A stretch of 64,000 bases of DNA from an uncultured Alphaproteobacteria bacterium (GTDB lineage Bacteria; Pseudomonadota; Alphaproteobacteria; HIMB59; GCA-002718135): assembly GCA_902584805.1 (NCBI GenBank), contig CACIBE010000002.1:67409-131408 (forward strand). The letters are read 5' to 3'. Below are positions 1-64,000 of the stretch, in pieces. How positions within the stretch are numbered: position 1 is the stretch's first letter; each line of letters begins with the position of its first letter. Below the pieces are notes generated by a model. That model saw nothing but the letters and a program-made list of their open reading frames with translations, was not told where the DNA came from and searched no databases. Both the position numbers and the translations under genes were made by a program.

Positions 1-57
1 GCTGAAGAATATCATCAAAAATATATTCAAAAAACAGGCTTACACTGCGCTATATAG
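1..57 (+). CDS. msrA: 3' end of peptide-methionine (S)-S-oxide reductase MsrA (partial, runs off the window start)
   Basis: Frame 1 from the window edge reads AEEYHQKYIQKTGLHCAI then TAG at 55-57. AE-YHQ-Y followed by a C-terminal Cys is the conserved MsrA tail. Only 18 codons are visible. Confidence 0.45.
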   Translation, partial: AEEYHQKYIQKTGLHCAI

Positions 58-77
58 ATTAATTCTTTAGGGAGTTT

Positions 78-260
78 ATGTCTGTCGATTTTTATTACGC
101 ATTTTTAACAGGTTGGGTAATACTTTTATTATTTTGGAGTACTATTGTTTTCTTTATATATCTGAGAAAACCTCCTAAATCCAAATTAACTAAAAGTTTT
201 ATAATCAAATCTTATCTGTTTTTTTTGGCACTATTGTTAATAATTTTAATTTTTCGATAA
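78..260 (+). CDS. Hypothetical small membrane protein (two predicted TM helices)
   Basis: 60-aa ORF with two hydrophobic stretches separated by a basic loop (RKPPKSKLTKS). No recognisable family. Confidence 0.3.
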   Translation: MSVDFYYAFLTGWVILLLFWSTIVFFIYLRKPPKSKLTKSFIIKSYLFFLALLLIILIFR

Positions 261-414
261 ACCGATTCGTTTTTATTATAAATTATGTATCAACATATAG
301 TAGGTCAAAAAGATTAAGATACTAACATATTGATAATTAACAACTTTTTTATATTTAATGTTGAATACTGGTTTTTTCATAAATATAAACTACCTCGAAA
401 TTAATAAAATTATT

Positions 415-639
415 ATGTCTATATTAAAAAATTATTTTAAACAAAACAGTGTGATGCACAGTTTCTCAAGTTGCCAATGGCCAATTGGAGATCCACAAGA
501 GAAAGATTTTCATTTTTGTGAGGCTGATACCGTTGCTGGGAAGCCTTATTGTCAGAGTCACTGTGATGTTGCATACATTGACGAAAAAGAGCTAAAAAAA
601 GAAAAAGAAGCTCAAAAAAATCGTCGCATTGCTGCTTAA
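415..639 (+). CDS. GcrA C-terminal-domain-like small protein (no N-terminal DNA-binding domain)
   Basis: CQWPIGDPQEKDFHFCEADTVAGKPYCQSHCDVAYI matches the C-x-WP-x-GDP...F-x-FC...PYC-x-x-H...AY signature of the GcrA C-terminal region. I prefer the ATG at 415 (MSILKNY...) over the track start at 358. Upstream DNA is stop-rich in all frames. Confidence 0.55.
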   Translation: MSILKNYFKQNSVMHSFSSCQWPIGDPQEKDFHFCEADTVAGKPYCQSHCDVAYIDEKELKKEKEAQKNRRIAA

Positions 640-725
640 GTCAATCTTTACAAATTATTTTCTCATCAAATGTTAATAATTTAGAGTTATTGACATAAGA
701 GACGTTTTTCTTAAAATAAAAAAAC

Positions 726-1910
726 ATGTTATTCAGTGTACTGAAAAAACTTAACTTTGATGGAACATTAGAAATCATAGATTCTAATGGCAAGAACCAT
801 AAATTTGGAAATTCAAACCCTCACGTTTGTATAAGACTGAAAAACAAATCTATTGAAAGAAAACTATTCTTCAACCCTAATCTGCATATAGGTGAAGCAT
901 ATATGAATGAGGAGTTAGTTGTAGAAAAAGGCACTATAGAAGACTTTCTTAATTTGATAACTAATTGTTACGATGATTTTATTTCTAACAATAAGTTTTA
1001 TAAATTTTATGAATATTTATCTTCTATTTTCATGCCATTTCAGCAGATTAATCAGCTTGTAAATTCAAAAAAAAATGTAGCACACCACTACGACATAAAT
1101 GAGGATTTATATAAATTATTTCTTGATCAGGATATGCAATATTCTTGCGCATATTTTCACAATCCCAATATGAGTTTAGATCAAGCACAGAAAGATAAAA
1201 AACAACATATAATTAAAAAACTTCAAATTACAGAAAATATGGATGTTCTTGATATTGGGTGTGGTTGGGGAGGAATGGCAATTGAAATAGCTAAATCTAC
1301 TGGCGCCAAAGTTAAAGGAATTACACTTTCAGAAAATCAATTTAAAACTGCATCTGAGCGAGCACAAAAAGAAGGTTTGGCTGATAAAGTTTCTTTTGCA
1401 CTACAAGATTATAGAAATGAGACCAAAAAATATGATCGCATTGTATCAGTTGGTATGTTTGAGCATGTTGGTGTTAAATATTTTAAAACTTATTTAAGTA
1501 AAGCTAATAATATTCTGAAAGAAAATGGTGTTTTTCTTTTGCATACAATTGGTCAAAGGGGTAAACCAACTGCTACAAGTCCTTGGATAAGAAAATACAT
1601 TTTTCCTGGAGGTTATATTCCATCATTATCTGAAGTAATGAATGCAACACAAAAACTTAATATAAATGTAACTGATGTTGAAGTATTAAGACTACATTAC
1701 GCTCACACACTTTCTAAATGGTATCAAAATGTTATTGAAAATAAAGATAAAATTATAAGTATGTTTGATCAGCGTTTTTTTAGAATGTGGGAGTTTTATC
1801 TATTGGCAAGCAAGTATTCCTTTGTAAATATGGGTAATGTTGTTTTCCAAATACAAATCGCAAAAAATATTAACAATTTGCCTCTCACAAGAAATTATAT
1901 CTACAACTAA
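726..1910 (+). CDS. cfa: Cyclopropane-fatty-acyl-phospholipid synthase family SAM-dependent methyltransferase
   Basis: SAM motif I VLDIGCGWGGMAIEIA. Also YSCAYF, HYDxxxxLYxLFLD and WEFYLxxS, typical of the CFA/mycolic-acid synthase family. Length is 394 aa. Confidence 0.85.
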   Translation: MLFSVLKKLNFDGTLEIIDSNGKNHKFGNSNPHVCIRLKNKSIERKLFFNPNLHIGEAYMNEELVVEKGTIEDFLNLITNCYDDFISNNKFYKFYEYLSSIFMPFQQINQLVNSKKNVAHHYDINEDLYKLFLDQDMQYSCAYFHNPNMSLDQAQKDKKQHIIKKLQITENMDVLDIGCGWGGMAIEIAKSTGAKVKGITLSENQFKTASERAQKEGLADKVSFALQDYRNETKKYDRIVSVGMFEHVGVKYFKTYLSKANNILKENGVFLLHTIGQRGKPTATSPWIRKYIFPGGYIPSLSEVMNATQKLNINVTDVEVLRLHYAHTLSKWYQNVIENKDKIISMFDQRFFRMWEFYLLASKYSFVNMGNVVFQIQIAKNINNLPLTRNYIYN

Positions 1911-1960
1911 ACAGTTTATATTTATTGAATTTCCAAGACAGGTAATATAATCTTTAGTTT

Positions 1961-2986
1961 ATGGCGCTATCCCTAAATAATTATATAATTAGAGCATCAA
2001 TTTTTTTAGTCGCTGTCTTTGTTATTGTTGTTTTATTATACCCAGTTTTACAAAATGCTTTTTTATCAAATATTTTTATTAACATTATAATTTTATTAGC
2101 ACTGTTAACTGGAATTGTATTTAATATTTTTCATCTCATTAACTTAAATTATAAATATATATCTTTCTCGAACTTTAATATTACAAATTCTATAGAAGCA
2201 TTCTCTACTTTAAGAGGGCAAGACAAAAACATTTCTCTTGAATTAAAAAATCTTGACGGAAAATTTGTTTTTAAAAGTTCATCAATAAATAGATTGATAG
2301 AGAATTCTGATATGACTTTGATAAGCATAAGAGAAACTTCTCGTTACCTGGTAGGTTTGCTAGTTTTTTTAGGACTCCTTGGAACTTTCTGGGGACTTCT
2401 AAAAACCATTGGATCTGTTGGCAATGTTATCAGCGGCTTAGGTATAGATGATACAAATGTTGCAGGTTTTTTTAATTCTCTTAAAGATGGATTAAATGCT
2501 CCACTTGAAGGCATGAGTATTGCATTTAGCAGTTCTTTATTAGGTTTAGCTGGCTCTTTAATATTAGGATTACTTGATTTAAATCTTGGACAAGCTCAAA
2601 ATAAATTTAGTCAATACTTTGAAAAAATACTTAATAGCAATTCTTCTCCAGATTTTTCTAAAGTAGAAGATAAGCCTACAGGTGAAGCAATTCAAAAAAT
2701 CTATGACAACTTAGAAAACCTCCTAAATGCTTTTAAGAAATCATCTGACAATCAAACTAAAATTTCAAACAATTTAGAGAAGTTTAATGAAATACTTAAT
2801 AAAATCAATTCCAACTCTTCAAATCTTGATAAGCAATTATCAAATTTCTTATCTTCACAATTAAACACACAATCTACACTAATGAACCTTACAGAAGCTT
2901 TAAGCAAAAATGGAATATTAGAAGCAAAAAAAGTTAAAGAGTATTTTCAGAAAATTGAAAAAGAACTAAAGAAAATTAAAAAATAA
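1961..2986 (+). CDS. MotA/TolQ/ExbB-family proton-channel protein with a C-terminal coiled-coil tail
   Basis: Two N-terminal TM helices, then the channel core LVGLLVFLGLLGTFWGLLKTIG ... EGMSIAFSSSLLGLAGSLILGLLD. A heptad-like N/K/E/L-rich tail of about 130 aa follows. The stop lies 3 nt before the MotB-like gene. Confidence 0.7.
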   Translation: MALSLNNYIIRASIFLVAVFVIVVLLYPVLQNAFLSNIFINIIILLALLTGIVFNIFHLINLNYKYISFSNFNITNSIEAFSTLRGQDKNISLELKNLDGKFVFKSSSINRLIENSDMTLISIRETSRYLVGLLVFLGLLGTFWGLLKTIGSVGNVISGLGIDDTNVAGFFNSLKDGLNAPLEGMSIAFSSSLLGLAGSLILGLLDLNLGQAQNKFSQYFEKILNSNSSPDFSKVEDKPTGEAIQKIYDNLENLLNAFKKSSDNQTKISNNLEKFNEILNKINSNSSNLDKQLSNFLSSQLNTQSTLMNLTEALSKNGILEAKKVKEYFQKIEKELKKIKK

Positions 2987-2988
2987 TA

Positions 2989-4839
2989 ATGTCTACTAGG
3001 TCTTTAAGAAATAGACTTGCTGATACAACAAATATTTGGCCCGGTTTTGTCGATGTTCTAGCTACTCTTTTAATAGTAATCATATTTGTGCTAATGGTTT
3101 TTACTGTTTCGCAAATATATCTGAGTGATGCTATATCTGGCCGAGATAAGGCGCTTCAAGATTTAAGAACACAAATAAATGAATTATCTAAAATACTTGT
3201 TATTGAAAAAAAAGATAAAGAAGCAGCCCTTTCAACTCTTTCTGAAACTGAGAAAAAACTTGAAGATACAGAATTAAATTTACAAAGTGAGCAATTATTA
3301 AGTGAGCAATTACAAACTGATGTTGCAAAAAAACGATCAGAAATATTTGTTCAGGAACAAAATATAATAGCTTTATCCGAGCAAATTAGTAGTCTTTTAA
3401 AAGAACTGAGAATAGTTGCAAATGCATTAGAAACTTATGAAGGACAAGAAATTACTTTACTTGAAACCGAGGGACTTGGAGAACGAATTAATAAAGCACT
3501 TGCAACAAGAATTGATCAACTAAAAATACTTAATCAAGAATTAGATAATGCTAATTTTAAACTACTTGAAAGTGAAAAATCTCTCAAATCTACAATAGCA
3601 GAATTAAATAAGAAGAATGAAAATTTAATGGCCATTAACGAAAGTCTGGGTCTAGAGGAAGGAGGTATTGAAGAGCAGTTACTTGCAATTAAAAATAAAA
3701 ATGAAAAGCTTCTAAGTTTAAATGATGAATTAGAAAATACAAACACTGAACTATCATTAAGAGATGAAGAATTACAAAAACAAAATGAAAAACTTCTAAG
3801 ATTAAATGATGAATTAGAAAATACAAACACTGAACTATCATTAAGAGATGAAGAATTACAAAGTCAAATATCCCAATATCAAGAACTAATGAATGATCTT
3901 TTAGAAATTAATGATAGTCTGGGCTTAAAAGATGCATCACTTAATGCACAACTTGATGCAATTAGGTTTAAAAATGAAGAATTAGCAAGATTAAATAAAG
4001 ATTTAATTCAGAAAGATAGCACCATTTTTAATTTGCGAGGAAAAATATCTGAATTGAATAATGTACTTTCTTTGTCTGAAGATAAACAAAAACAACAACT
4101 TGATAAACTTGAGCTACTTCAAAATCAAATTGCATTATTAGAACAAGAAAAACAAACGCAAAAAGAAACATCACTTGAAGAAATTAAAAATATGGAAATA
4201 CAATCTTCAAAAACATTAGAACAGGTAGAAATTCTTTCTAATCAAATTGACACTCTGCAAAAAGAAATTGCTTTACTTAATAGTGCTTTAGAAGCTAGTG
4301 AAAGTCAGGCTTTGATTAAAGATTTAGAAATAGAGGTACTAGGTGAAAAGTTAAATAAAGCCCTTACATCAAAAGTATTTGAACTTCAAAAATATAGATC
4401 TGAGTTTTTTGGAAAACTACAATCTATTTTAGGTGATAGAAAAGATATTAAAATTGTAGGAGATAGATTTATTTTTGAATCAGAGCTATTATTTGACTCT
4501 GCTTCAGCAGATTTACAACTATCTGGTAAAGAAAAATTAAGTGAAATTGGTCTTACTTTAAAAGAGACTACTAATGATATTCCATCAGATATTGATTGGA
4601 TTATAATGGTAGAAGGACACACAGACAAAAACCCTATACAGACAATCAGATATCCATCTAACTGGGAATTATCTTCAGCAAGAGCTAATACAGTTTTAAA
4701 ACTTCTTCTTGATCTTGGTTTTCCACCAAATAGATTAGCATCGGCAGGATATGGAGAGTTTTTTCCTATAAGTGATGGAGAAACCGAGAGCGATCTACAG
4801 CAAAATAGAAGGATTGAATTAAAACTCACTTCACGCTAA
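2989..4839 (+). CDS. MotB/OmpA-family peptidoglycan-anchored protein with a very long coiled-coil linker
   Basis: N-terminal TM WPGFVDVLATLLIVIIFVL with Asp22 (codon 3052-3054) at the position of the MotB/ExbD/TolR conserved Asp. About 430 aa are rich in E/K/L/N/Q with a heptad pattern. The C-terminal OmpA-like domain reads FDSASADL...VEGHTDKNP...SNWELSSARANTV...GYGEFFP...NRRIELKL. Confidence 0.8.
   Translation: MSTRSLRNRLADTTNIWPGFVDVLATLLIVIIFVLMVFTVSQIYLSDAISGRDKALQDLRTQINELSKILVIEKKDKEAALSTLSETEKKLEDTELNLQSEQLLSEQLQTDVAKKRSEIFVQEQNIIALSEQISSLLKELRIVANALETYEGQEITLLETEGLGERINKALATRIDQLKILNQELDNANFKLLESEKSLKSTIAELNKKNENLMAINESLGLEEGGIEEQLLAIKNKNEKLLSLNDELENTNTELSLRDEELQKQNEKLLRLNDELENTNTELSLRDEELQSQISQYQELMNDLLEINDSLGLKDASLNAQLDAIRFKNEELARLNKDLIQKDSTIFNLRGKISELNNVLSLSEDKQKQQLDKLELLQNQIALLEQEKQTQKETSLEEIKNMEIQSSKTLEQVEILSNQIDTLQKEIALLNSALEASESQALIKDLEIEVLGEKLNKALTSKVFELQKYRSEFFGKLQSILGDRKDIKIVGDRFIFESELLFDSASADLQLSGKEKLSEIGLTLKETTNDIPSDIDWIIMVEGHTDKNPIQTIRYPSNWELSSARANTVLKLLLDLGFPPNRLASAGYGEFFPISDGETESDLQQNRRIELKLTSR
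3700..3867 (+). repeat. Tandem 84-bp (28-codon) in-frame duplication inside the coiled-coil region
   Basis: 3700-3783 and 3784-3867 differ at about 4 positions, with an identical core of about 60 nt. Both encode NEKLL(S/R)LNDELENTNTELSLRDEELQ. A more diverged copy of a larger unit (INESLGLEE.../INDSLGLKD...) flanks it. Confidence 0.9.
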
Positions 4840-4880
4840 TTTGCCTTAAATTTAACATAAACTGATCTTAAAAAATCGAT

Positions 4881-5384
4881 ATGAGATTCTTAATTTTATT
4901 TGTATTCAGTTTATTTAGCTCTTACTCTGTATTTGCTGCTTGTAGTGATCAACCTGCAAATGAGGTAGACTGGACTAATTGTAATTTTGTAGAAAATCTC
5001 GATCTATCTGGTACTGGCTTGGCAAATTCTCAAATGTCAGGAGTTAATTTATCTTTATCTAATTTTGAAAAATCTCAACTTAATAATTCAAATTTATCTA
5101 TTGGTAATTTTATCTTCTCAAATTTCAGTAATTCAAATTTATATGCATCAAATTTACAGGGAGCTAATTGTAATAATGCTAACTTTGATAATGCAAACCT
5201 TGCAAAAGTAAACTTTGAAGGATCTAATCTCTTTGGAGCGACTTTTAAAGGTGCAAATCTATATGAGGCAAATCTACTTGGTGCTAATATTTCAGGTGCA
5301 ATGTTTGATGAAGCAAATTTGTCAAACGCTATATGGATAGATGGTAAAAAATGTGCTCTTGGTTCTATAGGCAGTTGCCAATAA
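4881..5384 (+). CDS. Pentapeptide-repeat protein with a lipoprotein-type signal peptide
   Basis: N-terminus MRFLILFVFSLFSSYSVFAAC has a lipobox-like VFAAC. The body is made of A(N/D)L-x-x pentapeptide repeats (ANLAKVNFEGSNLFGATFKGANLYEANLLGANISGAMFDEANLSNA). Confidence 0.8.
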   Translation: MRFLILFVFSLFSSYSVFAACSDQPANEVDWTNCNFVENLDLSGTGLANSQMSGVNLSLSNFEKSQLNNSNLSIGNFIFSNFSNSNLYASNLQGANCNNANFDNANLAKVNFEGSNLFGATFKGANLYEANLLGANISGAMFDEANLSNAIWIDGKKCALGSIGSCQ

Positions 5385-5558
5385 TTATTTTATTTCTTTT
5401 TATTGTCAGTTGCAAAATGTCAGACGTATCTGAAATACAAAAAATTGATGATAATAAAGTTAATTTTAAGATCTCAGGAACTAAAGAAACTGGTATTCAA
5501 ATAAATAACTAAAATATTAATTTACTTTTATCAAATTTAATGATTTGACCTTTAAATA

Positions 5559-6461
5559 ATGAGTCAAAATTCTTATCTATATGCCTTTAGTGTAGTTTTT
5601 CTTGCTGGAATTTTTTGGAGTTTTGGAGCGTTGACTGTTAGATATATGGTGGATGGTCATCAATATGTTTTTCAATATTTATTTTATAGAGGCTTAACTA
5701 TTTCAATTATACTTCTTATATATTTATTCTTTCGTGAAGGATTTGCTTTTTATAAAAATTTTCTCAAAATAGGAATACCATCTATACTTGGAGGTTTATT
5801 TCTAGCAACAGCTTTTACTGGGTTCATTTTTTCTATTACTATGACTACGGCTGCCGTAACATTATTTATGTTAGCAGCGATGCCTTTTATTGCAGCCATT
5901 GTTGGTTATTTTGTTCTTGGCGAAATACTAAAAAGATCAACATTAATTGCAATGGTTGTAGCATTTATAGGTGTGTGCGTAATGATTATAAATGACAGTA
6001 TTTCTGGAACTGCTTTAGGTGCAATAATAGGATTTATTTCTGCAACAGGTTTTGCATTATACACGGTAACAATAAGATGGAAACCTGAAACACCAAAATT
6101 CACAACTGTTGTTTTAGCGGGAATATTTTGTACAATATTTGCGTTCTTTATTTTGGGCTTCTCTTTTGAACCTTTTATTCTGATGCCTGAAATAAATAGT
6201 TATTTGAGTATACTTCATGGAATAATTGTTGCAGCCGGCTTAATACTTTACAGTCTTGGAGCTAAATATTTACCCTCAGCTGAGCTAGCACTTTTATCTT
6301 TAATGGAAGTTGTTGGAGGAGTTCTGTGGGTTTGGCTTCCTATTTTTGGAATTAATGAAGTACCAAGTACAACTGTAATTATTGGAGGTTTCATAATAAC
6401 TTTAGCTGTAGTTTATTATGGTTTTGCTACTAGGCAGATTAATACCAATATTAAAACTTAA
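5559..6461 (+). CDS. EamA/DMT-superfamily transporter
   Basis: 300 aa with about 10 hydrophobic helices in two similar halves, typical of the drug/metabolite transporter (EamA) family. Confidence 0.75.
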
Positions 6462-7693
6462 ATATTTGCTGAAAATTTATTAATATTTTTTCTTGGTAAA
6501 TTATTTTTAGACCAAACTGTATCAAGAGCCTTAATCATTTTTTCGATATGCTCTTTTCTGTGTTTTGGGGTAACAGTTATTCTTAGTCTTTCTAAACCTT
6601 TTGGTACAGTCGGGTAAAAAATTGGTTGTGCATAAATACCATGATCATCAATTAAATCTTTAGACACTTTTTTGCACAAAAAAGGATCATTAATTAATAC
6701 TGCTATAATATGAGAATTTGTATCCAAATAAGGGATTGCTAAGGAATCTAAATTTTCTCTTATTAAAGCTGCATTTTCTTTTATTCTTATTCTTAGTTGT
6801 TCTGCCAGAGAAACAATATCTATTGCTTTAGCAGCTCCTGCAGCAATTGATGGGCAGATTGAAGTTGTAAAAATAAAACCTGGAGCAAAACTTCTAATGT
6901 AATCAATTATTTCTGAACTAGCTGCAATATAACCTCCCATTTGACCATATGCTTTTGCTAAAGTTCCATTAATAATATCTATTTTATCTTCAACTCCCAT
7001 TTCTACTGCAATACCTTTACCTTCTTCACCGTAAAGTCCAACTGAATGAACTTCATCCAGATATGTCATACAGTTGTATTTTTTTGCTAACTCTACTACT
7101 TTTACTATAGGCGATCTTATACCTTCCATAGAGTATAAACTTTCAAAAACGATTAACTTAGGATTATCTACATTTGACTCTTTTAGTAACTGTTCTAAAT
7201 GATCAATGTCATTGTGTTTAAATATATGACACTTAGCACCACTATTCTTAATACCTTGTATTAAAGAAGCATGATTTAATTCATCAGAAAATATCTCAAT
7301 ATCTTTAATTTTTTTTCCTAAAGTCCATAAAGTAGATTGGTTTGCTGTATAAGCAGAAGCAAAAACTAATGCCGACTCTTTATTATGAACATTTGCCAGT
7401 TTTTTTTCAAGTTCAGTATGATAGGTTGATGTACCAGAAATATTTCTTGTTCCACCTGAACCAGATCCATATTCAAGTAGTGTTTTTACAATTTCATTTA
7501 CTACCTCTGGGTGCTGACTCATGTTCAGATAGTCATTAGAACACCAAACCTCGACTTCTCTTTCTTTATTTTTGAAACTTTCATCTGCACTTGGAAAACT
7601 TTTTATAGGTCTGTCTATGTTTCTAAAGTCCCTATAAAGACCTTGATCTTTTAAATTTTTTAATTCAGATTCAAAGAAATTTTTATATTGCAT
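6458..7693 (-). CDS. hemA: 5-aminolevulinate synthase (C4 pathway)
   Basis: Alpha-oxoamine synthase fold: N-terminal [40 protein letters not shown], and PLP-lysine region GTLAKAYG. It sits beside the heme genes. ALAS is the alphaproteobacterial route to ALA. Confidence 0.9.
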
Positions 7694-7748
7694 TTTTATT
7701 AGATATCTTACCCAATCTTTAATTGTAAGTGTTTAATTGAATGAATTG

Positions 7749-8327
7749 TCACACCTTATTTCTACTAAAAGACATTCTCCTCCAGACACCATATTTATCT
7801 TTAATTATAAATCGATGATACAACGCTGCTGCAATATGAAGTGAAAAAAGAGCTGTTAGTATAAGTGCTGAGTAGTAGTGTATAGCTAGAGCTTGAGGGT
7901 ATAGAAAAAAGTTCTCTTCGATTAAAGGTGGTATTTTAATTAATCCCAAGAGATGAACATCTTCTCCTCCAAGCCATGTCATAAAGGTACCTTGAATAGG
8001 AATAAGAATAACTAAACCATAAAGTACAAAATGGACTAAATTCGAGACCAATTTATGAAATAAAGGAATATTTTCATATTTAGGATTAGTATTAAATATG
8101 TATTTCCACATTAATCTAAGTACAACTAAACTAAAGACTAAGGTACCAAAAAATTTATGAGTAATAATAAAACCCATTTTAAGAGGAGAAAATTCCATAT
8201 TATGAAGGCTAATCCCCGTTGCAACTTGCCAAAAAAGAAGAAGTGCTAATGACCAATGAAAAAGTTTTGCAACTAAGCCCCAAGAAGATTTTGTACCTTT
8301 AAATTCAATCATTACCAATTTTATCAT
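7749..8327 (-). CDS. Cytochrome b561 family protein (CybB-like, di-heme membrane cytochrome)
   Basis: 192 aa with 4 TM helices and conserved His residues in the helices (FHWSLALLL, ITHKFFG, HxxxA..YH). Its N-terminus resembles the cytochrome b561/PRK11513 family. Confidence 0.7.
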   Translation of the reverse strand: MIKLVMIEFKGTKSSWGLVAKLFHWSLALLLFWQVATGISLHNMEFSPLKMGFIITHKFFGTLVFSLVVLRLMWKYIFNTNPKYENIPLFHKLVSNLVHFVLYGLVILIPIQGTFMTWLGGEDVHLLGLIKIPPLIEENFFLYPQALAIHYYSALILTALFSLHIAAALYHRFIIKDKYGVWRRMSFSRNKV

Positions 8328-8354
8328 ATAGTGCTATTTAAAATAATATAATCC

Positions 8355-9863
8355 ATGAAAGTTAGAGTTTTATCGAGAAAAAGTGACTTGGCAATAATTC
8401 AAGCACGTGAATTTTCCGATTATTTGCAATCAAAACATCCTTTTGTAGAAATAGAATTTTTAACAAGAAGTACTTCAGGAGATAAAGATCTAAAAACACC
8501 TCTTTCTGAAATGCCAACAGAAGGTGTTTTTACGAATGATTTAAGAGATGAATTAATAAATAACAAATGTGATTTAATTGTCCATTCTTGGAAGGATCTT
8601 CCAATTGAAGTTGGTGATAAAACTAAAATAGCTGCAACATTAAAACGAGCCGACAAAAGAGATATATTATTCTTAAAAAAAAATAAAAAAATGGATAGTA
8701 AGAAAATTACTATTCTTTGTTCATCACCAAGAAGACAATATAATTTAAAAAATTTTATTGAAAATTATCTTCCACAAAGGTTTGATGAAGTTTGCTTTGA
8801 AAATATAAGAGGTAACATACCCACTAGATTTAAAAAATTTTTGGAAAATCCTGACAGTGATGGTTTTATTGTTGCTAAAGCAGCAATTGATAGATTACTT
8901 TTGAATAATTATTCTGAATTCAATGAATTAAAAATAACTCTAAAAAAATTTATTAACGAATGTCTATGGTCTGTTTTACCATTGTCTATAAACCCTTGTT
9001 CTCCTGGACAAGGAGCTCTAGCGATTGAAACAAGAATTAAAGATAATAAACTTAACGAAATTTTAAATGATATTAATTTTTCCAAAGATTATTCGAATGT
9101 TATTCAAGAAAGAAATATTTTAAAAAATTATGGAGGGGGATGTCACCAAAAAATAGGAGTATCTTATATCTCACATAAATTAGGATTAGTTGTATCTAAA
9201 AGAGGTGAAGATGAAAACGGCAATCATTTTGAGAGCTGGGATTTTATTGATCCAAAAGATATAAGTTTTTCTAGTAATACAACAGCTGAAATTTATCCTG
9301 AAAATTTAAAAAATTATAAAATATTTTCTAGAAAACAATTAAATAAAAATGTCGATGATATAAATAATTTACAAAATAAATGTATTTATGTTTCACGAAT
9401 TAGCTCAATCCCAGATAGGTCAAAAATCCAATCAAATAATGTTATTTGGACTAGCGGTTTAAGAACGTGGAAAAATTTATCTGAAAGAGGTATTTGGGTT
9501 AATGGAACTTCAGATGGTTTGGGTGAGGATTTTGATAAAGATATTAATTCACTTACAAATAATCCTTGGGTTAAGTTAACTCATTCTCAATCTCCTGAAA
9601 GTTGGATAAAAAATAAAATTGAAACGTATCAATTGGAGTCTATCGATTTTGAAATAGATATAGAAAAGAAAAAGTACTTTTATTGGATGAGCAGTTCAGC
9701 TTTTAAGGCGAGTATCGATAAATATCCTAAAATTATAGAAAAATATCATTTTTGTGGCCCAGGAAATACTTACAATGAGATTAGTAAAATATTAGGTAAT
9801 GATAAAAATCTTTTTGTTGAGCTATCTTATGATAGTTGGAAGAAAAAATTACTAAAAGCCTAA
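8355..9863 (+). CDS. hemC: Hydroxymethylbilane synthase (porphobilinogen deaminase) with a C-terminal uroporphyrinogen-III-synthase-like extension
   Basis: HemC motifs are SRKSDLAIIQA, GDKDL, HSWKDLP, RGNIPTRFKK, PGQGALAIE, and the cofactor Cys region GGGCHQKIGV. The ORF is 502 aa versus about 310 for a stand-alone HemC. The last ~170-200 aa contain HemD-like strings (VIWTSGLRTW, YFYWMSSSAF, FCGPGNTYNEI). Confidence 0.85.
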   Translation: MKVRVLSRKSDLAIIQAREFSDYLQSKHPFVEIEFLTRSTSGDKDLKTPLSEMPTEGVFTNDLRDELINNKCDLIVHSWKDLPIEVGDKTKIAATLKRADKRDILFLKKNKKMDSKKITILCSSPRRQYNLKNFIENYLPQRFDEVCFENIRGNIPTRFKKFLENPDSDGFIVAKAAIDRLLLNNYSEFNELKITLKKFINECLWSVLPLSINPCSPGQGALAIETRIKDNKLNEILNDINFSKDYSNVIQERNILKNYGGGCHQKIGVSYISHKLGLVVSKRGEDENGNHFESWDFIDPKDISFSSNTTAEIYPENLKNYKIFSRKQLNKNVDDINNLQNKCIYVSRISSIPDRSKIQSNNVIWTSGLRTWKNLSERGIWVNGTSDGLGEDFDKDINSLTNNPWVKLTHSQSPESWIKNKIETYQLESIDFEIDIEKKKYFYWMSSSAFKASIDKYPKIIEKYHFCGPGNTYNEISKILGNDKNLFVELSYDSWKKKLLKA

Positions 9864-9865
9864 AA

Positions 9866-10864
9866 ATGACAAATATTTTATTCGAAAATGCTCTCAAAAG
9901 AAATATTCAAAAAACACCACCCATTTGGTTCATGAGACAGGCTGGAAGGTACCATTCGCATTATCGCAAGCTCAAAGAAAAATATACTTTTGAAGAACTT
10001 TGTAAAACTCCAGATCTAGCGGCAGAAGTCGCTTTTGGTCCAATACAAGAGTTTGATTACGATATTGCAATTTTATTCAGTGATATTTTATTTATCTTGG
10101 AGGGACTTGGATTAGAATTAAAGTTTGACCCAGGACCGAAATTTAATTCTTATATAAATTCAGAAAACATTAATGATTATAGTAATATTGATCGTGGCAT
10201 TGAGCATATGCAATTTCAATTTGAAGCTATAAAAATAACAAAAGAGAAATTGCCAAATAATAAAAGTTTAATTGGATTTGTTGGTGGACCTTGGACATTA
10301 TCAAAATATGCATTTGGAAATAATAACTCTGATTTAATCGACACTAAAATGAATTTAAAATTTATTTCAAAAATTCTTTTACCCCTTCTAAAGAAAAATA
10401 TTCAATTACAATTAGATGCAGGTGTTGAACTTGTCATGATTTTTGATAGCTCTTTGTATGATTTAGATATAATAAATTTTTATGAAATTTATTCAAAAAT
10501 TTTGGAAGAAATTGCAATTTCTTTTCCAAATAAACTTGGCTATTATTCAAGAGGTAAGAGTTTAACAGATCTAAATTCTATCATCAGTTTTCCCTTTGCT
10601 GGTTTTGGCTATGATCATACAATAGATCTTAAATTTATGTTTGAAAATCAAAAACATGGATTTATTCAAGGAAATTTCAATGAACAATTAATGTTGAGTG
10701 AAACAGATACATTTCTTAATGATTTAAAAGATTTTATTGAAAAAATGAAATCAATTGAAAATCTTAATGGCTGGATTTGTGGCCTTGGACATGGAATTAA
10801 CAAAAATACTCCAGAAAAAAATGTTCATTTATTTATAGAAAATATCAGAAAAGAATTTAGCTAA
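9866..10864 (+). CDS. hemE: Uroporphyrinogen decarboxylase
   Basis: Signature PPIWFMRQAGRY near the N-terminus. The ATG at 9866 lies 2 nt after the hemC stop, so I prefer it to the overlapping track start at 9836. Confidence 0.9.
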   Translation: MTNILFENALKRNIQKTPPIWFMRQAGRYHSHYRKLKEKYTFEELCKTPDLAAEVAFGPIQEFDYDIAILFSDILFILEGLGLELKFDPGPKFNSYINSENINDYSNIDRGIEHMQFQFEAIKITKEKLPNNKSLIGFVGGPWTLSKYAFGNNNSDLIDTKMNLKFISKILLPLLKKNIQLQLDAGVELVMIFDSSLYDLDIINFYEIYSKILEEIAISFPNKLGYYSRGKSLTDLNSIISFPFAGFGYDHTIDLKFMFENQKHGFIQGNFNEQLMLSETDTFLNDLKDFIEKMKSIENLNGWICGLGHGINKNTPEKNVHLFIENIRKEFS

Positions 10865-10869
10865 TAGAT

Positions 10870-11895
10870 ATGGTTAAATATATAGGTGAAAAAGATTATG
10901 AGCACGGGAGTAAAGAAAAAATTGGTGTTTTAATTACTAACCTAGGCACTCCAGATGCTCCAAATAAAAAAGAACTAAAAGTTTATCTTAATCAATTTTT
11001 GTCAGACCCTAGAGTAATCGAATTACCTAAAATCTTATGGCAAATTATATTGAAGCTAGTAATTTTACAAATAAGACCATCAAAGTCAGCAGAAGCATAT
11101 AAACAAATTTGGACTGATAAGGGTTCTCCACTTTTAGATATCGCAAACAGACAACTAAATAAAATCCAATCATCTTTTTCTTCAAAAAATGAAAATATAG
11201 TTTTTGAAGTTGGGATGCGTTATGGCAATCCATCTATTCCAGATGCTTTGTTAAAACTTCAAAAAAAACAAGTAAGAAGATTATTAGTTCTACCTATGTA
11301 TCCGCAATATTGTGCTGCAACAACAGGTAGTACATTTGATGAAGTAACAAATGTTTTACAAAAATGGCGTTGGATACCTGAAATGCGTTTTATCAATCAG
11401 TACTTTGAAGAAAAAAATTATATTGAAGCATTGTCAAATTCAATAAAGTCATTTTGGAAAAAAACTTCAAAACCACAAAAAATTATTTTTAGTTATCATG
11501 GTATACCAAAACGGTATTTGACTAATGGTGATCCGTATCATTGCTTTTGTCTTAAAACCACAAGACTTGTTAAAGAACATATGGGATTATCCGATGATGA
11601 GATAATGACTACTTTCCAAAGTAGATTTGGAAGAGAGGAATGGTTAAAGCCATATACAAGTGAAACATTAAAAGAATTACCAAAACAAGGGATTAAAAAT
11701 ATACATATAATATCTCCTGGTTTCAGTAGTGATTGTCTTGAAACACTGGAAGAACTTGAAGAAGAAAATAAAGAATATTTTATGGAGTCAGGTGGAGAAA
11801 ATTATCATTATATACCTTGCTTGAATGATCACGATGATCACATAGACGTTTTTGTAAATCTGATAAAAAAACATACTCAAGGTTGGCCATTATGA
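10870..11895 (+). CDS. hemH: Ferrochelatase
   Basis: GVLITNLGTPDAP, LPMYPQYCAATTGS, FSYHGIP, PGFSSDCLETLEE. Length is typical at 341 aa. Confidence 0.9.
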   Translation: MVKYIGEKDYEHGSKEKIGVLITNLGTPDAPNKKELKVYLNQFLSDPRVIELPKILWQIILKLVILQIRPSKSAEAYKQIWTDKGSPLLDIANRQLNKIQSSFSSKNENIVFEVGMRYGNPSIPDALLKLQKKQVRRLLVLPMYPQYCAATTGSTFDEVTNVLQKWRWIPEMRFINQYFEEKNYIEALSNSIKSFWKKTSKPQKIIFSYHGIPKRYLTNGDPYHCFCLKTTRLVKEHMGLSDDEIMTTFQSRFGREEWLKPYTSETLKELPKQGIKNIHIISPGFSSDCLETLEELEEENKEYFMESGGENYHYIPCLNDHDDHIDVFVNLIKKHTQGWPL

Positions 11896-12701
11896 TTGCA
11901 GATCCCAAATTTAATACTGCAAAACAATGGTTTGAAAAATTACGAGATAACTTAGTTGAAACTATTCAAAACATTGATGAAAATCAATTTGAAATAAGTA
12001 ACTGGGATCACAAAGGTGATGGTGGTGGTAAAATGAGTAAAATTAAGGGGAATATTATTGAAAAAGGTGGAGTAAATATTTCTACCGTATCTGGGACATT
12101 TAACGAAAATATGAGAGATACTATTCCGGGTGCTAAAGAAGATCCAAATTATAATGCAACCGGCATCAGTGTTGTATTACATCCTGTTTCACCTAAAATT
12201 CCTTCTATGCATTTTAATACAAGATTTATTAAGACCACTCAGGAATGGTTTGGTGGAGGCATGGATATTACACCTTGTGTAATATTTGAGGATGAGAAAA
12301 AATATCATCGTGGTTTAGAAGTTTTGTGTAATAAATATGATAAATCATATTATCCTAAATTTAAAAAATGGTGTGATGACTATTTTTTTCTTAAACATAG
12401 AAACGAACCAAGAGGTGTTGGAGGAATATTTTTTGATTACCTTCAAACTGGCGATTGGGGAAAAGATTTTGAATTTGTTCAAGGCGTAGGTACTTATTTT
12501 CATCAGTTTATCAAAAATACTTTAATTGCACTTAAGGATGAGGAGTGGAATGAAGAGGAAAAAAAGATACAATTAGTTAAGCGTAGTCGCTATGCTGAAT
12601 TTAACTTATTATATGATAGAGGTACAAAATTTGGTCTAGAGACTGGTGGGAATGTTGATGCTATATTAATGTCAATGCCTCCTCACGCGGTATGGGAATA
12701 A
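11892..12701 (+). CDS. hemF: Oxygen-dependent coproporphyrinogen-III oxidase
   Basis: GGGKMSKIKG, EKGGVNIS, HPxSPxIPSMHFNTRF, WFGGGMDITP, RGVGGIFFDY. The ATG at 11892 forms an ATGA overlap with the hemH stop. The track start at 11883 is a TTG. Confidence 0.9.
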   Translation: MIADPKFNTAKQWFEKLRDNLVETIQNIDENQFEISNWDHKGDGGGKMSKIKGNIIEKGGVNISTVSGTFNENMRDTIPGAKEDPNYNATGISVVLHPVSPKIPSMHFNTRFIKTTQEWFGGGMDITPCVIFEDEKKYHRGLEVLCNKYDKSYYPKFKKWCDDYFFLKHRNEPRGVGGIFFDYLQTGDWGKDFEFVQGVGTYFHQFIKNTLIALKDEEWNEEEKKIQLVKRSRYAEFNLLYDRGTKFGLETGGNVDAILMSMPPHAVWE

Positions 12702-12704
12702 ATA

Positions 12705-13124
12705 ATGTTATTTAATACTCTGAAAGTTATTCATATTTTTAGTATCATAGCTTGGATGGCTGGACTTTTATATCTGCCACGTTTGTTTGTAAATCATGCT
12801 AATCCTGAAATCACAAAAGAAACCTCAGAAACATTCAAACTAATGGAAGGAAAATTGTACAGAATAATTATGTTTCCAGCTTTTATAGTGACGTGGATAT
12901 CAGGTTTTACACTTACACATTATGTGGGTATTGATACTTGGTTGCTTTTAAAAATTTTATTTGTAATTTTATTATCTGGCTATCATTTTTTTTGTTTAAA
13001 ATGTCTTAATGATTTTAAAAATGATAAAAACAAATACTCTACTAAGTTTTTTAGAATTACAAATGAAGCGCCAGCAGTAATATTGATTTTTATACTTATA
13101 CTTGTTGTATTTCAGCCTTTTTAA
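12705..13124 (+). CDS. hemJ: HemJ-type protoporphyrinogen IX oxidase (UPF0093/CopD-like membrane protein)
   Basis: LKVIHIFSIIAWMAGLLYLPRLFVNH is the characteristic HemJ N-terminus. 139 aa, 4 TM helices, terminal gene of the heme operon. Confidence 0.8.
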   Translation: MLFNTLKVIHIFSIIAWMAGLLYLPRLFVNHANPEITKETSETFKLMEGKLYRIIMFPAFIVTWISGFTLTHYVGIDTWLLLKILFVILLSGYHFFCLKCLNDFKNDKNKYSTKFFRITNEAPAVILIFILILVVFQPF

Positions 13125-13127
13125 TTA

Positions 13128-13778
13128 CTACTTTTTTGTTTTAATAGGCGTTTTTCTCTTTGGATTACAAACCTTGCATATTTCACACTCCAAACCATAA
13201 CAACTTCTTGCCTGACAAAATTCTCTTCCATAAAATATTATTTGTAAATGAAGTTTGTTCCAAGATTTTTTTGGAAAAAGATATTTTAAATCTTTTTCTG
13301 TTTGGACAACATTTTTACCATTTGTTAAACCCCAACGTTGAGCTAAACGATGAATGTGTGTATCAACTGGAAATGCTGGATGACCAAATCCTTGAGACAT
13401 AACAACACTGGCTGTTTTGTGACCAACACCTGGCAAGTTTTCTAATTCTTCAAAACTTTCTGGAACATTGCCTTTAAATTTTTTTACAAGAATTCTTGAT
13501 AGTTCAAAAATTGCTTTTGATTTTTGAGGTGCCAAACCACAAGGGCGAATAATATTATAAATTGTTTTTTTTGGCACTTTTGTCATTTTTATAGCTGTGT
13601 TAGCTTTTTTAAATAGTATTGGCGTAACTTGATTAACTCTTTCATCTGTACATTGAGCACTAAGAAGTACGGCTACAACTAATTCAAATTTATTTTTGTG
13701 GTTAAGAGGAATAGGTACTTTTCTATATATACGATTTAGTATTCTAGAGATCTCTTGTGCCTTCTCTATTTTTTTCAC
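13128..13778 (-). CDS. nth: Endonuclease III (DNA-(apurinic/apyrimidinic site) lyase)
   Basis: HhH-GPD motif LPGVGHKTASVV, VDTHIHR, and a C-terminal Cys cluster (CQARSCYGLECEICKVC) for the [4Fe-4S] loop. Confidence 0.9.
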   Translation of the reverse strand: MKKIEKAQEISRILNRIYRKVPIPLNHKNKFELVVAVLLSAQCTDERVNQVTPILFKKANTAIKMTKVPKKTIYNIIRPCGLAPQKSKAIFELSRILVKKFKGNVPESFEELENLPGVGHKTASVVMSQGFGHPAFPVDTHIHRLAQRWGLTNGKNVVQTEKDLKYLFPKKSWNKLHLQIIFYGREFCQARSCYGLECEICKVCNPKRKTPIKTKK

Positions 13779-13809
13779 TATATCAAGCCTCCTCCAAGGG
13801 TATGTCTAA

Positions 13810-13859
13810 ATTAATACTAATAATTATGACAAAATATAGCACTTATTAATACTAATAAT
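13810..13859. promoter_or_regulatory. Two exact 15-bp direct repeats (ATTAATACTAATAAT), 35 bp apart, in the nth / ABC-transporter divergent spacer
   Basis: 13810-13824 and 13845-13859 are identical. Both lie upstream of the substrate-binding-protein start. This is a candidate operator or UP-like element. Confidence 0.35.
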
Positions 13860-13919
13860 ATTGAATATTTCCATTTAAGTTGTATGGGTCTACCATCAAA
13901 TTTCTATGGAGGAAATAAT

Positions 13920-15494
13920 ATGAAAAAGACTTTAAGCATTGTTTTGTCTTTGCTTTTCATGGGTATTTTCTCACCAGCATTTGCAAACACTATTAAATGG
14001 TCAATGCCTGGTGACTCTTTAACTCTTGATCCGCATGCACAAAACGAAGGACCAACTCACATGGTTTCGCGTCAAGTATATGAAGGTTTAGTAACTCCAG
14101 GTATTAATATGGAAATACTTCCTCAACTTGCTGAGTCATGGAAAACAACTGCTGATGACACTTGGATATTTACAATTCGTAAGGGTGTAAAATTTCATGA
14201 TGGATCAGATTTAACAGCTAGTGATATTGCTTTTAGTATCAATAGAGCAAAAACTGCTCCATCTGATATGGTAGATTTAATTAAAAGCATTAAATCAGCA
14301 TCAGCATTAACTGATCACACAGTTCAGATTGTAACAGATGGACCAAATCCAATTCTTTTAAATCAATTAACTCAGATATTTGTTATGTCTGAAGATTGGG
14401 CAAAAGCAAATGGTTGTGAAGTTTCATACAACTGGGATGCAGGTGAAACATCTTATTGTGCTTCTAATGCAAATGGAACTGGACCTTTCAAAATTACTTT
14501 TAGAGAACAGGACGTAAGAACTGTTTTTGAAAAAAATAATGATTGGTGGGGTGATGATAGTACTTTCAATGTAGATACTATTGAATTACTTCCTATTGCA
14601 AATGATGCAACAAGAGTTGCAGCACTTCTATCTGGAGAAATTGACTACACAAACGTTGTTCCTGTTCAAGATATTGAGAGAATCAAATCTTCTGCTGGAC
14701 ATGGTGTAAAAATGACTCCTCAAAATAGAACAATATTTTTTGGAATGGATCAAGGTTCTTCTGAATTAAATTCATCTAATATCAAAGGTAAAAATCCTTT
14801 TGCAGATAAAAGAGTTCGTTTAGCGATGTACCATGCTTTAGATATGGAAGCTATTAAGGATAAGGTAATGAGAGGACAAAGTGTTCCTGCAGGAATTATC
14901 ACTGCTCCTGGTGTAAATGGTCATACAGCTGCACGTGATGAAAGATTACCTTATGATCCAGAGCTATCAAAAAAACTATTAGCAGAAGCTGGTTATCCAG
15001 ATGGATTTGAAGTTACACTAGATTGTCCAAATGATCGTTACATAAACGATGAAGCAATCTGTGTTGCTGCAATTGGTATGTTTGCTAAAATTGGAGTTGA
15101 TGTAACTCTTGATGCAAAAACTAAAAGTCAACACTTCTCAGAAGTTAAAGAAGGTGACGCAAACGGTATGACAAGTGACATGTACATGTTAGGTTGGGGT
15201 GTTCCAACTTTTGATAGTCATTACGTATACTCGTACTTATTTGATAGTGCTGGTAGCTGGAATAAAGTTAATTTCAGTAATGCTAGAGTTGATGAGTTAG
15301 TAGCTGCAATGGGTGTTGAAACAGATCAAGATAAAAGAAATGCTATGATTGCTGAAGCTTGGGATATTACTCAAGATGATGTAACATATCTTCCTTTACA
15401 TCACCAAGTTGTCAACCAAGCATCAAAAAGTAATGTCGATGTTCCAATTAGAATGAACAACGAGCCATTATTTAGATTTGCAAACGTAAACTAA
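13920..15494 (+). CDS. ABC transporter substrate-binding protein, family 5 (peptide/opine/nickel type, DppA/OppA-like)
   Basis: Signal peptide MKKTLSIVLSLLFMGIFSPAFA from the ATG at 13920. SBP_bac_5-like strings (LDPH, GLV, W.FTIRKGVKFHDG, GTGPFK). It precedes two permeases and a double ATPase. The sequence is noticeably less AT-rich than its neighbours, consistent with high expression. Confidence 0.85.
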   Translation: MKKTLSIVLSLLFMGIFSPAFANTIKWSMPGDSLTLDPHAQNEGPTHMVSRQVYEGLVTPGINMEILPQLAESWKTTADDTWIFTIRKGVKFHDGSDLTASDIAFSINRAKTAPSDMVDLIKSIKSASALTDHTVQIVTDGPNPILLNQLTQIFVMSEDWAKANGCEVSYNWDAGETSYCASNANGTGPFKITFREQDVRTVFEKNNDWWGDDSTFNVDTIELLPIANDATRVAALLSGEIDYTNVVPVQDIERIKSSAGHGVKMTPQNRTIFFGMDQGSSELNSSNIKGKNPFADKRVRLAMYHALDMEAIKDKVMRGQSVPAGIITAPGVNGHTAARDERLPYDPELSKKLLAEAGYPDGFEVTLDCPNDRYINDEAICVAAIGMFAKIGVDVTLDAKTKSQHFSEVKEGDANGMTSDMYMLGWGVPTFDSHYVYSYLFDSAGSWNKVNFSNARVDELVAAMGVETDQDKRNAMIAEAWDITQDDVTYLPLHHQVVNQASKSNVDVPIRMNNEPLFRFANVN

Positions 15495-15506
15495 TAATTT
15501 TTATAT

Positions 15507-15532
15507 TTTCTGGCCAGTAATCTGGCCAGAAA
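15507..15532 (+). promoter_or_regulatory. Perfect 11-bp stem / 4-nt loop hairpin between the SBP gene and the first permease gene
   Basis: TTTCTGGCCAG-TAAT-CTGGCCAGAAA, with every position Watson-Crick paired. The GC-rich core sits in AT-rich DNA. No downstream U-run, so this is not a canonical intrinsic terminator. Confidence 0.6.
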
Positions 15533-15539
15533 TTAAACC

Positions 15540-16517
15540 ATGTTTAACTATTTCTTTAAAAGACTCTTTCAATCTATTCTTGTAATGATTGTTGTAGCTT
15601 TTGTTTCATTTTCCTTATTTAATTTTGTTGGTGATCCAGTAAATAGTATGACTGGAGAAGATGCTTCAGATGAAAGACGTGCTGAGGTTAGAGAAGTATT
15701 GGGTTTAAATGATCCTGTTTACGTTCAATTTTCACGTTTTATAGGAAATGTAATTCAAGGTGATTTTGGAATATCATACCAATTAAAAAGAGAAGTTTCA
15801 GACTTAATTGCAGAAAGAATGCCTGCAACTTTAGAATTAGTTTTCGTCTCCGCTTTAATTGCAATCATTAGCGGTGTTATCTTGGGTGTATATACTGGTA
15901 TTTACAGAGACAGTTTTATTTCTAATATTATTCTTGTGATTTCTCTAGCAGGGGTTTCATTACCTACATTCATTATAGGAATAATGTTAATTTATTTGTT
16001 TTCAGTAATTTTAGGAGTTCTTCCATCCTTTGGAAGAGGTGAAGTAACACAATTAGGTTTTTGGAGTACAGGATTTTTAACTATTTCTGGTTTAAAAGCA
16101 CTGATACTCCCATCAGTTACGTTAAGTTTATTTCAAATGACCTATGTTATTAGATTAGTCCGCGCTGAAATGATGGAAATTTTACAAACAGATTATATTA
16201 AATTTGCAAAAGCAAGAGGTATAAAAAGGAGTGTTATTAATTATAAGCATGCGCTAAAAAATGGATTAATTCCAGTTATTACTATTACAGGTATTAACAT
16301 TGGAACGTTAATTGCTTTTTCAATTATTACAGAAACAGTTTTTCAATGGCCAGGCATGGGGTCATTATTTATCAAAGCAGTATACTTTGTCGATATTCCA
16401 ATTATGTCAGCATACATGATTATGGTAGCTTTTATATTTGTTATGATAAATTTTATTGTAGATATCACATACTATTTTATTGATCCTAGAATTAGGCTGA
16501 AGGAAGAGGGTAGTTAA
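15540..16517 (+). CDS. ABC transporter permease (DppB/OppB-like)
   Basis: 325 aa, 6 TM helices, N-terminal FxKRLxQSIxV motif, and the EAA-loop region YIKFAKARGIKRSVINYKHALKN. Confidence 0.85.
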   Translation: MFNYFFKRLFQSILVMIVVAFVSFSLFNFVGDPVNSMTGEDASDERRAEVREVLGLNDPVYVQFSRFIGNVIQGDFGISYQLKREVSDLIAERMPATLELVFVSALIAIISGVILGVYTGIYRDSFISNIILVISLAGVSLPTFIIGIMLIYLFSVILGVLPSFGRGEVTQLGFWSTGFLTISGLKALILPSVTLSLFQMTYVIRLVRAEMMEILQTDYIKFAKARGIKRSVINYKHALKNGLIPVITITGINIGTLIAFSIITETVFQWPGMGSLFIKAVYFVDIPIMSAYMIMVAFIFVMINFIVDITYYFIDPRIRLKEEGS

Positions 16518-16518
16518 A

Positions 16519-17442
16519 ATGCTACTTAAAACGTACAATAAAATATACGATACTGATATTGGATACAGTTTCTTTAATTCTAAATTAGCAGTAATTTCTT
16601 CAGCAATATTTTTTATTATACTTTTTTGTTCTGTATTTGCTGGGATAGTTGCACCTTATAATCCTTTTGATCCAGCATCAGTTTCTTTAATGGATGCCTT
16701 TACCCCACCAGTATGGTCGGAGGGAGGAAGTTTTAGCTTCATATTAGGAACTGATCAGCAAGGAAGAGATATGTTTTCAACAATGATTTATGGTTCAAGA
16801 ATTTCACTGATCGTTGGTTTTGCATCTATAATTTTTGCAATGATACTTGGAGTTTTTCTTGGAATAACAGCTGGATATATTGGTGGTAGGTATGAGATTA
16901 TTGTAATGCGCCTTACAGATGTACAGTTAACTATTCCAAGTATTTTAATGGCTTTACTTGTTGATGGTATTGCAAGGGCAATTATCTCACAATCAATGCA
17001 TGACGAAATGGCAATTTATGTTTTGATTTTCGCCATTGGTATTTCAGAATGGCCACAGTTTGCAAGAGTATCGAGAGCATCAACCTTAGTTGAAAAAAAT
17101 AAAGAGTATGTCTCAGCTTCAAGAATTATTGGATTATCAAATATATTAATTATGTTTAAGCATATTTTACCAAATATACTTCGGCCTATATTAGTAATTG
17201 CTACAATCGGATTAGCACTTGCAATTATTACAGAGTCCACCTTAAGTTTTTTAGGTGTTGGCGTTCCACCAACAACACCTTCTCTTGGGACTCTAATAAG
17301 GTTTGGAAATAATTTTTTATTTTCAGGAGAGTGGTGGATTACTTTTTTTCCAGCAATTTTCTTAATTGTTTTAGCATTATCAATTAATTTATTAGGGGAT
17401 TGGATGAGAGATGCTTTAAATCCAAAATTAAAAAAGAGATGA
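16519..17442 (+). CDS. ABC transporter permease (DppC/OppC-like)
   Basis: 307 aa. LGTDQQGRDMFS motif and EAA-loop region YVSASRIIGLSNILIMFKHILPN. Confidence 0.85.
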   Translation: MLLKTYNKIYDTDIGYSFFNSKLAVISSAIFFIILFCSVFAGIVAPYNPFDPASVSLMDAFTPPVWSEGGSFSFILGTDQQGRDMFSTMIYGSRISLIVGFASIIFAMILGVFLGITAGYIGGRYEIIVMRLTDVQLTIPSILMALLVDGIARAIISQSMHDEMAIYVLIFAIGISEWPQFARVSRASTLVEKNKEYVSASRIIGLSNILIMFKHILPNILRPILVIATIGLALAIITESTLSFLGVGVPPTTPSLGTLIRFGNNFLFSGEWWITFFPAIFLIVLALSINLLGDWMRDALNPKLKKR

Positions 17443-19157
17443 GTTTTTTAGAAGTAAAAAATTTAAACATAAGTTATCCAACACGAAAGGAAACTATTGT
17501 TGCAAGCAAAAATGTAGAATTTTCTTTAGAAAGAGGCGAAATATTAGGAATTGTCGGTGAGTCTGGATCTGGAAAATCTACAATTGCAAATGCGATAATT
17601 AACTTGATTGATCCCCCAGGTGAAATCACAGATGGCTCAATAAAAATAGACAATATTGAATTAAGAAGTAATGAAGAAATAATTCAAAATATTAGAGGAA
17701 AAAAAATAGGATTTGTCTTTCAAGACCCTCAAACTTCATTAAACCCTCTATTTAAAATAAAAGATCAATTAATCGAAACTATTCAGGCTCATTTAAATTT
17801 AAGTTATCAAGATTCACTTAAAAAATCAATTCAACTACTTAAAGAGGTTGGAATAGAGAACGCTGAAAAAAGAATTGAAGACTATCCACACCAATTTAGT
17901 GGCGGTATGCGTCAAAGAGTTGTGATAGCTTTAGCAATAAGTTGTGAACCTGACTTAATAATTGCAGATGAACCAACAACAGCTTTAGATGTAAGTATTC
18001 AATATCAAATATTAGAACTTCTTAAAGATCTTACAAAGAAAAGAAATCTTGGTGTTATAATTATTACCCATGATATGGGAGTCATAGCAGAGACGACTGA
18101 TAAAGTAATTGTAATGAGATACGGACATATTGTTGAACAAGGTGAGACTAAAGAATTATTAACAAATCCAAAATCAACAGAAGCAAGAAGCTTAGTAATT
18201 TCAGTACCACCAACAAATAAGAAAATTGATAGATTTAAATTGATTAGCCCCGATGGTAAGGAAATAACATCTAGTTCCAAGGATTTGACTAAAAATATTA
18301 TTAAAACATGGGGCATAAGGGAAAATAAAAATCAAAAATTATTAAAACTTGAGGAAGTGACAAAAGTTTTTGATGATAATTCTTTAGGTAGTGGTTTTTC
18401 ATTTATTTCTAATAAAAGTTCGAATGATAAAATAGTTAAAGCTGTCGACAATGTATCTTTTGAATTATTCGAAGGTGAGACACTTGGATTAGTTGGAGAG
18501 TCTGGTTCAGGTAAATCAACTATTGCAAAAATTATTACTGGGTTAATTAGTCCTAATAAAGGTAATTTAATTTATAATAACGAACCTCTATATAATTCAA
18601 ATAAAAAATATCAAATTCATAATAGTAGAGGTCAAATTCAAATGATTTTTCAAGATCCTTACTCATCTCTAAATCCTCGTTTCAAAGTTAAGGATATTAT
18701 TGCAGAACCAATTAAATTTTTTCAAAAAAATATTAGCAATAATGATCTTTTACAAAATGTTTATGACCTAATAGATATTGTGGGAATGACCAGACAATCT
18801 CTAGATCGATACCCGCACGAATTCTCAGGAGGGCAAAGGCAGAGAATATCTATTGCTCGTGCCTTGGCAACAAGACCAAGATTATTAATATGTGATGAAC
18901 CAACTTCTGCATTAGACGTAAGTATACAAGCTCAAATATTGAATTTATTAAAAGATATACAAGATGAACTTCATCTCACTATGCTATTTATTAGCCATGA
19001 TCTTCCTGTAATTCGCCAAATGTGTAACCGAATAATTGTACTAAAAAATGGTGCTGTTTGTGAAACAAAAGATACAGAAGAATTGTTTAATAATCCTGAG
19101 CATGAATATACGAAGGAATTAATTAGACTTATGCCTAAAATTGAATCAATTATTTAA
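17439..19157 (+). CDS. Fused double ATP-binding protein of the ABC importer (DppD-DppF-like fusion)
   Basis: Two full NBDs: Walker A GESGSGKST twice, signatures FSGGMRQR and FSGGQRQR, Walker B IIADEPTTALD and LICDEPTSALD. The ATG at 17439 forms an ATGA overlap with the permease stop. Confidence 0.9.
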   Translation: MSFLEVKNLNISYPTRKETIVASKNVEFSLERGEILGIVGESGSGKSTIANAIINLIDPPGEITDGSIKIDNIELRSNEEIIQNIRGKKIGFVFQDPQTSLNPLFKIKDQLIETIQAHLNLSYQDSLKKSIQLLKEVGIENAEKRIEDYPHQFSGGMRQRVVIALAISCEPDLIIADEPTTALDVSIQYQILELLKDLTKKRNLGVIIITHDMGVIAETTDKVIVMRYGHIVEQGETKELLTNPKSTEARSLVISVPPTNKKIDRFKLISPDGKEITSSSKDLTKNIIKTWGIRENKNQKLLKLEEVTKVFDDNSLGSGFSFISNKSSNDKIVKAVDNVSFELFEGETLGLVGESGSGKSTIAKIITGLISPNKGNLIYNNEPLYNSNKKYQIHNSRGQIQMIFQDPYSSLNPRFKVKDIIAEPIKFFQKNISNNDLLQNVYDLIDIVGMTRQSLDRYPHEFSGGQRQRISIARALATRPRLLICDEPTSALDVSIQAQILNLLKDIQDELHLTMLFISHDLPVIRQMCNRIIVLKNGAVCETKDTEELFNNPEHEYTKELIRLMPKIESII

Positions 19158-20300
19158 CTAATTAATAATAGGTAAATTTTCAGGAGTTCTAGTACTTAAA
19201 AGTTTATAGGAATCTTTAGTTATCAATAAATTTTCTTCTTGTACTAATATTTTATTTTGGTCCATTTCAATTGATGGCTCAAGAGTTATAATCATATTTT
19301 CCTCAAGTAATGTTTTGTCATTTTTCATAATACTTGGCGGCTCAGTCAGTTGTAAGCCTAAACCATGACCCATCCTTCCAACTGATATGTTGTTAGCTGT
19401 TAAACTATAAGATAATTTAGAATATATTTCTGAACAACTAGTTCCAGGTTTTATAATTTCTAAAGTTCTCTCAGTTGCTTCCCACAATTTATTATATGCA
19501 TCTAGAACTTGTTTGTTAATTCTTCCAAAGCCAAAATTTCTATCAAAATCTGAATAATAACCATTTAAAGTTGCACCGGTATCAATAATTAGAATATCAC
19601 CATCTTTAGTTACCCTTTCTGTTGGGTTACAGATAATCTGATTATAACCATTAAGTCCCGAAGCACACGCCATATATTGAATATAATCTGCACCACCCTC
19701 AATTAATTCTTTTTTAAATATTGATGTAATTTGTTTTTCACTCATTCCTAAATTAATATTTTCAGGAAAATTATCAAACACCTTACTTGTAATAGAACAA
19801 ATTTCTTTAATATTACTGATCTCTATTTCAGATTTTATTTTTCTTATACTCCAAAGTATTTTACTAGCATCAACAAAATTATATTCTGATAAATTTTTTT
19901 GAATATCTTGATAATCGTTAATACTCATTCGCAAAAAAGTTTCATTTCCTAATTCAAAACCAATATTTGAATTTTTAGGAAAACTTTTGATGTTTTTTTT
20001 CAATAAAGATATTCCTTCATCTTTCGGATTTGGAGACTCCCAAGTTTCGATATCATTAACTAATGTGTTTTGCATAGCTGTAATACCAATAGATGGTATT
20101 ATAGCTTTAATTGGATTTTTTTTTGAAATAATTAAATACCAGGGTCTTGTAGGACTTTCCCAAAAATTACTATCAAGTCCAGTGAAATATCTAAAATTTG
20201 ACGGTGAAGTTATAATAACAGCATCAATATTTTCTTTTTCAATATGTATTTGTATTTTTTCAATTCTGGAAATAAATTCTTCTTTTGGAAAATCGTTCAT
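19158..20300 (-). CDS. M24-family metallopeptidase (Xaa-Pro dipeptidase / creatinase-fold)
   Basis: Creatinase/prolidase N-domain (IDAVIITSPSNFRYFTG) plus a pita-bread domain. Candidate metal ligands are retained (IIDTGATLNGYYSDFDR, HGLGLQLTEPP, ITLEPS, VQEENLL). Confidence 0.75.
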   Translation of the reverse strand: MNDFPKEEFISRIEKIQIHIEKENIDAVIITSPSNFRYFTGLDSNFWESPTRPWYLIISKKNPIKAIIPSIGITAMQNTLVNDIETWESPNPKDEGISLLKKNIKSFPKNSNIGFELGNETFLRMSINDYQDIQKNLSEYNFVDASKILWSIRKIKSEIEISNIKEICSITSKVFDNFPENINLGMSEKQITSIFKKELIEGGADYIQYMACASGLNGYNQIICNPTERVTKDGDILIIDTGATLNGYYSDFDRNFGFGRINKQVLDAYNKLWEATERTLEIIKPGTSCSEIYSKLSYSLTANNISVGRMGHGLGLQLTEPPSIMKNDKTLLEENMIITLEPSIEMDQNKILVQEENLLITKDSYKLLSTRTPENLPIIN

Positions 20301-20349
20301 AAATTGATAAGTAACATAACAATAACATAAATTAACAATAAGAAATACT

Positions 20350-20766
20350 TTGATCTATTCATCATTATTTATTTTTTGTTTGTCTTTAGGTACTTTTTTT
20401 CCTTTTGCTTCAGAGACATATTTATCAGCACTATTATTATCTAATAAGTATAATCCATTTTTATTATTATTTTTTGCTTCAGCAGGTAATATTTTAGGTT
20501 CTCTAATCAGTTGGATATGTGGTTACTTTGTAAATTTTCTTATTAAGAAACCTTGGTTTCCAGTAAATCAATACTTATTACAGAAAGCTACAGATATTTT
20601 CAAAAAGTATGGAAAATGGTCATTATTATTTTCATGGGTACCTATTATTGGAGATCCAATCGCATTTGCAGCAGGTACAGTAAAATATAATATTACTTTT
20701 TTTTTAATATTTGTATCTATTGGGAAAATTGCTAGATATTTGATAATATATTTATATCTTATCTAA
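20350..20766 (+). CDS. YqaA/DedA-related small membrane protein
   Basis: 138 aa with 4 hydrophobic segments. FPFASETYLSALL and PIIGDPIAFAAG match the YqaA (SNARE-associated/DedA-like) pattern. The track start is a TTG. Confidence 0.55.
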   Translation: MIYSSLFIFCLSLGTFFPFASETYLSALLLSNKYNPFLLLFFASAGNILGSLISWICGYFVNFLIKKPWFPVNQYLLQKATDIFKKYGKWSLLFSWVPIIGDPIAFAAGTVKYNITFFLIFVSIGKIARYLIIYLYLI

Positions 20767-20772
20767 ATAGTG

Positions 20773-21732
20773 ATGTTTGAAAATCTTATATTTGTTTTCA
20801 TTATTGGTTTTTTATCTGGAGTTGGTTTTTTAGCAATTTTATTTTTTCTTCGCAAACCAAAAAGTTCTGAAATAAAAGATGATACTGATCTTACTTCCTT
20901 AAAAAATCACATGCAATCAATTCAGCAATCTTTACAAAATTTTAATTTAGCTCAAGATAGAATTGAAAATACATTAATCAGAGGTGGTGCGCTTCAACAA
21001 GGTCCTTGGGGAGAATTTGTACTTAAAAATATTTTAGATAGTGTTGGTTTAAGAGAAGGAGAAGAGTACTCAACTCAAAAAACTTTTAGAGATGAAGATG
21101 GCAATTTACAAAAACCCGATGTAATTGTTCATATGCCAGGTAATAGACACATAATTATAGATTCAAAAGTGTCCTTAGATTCTTGGCATGATTATTCTAA
21201 TACAAATGACAATCAACAAAAGAAAATATTTTTGAAAAAATTTTTGGATTCAACAAAAACTTCGATTAGAAGTTTGAGTAAAGATAATTATTCAAAAATA
21301 TATGGAATCAATACAATTGATAATGTTTTAATGTTTGTTCCAATAGAACCAGCGTTACTTACTTTATATAATGAGGCAAATAAACTTATAGAAGATTCAT
21401 GGAACAATAAAATAATTATTGTTGGGCCATCAACTTTACCCTTTTTACTTAAAGCTGTAGAAAATATGTGGCGGGTTGATAAACAATCTAAAACAATAAA
21501 AGATATAGCATCAGCTGCATCAGATATTTATGATAAAACAGTCAGTGTATATGAGTCGTTTGTAAAAGCTAATCAGTCAATAGATTTAGCTAAATCAAAA
21601 ATGGATGAAGCTAAACAAAGATTGCAAGATGGTTCAGGAAGTTTGACTAAAAAAGTAGAAAAGATGAAAAAATTAGGAAGATTAAGCACTAAAAAACAGT
21701 TGCCAGATATAAATGACGATGTAATAAACTAA
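20773..21732 (+). CDS. rmuC: DNA recombination protein RmuC (short form)
   Basis: N-terminal TM helix, short coiled coil, then the RmuC nuclease-like core PDVIVHMPGNRHIIIDSKVSL ... MFVPIEPA. ATG at 20773 (GTG at 20770 in the track). Confidence 0.75.
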   Translation: MFENLIFVFIIGFLSGVGFLAILFFLRKPKSSEIKDDTDLTSLKNHMQSIQQSLQNFNLAQDRIENTLIRGGALQQGPWGEFVLKNILDSVGLREGEEYSTQKTFRDEDGNLQKPDVIVHMPGNRHIIIDSKVSLDSWHDYSNTNDNQQKKIFLKKFLDSTKTSIRSLSKDNYSKIYGINTIDNVLMFVPIEPALLTLYNEANKLIEDSWNNKIIIVGPSTLPFLLKAVENMWRVDKQSKTIKDIASAASDIYDKTVSVYESFVKANQSIDLAKSKMDEAKQRLQDGSGSLTKKVEKMKKLGRLSTKKQLPDINDDVIN

Positions 21733-21736
21733 ATAA

Positions 21737-22222
21737 ATGCCTAGTTTTGATATTGTAAACAGATTAGATCATCAAGAAATTGATAACGCATTAGGAAATG
21801 CTACAAGAGAAATTACTACTAGGTACGATTTTAAAGGATCAGATACTTCAATTGAAAAAAAAGAAAATACTATAGTTGTTACTACTGATGATGAAATGAA
21901 AGCTGGTCAAGTAAATGACATGCTGGTTACTCATTTTGTTAGACGAAAAGTTGATCCTTTATGTTTAAAAAAAAATGATATGGAAAAAGCTGGGGGTAAT
22001 AAAATTCGTCAGACGTATGAATTAGTAGAAGGAATTGAGCAATCACTGTGTAAAAAAATTACTTCTGATATCAAAAGTTCTAAATTAAAAGTTCAAGTAA
22101 AGATCAATGGGAATGAACTTCGTGTTGAAGGAAAGAAAAAAGATGATTTACAAAGTGTAATGAAGCTTATTGAGGATGCTAAGATAGGTATACCAGTCCA
22201 ATTTGTAAATTTTAGAGATTAA
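21737..22222 (+). CDS. yajQ: YajQ-family nucleotide-binding protein (UPF0234)
   Basis: MPSFDIVNRLDHQEIDNALGNATREITTRYDFKGS is the canonical YajQ N-terminus. Length is 161 aa. Confidence 0.85.
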   Translation: MPSFDIVNRLDHQEIDNALGNATREITTRYDFKGSDTSIEKKENTIVVTTDDEMKAGQVNDMLVTHFVRRKVDPLCLKKNDMEKAGGNKIRQTYELVEGIEQSLCKKITSDIKSSKLKVQVKINGNELRVEGKKKDDLQSVMKLIEDAKIGIPVQFVNFRD

Positions 22223-22224
22223 AA

Positions 22225-22833
22225 ATGATTACATGGGAATTAATAGCTGCTTTAGCAGTGTATAATTTTATTATGTACGTAACTCCAGGTCCAAATAATA
22301 GTATTTTAACTGCATCAGGTATAAAATTTGGATTTATAAGATCTATACCTAATATTTTTGGCATTCCTTCTGGTCATGGTTTGCAATTAGCACTTGTATG
22401 TCTTGGTCTTGGATCTTTGTTTATTACCTATCCTATACTCTATGATATTTTAAGATATGTTGGCGCAGGCTACATTCTTTATTTAGCATATAAAATGTTT
22501 GGGTCTTTAAATATTTCAAAGACTGAAGATAGATCAAGACCATTAAAATATCATGAAGCAATTTTGTTTCAATTTGTAAATCCAAAAGCTTGGGTAATCT
22601 GTTCAACTGCAGTAACATTATATTATCCAAAAGATGAAAATATAATAATTGGAACACTATTTATGGTCATTATGTCTACAGTAGTAAATATTCCTTCTAT
22701 TAGTATATGGGCATATGGAGGAAGTGTTATCAGACAATATCTTAATAATGACAAATTAAAAATAATTGTTGAATGGTTTTTAGCAATCCTTTTAATTATA
22801 ACCGCAGGCTCAGTTTTATTTTACAACGCTTAA
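22225..22833 (+). CDS. LysE/RhtB-family amino-acid exporter
   Basis: 202 aa, 6 TM helices, N-terminal TPGPNN motif, FVNPKAW motif. Confidence 0.8.
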   Translation: MITWELIAALAVYNFIMYVTPGPNNSILTASGIKFGFIRSIPNIFGIPSGHGLQLALVCLGLGSLFITYPILYDILRYVGAGYILYLAYKMFGSLNISKTEDRSRPLKYHEAILFQFVNPKAWVICSTAVTLYYPKDENIIIGTLFMVIMSTVVNIPSISIWAYGGSVIRQYLNNDKLKIIVEWFLAILLIITAGSVLFYNA

Positions 22834-23453
22834 GGCTTAGGAATTTCATAAAATTCACCTAGAGAATTATATCCTTTAATAACAGCAGGTCTTATTGATA
22901 TTTGTTTATACCATCTCAACACATTTGGATAATCATGTAAATTTATTTGATGTCTTTCATAACGAGCGGTCCAAGGCCAAATTGAAATATCAGCTATTGA
23001 ATAGGTATCCGAAAAATATTCTTGTTTAGAAAGTCTTTTGTCTAAAATTGAATATATATGCCGTGCATAGCCTTTTGTTTTATCCTCTGCAAATTTGCTT
23101 TTACCAGGATTATAAAATAAATATTGATGAGCCTGGCCTAGCATTGGCCCAACGTAAGCCATTTGAAAAAAAACCCATTGTATTATTTCCCAATATTTTT
23201 CTTTATTAAGAAATTTATCATATTTTTTTGCTAGATAAAGAAGGATAGCCCCGGATTCGAATACTGTTTGGTTGTTATCATTATCTACAATTACAGGAAT
23301 TTTATTTGCAGGAGATATTTTTGAAAACTGTTCACTAAACTGCTCTTTTTTATCTAAATTTATTAAAATAGGATTAAAATCCACACCTAATTCTTCAAGC
23401 ATAATGCTAATTTTTCGACCATTAGGGGTAGGTGATGAATACAAATCAATCAT
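22830..23453 (-). CDS. Glutathione S-transferase, Nu-class (YfcG-like)
   Basis: MIDLYSSPTPNGRKISIMLEELG ... ISPANKIPVIVD ... FESGAILLYLAKKY closely parallels the E. coli YfcG N-terminal thioredoxin-like domain. Confidence 0.8.
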   Translation of the reverse strand: MIDLYSSPTPNGRKISIMLEELGVDFNPILINLDKKEQFSEQFSKISPANKIPVIVDNDNNQTVFESGAILLYLAKKYDKFLNKEKYWEIIQWVFFQMAYVGPMLGQAHQYLFYNPGKSKFAEDKTKGYARHIYSILDKRLSKQEYFSDTYSIADISIWPWTARYERHQINLHDYPNVLRWYKQISIRPAVIKGYNSLGEFYEIPKP

Positions 23454-23493
23454 TTTTTTTAGAATTTAATTAATTAAGAACTATATTCATAAT

Positions 23494-23727
23494 ATGCAGG
23501 AGAATATAGATAATATTATTAAATTAGCCTGGTGCGATAAAACCTCTTTTGAAAAAATAAAAAGAATTCACGGTGTAACCGAATCAGAGGTTATAAAAAT
23601 AATGAGAACAAATCTAAAACCTAGATCATTTAAGTTATGGAGAACTAGAGTAACAGGGAGAACTAGAAAGCATGAAAAGAAAAGAAATCTATCGGAAAAA
23701 TCATTTAAATATGAGAGTTATCTCTAA
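23494..23727 (+). CDS. DUF2805/TIGR03643-family small protein
   Basis: AWCDKTSFEKIKRIHGVTESEVIKIMRTNLKPRSFKLWRTRVTGRTRKH matches my recollection of the TIGR03643 consensus. Confidence 0.6.
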   Translation: MQENIDNIIKLAWCDKTSFEKIKRIHGVTESEVIKIMRTNLKPRSFKLWRTRVTGRTRKHEKKRNLSEKSFKYESYL

Positions 23728-24265
23728 AACATTAATTGTCAGTATAAGTCTTTTGTTTGCTAGTAAGATAGCATTAGCAGATCAAAATGATCCACGGCTA
23801 AATAATTTGTTTAAAAAATTAAATGAGACTGAAAATCAGAATGAGATAAGAGATTTGATATCTGACATTTGGAATATATGGTATGAAGTTGATGATCCAA
23901 AAGTAATTGAATATTTTGAGAAAGGTATTCAAGCTATGAATTTGAGAAATTATCCACTAGCAATAAGATTTTTTAATAATTTAATTGAAGAAGATCCTAA
24001 TTTTGCAGAGGGTTGGAATAAGAGAGCAACAGTTCATTTTATGATGGGTAATTTTGATCAATCAATGCAAGACATAATTAAAACTCTTGAATTAGAACCA
24101 AGACATTTTGGTGCTCTAGATGGAATGGGTCTAATTTTTATTCATCAAGGCCAGTTTCAACAGGCAATTGATGTATATGATAAGATGCTAGAGATTTTTC
24201 CTTTTAGTGTTAAAACTATGGAAAAGAAAGAAAGAATAAAATCGTTTATTTCTCAATCTACTTAA
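23711..24265 (+). CDS. Secreted TPR-repeat protein
   Basis: Signal peptide MRVISKTLIVSISLLFASKIALA from the internal ATG at 23711. TPR-like helical repeats follow (AEGWNKRATVHFMMGNFDQSMQDIIKTLELEPRHFGAL...). Confidence 0.65.
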   Translation: MRVISKTLIVSISLLFASKIALADQNDPRLNNLFKKLNETENQNEIRDLISDIWNIWYEVDDPKVIEYFEKGIQAMNLRNYPLAIRFFNNLIEEDPNFAEGWNKRATVHFMMGNFDQSMQDIIKTLELEPRHFGALDGMGLIFIHQGQFQQAIDVYDKMLEIFPFSVKTMEKKERIKSFISQST

Positions 24266-25205
24266 TATCAAAAAATACTAATAATAAAGATAGTGTAAAA
24301 AAACTAACAAACGTACTTAATACTACATTTGAAGATACAACAGCTTTTAGTGAATTATATCTATATGCAAAATAATATGATTGTGAGCCACTTGGTAAAG
24401 CTGCAGCCATAGTAACAATAATTACTAAGAGACTATCAAGCTCTAATATAAAATGTGCTAAACAAAATGCAATTATAGGGTGAATAAAATTTTTTAAGAT
24501 AGTTAATAGTATTGCACCATAAATATTTTCTCTAATTTTAAAATTTCCTAATGCAAGACCTAAAGAAATAAGAACCATTGGAAGAGCAAGGTTTACAAAA
24601 ATATCTAAAGGCTGCTTCATAATAGATGGAACAATAAGATTAGAGTAATTAAGAATGATTCCAATTATCATTCCAAAAAGTACAATATTTTTAATTATAC
24701 CTAATAATATTTGATAAAAAATTTCGACAATGCTTTTTTTTCTATTTCTATAAACTTCTATTATAATAACAGTATAGCTAAAATGAACAATACCATGAAA
24801 AAAAACTAATATCATATAAGGAATTGTATTTATTGGACCCAAAACTGCATACATAAGAGGTATTCCCATTGCCACCGTATTACCAAAACAAGCAGCTAAT
24901 CCAAAAAGTGCAGAGTCATCTGTTTTAAAATTTAAATATTGTTTTCCAATTAAAAATCCAGTCATGGATATAAAAATTCCTGAAGCAAAAAATGAGATGA
25001 TCAGGCCAATAGAATTAATTTGAGGAAATGAGACTTGCCAAAAATATATTATTAAAGCTAAGGGTAAAAGAATATTGAAACCTGTAAAATCAAAATAATC
25101 AATATATTTTTTTGGAAGTATTTGTAATTTATTTACAAAAAATCCAAAAAGAATATATCCAAACACACTGCTAACTATATTTAACAAATCAATCATTGAA
25201 ATCAA
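24258..25205 (-). CDS. AEC-family (auxin efflux carrier-like) transporter
   Basis: 315 aa, about 10 TM helices in two halves, pattern typical of the Mem_trans/AEC family. Confidence 0.7.
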   Translation of the reverse strand: MISMIDLLNIVSSVFGYILFGFFVNKLQILPKKYIDYFDFTGFNILLPLALIIYFWQVSFPQINSIGLIISFFASGIFISMTGFLIGKQYLNFKTDDSALFGLAACFGNTVAMGIPLMYAVLGPINTIPYMILVFFHGIVHFSYTVIIIEVYRNRKKSIVEIFYQILLGIIKNIVLFGMIIGIILNYSNLIVPSIMKQPLDIFVNLALPMVLISLGLALGNFKIRENIYGAILLTILKNFIHPIIAFCLAHFILELDSLLVIIVTMAAALPSGSQSYYFAYRYNSLKAVVSSNVVLSTFVSFFTLSLLLVFFDIK

Positions 25206-26067
25206 AAAAGTTATTTAAAAATTGAATGACGCTTTCTTCAATTATATTATTTTCATTTGAGTTTGAATTTTGAAAAAATTTTGAATTTTCATCAAAAATT
25301 ATATTAGGATTATTTAAGTTTCCTTTTATCAAAGTAGTTAAATATATTTCATTATTTTGAGATAAGTTTAAAATAATATCTATAAAATTATTATTGTAAT
25401 TGTATTCTCCTTTTATAAGAATTCTGTTGTTTTTATTACTAATTTCTATTTTGCTAGTTTCTAAAATATTTTTATTTTTATTTATTGCGCCTTTAAAATT
25501 AGAACTTTCATTACCAAAAGCATTTATTAATTCAGAAAATGCAAATTTTTGATTCTTTTGATTTTCTAATTTTTCAAAGAATAATTTTAAAAATGAAATA
25601 AGAAATTTTTCTTCATTAGTTGTTTTTAAAGTTATTTTTCCATTTATTTTATAAATTGAGTCAAATAAATTTTCTAAATTATCAGTATATTTAAGATAAT
25701 TTTCAATATAATTTACTTTTCCATTAATATTTACCTCACTAAAATTAATATTATTAATATTCAAATTATCAATTAGAATATTTAAATTTCCTGAAACTTG
25801 AAATATGGGCTGAGAAATATCAATTCTAATATTATCAAAGTATAAATTATTTTTGTAATCTTTAATTTCTAAGTTTGTGTTAAGCTTTACAATTGGAAAA
25901 ATATTGATTTTAGTTTTATTTTTTTCATTAATTTTAATTTCAAATTTCTTTTCGATGTCACTAATTATTTTTTCTTTTTCAAAATTATTTAGAAAAATAT
26001 AAATAAAGATAGATAAAATTATTAAAATAATTACTACTATAGAAAAAAATAATCTAATTTTTTTCAT
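25189..26067 (-). CDS. Membrane-anchored N/I/K-rich hypothetical protein, possibly a miniature AsmA-like protein
   Basis: N-terminal TM anchor. INIFPIVKLNTNLEIKD resembles the AsmA N-terminal motif, and IKGNLNNPNIIFD resembles the AsmA C-terminal motif. The composition is very biased. Confidence 0.35.
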   Translation of the reverse strand: MKKIRLFFSIVVIILIILSIFIYIFLNNFEKEKIISDIEKKFEIKINEKNKTKINIFPIVKLNTNLEIKDYKNNLYFDNIRIDISQPIFQVSGNLNILIDNLNINNINFSEVNINGKVNYIENYLKYTDNLENLFDSIYKINGKITLKTTNEEKFLISFLKLFFEKLENQKNQKFAFSELINAFGNESSNFKGAINKNKNILETSKIEISNKNNRILIKGEYNYNNNFIDIILNLSQNNEIYLTTLIKGNLNNPNIIFDENSKFFQNSNSNENNIIEESVIQFLNNFFDFND

Positions 26068-26085
26068 ATATTAGATTGTGAAAAA

Positions 26086-28533
26086 CTATATTTTTGTAAA
26101 ATTATTTTCAGGATCATGCAATGGATTAAATTGAACGGACATAACATATTTATTTTTAGCAACTTCAACTTCAAAATTGCTGCCATTTAATTTTTTTAAA
26201 TCTATTTCTGAGTCTATATATCCAAAGACCATATTTTTATTGTAATAAAATGAATAATTGCTTGAAGTTGTTTCTCCCACAATCTTATTTTTATAATAAA
26301 TAGGCTCATCATGTAATAAGAGTGGATTTCCTGGAGTAGATTTTTCTAAAACAAAATTTGTTAGTTGTTTCTTCTTAATTCTATTTTTTGTTTTTAAAGC
26401 TTCTTTACCTATAAAATCTGATTTTTTATTTAATTTAACAGTAAATTCTAATCCAGCTTCAAATGGGTTTTCAGCTGGTGAAATATCATGACCCCAATGT
26501 AAATATCCTTTTTCCATTCTCATAATATCAAGTGCATGAGCGCCAGCATGCGAAAGGTTATAGTTTTCTCCAACTTTAACTAACTTTAAATAAATTTCTC
26601 TGGATATATTTATAGGAACATAAATTTCCCAACCAAGTTCACCAACAAAAGATAATCTTTGGAAGATTAATTTATTATTTTTCAATGATATTTCTTTAGC
26701 AGTTCCAAATTTAAACTTGTCGTTTGAAAAATGTTCTCCAAATATTTCCGTTAGAATTTTTCTACTTTTAGGACCAAAAACACCAAAACAAGCTAAACTT
26801 TCAGTGCTATCAATTAAAGTTGTGTTTTTACTTAGATTTTCTGAAATATGTTTTTTATCATGTTCTCTCACAGATGAACCCGTCACAATACGAAAAGAAT
26901 CTTTATCAATACAAGTAACTGTTAAATCAGCAACAATGCCACCATTTGAATTGAGCATCTGAGTATAAGTTATATCACCGGGATTATTTTTAATATTATT
27001 ACAGCATATTCGTTGAAGATCGTTGAAGGCAGTATCTCCCTTAATTTCAAATTTTGCAAAGGCACTTAAGTCAAATAAACCAACATTTTTTCTTGTGTTT
27101 GTTGTTTCATATTTTGCTGCATCATACCAATTTTGATAGCCATAACTGTAATCATATTCTGGTTTCTTACCATTTAGAGCATACCACATTGGTCTTTCAA
27201 AGCCCGCCACTTGACCAAAACATGCACCTTTTTTTTTCAAATCATTATGAAAAGGAAGCATTTTAATATTTCTTGAAGATTTATGTTGTTTGTAAGGCCA
27301 GTGCATTGCATATAAATCTCCTAATGATTCAGTAACTCTCTCAGTTATAAATTTTGTCTCAGAGTGAAATTTTTCAAATCTTGAAATATCTAAGGAGTAA
27401 AGATCTTCATTAACCTCACCGTTCATCATCCATTCTGCAGTTACTTTACCAGCACCACCAGCACTCTGAATACCAATACTATTAAATCCACAACAAACAT
27501 AAAAGTTTTTTACTTCTGGTGTTTCTCCTAATAGATAATTTGTATCTGGAGTAAAAGCTTCAGGACCGTTAAAGAATTTTCTTATACCTACATTTTCAAG
27601 GGCTGGTATTCTTTTCATAGCATTTTTTAAATGTGGTTCAAAATGATCAAAATCTTCAGGTAGTTCTCCAAAAGAAAAATCATTGGGCACTTTATACGTA
27701 TCAGTAAATGCAGGTTTAGCTTTAGGCTCAAAAATTCCTACTAAAATTTTTCCAGCATCCTCTTTTAGATATAAGCAATTATTGTAATCTCTAAGAACTG
27801 GAAGTGATTTAGAAATTTCTTTTAATGGTTCACTTAATATATAGAAGTGTTCATTTGGATATAGCGGTATACTAACGTTAATTTCATTTGCTATCTGCCT
27901 TGACCACATTCCAGATGCTAGAACAATATACTCACATTTAATTTTTCCATGTTTTGTATCTACACCTTCTATTGATCCATTTTTAGTAAGGATTTTATTT
28001 ACAGAACAATGTTCAAATATTTTTGCACCATGCATTTTTGCCGATTTAGCAAGAACATTTGTTATACCAACAGGATCTGCTTGACCATCTTTTGGAATAA
28101 ATATTCCACCAACAACATCATCAGTATTTATAAGAGAATAAATATCCTTAATCTGATTTTTTTCTAATTCATTAACTTCTATATTAAATCTTTGAGCAAA
28201 AGTAGCTTGTCTCTTTAATTCTTCTAATCGATCATTAGTTGTTGCAATAGTTAAAGAGCCGTTTTGCTTTAAACCTGTTGCTATTCCTGTTTCTTTTTCC
28301 AGGTCTTTATATAAATTTAACGAATAATTTCTAAGTTTTGTAATGGTTGCTGATGCACCAATCTGACCAATCAGTCCTGCTGCATGCCAAGTAGTTCCAG
28401 AAGTTAATTGATCTCTTTCTAGCAAGATCACATCTTTCCATCCAAATTTTGCTAAATGATAAGCTACAGAACATCCAGCTATACCACCACCTATTACAAC
28501 TACTTTAACAGAAGTGGGAATTTCATTACTCAT
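26086..28533 (-). CDS. FAD-dependent oxidoreductase fused to a GcvT-type aminomethyltransferase domain (dimethylglycine/sarcosine dehydrogenase-like)
   Basis: N-terminal dinucleotide fold VVVIGGGIAGCSVAYHLAK. 815 aa. C-terminal folate-binding GcvT-like region (GLFDLSAFAKFEIKG, YAGAHALDIMRMEKG). Confidence 0.85.
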   Translation of the reverse strand: MSNEIPTSVKVVVIGGGIAGCSVAYHLAKFGWKDVILLERDQLTSGTTWHAAGLIGQIGASATITKLRNYSLNLYKDLEKETGIATGLKQNGSLTIATTNDRLEELKRQATFAQRFNIEVNELEKNQIKDIYSLINTDDVVGGIFIPKDGQADPVGITNVLAKSAKMHGAKIFEHCSVNKILTKNGSIEGVDTKHGKIKCEYIVLASGMWSRQIANEINVSIPLYPNEHFYILSEPLKEISKSLPVLRDYNNCLYLKEDAGKILVGIFEPKAKPAFTDTYKVPNDFSFGELPEDFDHFEPHLKNAMKRIPALENVGIRKFFNGPEAFTPDTNYLLGETPEVKNFYVCCGFNSIGIQSAGGAGKVTAEWMMNGEVNEDLYSLDISRFEKFHSETKFITERVTESLGDLYAMHWPYKQHKSSRNIKMLPFHNDLKKKGACFGQVAGFERPMWYALNGKKPEYDYSYGYQNWYDAAKYETTNTRKNVGLFDLSAFAKFEIKGDTAFNDLQRICCNNIKNNPGDITYTQMLNSNGGIVADLTVTCIDKDSFRIVTGSSVREHDKKHISENLSKNTTLIDSTESLACFGVFGPKSRKILTEIFGEHFSNDKFKFGTAKEISLKNNKLIFQRLSFVGELGWEIYVPINISREIYLKLVKVGENYNLSHAGAHALDIMRMEKGYLHWGHDISPAENPFEAGLEFTVKLNKKSDFIGKEALKTKNRIKKKQLTNFVLEKSTPGNPLLLHDEPIYYKNKIVGETTSSNYSFYYNKNMVFGYIDSEIDLKKLNGSNFEVEVAKNKYVMSVQFNPLHDPENNFTKI

Positions 28534-28541
28534 TTGTAATA

Positions 28542-29546
28542 TTATAGATAAAGATTTTCAGTATGGGTTTCAAAATAAAAATCTAGATCTTCTATATTTA
28601 TTTCATCTATTTTTGATGGTTCCCAAATAGGATTATGATCTTTTGAAATTAGCACAGAATTTACACCGTTATCAAAGTCACTACGGTATACTATTTTTTG
28701 ACTTAATTGAAATTCAGTTTCTAAACATTCTTTTAACGATTTACCTTTTGCATCATCTATAAGTTTAGTGCTTATCGCAAGACTCATTGGACATTTAACT
28801 AAAAGAATATCTAAAATTTTCTTTGAAAACTCTGAATTATGACTTTTTAAATTTGATATGATTGTTTTAATATTTCCATTGAATAATTCATTTATTAATT
28901 TCATATTTTTAATTAGATACGTATCATTCTCTACTTCAAAATTATCGTGTAAAATTTCTCCTCTTATAATAAATTTTTCTTTAACATCTTCTATTTTATT
29001 ACTTTTAAAGTAATGTGTTGCTAATCCAAAAAAAATTAATTCATTTAAGCCTAAAACCTCACCTGTTAAACCAATATACTTACCAATATTACCTGGAAGA
29101 TTTGATAAAAAATAACTTCCTCCAACATCTGGAAAAAAACCAATGGCAGATTCTGGCATTGCAAATTTTGAATTGTCTGTTGCCAATCTATGATCACCAT
29201 AGATAGATAAACCAACGCCACCTCCCATTACCACACCATTCCAAACTGAGACAAATTCTTTACTAAATTGGCTTATTAAATAATTAAGTTTATACTCAAC
29301 TTTAAAAAAATCATTTTTTAAAGAGTTTTCTTTTCCAGCAAGAACAAGAGATTTTACATCCCCTCCTGCACAAAAATGCTTACCTTCTCCAACTAACAAT
29401 ACTCTTAAGATATTATCTTTTTCTTCCCATTCTAATAATTTGTCATGGAATTTTTTTGCCATTTCTAAATTGAGAGCATTTAAAGCTTTAGGACGATTTA
29501 GTTTAATGATTCCAGTTTGGTTAGTTTCTAAAAATACAATATCCAT
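28542..29546 (-). CDS. 3-hydroxyisobutyryl-CoA hydrolase (enoyl-CoA hydratase/isomerase family, ECH_2 type)
   Basis: LNRPKALNAL, FCAGGDV, GVVMGGGVGLS, AMPESAIGFFPDVGGSYFL, plus the long C-terminal extension typical of HIBCH. Confidence 0.8.
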   Translation of the reverse strand: MDIVFLETNQTGIIKLNRPKALNALNLEMAKKFHDKLLEWEEKDNILRVLLVGEGKHFCAGGDVKSLVLAGKENSLKNDFFKVEYKLNYLISQFSKEFVSVWNGVVMGGGVGLSIYGDHRLATDNSKFAMPESAIGFFPDVGGSYFLSNLPGNIGKYIGLTGEVLGLNELIFFGLATHYFKSNKIEDVKEKFIIRGEILHDNFEVENDTYLIKNMKLINELFNGNIKTIISNLKSHNSEFSKKILDILLVKCPMSLAISTKLIDDAKGKSLKECLETEFQLSQKIVYRSDFDNGVNSVLISKDHNPIWEPSKIDEINIEDLDFYFETHTENLYL

Positions 29547-31600
29547 TAATTCTTTTTAAACTGCAAAACTTTATTAGAAAGACCCACTTCTTTTGCCTTT
29601 AATCTATTGATTTCATCTCGTAATCTTGCTGCATCTTCAAATTCAAGTTTTGAAGCAAATTCATTCATTTTTTTCTCTAAATTTTTAATATGTTTATTAA
29701 GGTCCTTACCAACTAATTCTTTAGCATTATCAATTTCAACTGTAACATGATCTTGTTCAGCTGTATTCTCAATTATTTCTTGAATATTCTTTTTAATACT
29801 GATTGGCGTAATTTTATTTATTTTATTATATTCTAGTTGTTTAGTTCGCCTTCTATCTGTCTCTTCGATTGCTTCTTTCATACTAGTGGTAATGTTATCA
29901 GCATACATTAAGACTTTACTCTCAACATTTCTTGCAGCTCTACCAATAGTCTGAATTAAACTAGTTCTAGAACGAAGGTAACCTTCCTTATCAGCATCTA
30001 ATATGGCCATTAAAGCACATTCAGGAATATCTAAACCTTCTCTTAGAAGATTTATTCCTACTAAAACATTAAAAACTCCAAGTCTTAGATCTCTAATAAT
30101 TTCTATTCTTTCTAATGTATCGATATCAGAGTGAAGATACCTTACCTTTAATCCTTCTTCATTAATATATTCAGTAAGATCTTCGGCCATTTTTTTTGTA
30201 AGTGTTGTGACTAGAACACGATGACCTTTATCTATAGTCTTTTTACATTCATCAATTAAGTTATCAATTTGATGTTTAGTTGGCCTTATCTCAATAGGTG
30301 GATCAATTAAACCTGTTGGTCTAATTACTTGCTCAACAAAGGTACCACCTGTCTTTTCAAGTTCATAATCTCCTGGTGTTGCACTTACAAATATAGTTTG
30401 TGGACGCATTGCGTCCCATTCTTCTCTTTTTAAAGGTCTGTTATCAACACAACTTGGTAATCTAAAACCATATTGAGATAAAGTTGATTTTCTAGAAAAA
30501 TCACCTTTGTACATACCTGCTATTTGACCGCATGTCTGATGGCTTTCATCTATAAACAATAAAGAGTCTTCTGGAATATATTCATAAAGTGTAGGAGGGG
30601 GCTCCCCCGGCTTTCTTCCTGACAAATATCTAGAATAATTTTCAATACCACTACAACTTCCAGTTGTTTCCATCATTTCTAAGTCGAATGTAGTTCTCTC
30701 ATCTAACCTTTGTCTTTCTAAGTATTTTTTTTCTTTTTCAAAAATTTTTAATTGTTTCTTTAGATCATTTTTAATCATGGTAATTGCTTTTTTTATAGTT
30801 GGCTTAGGAGTTACATAATGAGAGTTTGCAAAGATTCTTATTTGTTCAAGTTCCCCAAGCTTCTCTCCAGTAAGTGGGTCCACTTGCGTAATACTCTCTA
30901 TATCATCTCCAAACATAGAAATTTTCCAAGAAATATCTTCATAGTGAGAAGGGAAAATTTCTAAAATATCTCCCTTAGCTCTAAAGCTACCTCTTCTAAA
31001 GTCCATGTCACGACGTTTGTATAAAAGTTCTACCAACTTTCTGATAATTATCTCTCTACTTATCGATTGATTTTTATCTAAAGTAAAAGACATTGAAGAA
31101 TAAGCATCAACTGATCCAATACCATAAATACAAGAAACTGATGCTACTATGATTGTATCTCTTCTTTCCACTAAAGATCTAGTAGCTGAATGTCTTAGAC
31201 GATCAATTTGTTCGTTTATTGAAGATTCTTTTTCAATATATGTATCCGTCCTTGGTACATATGCTTCTGGAGTGTAATAATCATAATAACTGACAAAATA
31301 TTCAACAGCATTATTTGGAAACAAATTTTTCATTTCGCCATAAAGTTGTGCCGCTAATGTTTTGTTTGGAGCCATTATCAAAGTAGGTTTCTGGACTTTT
31401 TCAATTACTTTAGCCATTGTAAATGTCTTACCTGATCCAGTGACACCTAAAAGAACTTGTTCTTGTTCTCCTTCATTTAGACTTTTAACAATACTTTTAA
31501 TTGCTTCAGGCTGATCACCACTTGGATTAAAATCACTCACAATTTTAAAAGGTGTTGTGATTTCGGAAGAGAGATGATGTTTTTTTTCTGCTTTATTCAT
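29546..31600 (-). CDS. uvrB: Excinuclease ABC subunit B
   Basis: GDQPEAI, Walker A GVTGSGKTFT, YYDYYTPEAY, RKPGEPPPTL, helicase motifs, and C-terminal UVR domain FEDAARLRDEI. I prefer the ATG at 31600; the track start at 31618 is also possible. Confidence 0.95.
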   Translation of the reverse strand: MNKAEKKHHLSSEITTPFKIVSDFNPSGDQPEAIKSIVKSLNEGEQEQVLLGVTGSGKTFTMAKVIEKVQKPTLIMAPNKTLAAQLYGEMKNLFPNNAVEYFVSYYDYYTPEAYVPRTDTYIEKESSINEQIDRLRHSATRSLVERRDTIIVASVSCIYGIGSVDAYSSMSFTLDKNQSISREIIIRKLVELLYKRRDMDFRRGSFRAKGDILEIFPSHYEDISWKISMFGDDIESITQVDPLTGEKLGELEQIRIFANSHYVTPKPTIKKAITMIKNDLKKQLKIFEKEKKYLERQRLDERTTFDLEMMETTGSCSGIENYSRYLSGRKPGEPPPTLYEYIPEDSLLFIDESHQTCGQIAGMYKGDFSRKSTLSQYGFRLPSCVDNRPLKREEWDAMRPQTIFVSATPGDYELEKTGGTFVEQVIRPTGLIDPPIEIRPTKHQIDNLIDECKKTIDKGHRVLVTTLTKKMAEDLTEYINEEGLKVRYLHSDIDTLERIEIIRDLRLGVFNVLVGINLLREGLDIPECALMAILDADKEGYLRSRTSLIQTIGRAARNVESKVLMYADNITTSMKEAIEETDRRRTKQLEYNKINKITPISIKKNIQEIIENTAEQDHVTVEIDNAKELVGKDLNKHIKNLEKKMNEFASKLEFEDAARLRDEINRLKAKEVGLSNKVLQFKKN

Positions 31601-32822
31601 TAATTCTAATATAATCATTTAGATAATTGTACTTTTCTAAAAAACTACCATCTGTTGTTATTGTTCCATTTAATATTCTTCCATCATCTTCTTTTAATAA
31701 AAAAGGAAGAACTTCGTTGATAATACCTTCACTAAATTCTGTACTTGAATCCCGTGGTAATTCAGATGGTAAATTATCAACTGCCATAACAGCAATTCCA
31801 TCATTATTTTCATCTATTTCTTTTAAATTATATCTTTCAATCCAATAATTTGGCTCCTCAATTGTTGTTGATCGTATTGTAGTTGGGATAGAGCCATTAA
31901 TATCACAAGTAATATCGCCAACAATTTTTAGATTTTGTAAATCTTTTAAGTCTTCATTCTCAAATATTTTTGGAGAAGATGGGTCCCAGTAATGTGCGCT
32001 TATAAGTATATTAGTTTCTTTTAAATATTGTAATGCAGAACTCGAATAATCTTGAGGATTATTAATAAAATGCTCAAGGTTAAAATTAGTTGAAGAATTA
32101 TTTGTAACATAATCTTTAGTTTCCAAATTACAAAAAATAGGCTGGTCAAATTTTTTTTCCAAAAAGTCTTTTTTTGATACTGCTTTAATGTTTGTTTGAT
32201 TCAAAAGTTCAATTACTCCTTTCGCAACTCTACCATCACCAGTAACTAGAATTTTAGTTTTAGGAAAATATAAATTTTTTAAATTTAATACCAATCTCTC
32301 ATAATCATCAATTTTATAGGCACTAGCAAGAGATTGTTTTCCAATCACTCTAAGTAATAAATTTAATGTATTATAACAGCCAACAATACCTGCAAATCTT
32401 CCAAAACCTAAACATCTTGTACCATTTTTACCTCTGATATTTTCATAATCAATCAATGTAATTTTTTTATTTAAAATTGATAAGAGTAGGTCTTTCTTAT
32501 GTTTTTCAATATTTTTTTTTTGTTTATTAATTTTAAAAGTGTGAGAAAAAAAAAGATATGTCCTATTATTAATTAAAATATTTGGATCAATTTCTTTAAC
32601 TCCGAATATGATCGAGCATTCATTTAAATTTTCATTAATTTTAGCACCACATAATTCATATTCTTCATCAGAAAAACATCTGCTATTTGATGGCTGAATA
32701 ATGAAATTAATATTCGGATTGCTTTCTTTGTATTTTTTAATATGCTCTGGGACTAGAGGAGTTCTATTTTCATCATTTCTAGACTCTCTAACAATACCAA
32801 TATTGATTAATTGATTATCCAT
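31593..32822 (-). CDS. Lysine-ketoglutarate reductase-type saccharopine dehydrogenase (AlaDH/PNT-fold, LKR-like)
   Basis: IGIVRESRNDENRTPLVPEHIKK, IIQPSNSRCFSDEEY, FFSHTFK, LIDYENI and RCLGFGRFAGIVG parallel the LKR half of eukaryotic AASS and LYS1-type enzymes. Confidence 0.7.
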   Translation of the reverse strand: MDNQLINIGIVRESRNDENRTPLVPEHIKKYKESNPNINFIIQPSNSRCFSDEEYELCGAKINENLNECSIIFGVKEIDPNILINNRTYLFFSHTFKINKQKKNIEKHKKDLLLSILNKKITLIDYENIRGKNGTRCLGFGRFAGIVGCYNTLNLLLRVIGKQSLASAYKIDDYERLVLNLKNLYFPKTKILVTGDGRVAKGVIELLNQTNIKAVSKKDFLEKKFDQPIFCNLETKDYVTNNSSTNFNLEHFINNPQDYSSSALQYLKETNILISAHYWDPSSPKIFENEDLKDLQNLKIVGDITCDINGSIPTTIRSTTIEEPNYWIERYNLKEIDENNDGIAVMAVDNLPSELPRDSSTEFSEGIINEVLPFLLKEDDGRILNGTITTDGSFLEKYNYLNDYIRINE

Positions 32823-33942
32823 TCTCTTGTTGGATATTAATTTTATAATCTTTTAAAATTTTAAAAAAATACATTATGTCTTCTGTTTTATGTGGTGCAG
32901 TTTTAACACCAGACTCAATTTTATTATCCATAATTAGATCAATCGCAGCTGATAAAGTAATCGATACAAGTTTGCCCATTGCAGTATTTTCACCACTTCC
33001 TTTTTCATCTAGAAAATAAGAACTATCGAAAATTTTATTATCATTTTCAAAAGCTTTAAGTTTTACAGAAAGTACAACGCGATCTTCTTCCTCAGGTAAA
33101 TATTTATTATCTTTTAATAATTCTTCACTTTTTTTATTGATTTCAACTTCTATATTATCTGATCTATTTTCAAGCATTAAAAAAATATCTTTCCATGCCT
33201 CTTTCCAACCATCAAGTCGCAAAGTTCCTCTTACGAACTCTTTGACTTTCCATTTCTCATCAAACAAGTATTCACTTACATATGGTGTTGAATCTCTGTT
33301 TGGATAAGCTTCAAAATTTTCACCAGATATTGAATAAGAACTAATAGATTTGTAAGGAGTTACAGTATTTATTTTACCTTTTGTTATATATTTTGCATCA
33401 TTGTTTAAGGCTTTGATTACTCCAGCTGGAGACCAACTAAATTTATATTTGAAATCATTTGGAATTGCTGGAAAACCTCCACAATATGATTCATATACTA
33501 CTTCTGTTTTTTCAGTCGAAATTTTTTTAAGATCATTGACAAGTAAATGAGAAAAAAAATGATCGATACCTGGATCTAAACCAACCTCATTGATAAATAC
33601 TAAATTTTCTTTTTTTACATTTGAATTTAACATATTTATTTCTGGATTAAGGTAACTAGTAGATGCAAAATTACATTTATGTTTTAAACAAAGTTTAGCT
33701 ATTTCTAAATGTTTGTTTGCTGGTAGTTGAGAAATAACAATATCACCTGGATTTGTTTCGTTAAATAATAAATCAATATCAAACTGTTTTGCATTCACAT
33801 TGTTTTTATCTACATGGTCAATGCTCTTTATAGCTTTGTCTAATGTTCTATTCCATACTGTAAAATTATCTAAATTTTTAGCTAATCTTCTAATTCCTGG
33901 TATAGAAGATAATCCTGTTCCTATCCAATGTACATGTTTCAT
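32815..33942 (-). CDS. Saccharopine dehydrogenase (Sacchrp_dh NADP-binding plus C-terminal domain, SDH-like)
   Basis: HWIGTGLSS N-terminal Rossmann fold, NEVGLDPGIDH motif, YSCGGFPAP-like CGGFPAIPN, FSWSPAGVI. It overlaps the LKR-like gene by 8 nt. Confidence 0.7.
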   Translation of the reverse strand: MKHVHWIGTGLSSIPGIRRLAKNLDNFTVWNRTLDKAIKSIDHVDKNNVNAKQFDIDLLFNETNPGDIVISQLPANKHLEIAKLCLKHKCNFASTSYLNPEINMLNSNVKKENLVFINEVGLDPGIDHFFSHLLVNDLKKISTEKTEVVYESYCGGFPAIPNDFKYKFSWSPAGVIKALNNDAKYITKGKINTVTPYKSISSYSISGENFEAYPNRDSTPYVSEYLFDEKWKVKEFVRGTLRLDGWKEAWKDIFLMLENRSDNIEVEINKKSEELLKDNKYLPEEEDRVVLSVKLKAFENDNKIFDSSYFLDEKGSGENTAMGKLVSITLSAAIDLIMDNKIESGVKTAPHKTEDIMYFFKILKDYKINIQQENG

Positions 33943-34007
33943 AGTCTTATTTACTTTTATATTAAATTGTTTACTACATTAATAAAACTTAAAATACGGT
34001 AATTTAT

Positions 34008-34817
34008 TTGACTTCAATAGTATTTATTTTTTTATTAACAGGTCTTGTCTCTGGTTTTATTGCAGGATTATTAGGAGTTGGAGGTGGAATAATAATTGTA
34101 CCTGTAACTTACTTTATTTTACTTAATCTTGGTTACAGCTCTGAAATTGTCATGCATGTTGCTGTAGCATCTTCTCTTGGTGTAATTTGTTTTACTTCAA
34201 TTTCTTCTATAAAATCCCATGTTAAACTTAAAAATACAAATTTGATAATTGTAAAAAAATGGGCAATTGGAATAATAATAGGATCAATTGTAGGTTCACT
34301 TGCAGCAAGTGCTATTTCAGGACAGAGTTTAGTTATTCTTTTTGTAATTCTGGCATTTTTGATTTCATTAAATATGCTGTTTCAACAAAGCCCAATTGTT
34401 GTAAGCAACGATATACCATCGTCAAATATAATTAATTTTTTAATAAGTTCTTCTATTGGGTTTTTATCTGCAACAATTGGTATAGGTGGTGGAAGTTTTA
34501 TTGTTCCAGCTTTAACAATGTTTTCAAAAAAGATTCATCAAGCAGTTGGTACTTCTGCTGTTTTTGGTTTTTTAATTGCTTTTCCAGGAACACTTACATT
34601 TATGTATACTGGGTCAAATATAAATGAACTTCCCATTTATTCTCTTGGTTACGTAAATATTATAATAGTTTTTTTTATATCACTAACTAGTATATTTACT
34701 GCTGGAATTGGTGCAAAAGTTTCATCAAATATAGATAAGTTAGTATTAAGAAAGATTTTTGCTATTTTTTTGTTGTTAACTTGTGCTAGTCTAATTATTG
34801 AACATTTTATAATTTAA
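34008..34817 (+). CDS. TauE/SafE-family (DUF81) anion exporter
   Basis: 269 aa, about 8 TM helices, repeated G-rich motifs GLLGVGGGIIIVP and IGIGGGSFIVP. TTG start. Confidence 0.75.
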   Translation: MTSIVFIFLLTGLVSGFIAGLLGVGGGIIIVPVTYFILLNLGYSSEIVMHVAVASSLGVICFTSISSIKSHVKLKNTNLIIVKKWAIGIIIGSIVGSLAASAISGQSLVILFVILAFLISLNMLFQQSPIVVSNDIPSSNIINFLISSSIGFLSATIGIGGGSFIVPALTMFSKKIHQAVGTSAVFGFLIAFPGTLTFMYTGSNINELPIYSLGYVNIIIVFFISLTSIFTAGIGAKVSSNIDKLVLRKIFAIFLLLTCASLIIEHFII

Positions 34818-36020
34818 ATGAATTTTGTTGCAGATAGACTAAGTAAAATAAAACCTTCAATGACTGTAGGTATAAATATCAAAGCCAAGGCTTTGAAGGA
34901 CGAAGGTAAGGATGTAATTGTTCTTGCAGCAGGTGAACCAGATTTTAACACACCAAAAAATATAAGAGATGCAGCTAGTAAAGCGATGGAAGAGGGTAAA
35001 ACCAAATATGTACCAGGTAAAGGTACACCAGAATTACAAAAAGCAATTCAGAAAAAATTTAGAGAAGATAATAATATTGATTATCAATTAGATGAAATCA
35101 TATGTGGTGTTGGAGGCAAACACATTATCTATAATGCTATGATGGCAACAATTAATCCAGGAGATGAGGTCATTATAACAGCCCCTTTTTGGGTTAGTTA
35201 TCCAGATATTGTTTTATTAGCAGAAGGGGACCCTGTGATAGTTGAGTGCCCTCAATCACAAAATTTTAAAATTACACCAGAACAATTAGAAAAAAATATA
35301 AACTCTAAAACAAAATGGTTAATGTTGAATAGTCCAAGTAATCCAACTGGATCAGTTTATTCAAAAAAAGAGCTTGAAGACTTAGCACTTATCTTAAAAA
35401 AGTATCCTAATGTTCTTATAATGTGTGATGATATATACGAAAAAATTGTTTACGATGGAGTAGAGTTTCACACTCTTGCTTCTATTGAACCATCACTGAA
35501 AGATAGATGTTTGACACTAAACGGTGTTTCAAAATCATATTGTATGACAGGATGGAGACTTGGATATTGTGGTGCTCCAAAAGAGATTATTGCTGCCATG
35601 AACAAAATACAATCACAAAGCACAACATCAACTTCTTCAATCACAATGGCTGCTGCAGTTGAAGCTATTAGCGGTCCGCAGGATTTTATAAACGAGAATA
35701 ATAAAAAATTTTTAAAACGCAGAGATCTAGTATTGAACAAATTAAATGATATTGATGGAATTACATGTCAAAAACCAGAAGGAGCTTTCTACGTTTATCC
35801 AAATTGTGAGGGCATAATTGGAAAAAAGACACCAAATGGAAAACATATCTCCAATGATGAAGATTTCATGACATATCTCTTAGAAGATCAAGGTGTAGCA
35901 GGAGTTCATGGTGCAGCATTTGGGTTATCGCCTTATTTTAGATTATCTTATGCAACTAGTGATGCAATTCTAGAAGATGCCTGCAACAGAATAAAAGAAG
36001 CTTGCAATAAGCTTACTTAA
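34818..36020 (+). CDS. aspC: Aspartate/aromatic aminotransferase, class I PLP enzyme
   Basis: LAAGEPDFNTP, NSPSNPTG, and PLP-lysine motif GVSKSYCMTGWRLGY. Length is 400 aa. Confidence 0.85.
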   Translation: MNFVADRLSKIKPSMTVGINIKAKALKDEGKDVIVLAAGEPDFNTPKNIRDAASKAMEEGKTKYVPGKGTPELQKAIQKKFREDNNIDYQLDEIICGVGGKHIIYNAMMATINPGDEVIITAPFWVSYPDIVLLAEGDPVIVECPQSQNFKITPEQLEKNINSKTKWLMLNSPSNPTGSVYSKKELEDLALILKKYPNVLIMCDDIYEKIVYDGVEFHTLASIEPSLKDRCLTLNGVSKSYCMTGWRLGYCGAPKEIIAAMNKIQSQSTTSTSSITMAAAVEAISGPQDFINENNKKFLKRRDLVLNKLNDIDGITCQKPEGAFYVYPNCEGIIGKKTPNGKHISNDEDFMTYLLEDQGVAGVHGAAFGLSPYFRLSYATSDAILEDACNRIKEACNKLT

Positions 36021-37449
36021 GATCTTTATCAGCAATTATTTCAGCTAATCTAAGTAGATTAGTAGTGCCAGCACTTCCAAATGGAACACCAGCAGAAATA
36101 ACAACGTTATCTCCTGGTTTTACTAATTTTTTATTTTTAGCAATTGAACATGCGATATTAACCATATCTTGTGCATTTTGAGCATCTTCTTGTGTATGGC
36201 AGGAGTTTACACCCCAATATAATTGCATTTTTCTTGTAGTGTTAATATTTGGAGATAAACCAACAATTTGAACTGGTGCTCTTTCTCTAGCCATTCTAGT
36301 CGTTGTTCTTCCACTTACAGAAAATGTAATTATTGCTTTTGCATCAGATTTTTTTGCAATTGAGTAAGCTGCTAAAGTTATTGCATCTGTATTATCTACA
36401 TCATCCACACTTTCTTGTATGATACGTAAGTCGTAATTATTTTTATCTTTTTCAACATTTTCTATTATTTTATTCATAGTTCTTACTACTTCTATTGGAT
36501 GAGCTCCAACGGCAGATTCACCAGATAACATTACAGCATCTGTTCCGTCATAAATAGCATTAGCAACATCAGATGCTTCTGCTCTAGTTGGTACAAGATT
36601 TTCAATCATACTTTCAAGCATTTGTGTAGCAACGACAACTGGTTTTCCAAAGTGCCTACATCTTTTTATAATATTTTTTTGGACTATTGGAACATGTTCT
36701 GGTGGCATTTCAACACCCAAATCACCTCTAGCTATCATAATACCATCTGCAGCATTTATAATATCATCAATATTTTTTACTGCTGAAGGTTTTTCAATTT
36801 TTGCCATTACGAGTGCTTTATTTTTAACTATTTTTTTTAGTTTGTGAATATCCTCTGCTTGTTGCACAAAAGAAAGTGCAACCCAATCAACTCCCATATC
36901 TAAAGCCTTCATAAGATCAGATTTATCTTTTTTGGTAAGTGCGTCTATAGGAAGAATTACATCAGGTATATTAACACCTTTATTATTTGAAATTTCAGCA
37001 TCATTTAAAACTTCTGTAATTAAACCATCTTTTTTTTGTTCAACAACTTGTAATCTAATCCTTCCATCATTTACTAATAAAATAGAATTAGGTGTTAAAA
37101 AATCATATATTTCTTCATGGGGAAAGTTAACCCTATTATTATCTCCGGGCTCAGTTGAAAGATCTAGTATAAAATTTTGACCTTTAACTAAATTTTCTTT
37201 TGTATTCTTAAATGTACCCACTCTTAACTTGGGTCCTTGTAAGTCAGCTAATATGCATGATGCATGATTATGTTTTTCTTCAAGAGATCTAATAGTTTCA
37301 TAATTTTTTCTATGAGCTTCTAAATCACCATGTGAAAAATTTAATCTAAAAACATCACATCCAGCCACAAACAAATCTTCTATTATTTTATTATCTGATG
37401 ATGCAGGTCCTAGTGTAGCTAAAATTTTAGCTTTTCTGTTACGTTTCAT
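36013..37449 (-). CDS. pyk: Pyruvate kinase
   Basis: KILATLGPAS, FRLNFSHG, IMIARGDLGVEMP, VATQMLESM, DGTDAVMLSGESA. Confidence 0.95.
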   Translation of the reverse strand: MKRNRKAKILATLGPASSDNKIIEDLFVAGCDVFRLNFSHGDLEAHRKNYETIRSLEEKHNHASCILADLQGPKLRVGTFKNTKENLVKGQNFILDLSTEPGDNNRVNFPHEEIYDFLTPNSILLVNDGRIRLQVVEQKKDGLITEVLNDAEISNNKGVNIPDVILPIDALTKKDKSDLMKALDMGVDWVALSFVQQAEDIHKLKKIVKNKALVMAKIEKPSAVKNIDDIINAADGIMIARGDLGVEMPPEHVPIVQKNIIKRCRHFGKPVVVATQMLESMIENLVPTRAEASDVANAIYDGTDAVMLSGESAVGAHPIEVVRTMNKIIENVEKDKNNYDLRIIQESVDDVDNTDAITLAAYSIAKKSDAKAIITFSVSGRTTTRMARERAPVQIVGLSPNINTTRKMQLYWGVNSCHTQEDAQNAQDMVNIACSIAKNKKLVKPGDNVVISAGVPFGSAGTTNLLRLAEIIADKDLK

Positions 37450-37502
37450 TAATTATTATATATATAACACAAAAAAAGATTTATATAATTTATTTACGTA
37501 AT

Positions 37503-37793
37503 ATGACTAAAAACTTTGATAGAGATTTACTTGCCGATGTTGCAGAAAGATTGATTAATCATCTAAAAAATAGAACAGATGTACAAAATATTGATTTAAT
37601 GAATTTGTCAGGTTTTTGCAGAAACTGTCTTTCAAAATGGTATGTAAGTGCTGCAGAGAAGAAAAATATTTCTATTTCATACGATGAAGCACGAGAAATG
37701 ATCTATGGTATGCCATACGTAGAGTGGAAAACAAAATTTCAAAAAGAAATCACTCCTGAACAAAAAGAAAAGTTTGATAAAGGAAAAACTTAA
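37503..37793 (+). CDS. DUF1244-family protein
   Basis: GFCRNCLSKWY...YDEAREMIYGMPYVEWKTKFQKEITPEQ matches my recollection of the DUF1244 consensus. Confidence 0.6.
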   Translation: MTKNFDRDLLADVAERLINHLKNRTDVQNIDLMNLSGFCRNCLSKWYVSAAEKKNISISYDEAREMIYGMPYVEWKTKFQKEITPEQKEKFDKGKT

Positions 37794-39592
37794 TATAGTT
37801 TTTCTAAATTCTCTCCATACATCTCTTTTACCTTAAACCTTCTTACTTTCATTGAAGGAGTCATCATATTGTTTTCAATTGTAAACTCGTGATCAATGAG
37901 AATAAATTTTCTTATTTGTTCAATACTAGAAAGGCTTTTATTAACTTTATCTACAACCTCTTTCATTTTTTTATTAAATGAAGAATCTTGAATTATTTTA
38001 TTTAAATTACCCTCAACATTATTTTCTTTTGCCCATTCTAAAGCTAAATCTTTATTAGGCACCAGGATTGCAACTAGGTAATTTTTGAAATCTCCATATA
38101 ACATTGATTGAGCAATTTCAGGTTCAATATCTAATTTTGCCTCTATCCTTGAAGGAGAAATATTATCTCCACCTGCATTTACAATAATATCTTTTTTCCT
38201 ATCCGTTATCTTTAAATAACCTTCGTCATCAAATTCACCAATATCACCTGTATGAACCCATCCATCAATTATAGTTTTATTAGTTGAATCAGGATCATTC
38301 CAATAACCATTCATAATTAGTTCACCACGAGCTAAAATTTCTCCATCTTCAGAAATTTTTACCTCATTTCCTTGAAGAACTTTTCCAACAGTATCTAATT
38401 TAATTTTTTCAGGAGGGTTTGCAGAAATAACAGGAGCTGTTTCAGTTTGTCCGTATCCTTGAAGTAGTGGAAGGCCAAGTGCGCTTAGGTATAATCCAAC
38501 TTCAAAATTTAGTGCTGCGCCTCCTGATATCAATGCTCTGAGACTTCCACCAAATCTTTTCTTAACTTTTTTTCTTACTATCCTATCCATCAATCCATTC
38601 ATAAATCTTTCAGAGAAAGTCATCTGCTCACCAAAATATTTTTTCTTACCTAGATTTAATGTAATTGCAAAGAAGCGCTGACTTAATTTACTTTGGTTTT
38701 TTAGACCTTGTGAAATACGTGTGTGTAAAGAGTCATAAAACCTTGGAACAGCTGTCATAAAATGTGGTGCTGCCTCAGCCATATTTACTAATAATTTATC
38801 TATACTTTCAGCGTAATAGATTTGTGCGCCTTGCCCCATTTCTAAAAATTGTAAAGTATGTTCATATGAATGAGATAAAGGTAACCATGATAAATATCTA
38901 ATTTCTTTTGTTAAATCACTAGTAAGACTCTCAAGTAATTTATCACAGGAAGCACAGTTTCTTAGCATGGCTCCATGACTTAACATCACTCCCTTAGGAT
39001 TACCTCCAGTACCTGATGTATAAATAATACATGCTGTATCTTTTCTTTTAAAATTTTTTGATAACTCTTCTATTTCATTAGAATTTTTATTTTTTTCTAA
39101 ATTGTTATTTATAATTTTTTTATATGATAAAATATTTACAACTTCCGCATAATTTTCATTATCATCATCAATTTTTATTACATTTTGACAATGTGAAATT
39201 TTTTCTATTGCAGGTAAAACTTTTTTCATTAACTCGTGTGATGATACGATGGCACATCTAGCACCAGAATGCTCAATAATATATTTATAGTCATTAGTTG
39301 TGCTCGTTGTATAAGCAGGTACTGAAATTGCTCCTATGGACATTATTGCTAAATCAGTGATTTGCCATTCAGGTCTATTTTCAGATAAAATTAATACTCT
39401 ATCTCCTTCTAAAATACCTAGATCTCTTAAGTATGTTGCTAAACTTTCGACTTGTTCTTTTACTTGTAACCAACTTAAAGAAACATATTTATCATTCTCT
39501 TTCTTCCATAAATATGGTTGATCTTTTAAATTATTTGCTTGATGATAAAATATACCCGGTATGCTATTAAATTCGTCAAAATTAACAATCAT
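37790..39592 (-). CDS. Long-chain-fatty-acid--CoA ligase (AMP-dependent synthetase)
   Basis: AMP-binding motif IYTSGTGGNPKGVMLSH, GYGQTET, TGDIGEFDDEGYLKITDRKKD. Length is 600 aa. Confidence 0.85.
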   Translation of the reverse strand: MIVNFDEFNSIPGIFYHQANNLKDQPYLWKKENDKYVSLSWLQVKEQVESLATYLRDLGILEGDRVLILSENRPEWQITDLAIMSIGAISVPAYTTSTTNDYKYIIEHSGARCAIVSSHELMKKVLPAIEKISHCQNVIKIDDDNENYAEVVNILSYKKIINNNLEKNKNSNEIEELSKNFKRKDTACIIYTSGTGGNPKGVMLSHGAMLRNCASCDKLLESLTSDLTKEIRYLSWLPLSHSYEHTLQFLEMGQGAQIYYAESIDKLLVNMAEAAPHFMTAVPRFYDSLHTRISQGLKNQSKLSQRFFAITLNLGKKKYFGEQMTFSERFMNGLMDRIVRKKVKKRFGGSLRALISGGAALNFEVGLYLSALGLPLLQGYGQTETAPVISANPPEKIKLDTVGKVLQGNEVKISEDGEILARGELIMNGYWNDPDSTNKTIIDGWVHTGDIGEFDDEGYLKITDRKKDIIVNAGGDNISPSRIEAKLDIEPEIAQSMLYGDFKNYLVAILVPNKDLALEWAKENNVEGNLNKIIQDSSFNKKMKEVVDKVNKSLSSIEQIRKFILIDHEFTIENNMMTPSMKVRRFKVKEMYGENLEKLY

Positions 39593-39648
39593 GCTTTCTA
39601 TCCTCCCTACAAAGCTAAGATATTAGACCTATATCGAAATAGTAAAAT

Positions 39649-41445
39649 ATGAAACAAAAAAATTATCAAAATTCAACAAAAAATACCCTTGGCAAACTAC
39701 CAGTTTGGAATTTAAAGGATTTGTATGAATCGCCAAAAGCGAAGAAGCTCAATAATGATTTAAATAAGCTCAGAATATCGACTAAGAAATTTGAGAAAAA
39801 ATACGCGTCCAAAATCACCAAGATTAGTTCCAATCAACTTTTAAAAGCCATTATAGAGTTAGAGGATATTGATACAAAGATAGATAAAATTATGTCTTAT
39901 GCACATCTATTAGTTGCAGAGGATGGTAACAATGAAAAGAATAAAATTTTTTATCAACAAATGCAGGAGCAAATAACAAATATTGCCTCCTCAATTGTCT
40001 TCTTTAGTCTTGAAATTAATGAAATTTCTGAAAAAAATTTAAAAAAAATTTATGCTGATAAAAAACTAAAGATTTATAAAAACTGGATAAAAAATATTCG
40101 AAAATTCAAACCTTATCAATTGGATGTTAAAACAGAAAAATTACTTCAGGAAAAAAGTATTACTTCTAGATCAGCCTGGGTTAGACTATTTGATGATACA
40201 ATTGCCTCACTTAAGTTCCCCTTTAAGGGAAAAAATTTATCTAGTGCTGAAATTTTTAATTTTCTTTCTGATAAAAAAGAAGCAAATCGTAAAAAATCAG
40301 CTGAGGTAGTATCTGCTGTTTTAAAAGATAACATTACTTTATTTACATCTATTACTAATAATCTTGCAAAAGACAAATCAATCAATGATAAATGGAGAGG
40401 ATTGCCAAATCCAGTCAGTTCAAGAAATTTATCTAACGTTGTTGAAGATGAAGTTGTAGAAGCCTTAAGTGAAACAATAATAGATAATTATCCAAAAATT
40501 GCTCATCGTTATTATAAAATAAAATCTAAATGGCTAAAAAAGAAATCTTTAATGTATTGGGACAGAAATGCACCTCTTCCTTTCCAATCACAGAGTATTT
40601 ATTCCTGGAAAGATGCAAGACAAATTGTAACTAATGCTTATTCAAATTTTGATAAGAGAGCAGGAAATATTGTAAATAAATTTTTTGATAATTCATGGAT
40701 ACACGCTCCAGTAAAACTAGGTAAATCTCCTGGTGCTTTCGCTGCCTCTACTGTTCCATCAGTTCATCCATTCATACTTGTTAATTATCAAGGCAAAGCA
40801 AGAGATATAGCTACGCTCGCTCATGAACTAGGACATGGAATCCATCAATATTTAGCAGGACAAAAACAAACTTATTTTAATTCTTCAACTCCGTTAACTC
40901 TTGCTGAAACAGCAAGTGTTTTTGGGGAAATGTTAACTTTTAAATCTCTTTTATCTATTACGACAAAAGAAAATGAACGTAAGGGGCTTTTAGCAAACAA
41001 AGTCGAAGATATGCTAAACACAGTTGTAAGGCAGATTGCATTTTTTGAATTTGAAAAACGTATTCATCATCAAAGAAAAATTAAAGAATTAAGTGTTGAT
41101 GAGATTTGTGAAATTTGGATTGATGTTCAAAAGAAAAGTTTAGGACCTTCAATAAAATTTAATGATGATTATAAATATTTCTGGAGCTACATACCCCATT
41201 TTATTCATTCACCATTTTATGTTTATGCATATGCTTTTGGTGATTGTCTTGTCAATTCTCTTTTTAATGTTTACGAAAGTAAACTCCCTAAATTTGAAGA
41301 CAAATACATTACTTTGTTAGAGAGTGGTGGTAGTGATACATATGATAAACTATTGAAGCCTTTTGGGTTAAATCCGAAGAAAAAAGATTTCTGGCAAAAA
41401 GGAGTTAATGTTATTGAGAATTTGATTGACCAATTAGAAGAATAA
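39649..41445 (+). CDS. pepF: Oligoendopeptidase F family (M3B) metallopeptidase
   Basis: Zinc motif HELGHGIH with downstream AETASVFGE. Length 598 aa, with M3-type N-terminal helical region. Confidence 0.85.
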   Translation: MKQKNYQNSTKNTLGKLPVWNLKDLYESPKAKKLNNDLNKLRISTKKFEKKYASKITKISSNQLLKAIIELEDIDTKIDKIMSYAHLLVAEDGNNEKNKIFYQQMQEQITNIASSIVFFSLEINEISEKNLKKIYADKKLKIYKNWIKNIRKFKPYQLDVKTEKLLQEKSITSRSAWVRLFDDTIASLKFPFKGKNLSSAEIFNFLSDKKEANRKKSAEVVSAVLKDNITLFTSITNNLAKDKSINDKWRGLPNPVSSRNLSNVVEDEVVEALSETIIDNYPKIAHRYYKIKSKWLKKKSLMYWDRNAPLPFQSQSIYSWKDARQIVTNAYSNFDKRAGNIVNKFFDNSWIHAPVKLGKSPGAFAASTVPSVHPFILVNYQGKARDIATLAHELGHGIHQYLAGQKQTYFNSSTPLTLAETASVFGEMLTFKSLLSITTKENERKGLLANKVEDMLNTVVRQIAFFEFEKRIHHQRKIKELSVDEICEIWIDVQKKSLGPSIKFNDDYKYFWSYIPHFIHSPFYVYAYAFGDCLVNSLFNVYESKLPKFEDKYITLLESGGSDTYDKLLKPFGLNPKKKDFWQKGVNVIENLIDQLEE

Positions 41446-41450
41446 AATTG

Positions 41451-42794
41451 ATGAAAGATAAAGAAGCAAAGTCTCTAACAAAACAACTTACCAGGTATGC
41501 CAAAGTCGGCGGTGTTGTTGGAAAATTAGCCACTAAACTTGCAAGTCAAAGATATTTAGGTGTTAAGTTAGATAAAGAAAAACATGCTTCAGAAATAAGA
41601 GCTGCTCTTGGAAGTATTAAAGGCCCATTAATGAAAGTGGCACAATTATCAGCAACTATACCTGACTTACTTCCTGATGAGTATGCGCAAGAGCTTATGC
41701 ATTTACAGTCTAATGCTCCACCGATGGGATGGTTGTTTGTTAAAAGAAGAATGGCTGCAGAATTAAAGCAGGACTGGCAAAAAAATTTTATTGATTTTGA
41801 TAAAGAAGCAACAAGAGCAGCTTCTCTTGGACAAGTTCATAAAGCTAAAATTAAAAATGATGATATAGTCGCTTGCAAACTCCAATACCCAGACATGGCT
41901 TCAGCAGTGAGTGCTGATCTTTCACAATTAAAAATGATTTTTTCAATTTATCAGTCCTATAATAAAGCGATCAAAACTGATGAAGTATACAAAGAAATTA
42001 CTGACAGACTTAAAGAAGAGCTAGATTACGAAAGAGAAAAAAAATTAATGGCTGTATTTAGAAATATATTTTCAAATATAAATTTTGTTCATGTCCCAAA
42101 AACCTATGATAAATTATCTACAAAAAGATTGCTAACTATGAGTTGGCTAGATGGCGAGCCAATTTTAAATTTTAAAAAATCCCCTAAAGAAACAAGAAAT
42201 ACATTAGCGGCTAATATGTATAAAGCGTGGTATAAACCATTCTTTGAATACGGAGTGCTTCACGGCGATCCACATTTAGGAAATTATTCTGTACAAAAAA
42301 AAGACCTCAGTATTAATATATATGATTTTGGTTGTATGAGAATTTTTAATGGTAATTTCATTCAAGGTGTAATTGACTTATATTTTGCTCTTCAAGAAAA
42401 AAACAATTCAAAGGCAGTTCATGCATACGAGCAATGGGGATTTACAGATATTACAAAAGATAAATTAAAAGTATTAAATAAATGGGCAGGATTTTTATAT
42501 TCACCTTTGATGGAAGATAAAGTTCAAAAAATACAAGAAAGTGATAGTGGTATATATGGAGCGCAAATTGCATCTGAAGTTCATCAAGAACTTAAAAAAC
42601 TAGGTGGTGTTAAACCTCCAAAAGAATTTGTGTTCATGGATAGAGCAGCAGTAGGACTAGGTTCAGTATTTATGCATTTAAAAGCAGAAGTTAATTGGTA
42701 CAGAATATTCCATGAGCTTATTGAAGATTTTAACTCAAAAAAATTAATGAAAAACCAACAAAAAGCTTTAAATTTAGCAAACCTATCAATATAA
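41451..42794 (+). CDS. ABC1/UbiB-family atypical kinase
   Basis: GPLMKVAQLSATIPDLLPDEY, AASLGQVHKA, HGDPHLGN. ATG at 41451 (track start is a TTG at 41448). Confidence 0.8.
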   Translation: MKDKEAKSLTKQLTRYAKVGGVVGKLATKLASQRYLGVKLDKEKHASEIRAALGSIKGPLMKVAQLSATIPDLLPDEYAQELMHLQSNAPPMGWLFVKRRMAAELKQDWQKNFIDFDKEATRAASLGQVHKAKIKNDDIVACKLQYPDMASAVSADLSQLKMIFSIYQSYNKAIKTDEVYKEITDRLKEELDYEREKKLMAVFRNIFSNINFVHVPKTYDKLSTKRLLTMSWLDGEPILNFKKSPKETRNTLAANMYKAWYKPFFEYGVLHGDPHLGNYSVQKKDLSINIYDFGCMRIFNGNFIQGVIDLYFALQEKNNSKAVHAYEQWGFTDITKDKLKVLNKWAGFLYSPLMEDKVQKIQESDSGIYGAQIASEVHQELKKLGGVKPPKEFVFMDRAAVGLGSVFMHLKAEVNWYRIFHELIEDFNSKKLMKNQQKALNLANLSI

Positions 42795-42800
42795 GAACTC

Positions 42801-43922
42801 ATGCTCTTATCTGCTATTAAAGAAAATGATAACAATGAGACAAGAGTCTCTATTTCCCCTGAGTCGGTAAAGCTTTTTTCTAGACTAGGTTTTGAAGTTA
42901 TAATTGAAAATGGAGCGGGAGAAACTTCAGGATATCAGAATTCAAATTATGAAGAAGCTGGAGCAAAAATTGTTACTAGATCTGAATGCTTGAAGGCTGA
43001 TGTTTGTTTATGTGTTAGGATGCCAAGTACTGATGATATAAATAACTTAAAAAGTAATTCATTACTTATTGGAATTTTAAATCCATATGAAAATAAATCT
43101 GAATTTTCTAATTTAAACAAAAACAAAATATCATCTTGTTGCATGGAATTAATTCCTAGAATAAGTAGAGCACAAAGTATGGATGTTCTATCATCTCAAG
43201 CTAACTTAGCGGGGTATAGAAGTGTCATTGATGCAGCTGAGCAATTTGGAAAAGCTTTTCCAATGATGATGACTGCAGCTGGAAGAGTAAATCCAGCAAA
43301 AGTTATGATACTTGGTGTTGGAGTTGCAGGTTTACAAGCTATAGCAACAGCAAAAAGACTTGGCGCAGTAGTGTCTGCCACTGATGTAAGAGCAGCAACC
43401 AAGGAACAAGTTGAAAGTCTTGGTGGAAAATTCATAATGGTTGAAGATGATGAAGCTCAAAATGCTGAAACGGCAGGTGGTTATGCAAAGGAAATGAGTG
43501 AAGATTACAAGAAAAAACAAGCTCAACTGATAGCTGAAACAGTTTCAAAACAAGATATAGTAATTTGTACAGCTCTTATTCCTGGGAAAAAAGCTCCAGT
43601 TTTAATCACAGAAGAAATGGTTTCTTCCATGATACCAGGTTCAGTAGTAATTGATTTAGCTGTGGAAGCAGGTGGTAATTGCCCTTTAAGTAAAATGAAT
43701 GAAATAGTAGTGCATAATGGAGTAAAAATCGTTGGTTATGGAAATGTTCCTGGAAGAGTGGCTAAAGATGCCTCAGCACTGTATGCTAAAAATATTTTTA
43801 ACTTCTTAAGTTTATTAATTGATAAAGAAAATAAAAAAATAAATTTTGATTTTGATGATGAAATAATTAATTCTGTTTTGCTAACACATGACGGGGATGT
43901 AAGATTGGAGCAATTTAAGTAA
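42801..43922 (+). CDS. pntAA: NAD(P) transhydrogenase subunit alpha, part 1 (dI)
   Basis: ETRVSISPESVKL, AlaDH/PNT fold, VMILGVGVAGLQAIATAKRLGA. It precedes the short membrane alpha-2 subunit and the beta subunit. Confidence 0.9.
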   Translation: MLLSAIKENDNNETRVSISPESVKLFSRLGFEVIIENGAGETSGYQNSNYEEAGAKIVTRSECLKADVCLCVRMPSTDDINNLKSNSLLIGILNPYENKSEFSNLNKNKISSCCMELIPRISRAQSMDVLSSQANLAGYRSVIDAAEQFGKAFPMMMTAAGRVNPAKVMILGVGVAGLQAIATAKRLGAVVSATDVRAATKEQVESLGGKFIMVEDDEAQNAETAGGYAKEMSEDYKKKQAQLIAETVSKQDIVICTALIPGKKAPVLITEEMVSSMIPGSVVIDLAVEAGGNCPLSKMNEIVVHNGVKIVGYGNVPGRVAKDASALYAKNIFNFLSLLIDKENKKINFDFDDEIINSVLLTHDGDVRLEQFK

Positions 43923-43923
43923 T

Positions 43924-44241
43924 ATGGAAGCACATTCTTCAGAAGTTTTTGTTATTGGACTAACAGTATTTTTCTTAGCTTGTATCATTGGTTATTATGT
44001 AGTTTGGTCAGTTACTCCTGCTCTACATAGTCCATTGATGGGTGTGACAAATGCAATATCAAGTGTGATTATAGTTGGGGCAATATTGGCAGCTGGTCCT
44101 CAAGGTTTTGATACTTCAAAAATTTTTGGATTAATTGGTGTTGTATTAGCTTCAGTTAATATTTTTGGAGGTTTCTTAGTAACATATCGAATGCTTTCAA
44201 TGTTTAAGAAAAAAACTAAAAAAACAAAGGAAAAAGAATAA
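43924..44241 (+). CDS. pntAB: NAD(P) transhydrogenase subunit alpha, part 2 (membrane)
   Basis: 105 aa, 3 TM helices, LHSPLMGVTNAISSVIIVGA motif. Confidence 0.9.
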   Translation: MEAHSSEVFVIGLTVFFLACIIGYYVVWSVTPALHSPLMGVTNAISSVIIVGAILAAGPQGFDTSKIFGLIGVVLASVNIFGGFLVTYRMLSMFKKKTKKTKEKE

Positions 44242-45635
44242 TGTCTTCTAACATGGTTGCGATATTATATTTAATTTCTGCGTTATTATTTATCTTTGCT
44301 CTAAGAGGTTTATCTCACCCTGAATCTTCAAGAATGGGTAACATTTTTGGTGTAATTGGAATGATTATAGCGGTGTTCACAACGCTAATGTTCAAATCAG
44401 TACTTAGTTATTATGAAATTGGTGCCGCGATACTTATTGGTGGTGCAATAGGTTCATTTATTGCTCTACGAATTGAGATGACAGCATTACCTCAATTGGT
44501 GGCTGCTTTTCATAGCTTAGTAGGTTTAGCTGCTGTATTTGTTGCTGCTGCTGCATTCTATGATCCCCTAGCTTTTAGTATTGGTAAAGTTGGTTCGATT
44601 AAAACTGCTAGTTTAGTTGAAATGAGTATTGGAACATTTATTGGTGCTATCACTTTCTCTGGTTCAGTTTTAGCTTTTGGAAAATTACAAGGTACAATTT
44701 CAGGAAAGCCAATAGTATTTAAGTTCCAGCATCTTATAAATGCAATAATTTTCCTTCTAATTATTTTCTTGATTGTATTATTTGTAATTAATCAATCTCC
44801 AACAATCTTTTGGACAATAGTCATTGTTTCAATATTACTAGGATTTCTTGTAGTAATTCCTATTGGCGGAGCCGATATGCCAGTTGTCGTTTCTATGTTA
44901 AACTCTTATTCAGGTTGGGCAGCTTGTGGCATAGGATTTACCCTAAGTAATAATCTCTTAATTATAACTGGTGCTCTTGTTGGAGCGTCTGGTGCAATAT
45001 TGAGTTATATAATGAGCAAAGGGATGAATAGATCCATTATTAATGTTGTTCTAGGAGGTTTTGGTGGTGAGCAAGACACTAGTGCTAGTAAGGATAATTC
45101 AGACAAAATTGTTAAACAAGGTAATGCAGAGGATGCGGCATATATAATGAAAAACGCGGACTCTGTAATTATTGTACCAGGATATGGAATGGCTGTAGCA
45201 CAAGCCCAACATGCTTTAAGAGAAATGGGTGACATATTAAAAAAAGAGGGAATAGAGGTAAGATATGCAATACATCCAGTTGCTGGAAGAATGCCAGGTC
45301 ATATGAATGTTTTATTAGCTGAAGCTAATGTTCCTTATGAAGAAGTCTTAGAGCTAGATGAAATTAATCATGATTTTCCTATGACAGAGGTTTCTTTTGT
45401 TATTGGAGCAAATGATGTAACGAATCCAGCTGCAAAAACTGATGAGTCCTCTCCTATTTTTGGTATGCCTATTTTAGATGTAGAAAAATCCCAAAGTGTT
45501 TTATTCGTAAAACGTTCAATGGCAACTGGTTATTCTGGAGTTGATAATGAGTTGTTTTATAGAGATAATACGACTATGCTATTCGGTGATGCTAAAAAAA
45601 TGTGTGAGGATATAGTAAAAAGTCTGTCTGCTTAA
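44241..45635 (+). CDS. pntB: NAD(P) transhydrogenase subunit beta
   Basis: Multi-TM N-terminal half, GGADMPVV, C-terminal dIII domain ([31 protein letters not shown]). Confidence 0.95.
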
Positions 45636-45829
45636 TCGTTACTTCTTTTTGCTGATTTTCTAGCTCTTCTGATATTTTCTTCTTTTACTCTAGCACGTTT
45701 CAAACAAGGTTTTTCATAATGTTTACGAAGTTTCATTTCTTTATATAAACCTTCGCGCTGCATTTTCTTTTTTAGCGTTCTAATTGCTTGTTCTACATTA
45801 TTATCTTTTACGTTTACAAAAAGTGTCAT
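45632..45829 (-). CDS. rpsU: 30S ribosomal protein S21
   Basis: [36 protein letters not shown] prefer the ATG at 45829 ([11 protein letters not shown]) to the track start at 45847. Confidence 0.9.
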
Positions 45830-45922
45830 GGGGCGGGCTAGTAACATAAACTCATAATATTTGCAAACGGATATATTGAATTAATCTATTGGTATATTAG
45901 AAAAAATACTTATATTTATTGT

Positions 45923-46453
45923 GTGTCTATTCTCAAAATATCAAAAATTGGCCATCCCATCTTACTAAAAGAATGTTCTGAGATAAAAGAATTCTCTTCA
46001 GATTCTCTAAAAAAAATAGTTTATGATATGTCTGAAACAATGCTTGACTATAACGGTATTGGTTTAGCTGCACCCCAAGTACATATTTCAAAGAAAATAA
46101 TAGTATTTCGTAATCCTGATAATGAAGAGAAAGAAAAAATTGAGATAACACCATTAATAAATCCTATTTTTACACCCATGGGAAAAGAAACTGAGGATGA
46201 TTGGGAAGGTTGTTTATCAATACCTGGTATGCAGGGTTTAGTTAGAAGATTTAAAAAAATCAAATATTCTGGATTTGATCTTGATGGTAAAGAAATTGAA
46301 AATGAAGTTGAAGGCTTGCACGCAAGGGTAGTACAACATGAGGTAGATCACTTAAATGGCATTTTGTATACATCACGTTTAGCACATAAAAATGCTTTTG
46401 GTTTTGAAAAAGAAATAACTACATATTGGAAAAATGAACAAAACAGAAAATAA
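45923..46453 (+). CDS. def: Peptide deformylase
   Basis: GIGLAAPQV, EGCLSIPG, HEVDHLNG metal-binding motifs. GTG start. Confidence 0.9.
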   Translation: MSILKISKIGHPILLKECSEIKEFSSDSLKKIVYDMSETMLDYNGIGLAAPQVHISKKIIVFRNPDNEEKEKIEITPLINPIFTPMGKETEDDWEGCLSIPGMQGLVRRFKKIKYSGFDLDGKEIENEVEGLHARVVQHEVDHLNGILYTSRLAHKNAFGFEKEITTYWKNEQNRK

Positions 46454-47051
46454 AAAAAAAGAAGATATTCTCAAAAAAGCAAAAAAAATTGTATCAATTG
46501 AAGGTTGGTCATCAGAAGTATTTTCAAAATTACAAAAGCAAAATATAGAAAAAAATGATTTATTCTATTTTTTCCCTGATGGATATAAAGATTTATTAGA
46601 ATATGCTTTACAAAATATTAATGAAAAACTTGAATATAAATTAAAAAAAATTAATTTAATTAATTTTCCAATTAACAAAAGAATAAAAAAAATATTATTA
46701 TTACGATTTGATATATTAAATGAAGATAAAGAATTTTATAAAAAAACCTTTAACCATCTTTTGCTACCCACAAATAACAAAATATCAAAAAAGAGTTTAT
46801 ATAATTCAGTAAGTACAATGTGGTATTTAGCTGGTGATAATTCAACAGATTTCAATTTTTATACAAAAAGACTGATTTTATCAGGAGTATATACCAATGC
46901 CTTGTTCGTTTTTTTTTCAAAAGAAATGAAGCATGTTGAAGAAAATATTGATAAAAATCTTAAGAGAATATCAAAAATTCCAAGAATTAAGGAAAGAATA
47001 TCTTTTATTAAGGATAACGCTCCTAAATTTTTAAAAAGTTTTTTAACTTAA
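46434..47051 (+). CDS. COQ9-like / 'rpsU-divergently transcribed' family protein
   Basis: 205 aa, helical. The N-terminal IVSIEGWS...FPDGYKDLLEY pattern and the position opposite rpsU match the alphaproteobacterial TIGR02396/COQ9 family as I recall it. Confidence 0.5.
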   Translation: MNKTENKKKEDILKKAKKIVSIEGWSSEVFSKLQKQNIEKNDLFYFFPDGYKDLLEYALQNINEKLEYKLKKINLINFPINKRIKKILLLRFDILNEDKEFYKKTFNHLLLPTNNKISKKSLYNSVSTMWYLAGDNSTDFNFYTKRLILSGVYTNALFVFFSKEMKHVEENIDKNLKRISKIPRIKERISFIKDNAPKFLKSFLT

Positions 47052-47248
47052 GCTATACTATCTGGCTCTAATTTATTTTGAATTTCTAATATTTTATCTT
47101 TTAGGATTAATTTTCTTTTTTTTAACCTTTGAATTTGTAAAAAATCTACAGTATTTTTTTCTTGAAGCCGAATGAGTATTTCATCAAGATCTCTGTGTTC
47201 TTGTTCAAAATTTTTTAGAATTTCTATAAGTTTGTTAATGTCATCCAT
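47048..47248 (-). CDS. DUF465 (YdcH-like) small coiled-coil protein
   Basis: HRDLDEILIRL...LQIQRLKKRKLILKDKI fits DUF465. ATG at 47248. The track's longer N-terminus (to 47320) is hydrophobic junk that overlaps the pfk start. Confidence 0.6.
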   Translation of the reverse strand: MDDINKLIEILKNFEQEHRDLDEILIRLQEKNTVDFLQIQRLKKRKLILKDKILEIQNKLEPDSIA

Positions 47249-47292
47249 GAAAATAAATAAGTAAAAATATAATAATAGTATATAAACGCCCT

Positions 47293-48378
47293 GTGGTAAA
47301 AAAAATAGCAATTTTAACAAGCGGTGGAGATTGCGCAGGTTTAAATGCAGTAATTAGAGCTGTTACCTTGAGAGCACATAATAAGTACAATTGGGAAGTT
47401 TATGGAATTAAAGATGGAACATTAGGTCTGTTGAAAGAACCACTGGACGTTATCAGATTAGATCCTCAAAATTTTGAGGGTAGCTTAATGAGAATGGGTG
47501 GAACTTTTTTGGGATCAAATAACAAAGGCAACCCTTTTAAAAAAATTATAAGGAATGGAAAAAAAATAGACTCATCTGATTTGGTTATAGAAGGTTTTAA
47601 AAAATTAGGAATAGATGCACTAATAGGTATTGGCGGAGATGGAAGTTTAAAAATCCTACAAAGTATAACAAAAAAAGGAAATATAAATTTTGTGGGTATT
47701 CCAAAGACTATAGACAATGATGTAAAGCATAATGAGCTTTCTATAGGATATGATACTGCAGTTGATGTAGCAACAAATGCATTAGATATGCTTCAACCAA
47801 CAGCTGCTAGCCACAGAAGAGTAATGATTTTAGAAGTAATGGGCAGAGATGCAGGTCACATTGCTTTGAATGCAGGAATAGCTGGAGGAGCAGATGTTAT
47901 TTTGATTCCGGAGATACAATATTCTATAAAATCTATTGCTGACCATATTGAGAAACTTAGATCTAAAGGAAGAAATCATGCATTAATTGTTGTTGCAGAA
48001 GCTGTAAAAAAAGAAAACGGTAAAAAAGCTACAGTGAAATATGTTGATGGAGAAGTGCGCCTTGGAGGAATTGGAAATTATCTTGGTGATGAAATCTATA
48101 AAATAACAGACTCTGAAACAAGAGTTACAGTTCTAGGGCATGTTCAAAGAGGTGCTCAACCAACTCATAGAGATCGTTTAATTGCAAGTGCCTTTGGGGT
48201 TTATGCAGTTGATTTAATTGCAAAGAAAAAATTTAATAGAGTAGTTGTATGGAAAGACAGAGGAGTACAAGATTTGATGCTTAGTCAAGTTGCTGGATAT
48301 TCAAAAACTGTTCAAAAAAATGATCCATTAATTAAAGTAGCTGAAGGTCTTGGTATTTATATTGGTGAACTAAATTAG
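47293..48378 (+). CDS. pfk: 6-phosphofructokinase (phosphoryl donor uncertain)
   Basis: IAILTSGGDCAGLNAVIRAV, GIGGDGS, GIPKTIDND, MGRDAGHIAL. GTG start. Confidence 0.9.
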   Translation: MVKKIAILTSGGDCAGLNAVIRAVTLRAHNKYNWEVYGIKDGTLGLLKEPLDVIRLDPQNFEGSLMRMGGTFLGSNNKGNPFKKIIRNGKKIDSSDLVIEGFKKLGIDALIGIGGDGSLKILQSITKKGNINFVGIPKTIDNDVKHNELSIGYDTAVDVATNALDMLQPTAASHRRVMILEVMGRDAGHIALNAGIAGGADVILIPEIQYSIKSIADHIEKLRSKGRNHALIVVAEAVKKENGKKATVKYVDGEVRLGGIGNYLGDEIYKITDSETRVTVLGHVQRGAQPTHRDRLIASAFGVYAVDLIAKKKFNRVVVWKDRGVQDLMLSQVAGYSKTVQKNDPLIKVAEGLGIYIGELN

Positions 48379-49133
48379 AAATTTCCTAATTTTTTCCAAA
48401 TAAATGCATAAATTTTTAAAGGTAAATATCTCATTATTTTTAAAGAAAAAACGAAAATAAAAGGAAAATATATTTCAAATTTGTATTTACCAGTTAATCC
48501 TTCAAAGATTTTTTTTGCAGCATAACTTGCAGGTTTTAAAAAAGGCATTTTAAAAGAATTTAACTTTGTTGACTCAGTATCTATGAAACCTGGATTAATG
48601 ACTGAAATTTTTATATTTAATTTTTTAAAATCAAAATATAAACTCTCTACTAAATTTAGTTGTGCTGCTTTGGTCATACCATAAGCACCTGCTGTTGGCA
48701 TCCCTCTGTATCCAACTGGTGAAGAAACTATAGATATTAAATTATCTCTACCCTTCATATAATTTTTCAAAACATCTATGCAATTTATAGTTCCATTTAA
48801 ATTAACATCTATTAATAAATTGTAATTATTTATATCAAATTCTTGATTCTTGTTGGGTGAGTACGCAGTTGCATTTAGAAGAGCAATATTAATTTTTGAT
48901 ATTTCGTTTTCTATGTAGGCAATCGTACTATCAACTTCTTTGTATTTACTTACGTCACAAGCTTTATAGTAAATTTCTTTTTTGCTTGTTACATTTTTTA
49001 ATTTTTCGACGGCTTTTTTTAATTTGTCTTCATTTCTTGAAGAAATTATAACCCTCCAATTTTCTTCTAAGAATTTTTGTGCAACAGCAAAGCCAATTCC
49101 AGAAGATCCACCAGTAATCCAAATAGTTTGCAA
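48375..49133 (-). CDS. Short-chain dehydrogenase/reductase (SDR)
   Basis: TGGSSGIG cofactor motif, catalytic YGMTKAA (YxxxK), and a hydrophobic C-terminal tail. Confidence 0.8.
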   Translation of the reverse strand: MQTIWITGGSSGIGFAVAQKFLEENWRVIISSRNEDKLKKAVEKLKNVTSKKEIYYKACDVSKYKEVDSTIAYIENEISKINIALLNATAYSPNKNQEFDINNYNLLIDVNLNGTINCIDVLKNYMKGRDNLISIVSSPVGYRGMPTAGAYGMTKAAQLNLVESLYFDFKKLNIKISVINPGFIDTESTKLNSFKMPFLKPASYAAKKIFEGLTGKYKFEIYFPFIFVFSLKIMRYLPLKIYAFIWKKLGNF

Positions 49134-49817
49134 CTATTGACCCCAATCATTACGAATTATTGTTATAATATTTTTTTTATCATTAGGATTTTTGAATTCC
49201 ATTTTCATGAGCTCTTTTTCAAAATACCAAAGTGTATACTCAGGGAATGGCCCTTTATCTTTTGGATTTTTTGATGCATTGAAAACATACTTATTAGCTA
49301 ATATTTCAATGTCATTGATTTTTATTTTTTCATCTTCAAGTTGCTTTACTTTTATAGTTCTTACAATACCTTTTTGAGTGTCAAATACTTCTTTCTCATT
49401 TAACATTTCAATATTCCAATAATTTAATGGTACTATATTTTTATCTAATTTTAATTCTCCATCCATACCACTAGCAATAAAAAAATTGTCTTCATCATTT
49501 CCAATTATTTTATACTCTCGATCATCTTCAAAATCTGTAAATCCATCTATTGATACAAATTCACCATTTGTCCAAGTTTCTTTTGTTTCTTGGAAAAATT
49601 TGTATGCTGGAATAAATAAAACCTTCACATTTATCTTTAAGACTGAATGTACAACAATACTATCTTCATTTTCTATAAATTTCGAAATTAAGCTACCAAT
49701 ATTTTTCTTTTTTCTAATAACATCATAACTTACCTCATTATCTTCTGGTATTGGAAATGGCTGACTAAAAACACTAAAAGAAAAAAGAGATAAACAAATT
49801 ATAAAGATATATTTCAC
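49134..49817 (-). CDS. Secreted hypothetical protein (beta-rich; possibly DUF3108/DUF6134-like)
   Basis: Signal peptide MKYIFIICLSLFSFSVFS. No catalytic motif recognised. It lies between two SDR genes, with a 4-nt overlap upstream and no gap downstream. Confidence 0.4.
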   Translation of the reverse strand: MKYIFIICLSLFSFSVFSQPFPIPEDNEVSYDVIRKKKNIGSLISKFIENEDSIVVHSVLKINVKVLFIPAYKFFQETKETWTNGEFVSIDGFTDFEDDREYKIIGNDEDNFFIASGMDGELKLDKNIVPLNYWNIEMLNEKEVFDTQKGIVRTIKVKQLEDEKIKINDIEILANKYVFNASKNPKDKGPFPEYTLWYFEKELMKMEFKNPNDKKNIITIIRNDWGQ

Positions 49818-50539
49818 GATTTAATTCTTAATGTTGATCTTCCTCCATCTATATGAAATATTTGTCCAGTAATCCAACTATTTTTATCACTTAATAGAAA
49901 ACTTCCTATGTCAGAGAAATCATCACCAGATCCTATTTTAGGCAGAGGATGCATATTTTCAATTGCTTTCTTAATAGTTTCATTATTAAGTAACTTTTGT
50001 GTCATTTTTGCGTCAGTTAAACTAGGCGCTATACAATTTACTCTAATTTTTGGAGCAAATTCTGCAGCTAAGCTCAAAGTAAGACCTTCAATGGCACCTT
50101 TTGCGGTCGAGACTACTGTGTGATTAGTAAAACCTTGTTTTACGGCAATAGTTGAATAAAGTAGAATACTACCATTATTTTTAGCTAGAGTTTCTTGATT
50201 AAACTTAATTGCATTTATGGCACTAAGTGTATTTATTTTAAAAGAATCAATAAAATCTTCATCTTTAGTCATTTTAAGAGGCTTTAAATTTATAGAACCA
50301 ACACAAAAAGCAATACCACATAACCGATCTTTGTATTCTTCCGAAATACTTTTAACTTTATCAAAATCTAAAACATCACAAACTTTATATTTGCAACCAA
50401 TTTCCTCAGATAATTGTTTTAATTCTGTCTCATTTCTAGAAATAATTATTGGATCATAGTTATTGCTCTTTAGTTTTTTTGACAAAGATTTTCCAATAGA
50501 ACCCGTTCCCCCAAAGACAAATATATTTTTGTTAGACAT
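49814..50539 (-). CDS. Short-chain dehydrogenase/reductase (SDR, FabG-like)
   Basis: GGTGSIG cofactor motif, STAKGAIEGL region with YxxxK replaced by a variant (VVSTAKGA), and the C-terminal ITGQIFHIDGG typical of classical SDRs. Confidence 0.75.
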   Translation of the reverse strand: MSNKNIFVFGGTGSIGKSLSKKLKSNNYDPIIISRNETELKQLSEEIGCKYKVCDVLDFDKVKSISEEYKDRLCGIAFCVGSINLKPLKMTKDEDFIDSFKINTLSAINAIKFNQETLAKNNGSILLYSTIAVKQGFTNHTVVSTAKGAIEGLTLSLAAEFAPKIRVNCIAPSLTDAKMTQKLLNNETIKKAIENMHPLPKIGSGDDFSDIGSFLLSDKNSWITGQIFHIDGGRSTLRIKS

Positions 50540-51587
50540 CTTTTACCTTTCTAATTTTAATTTGATGATAACTAATTAATAAAGTTGATAATAGCAAAAT
50601 TGAATTAGTTTGATGTAAACTTGCGACTGGTAAGTAAACATTACTTAAAAGAGTTATAATACCTAATATTACTTGTAACGTTAGAAAGAATAAAACTAAA
50701 TATACAAAAGTACTAGATATATTTTTATTATCAAATTTAATAAATTTAAAACAAACAAAAAGGATATAAAAAAAAACAAATATTGATAACCAACGGTGGT
50801 TAAAATTTATTGCAACTGTATTTTCAAAAATATTATAAATACCTAAATCATCAATAACGTAATCATCAGGTATAATTTTTCCATTCATTAGTGGAAAAGT
50901 ATTAAAAGATTGTCCAGAGTTTGTTCCTGCCATAAATCCACCTGTTGCAATTGTGATAAATATTAAGATTACAGCAACTAAAATATAAAATTCAATTGTC
51001 TTTGGATTAGATAAAAAACTTATATTAGAAGAATACCTGTAATCCATTGCTATCCATAATAGTATAGAGAAAATTATAAGTGCATTTAAGAGATGAAAAG
51101 TAAGTCTATAAGGGCTTACGTAAGGATTTTCAGTCAAACCACTCTTTACCATCCACCATCCAATAACTGCTTGAAACAAACCAAACACAAAGACAATACC
51201 AAGCCTTATATACAGTGATGCTTGAATTTGCTTTTTAAAACTAAAATAAATTAATGGTATTAAAAAGACAACTCCTATGGCTCTTGCAAATATTCTATGA
51301 AACCACTCCCACCAAAAAATATATTTAAATTCATTTAACGTCATATTTTTGTTAACTATTTTATATTCTGGTGTTTGTTTATACATTTCAAATACAACCA
51401 ACCAACTTTCTATACTCAGTGGAGGAATTACACCTAAAATTGGACGCCAGTCAGTCATAGAAAGTCCAGAGTCGGTTAATCTTGTTAAACCTCCTATTAC
51501 TATAATTAATAAAACCATTGCGGTTATTGTTAATAGCCATATATAAATCGCAGGATTATAATATTTCAATGTATTAGTGTAATTCAT
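50532..51587 (-). CDS. ctaA: Heme A synthase (COX15/CtaA family)
   Basis: GGLTRLTDSGLSMTDWRPILGVIPP, YKQTPEY, WEWFHR, and 8 TM helices with conserved His residues. Confidence 0.9.
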   Translation of the reverse strand: MNYTNTLKYYNPAIYIWLLTITAMVLLIIVIGGLTRLTDSGLSMTDWRPILGVIPPLSIESWLVVFEMYKQTPEYKIVNKNMTLNEFKYIFWWEWFHRIFARAIGVVFLIPLIYFSFKKQIQASLYIRLGIVFVFGLFQAVIGWWMVKSGLTENPYVSPYRLTFHLLNALIIFSILLWIAMDYRYSSNISFLSNPKTIEFYILVAVILIFITIATGGFMAGTNSGQSFNTFPLMNGKIIPDDYVIDDLGIYNIFENTVAINFNHRWLSIFVFFYILFVCFKFIKFDNKNISSTFVYLVLFFLTLQVILGIITLLSNVYLPVASLHQTNSILLLSTLLISYHQIKIRKVKDV

Positions 51588-51640
51588 TCAGAGTATATAT
51601 AATCCCTAGAAATAATAAAAAAAGTTGTTATTTTTTAGAT

Positions 51641-52651
51641 ATGACAGAAAAAACTGATGTAGTAATCATAGGTGCGGGCCCGGTAGGCTTATTTGCAGTA
51701 TTTGAACTAGGTCTTTTAAATATAAAATGTCATTTAGTTGATAATTTAGATAAAGTTGGAGGTCAGTGTGCTGAATTGTACCCAGAAAAACCAATTTATG
51801 ATATTCCCTCAAGACCAGTTGTAACAGGGCAAGAATTAACTGACGAGTTAATTAAACAGATAAACCCATTTAAACCTAAATTTCATCTCAACCAACAAGT
51901 CGAGAAAATTGCTAAAACAGAATATGGTTGGATTGTAGAAACTAATATTGGAACAAAAGTTGAAGCAAAATGTATAGTAGTGGCAGCAGGGGCAGGAAGT
52001 TTTGTACCCAGAAAACCTCCAATTGAGAATATTGAGAATTTCGAAAACAAAAATGTTTTTTACGCAATTCGAGACAAATCAATATTTAAGAATAAAAAAA
52101 TCTTAATTGCAGGAGGAGGAGACTCTGCTTTGGATTGGACAAATGAACTATCTAAGGACTCCAATGTAACTCTAATACATAGAAGAAAAGAGTTTAGGGC
52201 AGCACCTGATTCTGTCTCAAAAATGCAAGAATTAGAAACAAAAGGAAAAATTAAATTTTTAACGGGCCAAATAAAAAAGATTTCTAAAATTCAAGATACT
52301 AGAATAATGCTAGAATACGAAAATGATGATGAAAAATCCAATATTGAAGTTGATTATCTTTTACCATTTTTTGGTTTAAAAATGGAACTAGGTCCAATTG
52401 CGGAATGGGGTTTAAACTTACACGAGAACTTAATTAAAGTGGATACTGAAAAATTTCAAACTTCTACACCTTCAATTTTTGCGATAGGTGACATAAATTG
52501 GTACCCAGGAAAACTTAAGCTTATTCTATCAGGATTTCACGAGTCTGCCTTAATGGCTCAAGAAGTATTTAAGTATTGCTTTCCTGATAAGAAAAACATT
52601 TTTAGATACACAACATCTTCTAAAGAACTTCAAAAAAAACTAGGCGTTTAA
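51641..52651 (+). CDS. Ferredoxin--NADP(+) reductase, thioredoxin-reductase-like type
   Basis: DVVIIGAGPVGLFA, GGQCAELYPEKPIYDIP, second dinucleotide fold IAGGGDSALDW. Length 336 aa. Confidence 0.8.
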   Translation: MTEKTDVVIIGAGPVGLFAVFELGLLNIKCHLVDNLDKVGGQCAELYPEKPIYDIPSRPVVTGQELTDELIKQINPFKPKFHLNQQVEKIAKTEYGWIVETNIGTKVEAKCIVVAAGAGSFVPRKPPIENIENFENKNVFYAIRDKSIFKNKKILIAGGGDSALDWTNELSKDSNVTLIHRRKEFRAAPDSVSKMQELETKGKIKFLTGQIKKISKIQDTRIMLEYENDDEKSNIEVDYLLPFFGLKMELGPIAEWGLNLHENLIKVDTEKFQTSTPSIFAIGDINWYPGKLKLILSGFHESALMAQEVFKYCFPDKKNIFRYTTSSKELQKKLGV

Positions 52652-52962
52652 TGCCAAAGTTAATAATCACAGATAGATCAGGTAAAAAGTCTGAAATTGA
52701 ATATGATAATAATTTTACCTTAATGGAAACCCTTAGAGACAATGGCTACGATATTGAAGCTTCCTGTGGAGGATGTTGTGCTTGTGCTACCTGTCATGTT
52801 TATATTGATGAAAAATGGATAAATAAGTTGAAAAATATGGATGATGATGAAGAATCTATGCTAGATCAAGCTTTTGATGTTAAAAATAATTCCAGATTAT
52901 CATGTCAAATTGACCTTTCTGAAGATTTTGATGGGTTAGAGATAGAAATTGCACCAGAATAG
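52651..52962 (+). CDS. fdx: [2Fe-2S] ferredoxin, adrenodoxin/putidaredoxin type
   Basis: Cys ligand pattern CGGCCACATCHV ... LSCQI. 103 aa. One-nt TAATG overlap with the reductase gene. Confidence 0.85.
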   Translation: MPKLIITDRSGKKSEIEYDNNFTLMETLRDNGYDIEASCGGCCACATCHVYIDEKWINKLKNMDDDEESMLDQAFDVKNNSRLSCQIDLSEDFDGLEIEIAPE

Positions 52963-52986
52963 TATTGACATAAACTATTAATTTGC

Positions 52987-53003
52987 ATACAAACAGTTTG
53001 TAT
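52987..53003. promoter_or_regulatory. Inverted repeat ATACAAAC-A-GTTTGTAT upstream of marR (candidate MarR autoregulatory operator). TTGACA at 52965-52970 is a possible -35.
   Basis: Perfect 8+1+8 palindrome ending 7 nt before the marR ATG. TTGACA lies 17 nt upstream of a weak TACAAA -10 that overlaps the left half-site. Confidence 0.45.
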
Positions 53004-53010
53004 AAAAACT

Positions 53011-53472
53011 ATGGCAGACACTTCTCTTAATGAGAATAGATTAGCATTATTAATTTGGCAAACATCAAATTTATGGCAATCTAAAGTAAGGCATAAATTA
53101 AAAGAGAGTGAAATTACATTAAATGAATATCTTATTCTCGAGACAATTTATTTATTAAAACAAGAAAACATAAATATTACTCAACAGGATATATGTAAAA
53201 ATGCATCTATTGATAGATCAGTTGTTAGTTTACGAGTTTCTAAACTAGAAGAAAAGAAATTAATATCAAAACAACAACCACAAGATAAAAGATCAGATAG
53301 TTTAATTCTAACTACAGCAGGGAATGATTTAATTTATAATATCATTGATAATATTATTGAACTAGAAAATGAATTATTTAATAAATTAGGATCTGAAATT
53401 TTTAATTTCACAAATTCATTAAAGTTGTTATTGGGTAAAAAAATTAGAATTAGAGCAAAATTAAATGATTGA
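53011..53472 (+). CDS. MarR-family transcriptional regulator
   Basis: 153 aa. Winged-helix region ITQQDICKNASIDRSVVSLRVSKLEEKKLISKQQPQDKRSDSLILT is typical of MarR. Confidence 0.75.
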   Translation: MADTSLNENRLALLIWQTSNLWQSKVRHKLKESEITLNEYLILETIYLLKQENINITQQDICKNASIDRSVVSLRVSKLEEKKLISKQQPQDKRSDSLILTTAGNDLIYNIIDNIIELENELFNKLGSEIFNFTNSLKLLLGKKIRIRAKLND

Positions 53473-55048
53473 TCAAGAATTAGTACAAAACTTAAAAGCT
53501 TGGCCTTTTAAAGAAGCATTACAAATCATTAAAAAAAATGGAGGTTTACAAAATTTTAAGGTTCCATCAAAGGGATATGTATTACTAGAAACTGGTTATG
53601 GCCCCTCTGGTTTACCTCATATTGGAACTTTTGGTGAAGTTGTCAGAACATCAATGGTAAAAAATGCATTTAGCTCTATAGTTGATTGCCCAACAAAACT
53701 GATCACATTTTCTGATGATATGGATGGATTAAGAAAAGTTCCTGAAAACGTTCCAAATAAAGAAATGTTAGAAAAATATATAGGCAAGCCACTTACTTCC
53801 ATACCAGATCCATTTGATAAATTTGAAAGTTTTGGACATCATAATAATGCAAAACTTAGAAGTTTTTTAGATGAATTTAATTTCGACTATGAGTTTGTTA
53901 GCTCAACAGAAAAATATCAAAATGGAGATTTTAATGAAACAATTTTAAGTATATTTGAAAACTATTCAAAAATATTAAATATTATTCTACCTACCTTGAG
54001 AGCAGAGAGAAAAGAAACTTACAGTCCATTTCTCCCAATAAGTGAAAATTCAGGTGAAGTACTTCAGGTAAAAATTGAAGAATATAAAATGGATTCAAAA
54101 ACAATTATTTACAAAGATCCATCTTTAGACAAGTTAGTTGAAACAGAAGTAATTAATGGAAAATGTAAATTACAATGGAAAGTTGATTGGGCAATGAGAT
54201 GGATGTCTTTTGATGTTGACTACGAAATGTGCGGTAAAGATCTTACAGAAAGTGTTGATTTAGGATCCAAGATTTGTAGAGCATTAAATAAAAAACCACC
54301 AACTAATCTAATTTATGAAATGTTTTTGGATGAAAAAGGTGAAAAAATTTCTAAATCAGTTGGAAATGGTATTAGTGTGGATGAGTGGCTGCGTTATGCA
54401 TCTCCTGAAAGTCTCGCACTCTATATGTTCCAAAAACCAAAATCAGCAAAGAAACTTCACTTTGATGTTATTCCTAAAACTGTAGATGATTATCTTTCTC
54501 ATTATAATTCATACTCTAGTTTAGATAAAAATAAACAGTATGATAACCCTATTTGGCATATTCATTCAGGAAAACCAAAGGAATTTAAATCAGAAATAAA
54601 TTTTAATACCCTAACTAACCTAGTTAATGTTTCTAATTCTAAAGATAAAAAAGTTATATGGTCTTTTATTAACAAATATGATGATAAAATTAATGCTGAA
54701 AATAATCCTGAATTTGACCGTCTAATAGACTTTGCACTAAATTTCTATGAAGATTTTATTTTACCTAAAAAGAAATTTTTAGAGATTGATAGTAGTAATA
54801 AAGAAGTATTTATTGATATTATTAATGTTTTAGAAAATGATGTTACTGAAAACAGTTCATCTGAAGATATTCAAACATTATTGTACGAAGTAGGAAAAAA
54901 GTACAAATTTGAAAACTTAAAAGATTTTTTTAAACTAGTATATCAAGTTATGCTTGGTCAGGATCAAGGACCTAGACTAGGATCATTTTTTAAATTATTT
55001 GGTTTAAGAGAAACTATTGATTATCTAAAAAAATTAATAGATAATTAA
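53465..55048 (+). CDS. lysK: Lysine--tRNA ligase, class I
   Basis: Class I signatures GYGPSGLPHIGTFGE (HIGH-type) and KISKSVGNG (KMSKS-type). 527 aa. Overlaps the marR stop by 8 nt. Confidence 0.9.
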   Translation: MIDQELVQNLKAWPFKEALQIIKKNGGLQNFKVPSKGYVLLETGYGPSGLPHIGTFGEVVRTSMVKNAFSSIVDCPTKLITFSDDMDGLRKVPENVPNKEMLEKYIGKPLTSIPDPFDKFESFGHHNNAKLRSFLDEFNFDYEFVSSTEKYQNGDFNETILSIFENYSKILNIILPTLRAERKETYSPFLPISENSGEVLQVKIEEYKMDSKTIIYKDPSLDKLVETEVINGKCKLQWKVDWAMRWMSFDVDYEMCGKDLTESVDLGSKICRALNKKPPTNLIYEMFLDEKGEKISKSVGNGISVDEWLRYASPESLALYMFQKPKSAKKLHFDVIPKTVDDYLSHYNSYSSLDKNKQYDNPIWHIHSGKPKEFKSEINFNTLTNLVNVSNSKDKKVIWSFINKYDDKINAENNPEFDRLIDFALNFYEDFILPKKKFLEIDSSNKEVFIDIINVLENDVTENSSSEDIQTLLYEVGKKYKFENLKDFFKLVYQVMLGQDQGPRLGSFFKLFGLRETIDYLKKLIDN

Positions 55049-55052
55049 TTTA

Positions 55053-56108
55053 TTGTACAATAGTTCATTAAAAATATTAAGATTATTACCTCCTGAGTTA
55101 TCTCATACTATTACAATTAATTTTTTAAAATATTTTAAAGTAAGACAAAAAAATATTGAGGATCCTATTCTTGCACAACATCTAATGGGTTTAGATTTTG
55201 CAAATCCTATAGGACTTGCTGCTGGTTTTGATAAAAATGCTGAAGTGATGCATTCCATGTTCTCATTTGGTTTTGGATTTATTGAAGTTGGCACAATTAC
55301 CCCACAACCTCAAAGTGGTAATACGAAACCTAGAGTATTTAGATTAATTGAAGATAAAGCCATTATTAATAGTTTAGGCTTTAATAATAAGGGTATAAAA
55401 AAAGTGAAAAAAAATTTGATTAAACACCAAAAATCATACTTAAATAATAAAATTGTTGGAGTTAATATTGGAAAAAATAAAAATTCAATTGAAGCTATTG
55501 ACGATTATCTAAAAGGTTTAGAAGAGTTAGGCGATTTGGCAAGCTATATTACTATAAATATATCTTCACCAAATACTGAAGGGTTGAGAGATCTACAATT
55601 GAGAGGAAAGATAGAAAAATTAATTAAAAAAATTATAGATAAAAGAGATGAAATAAAAAATATTAATACCAAGCCAATATTAATTAAAATTTCACCTGAT
55701 TTAAATGAAGATCAACTAAGAGATTTAGCTTTAATTTCTTTAGCTAACAATATAGATGGATTGATACTGACAAATAGCACTATAAAAAGAGAGAGCAATT
55801 TAATTTCTATAAACAAAGGAAAAAAAGGAGGTTTAAGTGGCAAACCTCTTTACAATAACTCAAATATAATTTTAAAAAAAATGTATGATTTAACAAATGG
55901 TCAAATACCATTAATAGGAGTGGGTGGTATATCAAGTGGAAAGGACTGTTATGAAAAAATTAAATCCGGTGCCTCCTTAGTTCAACTATATACAGCTTTA
56001 GTTTATTCTGGTCCAAATTTAATCAATAGAATGAAAGGTGACTTGATTGACCTTATCAAAACTGATGGGTATAAAAATTTATCTGAAGTTATTGGAAAAT
56101 CAGTATAG
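55053..56108 (+). CDS. pyrD: Dihydroorotate dehydrogenase (quinone), class 2
   Basis: NPIGLAAGFDKNAE, GFIEVGTITP, NISSPNT, GLSGKPL, IGVGGI. TTG start. Confidence 0.9.
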   Translation: MYNSSLKILRLLPPELSHTITINFLKYFKVRQKNIEDPILAQHLMGLDFANPIGLAAGFDKNAEVMHSMFSFGFGFIEVGTITPQPQSGNTKPRVFRLIEDKAIINSLGFNNKGIKKVKKNLIKHQKSYLNNKIVGVNIGKNKNSIEAIDDYLKGLEELGDLASYITINISSPNTEGLRDLQLRGKIEKLIKKIIDKRDEIKNINTKPILIKISPDLNEDQLRDLALISLANNIDGLILTNSTIKRESNLISINKGKKGGLSGKPLYNNSNIILKKMYDLTNGQIPLIGVGGISSGKDCYEKIKSGASLVQLYTALVYSGPNLINRMKGDLIDLIKTDGYKNLSEVIGKSV

Positions 56109-56110
56109 TA

Positions 56111-56947
56111 GTGAAAGACATTAAATCTATTGAAGAGATTATTGATTATTATGACAATTTCATAATTGATCAATGGGGCGTATTGCATGACGGTGCATTT
56201 GGATATGATCATGCTTTTAATACTATAAATATTCTAAACAGTAATAATAAAAATTTATTTATAATTTCAAATTCATCAAAAAGATCAAAATCATCCATAG
56301 ACAGATTGCCAAATCTTGGTTTTAAAAAAAATTCTTTTATTAATACAGTCACCAGTGGAGAAATGATTTGGAAATTACTTAAAAAAAATTTTTTAGATGA
56401 TAAAAATAAAAAAAATTGTTTTCATATTTTTGATGAAGAAAAAGAGGATGGTCTAGATTTTAGAGATGGTTTAAATTTTAATTTTGTAGAAAAAGTAGAA
56501 GAAGCAGATTTAATTTTAGCTTGTACCCCTTTTCTAAATTTACAGCCAATAGACTACATTCCATTACTAGAAGTAGCTTACAAAAAAGAAATAACAATGT
56601 ATTGTGCAAACCCTGACTTTGAAACAGTTGAGAGTAATAGTAATAATAATATTTTCTGTATGGGTGCTATTGCTGAAATATACAAAAAAATGGGTGGAAA
56701 TGTTATTATTAAAGGTAAGCCTGATGTAAGCATATACACTGCAACCACTAATCAAATTAATTTAGAAAAAAAAAGAACAGTAGCTATTGGAGACTCATTG
56801 TTTCATGATATTAAAGGCGCTAATAATTTTGAAATAGATAGTGTTTTAGTACAATCTGGTATTCATAAAGATTTAAATCAAATAAATAATTTAATTAAAA
56901 ATCATCAAATAAGCCCAACTTATATTATAGATAAATTTAGTATTTAG
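56111..56947 (+). CDS. HAD-superfamily class IIA hydrolase (TIGR01459-like)
   Basis: FIIDQWGVLHDG (DxxG nucleophile variant), ISNSSKR, IGDSLFHDIKGA. GTG start. Confidence 0.65.
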   Translation: MKDIKSIEEIIDYYDNFIIDQWGVLHDGAFGYDHAFNTINILNSNNKNLFIISNSSKRSKSSIDRLPNLGFKKNSFINTVTSGEMIWKLLKKNFLDDKNKKNCFHIFDEEKEDGLDFRDGLNFNFVEKVEEADLILACTPFLNLQPIDYIPLLEVAYKKEITMYCANPDFETVESNSNNNIFCMGAIAEIYKKMGGNVIIKGKPDVSIYTATTNQINLEKKRTVAIGDSLFHDIKGANNFEIDSVLVQSGIHKDLNQINNLIKNHQISPTYIIDKFSI

Positions 56948-56990
56948 AATACTTGACAAAGTAATATTTATATTTACATGCAAACTCAAT

Positions 56991-57272
56991 ATGTCAATGA
57001 GATGTGAATTAACTGGAAAATCATTCCAAACTGGTAACAACGTTAGTCATGCCAAAAATAGAACAAAAAGACGTTTTAAACCAAACCTTCAGAACATTAC
57101 TTTTGTTAGTGAAGTTTTGGGGCAAAATTTTCAACTTAAAGTTGCAGTTAGTACTATACGTACAGTAGAAAAAAAAGGTGGATTAGATGAATTCCTCATC
57201 AATACACCAAACTCTAAATTGCCCTTAAAGGCTAAAAAATTAAAAAAAACTATTCTATCTAAATCTAATTAA
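56991..57272 (+). CDS. rpmB: 50S ribosomal protein L28
   Basis: RCELTGKSFQTGNNVSHAKNRTKRRFKPNLQ is the L28 signature region. Confidence 0.9.
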   Translation: MSMRCELTGKSFQTGNNVSHAKNRTKRRFKPNLQNITFVSEVLGQNFQLKVAVSTIRTVEKKGGLDEFLINTPNSKLPLKAKKLKKTILSKSN

Positions 57273-57281
57273 ATTTTTGTA

Positions 57282-58022
57282 ATGGGTTTTTTCTTTGAAT
57301 TAACAACAGTACTTAATTCACTAAGCACTGAACTAATGTGGTTCATAATGCTCCTATTTTGTTTTTTTTCTATTCTTATTTTTTTAAGAATATTTGGATA
57401 TATAGGAATTTTTATCTATTCTGCACTGGCTGTAATTGCAGGAAATATTCAAGTTTTAAAAACAGTAGATTTTTTTTATTCACCCGAACCGGTAGCTTTA
57501 GGAACCATACTTTTTGCTTCCACATTTTTATGTACTGATATTTTATCTGAATATTATGGCAAGAAAAAAGCTAGAATGAATATTTTAATTGGTTTCAGCG
57601 CATTCTTATTTATGACTTTATTAATGGTAATTACTATTGGGTTTCAACCATCAGATGCTGATTGGGTACAAGAGAGTTTATCAAATGTATTTACTCCAAT
57701 GACAAGATTTTTCATAGCTAGTATGATAGCATATTTAATAAGCCAATATTTTGATGTTTGGTTCTTTAACTACTTGAAACAAGCTTTATCAGACAAGTCT
57801 CTCTGGTTAAGAAATAATTTATCTACTATTACCTCCTCTTTGGTTGATAACACTGTCTTTAGTATATTTGCTTGGATCTTATTAAATCCTGAACCAGTAA
57901 GTGTGTATAATGTCATAATGATTTATATTTTTGGCACTTATCTTCTTAGAATATTTATAGCTCTACTTGACACTCCCTTTATATATATAGCTAAGTTTTT
58001 TGTCCCAAAAAATAATGACTAA
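57282..58022 (+). CDS. yhhQ: Queuosine-precursor transporter (YhhQ/DUF165, VUT family)
   Basis: 246 aa, 6 TM helices, FLCTDILSEYYGKKKA and SQYFDVWFF motifs typical of YhhQ. Confidence 0.75.
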   Translation: MGFFFELTTVLNSLSTELMWFIMLLFCFFSILIFLRIFGYIGIFIYSALAVIAGNIQVLKTVDFFYSPEPVALGTILFASTFLCTDILSEYYGKKKARMNILIGFSAFLFMTLLMVITIGFQPSDADWVQESLSNVFTPMTRFFIASMIAYLISQYFDVWFFNYLKQALSDKSLWLRNNLSTITSSLVDNTVFSIFAWILLNPEPVSVYNVIMIYIFGTYLLRIFIALLDTPFIYIAKFFVPKNND

Positions 58023-59214
58023 CTTTTCTTGGAAAGTTAAAAAAACAAATAAACATAATAAAGCAAGAACAGGAAAAATTTCTACACCACATGGTGATAT
58101 TGAAACTCCAGCATTTATTTTTTGTGCAACAAAAGCTGCACTAAAATCTTTCACTACACTTGAAGCAAAAAAAAATAATACACAAATTATACTATCTAAT
58201 ACATATCATTTAATGCTTCAGCCGGGTAGTGAACTAATAGCTCAGCATGGAGGTCTTCATAAATTTACGGGTTGGGATGGCCCTATGTTAACAGATAGTG
58301 GTGGATTTCAAATTTTTTCTCTTGGACATGGCTCAGTTGCTGATGAAATTAAAGGACGCAAAACTAATTCAAAAAATAAAAAAACTTTAATAAATTTGAA
58401 TGAAGAGGGGGCATTATTCAAATCTTATATAGATGGTTCTACTCACATGTTATCTCCTGAAAAATCAATAGAGGTTCAAAGAAATCTTGGAGCAGATTTA
58501 ATTTTAGTTTTTGATGAATGCACTCCTTATAATGTAAATAAAACATATACATCTGATTCTATGTTAAGAAGTCATAGATGGTCTTTAAGATCCATTAATG
58601 CATTTAACTCTAAACTTAATTATAGTCCTAAAAACGGCTCAGCTGGTAGACAAGAAATGTATGGTATTATTCAAGGAGGGATTTACAGAGATTTAAGAGA
58701 AGAAAGCATTGAATTTAATACAAAAAAAATCAACACTTTTGGAATTGCTATTGGCGGAAGTTTAGGATCAAATAAAGATGAAATGAAAGATATAGTTCAT
58801 TTTACTTCTTCTAAATTAGATAATACTCGTCCAGTACATTTACTAGGTATAGGTGATCCAAGGGATATATGGGATTTTGTTGCAGATGGAATCGATACAT
58901 TTGATTGTGTAAGCCCAACTAGAATTGCTAGACATGGATCAGCTTTAGTAAAAGGTAAACAGGGAAAAATAAACTTAAAAAATGTTAAATATAAAAATAA
59001 TTTAAACCCAATAGATAATAAATGTAATTGCTATACTTGTAAGAACTTTACACTGGCATATTTATATCATCTTTTTTCTGCACAAGAATTACTAGGATTA
59101 CAATTGCTTACTAATCATAATATATATTTTATGAATAATCTTATGAAAGAAATTAGAAGCTCAATTGATAACAATGATTTTGATAATGCAAAAAAGAAAT
59201 GGTTAAATTCTTAA
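58015..59214 (+). CDS. tgt: tRNA-guanine transglycosylase (queuine/preQ1 tRNA-ribosyltransferase)
   Basis: [31 protein letters not shown], and Zn site CNCYTC...H. I prefer the ATG at 58015; it overlaps the yhhQ stop. Confidence 0.9.
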
Positions 59215-60992
59215 TTATCTAATTGAAAAGTAGCAGATAATTGATTTAGTAATACTTCGCCTAACTGATCGACATCCATTATTGTTACAGCTTTACTATA
59301 GTATCTTGAAACATCATGCCCAATTCCTATAGCAATTAATTCAATTTCATCTTTTTTTTCAATTTCACCAATTATATCTCTCAAATTTTTTTCTAAATAA
59401 TTACCTGGATTTACAGAAAGTGTTGAGTCATCAACTGGAGCACCATCACTTATAACAATAAGAATTTTTCTTTTTTCCTTTCGAAAAGATAATCTATTAT
59501 AAGCCCACGATAGTGCTTCTCCATCGACATTTTCCTTCAAAATTCCCTCTTTTAATAATAAACCCAAATTTTTCTTTGATCTCCTCCATGGTGAGTCTGC
59601 AGATTTATAGATAATATGTCTTAGATCATTTAACCTGCCTGGATTAGAAGGCTTTCCATTTTTGATCCATTTTTCTCTAGAATTACCTCCTTTCCAAGCT
59701 TTGGTTGTAAACCCTAATATTTCAGATTTAATTAAGCATCTTTCCAATGTTTTTGCTAAAATATCTGAACAAAGGGCAGCAACCGTAATTGGTCTACCTC
59801 TCATTGAACCTGAATTATCAATTAGAAGACTCACAATAGTATCTTTAAATTCAACTTCTTTTTCTATTTTGTAACTTAATTTATTATTTGGATTAGCAAT
59901 AATTTTAGCTAATCTTGACGTATCAAGAAAACCCTCTTCCATATTAAAATCCCAATGACGATTTTGCTGAGCTAAAAGTTTTCTTTGTAGTCTATTGGCA
60001 ATTTTAACAATTAGTGGCTGAAAAGAAAATACTTGTTGATCAAGATTTCTTCTAAGCTTCTCTAATTCTTTGATATCACAAAGTTCTTCAGCATTAATAA
60101 TTTCATCAAAATTATAATCATAAACTTTATAATTCTCTAAATTCTCTAAAATTTTTCTATCTGGTAAATAATCTAATTCAATATCCCCACTTTCTTCTCC
60201 CATATCATCATTTTCTTCTAATGAAACTGACTGCTCAATATCTGTTTCACTTGTTTGCATTTCAATATTTGACTCAGTTTGTTCATCATTTTTTTGTTCA
60301 TCATTATTTTCATTTTCATTATCTTGATCTTCATCGTTTTGATTAATATCTTCGTTCTGAGTATTGTTTACACTGTTATTAAGTAATCCAAGTTCATCTA
60401 GTTTTTCAACTATTGTAGATGTATATTTTTCCTGATCATGTAGACATTTCTTTAGATCTATAAAAAAGTTTGAATAATCTTTTTTTAATTTTTCTTTTAC
60501 AATTTTTTTAAAACTACTATTAATTTCACCTAAGTCTACGCCAACAATTTCTTCAAATGCTACGTTTTTAAATGCATTAATTAATAAATTTTGATCTTTT
60601 TTAGTATTTCCAATTTTAAGATCTCTAATATACTTATTCTTTAGATTTTTTTGTATTCCCTTGAATTCACTACTACCTATAGCTTCTACTCGTGCTTGTT
60701 CCAAAACATTAATTATTTCGTTTGATAATTCATCTTGATTTAAAAAGTTTTGGTGTATGTCTTTTGAATGCAATCTGAACTCTAACGCAAAAGAGTCCGC
60801 TTCAGCTCTTAAATATTCTAGATTATTTTTGAAATTTTCAATTTTTGGTTCAGTTAGATTTATAGTGTTACCAATAATTGAAGGATTTTCTTTAACAAAA
60901 TTAACCTCTATATCTTCTTTTTTACCTATTGATTTTATTGTAGCACTTAATGACTTTTTAAAATTTTCAATAATTTCGCTATTCTTTGACAT
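59211..60992 (-). CDS. cobT: CobT-like protein (acidic low-complexity region plus C-terminal von Willebrand A domain)
   Basis: N-terminal CobT-type region, poly-acidic D/E/N/Q stretch ([21 protein letters not shown]), and vWA/MIDAS start LLIDNSGSM. Confidence 0.8.
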
Positions 60993-61962
60993 TAGCTACC
61001 TTAGCATCAGTAATATCAATTCCAAATGACCTTTGAAAATATTCCTGTAAGATAGATCTCTCCATTTCATCGCATCTATTTAAAAAAGATAGTTTAAAAG
61101 AATATTCTATATCATTGAATAGAAGATAATTTTCTGCCCAAGTCAATACAGTCCTTGGACTCATAACAGTTGAAATATCACCATTAATGAATCCTGATCT
61201 AGAAAGATCTGCAGTAGCTACCATGCATTTAACGATTTCTTTACCATCCTTATTATTAAGTTTTTTTACTTTACTTAAAATAATATTTATTTCTTGCTCG
61301 TTACTAAGGTAATTTAAAGTTGATACAATATTCCATCTATCCATTTGACCTTGGTTTATTTGTTGAGTACCATGATACAAACCAGATGTATCACCAAGAC
61401 CAACAGTGTTTGCTGTGGCAAACAACCTAAAAAATTTGTGAGGTTTGATTACTCTTGATTGATCCAATAGAGTTAATTTACCTTCTGACTCCAAAATACG
61501 TTGAATTACAAACATTACATCAGGTCTGCCTGCATCATACTCATCAAACACTAAAGCTACAGGATTTTTGTATGACCAGGGAAGTATACCATCCTGAAAC
61601 TCTGTCACCTGTTTATTATCTTTGAGTACGATAGCATCTTTGCCAATCAAATCTATCCTGCTGATGTGGCTATCTAAATTAATTCTAATACATGGCCAAT
61701 TAAGTCTGGCTGCTACTTGTTCGATATGAGTAGATTTACCAGTTCCATGGTATCCTTGAACCAAAACTCTTCTATTAGAAGAAAAACCAGCAAGTATTGA
61801 AAGAGTTGTCATTGGATCAAAAATATATGTTTGATCTATTTCTGGTACGTGTTCAGTTTTTTCTTTAAACTTATAAACCTCAAAATCACAGGAAACCCCA
61901 AATGTTTCTTTGGGATCAATTTTGATACTAGGAGATATTTCTATATTTTTTTTATCAGTCAT
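60979..61962 (-). CDS. cobS: CobS-like AAA+ (MoxR-class) ATPase
   Basis: [39 protein letters not shown] ... [20 protein letters not shown] ... [14 protein letters not shown]...[16 protein letters not shown] is near-consensus CobS. Confidence 0.9.
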
Positions 61963-62542
61963 TTTTAAATTTTTTTAAAAGTATTTTGTATGAGTTATTT
62001 ATTTCCTTAAACTTTTCTTCTGCTTTTTTATCGTTACCATTTACATCAGGGTGAAATATTTTCACTAGTTTTTTGTAAGTTTTTTTAATTTTATCCAATG
62101 TCAATGGTAGATCTAGATTGAATAATGATAGAGCTGCACTTTCTTCTTTTGTAAGATTTTCATCAACCAGCTTATTTCTAAAGTAATTATTCTCTCGTTC
62201 ATTTGGATTTAAATCGTTCATTTCTTCGTTAAAAAAATTGTTAATTTGATCCATAACTTTGTGATAATTTCCCTTTAATGGCCAAGATGGCCTGTTCCAA
62301 ATAATATCTTCTCTCATTGAATTCTCAATTTCATTAACTGACAATCCTTTGTAAAAATCCCATGACTTATTGTATTCCTTAATATGTTCCATGCAAAAAT
62401 AATAATATTGATTTAACAAAACTCTAGATTTTGGCGCTTTGAACTTACCTTCACTATTACAATCTTTGTTATCACATTTTCTAAAAAATGTTTTTTCCCA
62501 AGAAAGACTATTTTTATTAATATCTATTTTATGTTTACCCAC
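61955..62542 (-). CDS. J-domain protein with an N-terminal Cys/His-rich region
   Basis: C-terminal J domain with HPD (KKTYKKLVKIFHPDVNG...KFKEINNSYKIL). The N-terminus is CDNKDCNSEG...YYFCMEHIKEYNKSW. It overlaps the cobS-like start by 8 nt. Confidence 0.8.
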   Translation of the reverse strand: MGKHKIDINKNSLSWEKTFFRKCDNKDCNSEGKFKAPKSRVLLNQYYYFCMEHIKEYNKSWDFYKGLSVNEIENSMREDIIWNRPSWPLKGNYHKVMDQINNFFNEEMNDLNPNERENNYFRNKLVDENLTKEESAALSLFNLDLPLTLDKIKKTYKKLVKIFHPDVNGNDKKAEEKFKEINNSYKILLKKFKND

Positions 62543-62565
62543 ACCTATTATATAGTTTAAAAATA

Positions 62566-62820
62566 ATGAATCGTAAGCAAAGAATTGATAAAATATTGTT
62601 AAATAAATTTGATAATTTTTTAGTAGAAATTATTGATAATTCAAATTTACATAAAGGGCATAATAATTTTACCGGTAGTGGTGAAACTCATATTAAGATT
62701 ATTTTGACGAAAAAAGATAATTCCTCATTAAATAGATTAAATATTCATAGAATTATTAATAGTTTACTTGAAGAGGAATTTAAAACTGGGTTACACTCTT
62801 TAGAAATAAAAATTAATTAA
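62566..62820 (+). CDS. bolA: BolA-family protein
   Basis: 84 aa. DNSNLHKGH ... HIKIIL ... HRIINSLL ... LHSLEIK fits the BolA fold consensus. Confidence 0.75.
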   Translation: MNRKQRIDKILLNKFDNFLVEIIDNSNLHKGHNNFTGSGETHIKIILTKKDNSSLNRLNIHRIINSLLEEEFKTGLHSLEIKIN

Positions 62821-64000
62821 TTTTTGATATCTCAACCTTTGATATTTGTTTCTTTGAATGAGATAAAATTTTATAGTTAAAGAAATTATCTTTAAAAGAC
62901 TCTCCATATGAAGGTATTTTTTTTGAAATATCTAAAATATATCCAGCTATTGTTGATGACTCAATTTCTGGGGGATCTAAATCAAAACTTTTATACAAAT
63001 CTCTAATATTTTTCTCTCCATTAACTATAACTTTTCCATAGTTATTCAGTTTAAAATCATTTTCAGGAACATCAATTTCATCGACAATTTCTCCAACTAT
63101 TTCCTCAATAATATCCTCTAATGTAATTAAACCTAGTAATTCACCAAATTCATCCACAACAAATGCTAAATGTTCTTTTCTTTTTTTAAATTCAACTAAT
63201 TGCTCTAATAAATTTGTAGTCTCAGGAATAAACCATGGACTAGAAATTTTATCAAAAATTATTTCTTTTGATTCATTTTGATTTTTTAGATCTATATTTA
63301 ATGTTCTAACATTTAATAAACCAATTATATTTTCAGGATTATCCTTCCAAAATGGTATACGTGTATATCTAGAATTATTTATTTTATTAATAATTTCATT
63401 AGTATTTAATGATGAATCTATAGAGTAAATATTTTTTCTATGAGTAAAAATTTCTTCAACAGTGATATCATTTAATTGCAATATACTTTGTAGCATATCT
63501 TTTTCTTGTTCATAATCTGGATTTGATGTTTTATAGAGATCTATAACTCCTTTTAATTCTTCCTCTGACTGAAGATCTTTATTTGTTATATCATTATCAT
63601 TATTTCTAAAAATTAATCTAACAATTAGATTAATTACAAATACAAAAACAAATAAAATTTTGTTTAAATAATAAATAATAGGCGAAATTAATAATGCTGT
63701 TCTATTTGGTCTATTTATAGCGTAAGTTTTAGGCAGAACCTCAGCAAATATTACAATTACAACTGTCATGATTAGAGTTGCATAAAAAATACCTTCTACT
63801 CCAAAAAGATCATAAAAAAATGCTGTGGCTAATGATGACGCTAGAATATTAACTAAATTGTTAGATAGCAGTAGAGTAGATATTACATTATCTTTTTTAT
63901 CAAGTAGCTCAAGTACATATCCAGCTCTCTTACTACCTTTTTTTTTCTTATAAAGAATTCTTGCTTTAGAAGTTGCAGTGATTGCTGTTTCTGATCCAGA
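62813..64000 (-). CDS. HlyC/CorC-family transporter (DUF21-CBS pair-CorC_HlyC; TlyC-like), 5' end beyond the window
   Basis: The C-terminal CorC_HlyC and CBS regions are in the 318-aa track ORF. Reading the same frame upstream of M(63769), I find it stays open to position 64000. It encodes SGSETAITATSKARILY...LLSNNLVNILASSLATAFF, the DUF21 N-terminal domain. The gene is therefore truncated by the window edge, not by a start at 63769. Confidence 0.85.
   Translation of the reverse strand, partial: SGSETAITATSKARILYKKKKGSKRAGYVLELLDKKDNVISTLLLSNNLVNILASSLATAFFYDLFGVEGIFYATLIMTVVIVIFAEVLPKTYAINRPNRTALLISPIIYYLNKILFVFVFVINLIVRLIFRNNDNDITNKDLQSEEELKGVIDLYKTSNPDYEQEKDMLQSILQLNDITVEEIFTHRKNIYSIDSSLNTNEIINKINNSRYTRIPFWKDNPENIIGLLNVRTLNIDLKNQNESKEIIFDKISSPWFIPETTNLLEQLVEFKKRKEHLAFVVDEFGELLGLITLEDIIEEIVGEIVDEIDVPENDFKLNNYGKVIVNGEKNIRDLYKSFDLDPPEIESSTIAGYILDISKKIPSYGESFKDNFFNYKILSHSKKQISKVEISKIN

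Follow-up and report, generated by a model that had tools for sequence, protein, structure and literature searches.

A SAR11 copy of the alphaproteobacterial bolA–J–cobS–cobT block with an intact CobS–CobT pair and no cobN within 64 kb

The window, the whole 64-kb stretch of DNA analysed here, carries, in its SAR11 version, an ancestral gene block of Alphaproteobacteria, (aroK–aroB–)corC–bolA <> J–cobS–cobT(...vut–rpmB). Judged by sequence and synteny, the CobS and CobT encoded there correspond as true orthologues to the motor and adaptor subunits of the proven cobaltochelatase, and are not the mere paralogues that the names 'CobS-like' and 'CobT-like' of an earlier sequence-only reading implied. 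Because neither the catalytic subunit nor B12 genes are found within 64 kb, the CobS–CobT machine probably has a second job across Alphaproteobacteria. We tentatively favour a CobN-independent AAA+/vWA remodelling machine, probably aided by Hsp70 through the J-protein and acting on a possibly metal-related client.

The locus is composed of three minus-strand genes, encoding the J-protein (61955..62542; 195 aa, GTG start), CobS (60979..61962; 327 aa) and CobT (59211..60992; 593 aa). The J gene overlaps cobS by 8 nt (ATGACTGA) and cobS overlaps cobT by 14 nt (ATGTCAAAGAATAG); a 23-bp spacer (62543..62565) separates the J gene from the divergent, plus-strand bolA (62566..62820; 84 aa; Pfam BolA, E 7e-16), an arrangement that confirms the initial description. 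The spacer is the shortest of the 8 divergent spacers in the window, and promoter-like matches are no commoner in it than in shuffled sequence. Its length is identical in the SAR11 relative L084 (bolA ends at 5977, J starts at 6001), whose J-protein is 74% identical to that of the window. No terminator-like site was found on the minus (coding) strand inside J, cobS or cobT. Such overlaps are ordinary for this compact genome (~95% coding): within the window, 14 of the 41 pairs of adjacent same-strand genes overlap, with a median gap of 2 nt. Elsewhere the same genes are spaced apart, by 125 and 56 nt (medians) in Rhodospirillales-like loci and, in S. meliloti, by 75 and 49 nt. Thus, the overlaps behind the proposed translational coupling are real, but they stem from SAR11 compaction rather than from a conserved coupling device, and it is the conserved gene order that is informative.

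Next to bolA lies a gene for a corC/CNNM-type transporter (62813..63769, minus strand; Pfam CNNM from profile position 93, CBS and CorC_HlyC); its listed open reading frame is cut N-terminally, the true start lying past the window end (the L084 protein has 415 aa). Beyond cobT follow tgt (58000-59214; Pfam TGT), the VUT-family transporter gene vut (57282-58022; Pfam Vut_1) and rpmB (56991-57272; Pfam Ribosomal_L28), all on the plus strand. S. meliloti also has VUT and rpmB downstream of cobT, and corC occupies the same place there and in Rhizobium. The block corC–bolA <> J–cobS–cobT is common to SAR11, Rhizobiales, Rhodobacterales, Sphingomonadales and ~80 Rhodospirillales-like genomes, and homologues of bolA, J, cobS and cobT are present in 7 of 7 'Tractable Alphas'. 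The linkage of J, bolA, cobS and cobT is therefore not specific to this strain, so that this possible refutation of the sequence-only proposal fails: it recurs in other SAR11, in Rhodospirillales-like genomes and in Sinorhizobium, Rhizobium, Cereibacter/Rhodobacter and Zymomonas. This is also the locus that holds the proven cobaltochelatase genes (S. meliloti smc00699-00701, R. sphaeroides RSP_1976-1979 and Cereibacter).

CobS is predicted to be an AAA+ motor of the AAA_5/clade-6 type (Pfam AAA_5 and CobS_N). Its Walker A motif, GTGKST, spans residues 73-78 (61729-61746), and Walker B with its neighbours spans the ten residues 140-149 (61516-61545). The description 'near-consensus' holds with a reservation: the match to the NCBIfam equivalog TIGR01650 is very strong (E 3e-160), but the score of 533 falls short of the curated cut-off of 558.6. 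The alignment to Brucella CobS (PDB 9ujv; E 1e-148) is gap-free across residues 7-320. The residues that bind the CobT shaft (S102, I104, D110, I112 and R147) are conserved with respect to Brucella, and the CobS-side contacts of the CobS_S–CobT_N interface (D263, E308, Q311, R312 and E317, here D) are kept or conservatively replaced. Between SAR11 and other orders CobS is 63-67% identical, compared with 46-51% for L28, 53% for Tgt and 36-42% for CorC; no other protein of the block is as well conserved. Between SAR11 subclades, CobS is 86% and CobT 74% identical, BolA only 55%.

CobT has an M48C-like domain at its N-terminus, followed by an acidic, disordered linker (~60138-60380; residues ~205-285, 32% D/E), a shaft and a vWA domain (Pfam CobT and CobT_C, E 8e-39 and 6e-94). 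The MIDAS motif DNSGSM (residues 392-397, 59802-59819) is complemented by the N in KENVDGEAL (59511-59537) and the D in ISDGAP (59436-59453), so that all five MIDAS residues (Brucella D422, S424, S426, N518 and D546) are conserved. CobT matches Brucella CobT (PDB 9uka) at E 1e-156 and the NCBIfam equivalog TIGR01651 at E 1.5e-191, its score of 638 again lying under the curated cut-off (759). Its contacts to CobS (F25, R34, here K, R76, D80 and N130) are likewise kept or conservatively replaced. SAR11 subclades share 62% identity in the N-domain, SAR11 and other orders 23-26%, compared with 34-56% among those orders. ATPase motifs, MIDAS and CobS–CobT interface are all intact, and the degree of conservation indicates that the pair is very strongly constrained.

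The J-protein is composed of an N-terminal Cys/His knuckle domain (62279..62482, minus strand; residues ~21-88), a disordered linker and a C-terminal J-domain (61958..62149, minus strand; residues ~132-195) that provides the sole Pfam match (DnaJ, E 3e-13). The knuckle contains C23-x4-C28 (62459-62476) and C50-x2-H53 (62384-62395); with these, every motif quoted in the sequence-only reading is present. Its C, C, C and H, together with AP, N and W, are invariant among 106 distant family members. The AF2 model shows a β-hairpin and two helices (pLDDT 81-90), for which no PDB fold match was obtained at E<1 and no Pfam model matches. In the J-domain, AF2 places helices at 132-141, 149-163 and 172-194, and the HPD (164-166, 62045-62053) occurs in every full-length family member. 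The protein belongs to a large unnamed family, with 5225 related 90%-identity clusters, all generically named, and 1008 representative clusters at E<=1e-10. Lone J paralogues adjoin rpsU or sulfur genes. HscB/Jac1 and DPH4 exemplify class III (C) J-domain proteins that carry a metal-binding module. By analogy with these, the combination of an HPD J-domain and a small Cys/His module would presumably aim Hsp70 at one client; the J-protein differs from them in its C-terminal J-domain and in a knuckle that has no Pfam or PDB counterpart.

The statement that no CobN or cobalamin genes lie nearby holds throughout the window. No cobN or cob/cbi gene was found among the ORFs of at least 120 aa scanned against Pfam, the largest of which (815 aa) encodes a DAO/GCV_T protein, and no Rfam family reaches its gathering score in the 64 kb, which thus contain no cobalamin riboswitch. 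B12 producers likewise have cobS and cobT in this block, well away from cobN and the remaining cob genes, so that absence from the neighbourhood by itself proves nothing. SAR11 genomes are not known to have CobN or a corrin pathway, and Rickettsiales may also carry cobS/cobT orphans. Since CobS and CobT are orthologous to chelatase subunits, the claim that they are 'not a cobaltochelatase' can only mean that there is no CobN client here, a view we take from general knowledge of SAR11. An intact, constrained pair in a window free of CobN and corrin genes, in a group not known to have them, most likely has a different client.

An ordinary cobaltochelatase, for which other parts of the genome would supply CobN and enough late corrin enzymes, or in which CobST would serve a salvaged intermediate, is nevertheless what the orthology, the intact interfaces and the customary distance from cobN would allow. 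Compared with the aerobic (class I) CobN–CobS–CobT enzyme of Brucella melitensis (9ujv/9uka), 'Pseudomonas denitrificans', Sinorhizobium and Rhodobacter, our pair shares the ATPase motifs, shaft-binding residues, CobS_S–CobT_N interface and MIDAS; it differs in that CobN, corrin pathway and B12 riboswitch are missing from the window, both scores lie under the equivalog cut-offs and the N-domain of CobT has diverged further. These differences and the presumed lack of a corrin pathway in SAR11 make such an enzyme improbable. Pelagibacter, according to one paper, escapes B12 dependence through scavenging.

How far the J-protein belongs to the machine can be judged from published mutants. Transposon data from R. 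sphaeroides class cobS and cobT as essential, like the B12 pathway, but show 50 tolerated insertions in the J gene. The J-protein, which is not part of the described cobaltochelatase, is therefore unneeded for the one known CobST activity, and CobST action does not strictly depend on it. Z. mobilis transcribes cobT, cobS and J (ZMO1543-1545) as a single unit; in an aerobic CRISPRi screen their log2 fold-changes were ~-0.08, -0.11 and -0.02, with no growth defect, which indicates no essential housekeeping role. In the supplementary gene tables for this organism, which has the operon, neither cobN nor any precorrin, cobyrinic or cobW entry appears. Transposon mutants of Caulobacter cobT (CCNA_01367) are viable; their fitness drops in EDTA and reportedly also in copper stress. 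This phenotype, together with the bolA and corC neighbours, is what suggests Fe-S or metal maturation. Caulobacter, the Z. mobilis gene tables and the cobST pairs of tailed phages together hint at a metal-related role outside B12 synthesis.

The CobN-independent CobS–CobT pair may instead have the J-protein and BolA as mere neighbours through an inherited and compacted gene order, the J-protein serving BolA or another client. We consider this possible but less likely. The dispensable J gene, the lone paralogues, the ordinary overlaps and Paracoccus, where bolA <> J is kept and cobS/cobT do not adjoin it, all fit such an account. Moreover, the conserved block runs from accA/aroK to rpmB and mixes unrelated functions (aroK, aroB, corC, vut, rpmB), so the genes may adjoin one another by descent no less than through a shared function. 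Against it, besides the Z. mobilis transcription unit, J lies immediately upstream of cobS on the same strand in all 79 Rhodospirillales-like loci with a downstream flank (80 fetched), even where insertions part cobS from cobT; cobT otherwise comes next, except in a handful where it is absent (L073, L075) or lost to a contig end. In ~56 of 77 such loci J is preceded by a divergent bolA, as it is in Sinorhizobium, Rhizobium, Paracoccus and Cereibacter; roughly one in four Rhodospirillales-like loci have lost bolA and retain J–cobS, so that in this group the link of J to cobS is closer than its link to bolA. Conserved linkage and the intact pair favour the proposed J–CobS–CobT system in part, whereas R. 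sphaeroides, Paracoccus and the Z. mobilis knock-down weaken it.

In the CobN-independent machine that we favour, the CobS hexamer would hydrolyse ATP and grip the CobT shaft, and the vWA/MIDAS face of CobT would hand this work to a bound effector, which is CobN in B12 producers and would be another client here. The J-protein would act as an accessory helper rather than an obligatory subunit: its knuckle most likely binds the client or the CobS–CobT complex, and its J-domain most likely recruits DnaK, the intact HPD being what points to Hsp70. The likely output is protein remodelling or metal loading, chiefly under metal stress. That the genes are instead functionless, decaying remnants of a B12 pathway since lost, as the silent Z. 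mobilis knock-down and the lack of a known partner might suggest, is scarcely credible given intact reading frames, complete catalytic motifs, the conservation of CobS and CobT relative to BolA and the rest of the block, and retention in so densely coding a genome.

MoxR-type AAA+/vWA pairs (NorQ–NorD, CbbQ–CbbO, CoxD–CoxE and RavA–ViaA) offer a close parallel: a hexameric motor and one vWA/MIDAS adaptor remodel or metalate a separate effector, and the relationship of CbbQ and NorQ to CobS can be detected (E 1e-7 to 5e-4). No such pair is known to have a dedicated J-protein. The MoxR-type pairs adjoin their client genes (nor, cbb, cox), whereas the window locus has no linked client gene and no candidate emerged from the neighbourhoods of the locus. 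A structural preprint makes the same comparison with MoxR-type pairs. The best non-CobS PDB match of CobS is Midasin/Rea1 (E 6e-32 to an AAA_5 module), which uses a similar AAA_5 ring and MIDAS logic to pull factors off a complex in eukaryotic ribosome assembly; being a single polypeptide of 4700-4900 residues with six fused AAA modules, it resembles CobS–CobT at the domain level only. CobS/CobT pairs of phages (cyanophages, pelagimyophages, Roseobacter/Rhizobium phages and archaeal tailed viruses) are likewise without cobN and have no assigned function; their CobS is at most 37% identical to that of the window, and the knuckle domain is absent from phages, barring one partial match. Tailed phages, SAR11 phages included, commonly carry such pairs.

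The J gene, cobS and cobT lie head to tail on the minus strand, with bolA divergent from the J gene on the plus strand. cobT (59211..60992) carries the Pfam domains CobT and CobT_C, cobS (60979..61962) carries AAA_5 and CobS_N, the J gene (61955..62542), which has a GTG start, carries DnaJ, and bolA (62566..62820) carries BolA. Re-reading the ORFs returned the same coordinates for these genes as the sequence-only reading, and every motif that it had quoted for CobS, CobT and the J-protein was found in the translations. SAR11 homologues of the J-protein open with the identical MGKHKID. The bolA product scores 58.8 bits against PF01722 (cut-off 25.7) and 32.6 against the Escherichia coli BolA equivalog, far under its cut-off of 137. 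The corC/CNNM ORF listed at 62813-63769 lacks its N-terminus: its match to the CNNM profile begins at position 93, the homologue in the SAR11 relative L084 is 415 aa long, and the true start of the gene probably lies past the window end.

The J gene overlaps cobS by 8 nt (ATGACTGA), cobS overlaps cobT by 14 nt (ATGTCAAAGAATAG), and a 23-bp spacer separates the J gene from bolA. The overlaps had been taken as a sign of special translational coupling, a view that we reject: 14 of the 41 same-strand neighbour pairs in the window overlap, the median gap is 2 nt and the coding density is about 95%. Tens to hundreds of bases separate these genes in other orders, and the overlaps are therefore ascribed to SAR11 compaction. 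No terminator-like site was seen on the coding strand inside J–cobS–cobT, and promoter-like matches were no more frequent than in shuffled sequence.

CobS and CobT are intact orthologues of genuine cobaltochelatase subunits, as judged by sequence comparison. They match the Brucella melitensis proteins, for which cryo-EM and crystal structures are described in a recent preprint (PDB 9ujv for CobS and 9uka for CobT), with E values of 1e-148 (CobS) and 1e-156 (CobT), and the pair shares a syntenic block with Sinorhizobium meliloti smc00700/00701, Rhodobacter sphaeroides RSP_1977/1976 and Cereibacter cobS/cobT. Scores against the NCBIfam equivalog models fall under the cut-offs (CobS, 533 bits against TIGR01650, cut-off 558.55; CobT, 638 bits against TIGR01651, cut-off 759.05). 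In CobS, the Walker A and B motifs are present, and the residues of the H2 insert with which it holds the CobT shaft (Brucella S102, I104, D110, I112 and R147) are all identical in a gap-free alignment. [quoted passage not shown] Given the conservation of grip, interface and MIDAS residues, the SAR11 proteins should assemble as in Brucella, as a hexameric CobS ring with CobT bound.

No protein of the block is better conserved than CobS, which is 63–67% identical between SAR11 and other orders and ranks above ribosomal protein L28; CobT stands at 44–47%. Within CobT, the vWA domain of SAR11 is 68–71% identical to that of other orders, which are 78–87% identical among themselves, whereas the corresponding values for the N-domain are 23–26% and 34–56%; between SAR11 subclades, the N-domain is 62% identical. 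We examined the β3–α2 loop of CobT for a possible loss of CobN contacts in SAR11. Its sequence there is NLTEP(K/N)I, against (R/K)LPxxP(K/R) in the seven other species compared, and a one-residue shift recovers part of the motif; the preprint gives no CobN-contact residues.

The window proteins have parts known from the aerobic cobaltochelatase CobNST, namely the CobS motor and the N-domain, acidic linker, shaft and vWA-MIDAS domain of CobT. The locus also resembles MoxR-type AAA+/vWA systems, in that a gene for a MoxR/AAA_5-like ATPase lies next to one for a vWA-MIDAS protein, and the MoxR-type proteins CbbQ and NorQ were picked up as distant CobS relatives. Flank-ORF clustering of 80 neighbourhoods, noisy from high-GC shadow ORFs, gave no conserved effector candidate besides aroK, aroB, corC and bolA. 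We class the locus as a MoxR-type AAA+/vWA motor–adaptor that is orthologous to CobST, unaccompanied in the window by CobN, the known effector of CobST, and paired with a dedicated J-protein.

The earlier statement that no CobN or cobalamin genes lie nearby holds throughout the 64-kb window. A Pfam scan of every ORF of at least 120 aa gave no cob/cbi gene besides cobS and cobT, and neither precorrin enzymes nor CobW. CobN, a protein of about 1200–1300 aa, is not in the window, the largest ORF of which encodes an 815-aa DAO/GCV_T protein. Nowhere in the 64 kb did an Rfam family attain its gathering score, and therefore no cobalamin riboswitch is present; the same scan gave no tRNA or other known RNA genes. 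In the B12 producers S. meliloti and R. sphaeroides, cobN is also unlinked to cobS/cobT.

A haem cluster, hemC–hemE–hemH–hemF–hemJ (UPF0093), occupies positions 8355-13124 of the window and includes a class II ferrochelatase. Its hemC ORF is 502 aa long; the porphobilinogen deaminase model covers residues 3–234 only, and the C-terminal approximately 270 aa, which have no Pfam match, may represent a diverged uroporphyrinogen-III synthase in fusion. For two further sizeable ORFs, at 1961-2986 (341 aa, directly upstream of a 616-aa OmpA-domain protein) and 25189-26067 (292 aa), Pfam gave nothing at E < 0.01.

The order of the block extends well beyond this strain. An exact match of the J-protein, with identical neighbours, is found on contig CACFPL010000004.1 (assembly GCA_902568185.1). 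L084, with a J-protein 74% identical, has accA...aroK–aroB–corC–bolA<>J–cobS–cobT–tgt–vut–rpmB (<> marks the divergent pair), again with a 23-bp spacer. S. meliloti has accA–xerD...aroK–aroB–corC–bolA<>J–cobS–cobT...vut–rpmB, an order matched in a Rhizobium sp.; Cereibacter/Rhodobacter have bolA<>J–cobS–[two small ORFs]–cobT, and Zymomonas mobilis has a single transcription unit cobT–cobS–J with bolA1 a few genes off. Each of the seven 'Tractable Alphas' considered in a CRISPRi study on Z. mobilis has homologues of all four genes. For a wider sample, we scanned with a J alignment (41-sequence subset), one genome per species, and analysed the best 80 of at least 600 matches, all Rhodospirillales-like. 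In all 79 of these loci that have a downstream flank, cobS comes after J in the same orientation, and cobT then follows in all but a handful (absent in L073 and L075, or lost at a contig end); about 56 of 77 have bolA upstream of J, in divergent orientation. The linkage of J, bolA, cobS and cobT proposed for this strain is thus found in SAR11, Rhizobiales, Rhodobacterales, Z. mobilis and Rhodospirillales-like loci.

Genes inserted between cobS and cobT were considered as partners and rejected. In an Azospirillum locus (L017, 8691-9071), the insert is a GxxExxY protein (TIGR04256, E 3e-39); in a Cereibacter locus (L090, 6689-7349), it comprises two small hypothetical ORFs, apparently counterparts of the transposon-tolerant R. 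sphaeroides RSP_6027/6028. Four MAG contigs labelled Flavobacteriales, Actinomycetota or Bacteroidota (L001, L002, L013 and L018) carry a bolA<>J–cobS–cobT arrangement typical of Alphaproteobacteria, with J-proteins 53–70% identical to the Rhodospirillales-type query, and are probably mis-binned.

The J-protein belongs to an uncharacterised family. At E ≤ 1e-10 it numbers 1008 representative clusters, and clustering at 90% identity gives 5225; the sources call its members only 'hypothetical' or 'J domain-containing protein', or give them generic DnaJ/CbpA labels. Ten representatives that look AT-rich are labelled only as metagenome or MAG. An alignment of 106 distant members leaves C, C, AP, C, H, N, W and HPD invariant. 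The AF2 model has a compact N-terminal domain (residues about 21–80, pLDDT 81–90) made of a β-hairpin and two helices, from which a disordered linker leads to a helical J-domain. A Foldseek search of the PDB with this knuckle domain gave no match under E = 1, the nearest entries being generic small zinc-ribbon proteins. The J-domain scores 50 bits against Pfam DnaJ (cut-off 27.8), and its HPD motif, shared with J-domain (Hsp40) co-chaperones, predicts partnering with Hsp70. DnaJ models match residues about 147–192 only, with scores far under the DnaJ equivalog cut-offs, and the protein departs from the class I/II Hsp40 layout (N-terminal J-domain, G/F region, CxxCxGxG zinc finger and C-terminal client-binding domains). 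Because the J-domain is C-terminal and the match to DnaJ models partial, we assign the protein to class III. Lone, more divergent J paralogues occur on Rhizobium and Pararhizobium chromids (L083, 5962-6570, and L092, 4920-5528), away from cobS/cobT and bolA, one beside rpsU and the other among sulfur/methionine genes.

SAR11 genomes are not known to encode CobN or a corrin pathway. The content of the 64-kb window agrees with this, as does a published remark that Pelagibacter escapes B12 dependence through scavenging. If SAR11 does lack them, the strong constraint on an intact motor–adaptor pair argues for a CobN-independent client driven by CobS–CobT in SAR11. We consider the J-protein the likeliest accessory factor, since no gene is linked to cobS more tightly than its own; its role would be to recruit DnaK to the client or complex of CobS–CobT. 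A metal-related output is suggested by bolA, corC and a Caulobacter phenotype (below), and by these only. We found no paper on the J–cobS–cobT block, the J family or orphan cobST in SAR11.

Published genetics speaks to the pair and to the J-protein in different ways. In R. sphaeroides, transposon insertions are near zero in cobS and cobT, and likewise in cobN, cobW and the precorrin genes, whereas the J gene (RSP_1978) carries 50 and bolA (RSP_1979) is tolerant too. In S. meliloti, cobN, cobS and cobT are all seemingly essential. We attribute the essentiality of cobS/cobT in these two species to B12 synthesis, for which the J-protein is not required. The R. sphaeroides data keep alive the alternative that the J-protein is a mere neighbour of cobS/cobT, as does Paracoccus ferrooxidans (L082), in which bolA<>J is followed by metK and lnt and cobS/cobT are not adjacent, so that the J–cobS link can be broken in Rhodobacterales. 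Against this stands the tight linkage to cobS for which we prefer the accessory-factor reading. In an aerobic CRISPRi screen of Z. mobilis, log2 fold-changes were −0.08 (cobT), −0.11 (cobS) and −0.02 (J), and no cobN, precorrin, cobyrinic or cobW gene is among the entries listed in the gene tables of that study. Caulobacter cobT (CCNA_01367) mutants are viable; EDTA lowers their fitness, as copper stress reportedly also does. Mutants have so far shown no strong phenotype.

A broader scenario, which we hold to be rather improbable, is that CobS–CobT serves first of all as a core remodelling machine of the Alphaproteobacteria, linked to Hsp70 by a dedicated J-protein with a Cys/His knuckle. Its client would be conserved, non-corrin and perhaps metal-dependent, and B12 producers would have recruited the machine secondarily to insert cobalt with CobN. 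If true, this would be a new AAA+–Hsp70 partnership and would account for orphan cobST in SAR11, Zymomonas and phages.

Genome and metagenome surveys, and lists of phage 'auxiliary metabolic genes', routinely score cobS and cobT as markers of B12 synthesis. Should the pair do without CobN in SAR11, a bacterial group among the ocean's most abundant, such inferences are wrong for these two genes. A conserved alphaproteobacterial AAA+/vWA machine would then be left without a known client, and a J family of thousands of clusters, with neither a name nor a fold match, would have its first functional context. The question is testable, as Caulobacter, Zymomonas and Rhodobacter have the same block and are genetically tractable.

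An anti-phage defence ATPase (IetA/IteA) was rejected as an identity for CobS, as the P-loop stretch alone matches (23 bits, IteA cut-off 510). CobT and BolA have no PADLOC match, and the sole match of the J-protein, to a Type I specificity subunit (E 7e-4, 16.5 bits), is marginal and unrelated. Pairs of cobS–cobT are also widespread in tailed viruses, pelagimyophages included. Phage CobS proteins are at most 37% identical to the window CobS and thus belong to a different clade. It has been proposed that phage CobS–CobT hijack host CobN, an idea that fails for SAR11 hosts if these lack CobN. The J-protein knuckle is missing from phage genomes bar one partial match, in the record of a human-gut phage contig (MT835859.1, 12355-12486), which covers the knuckle only (residues 22–66, 47% identity, E 7e-8).
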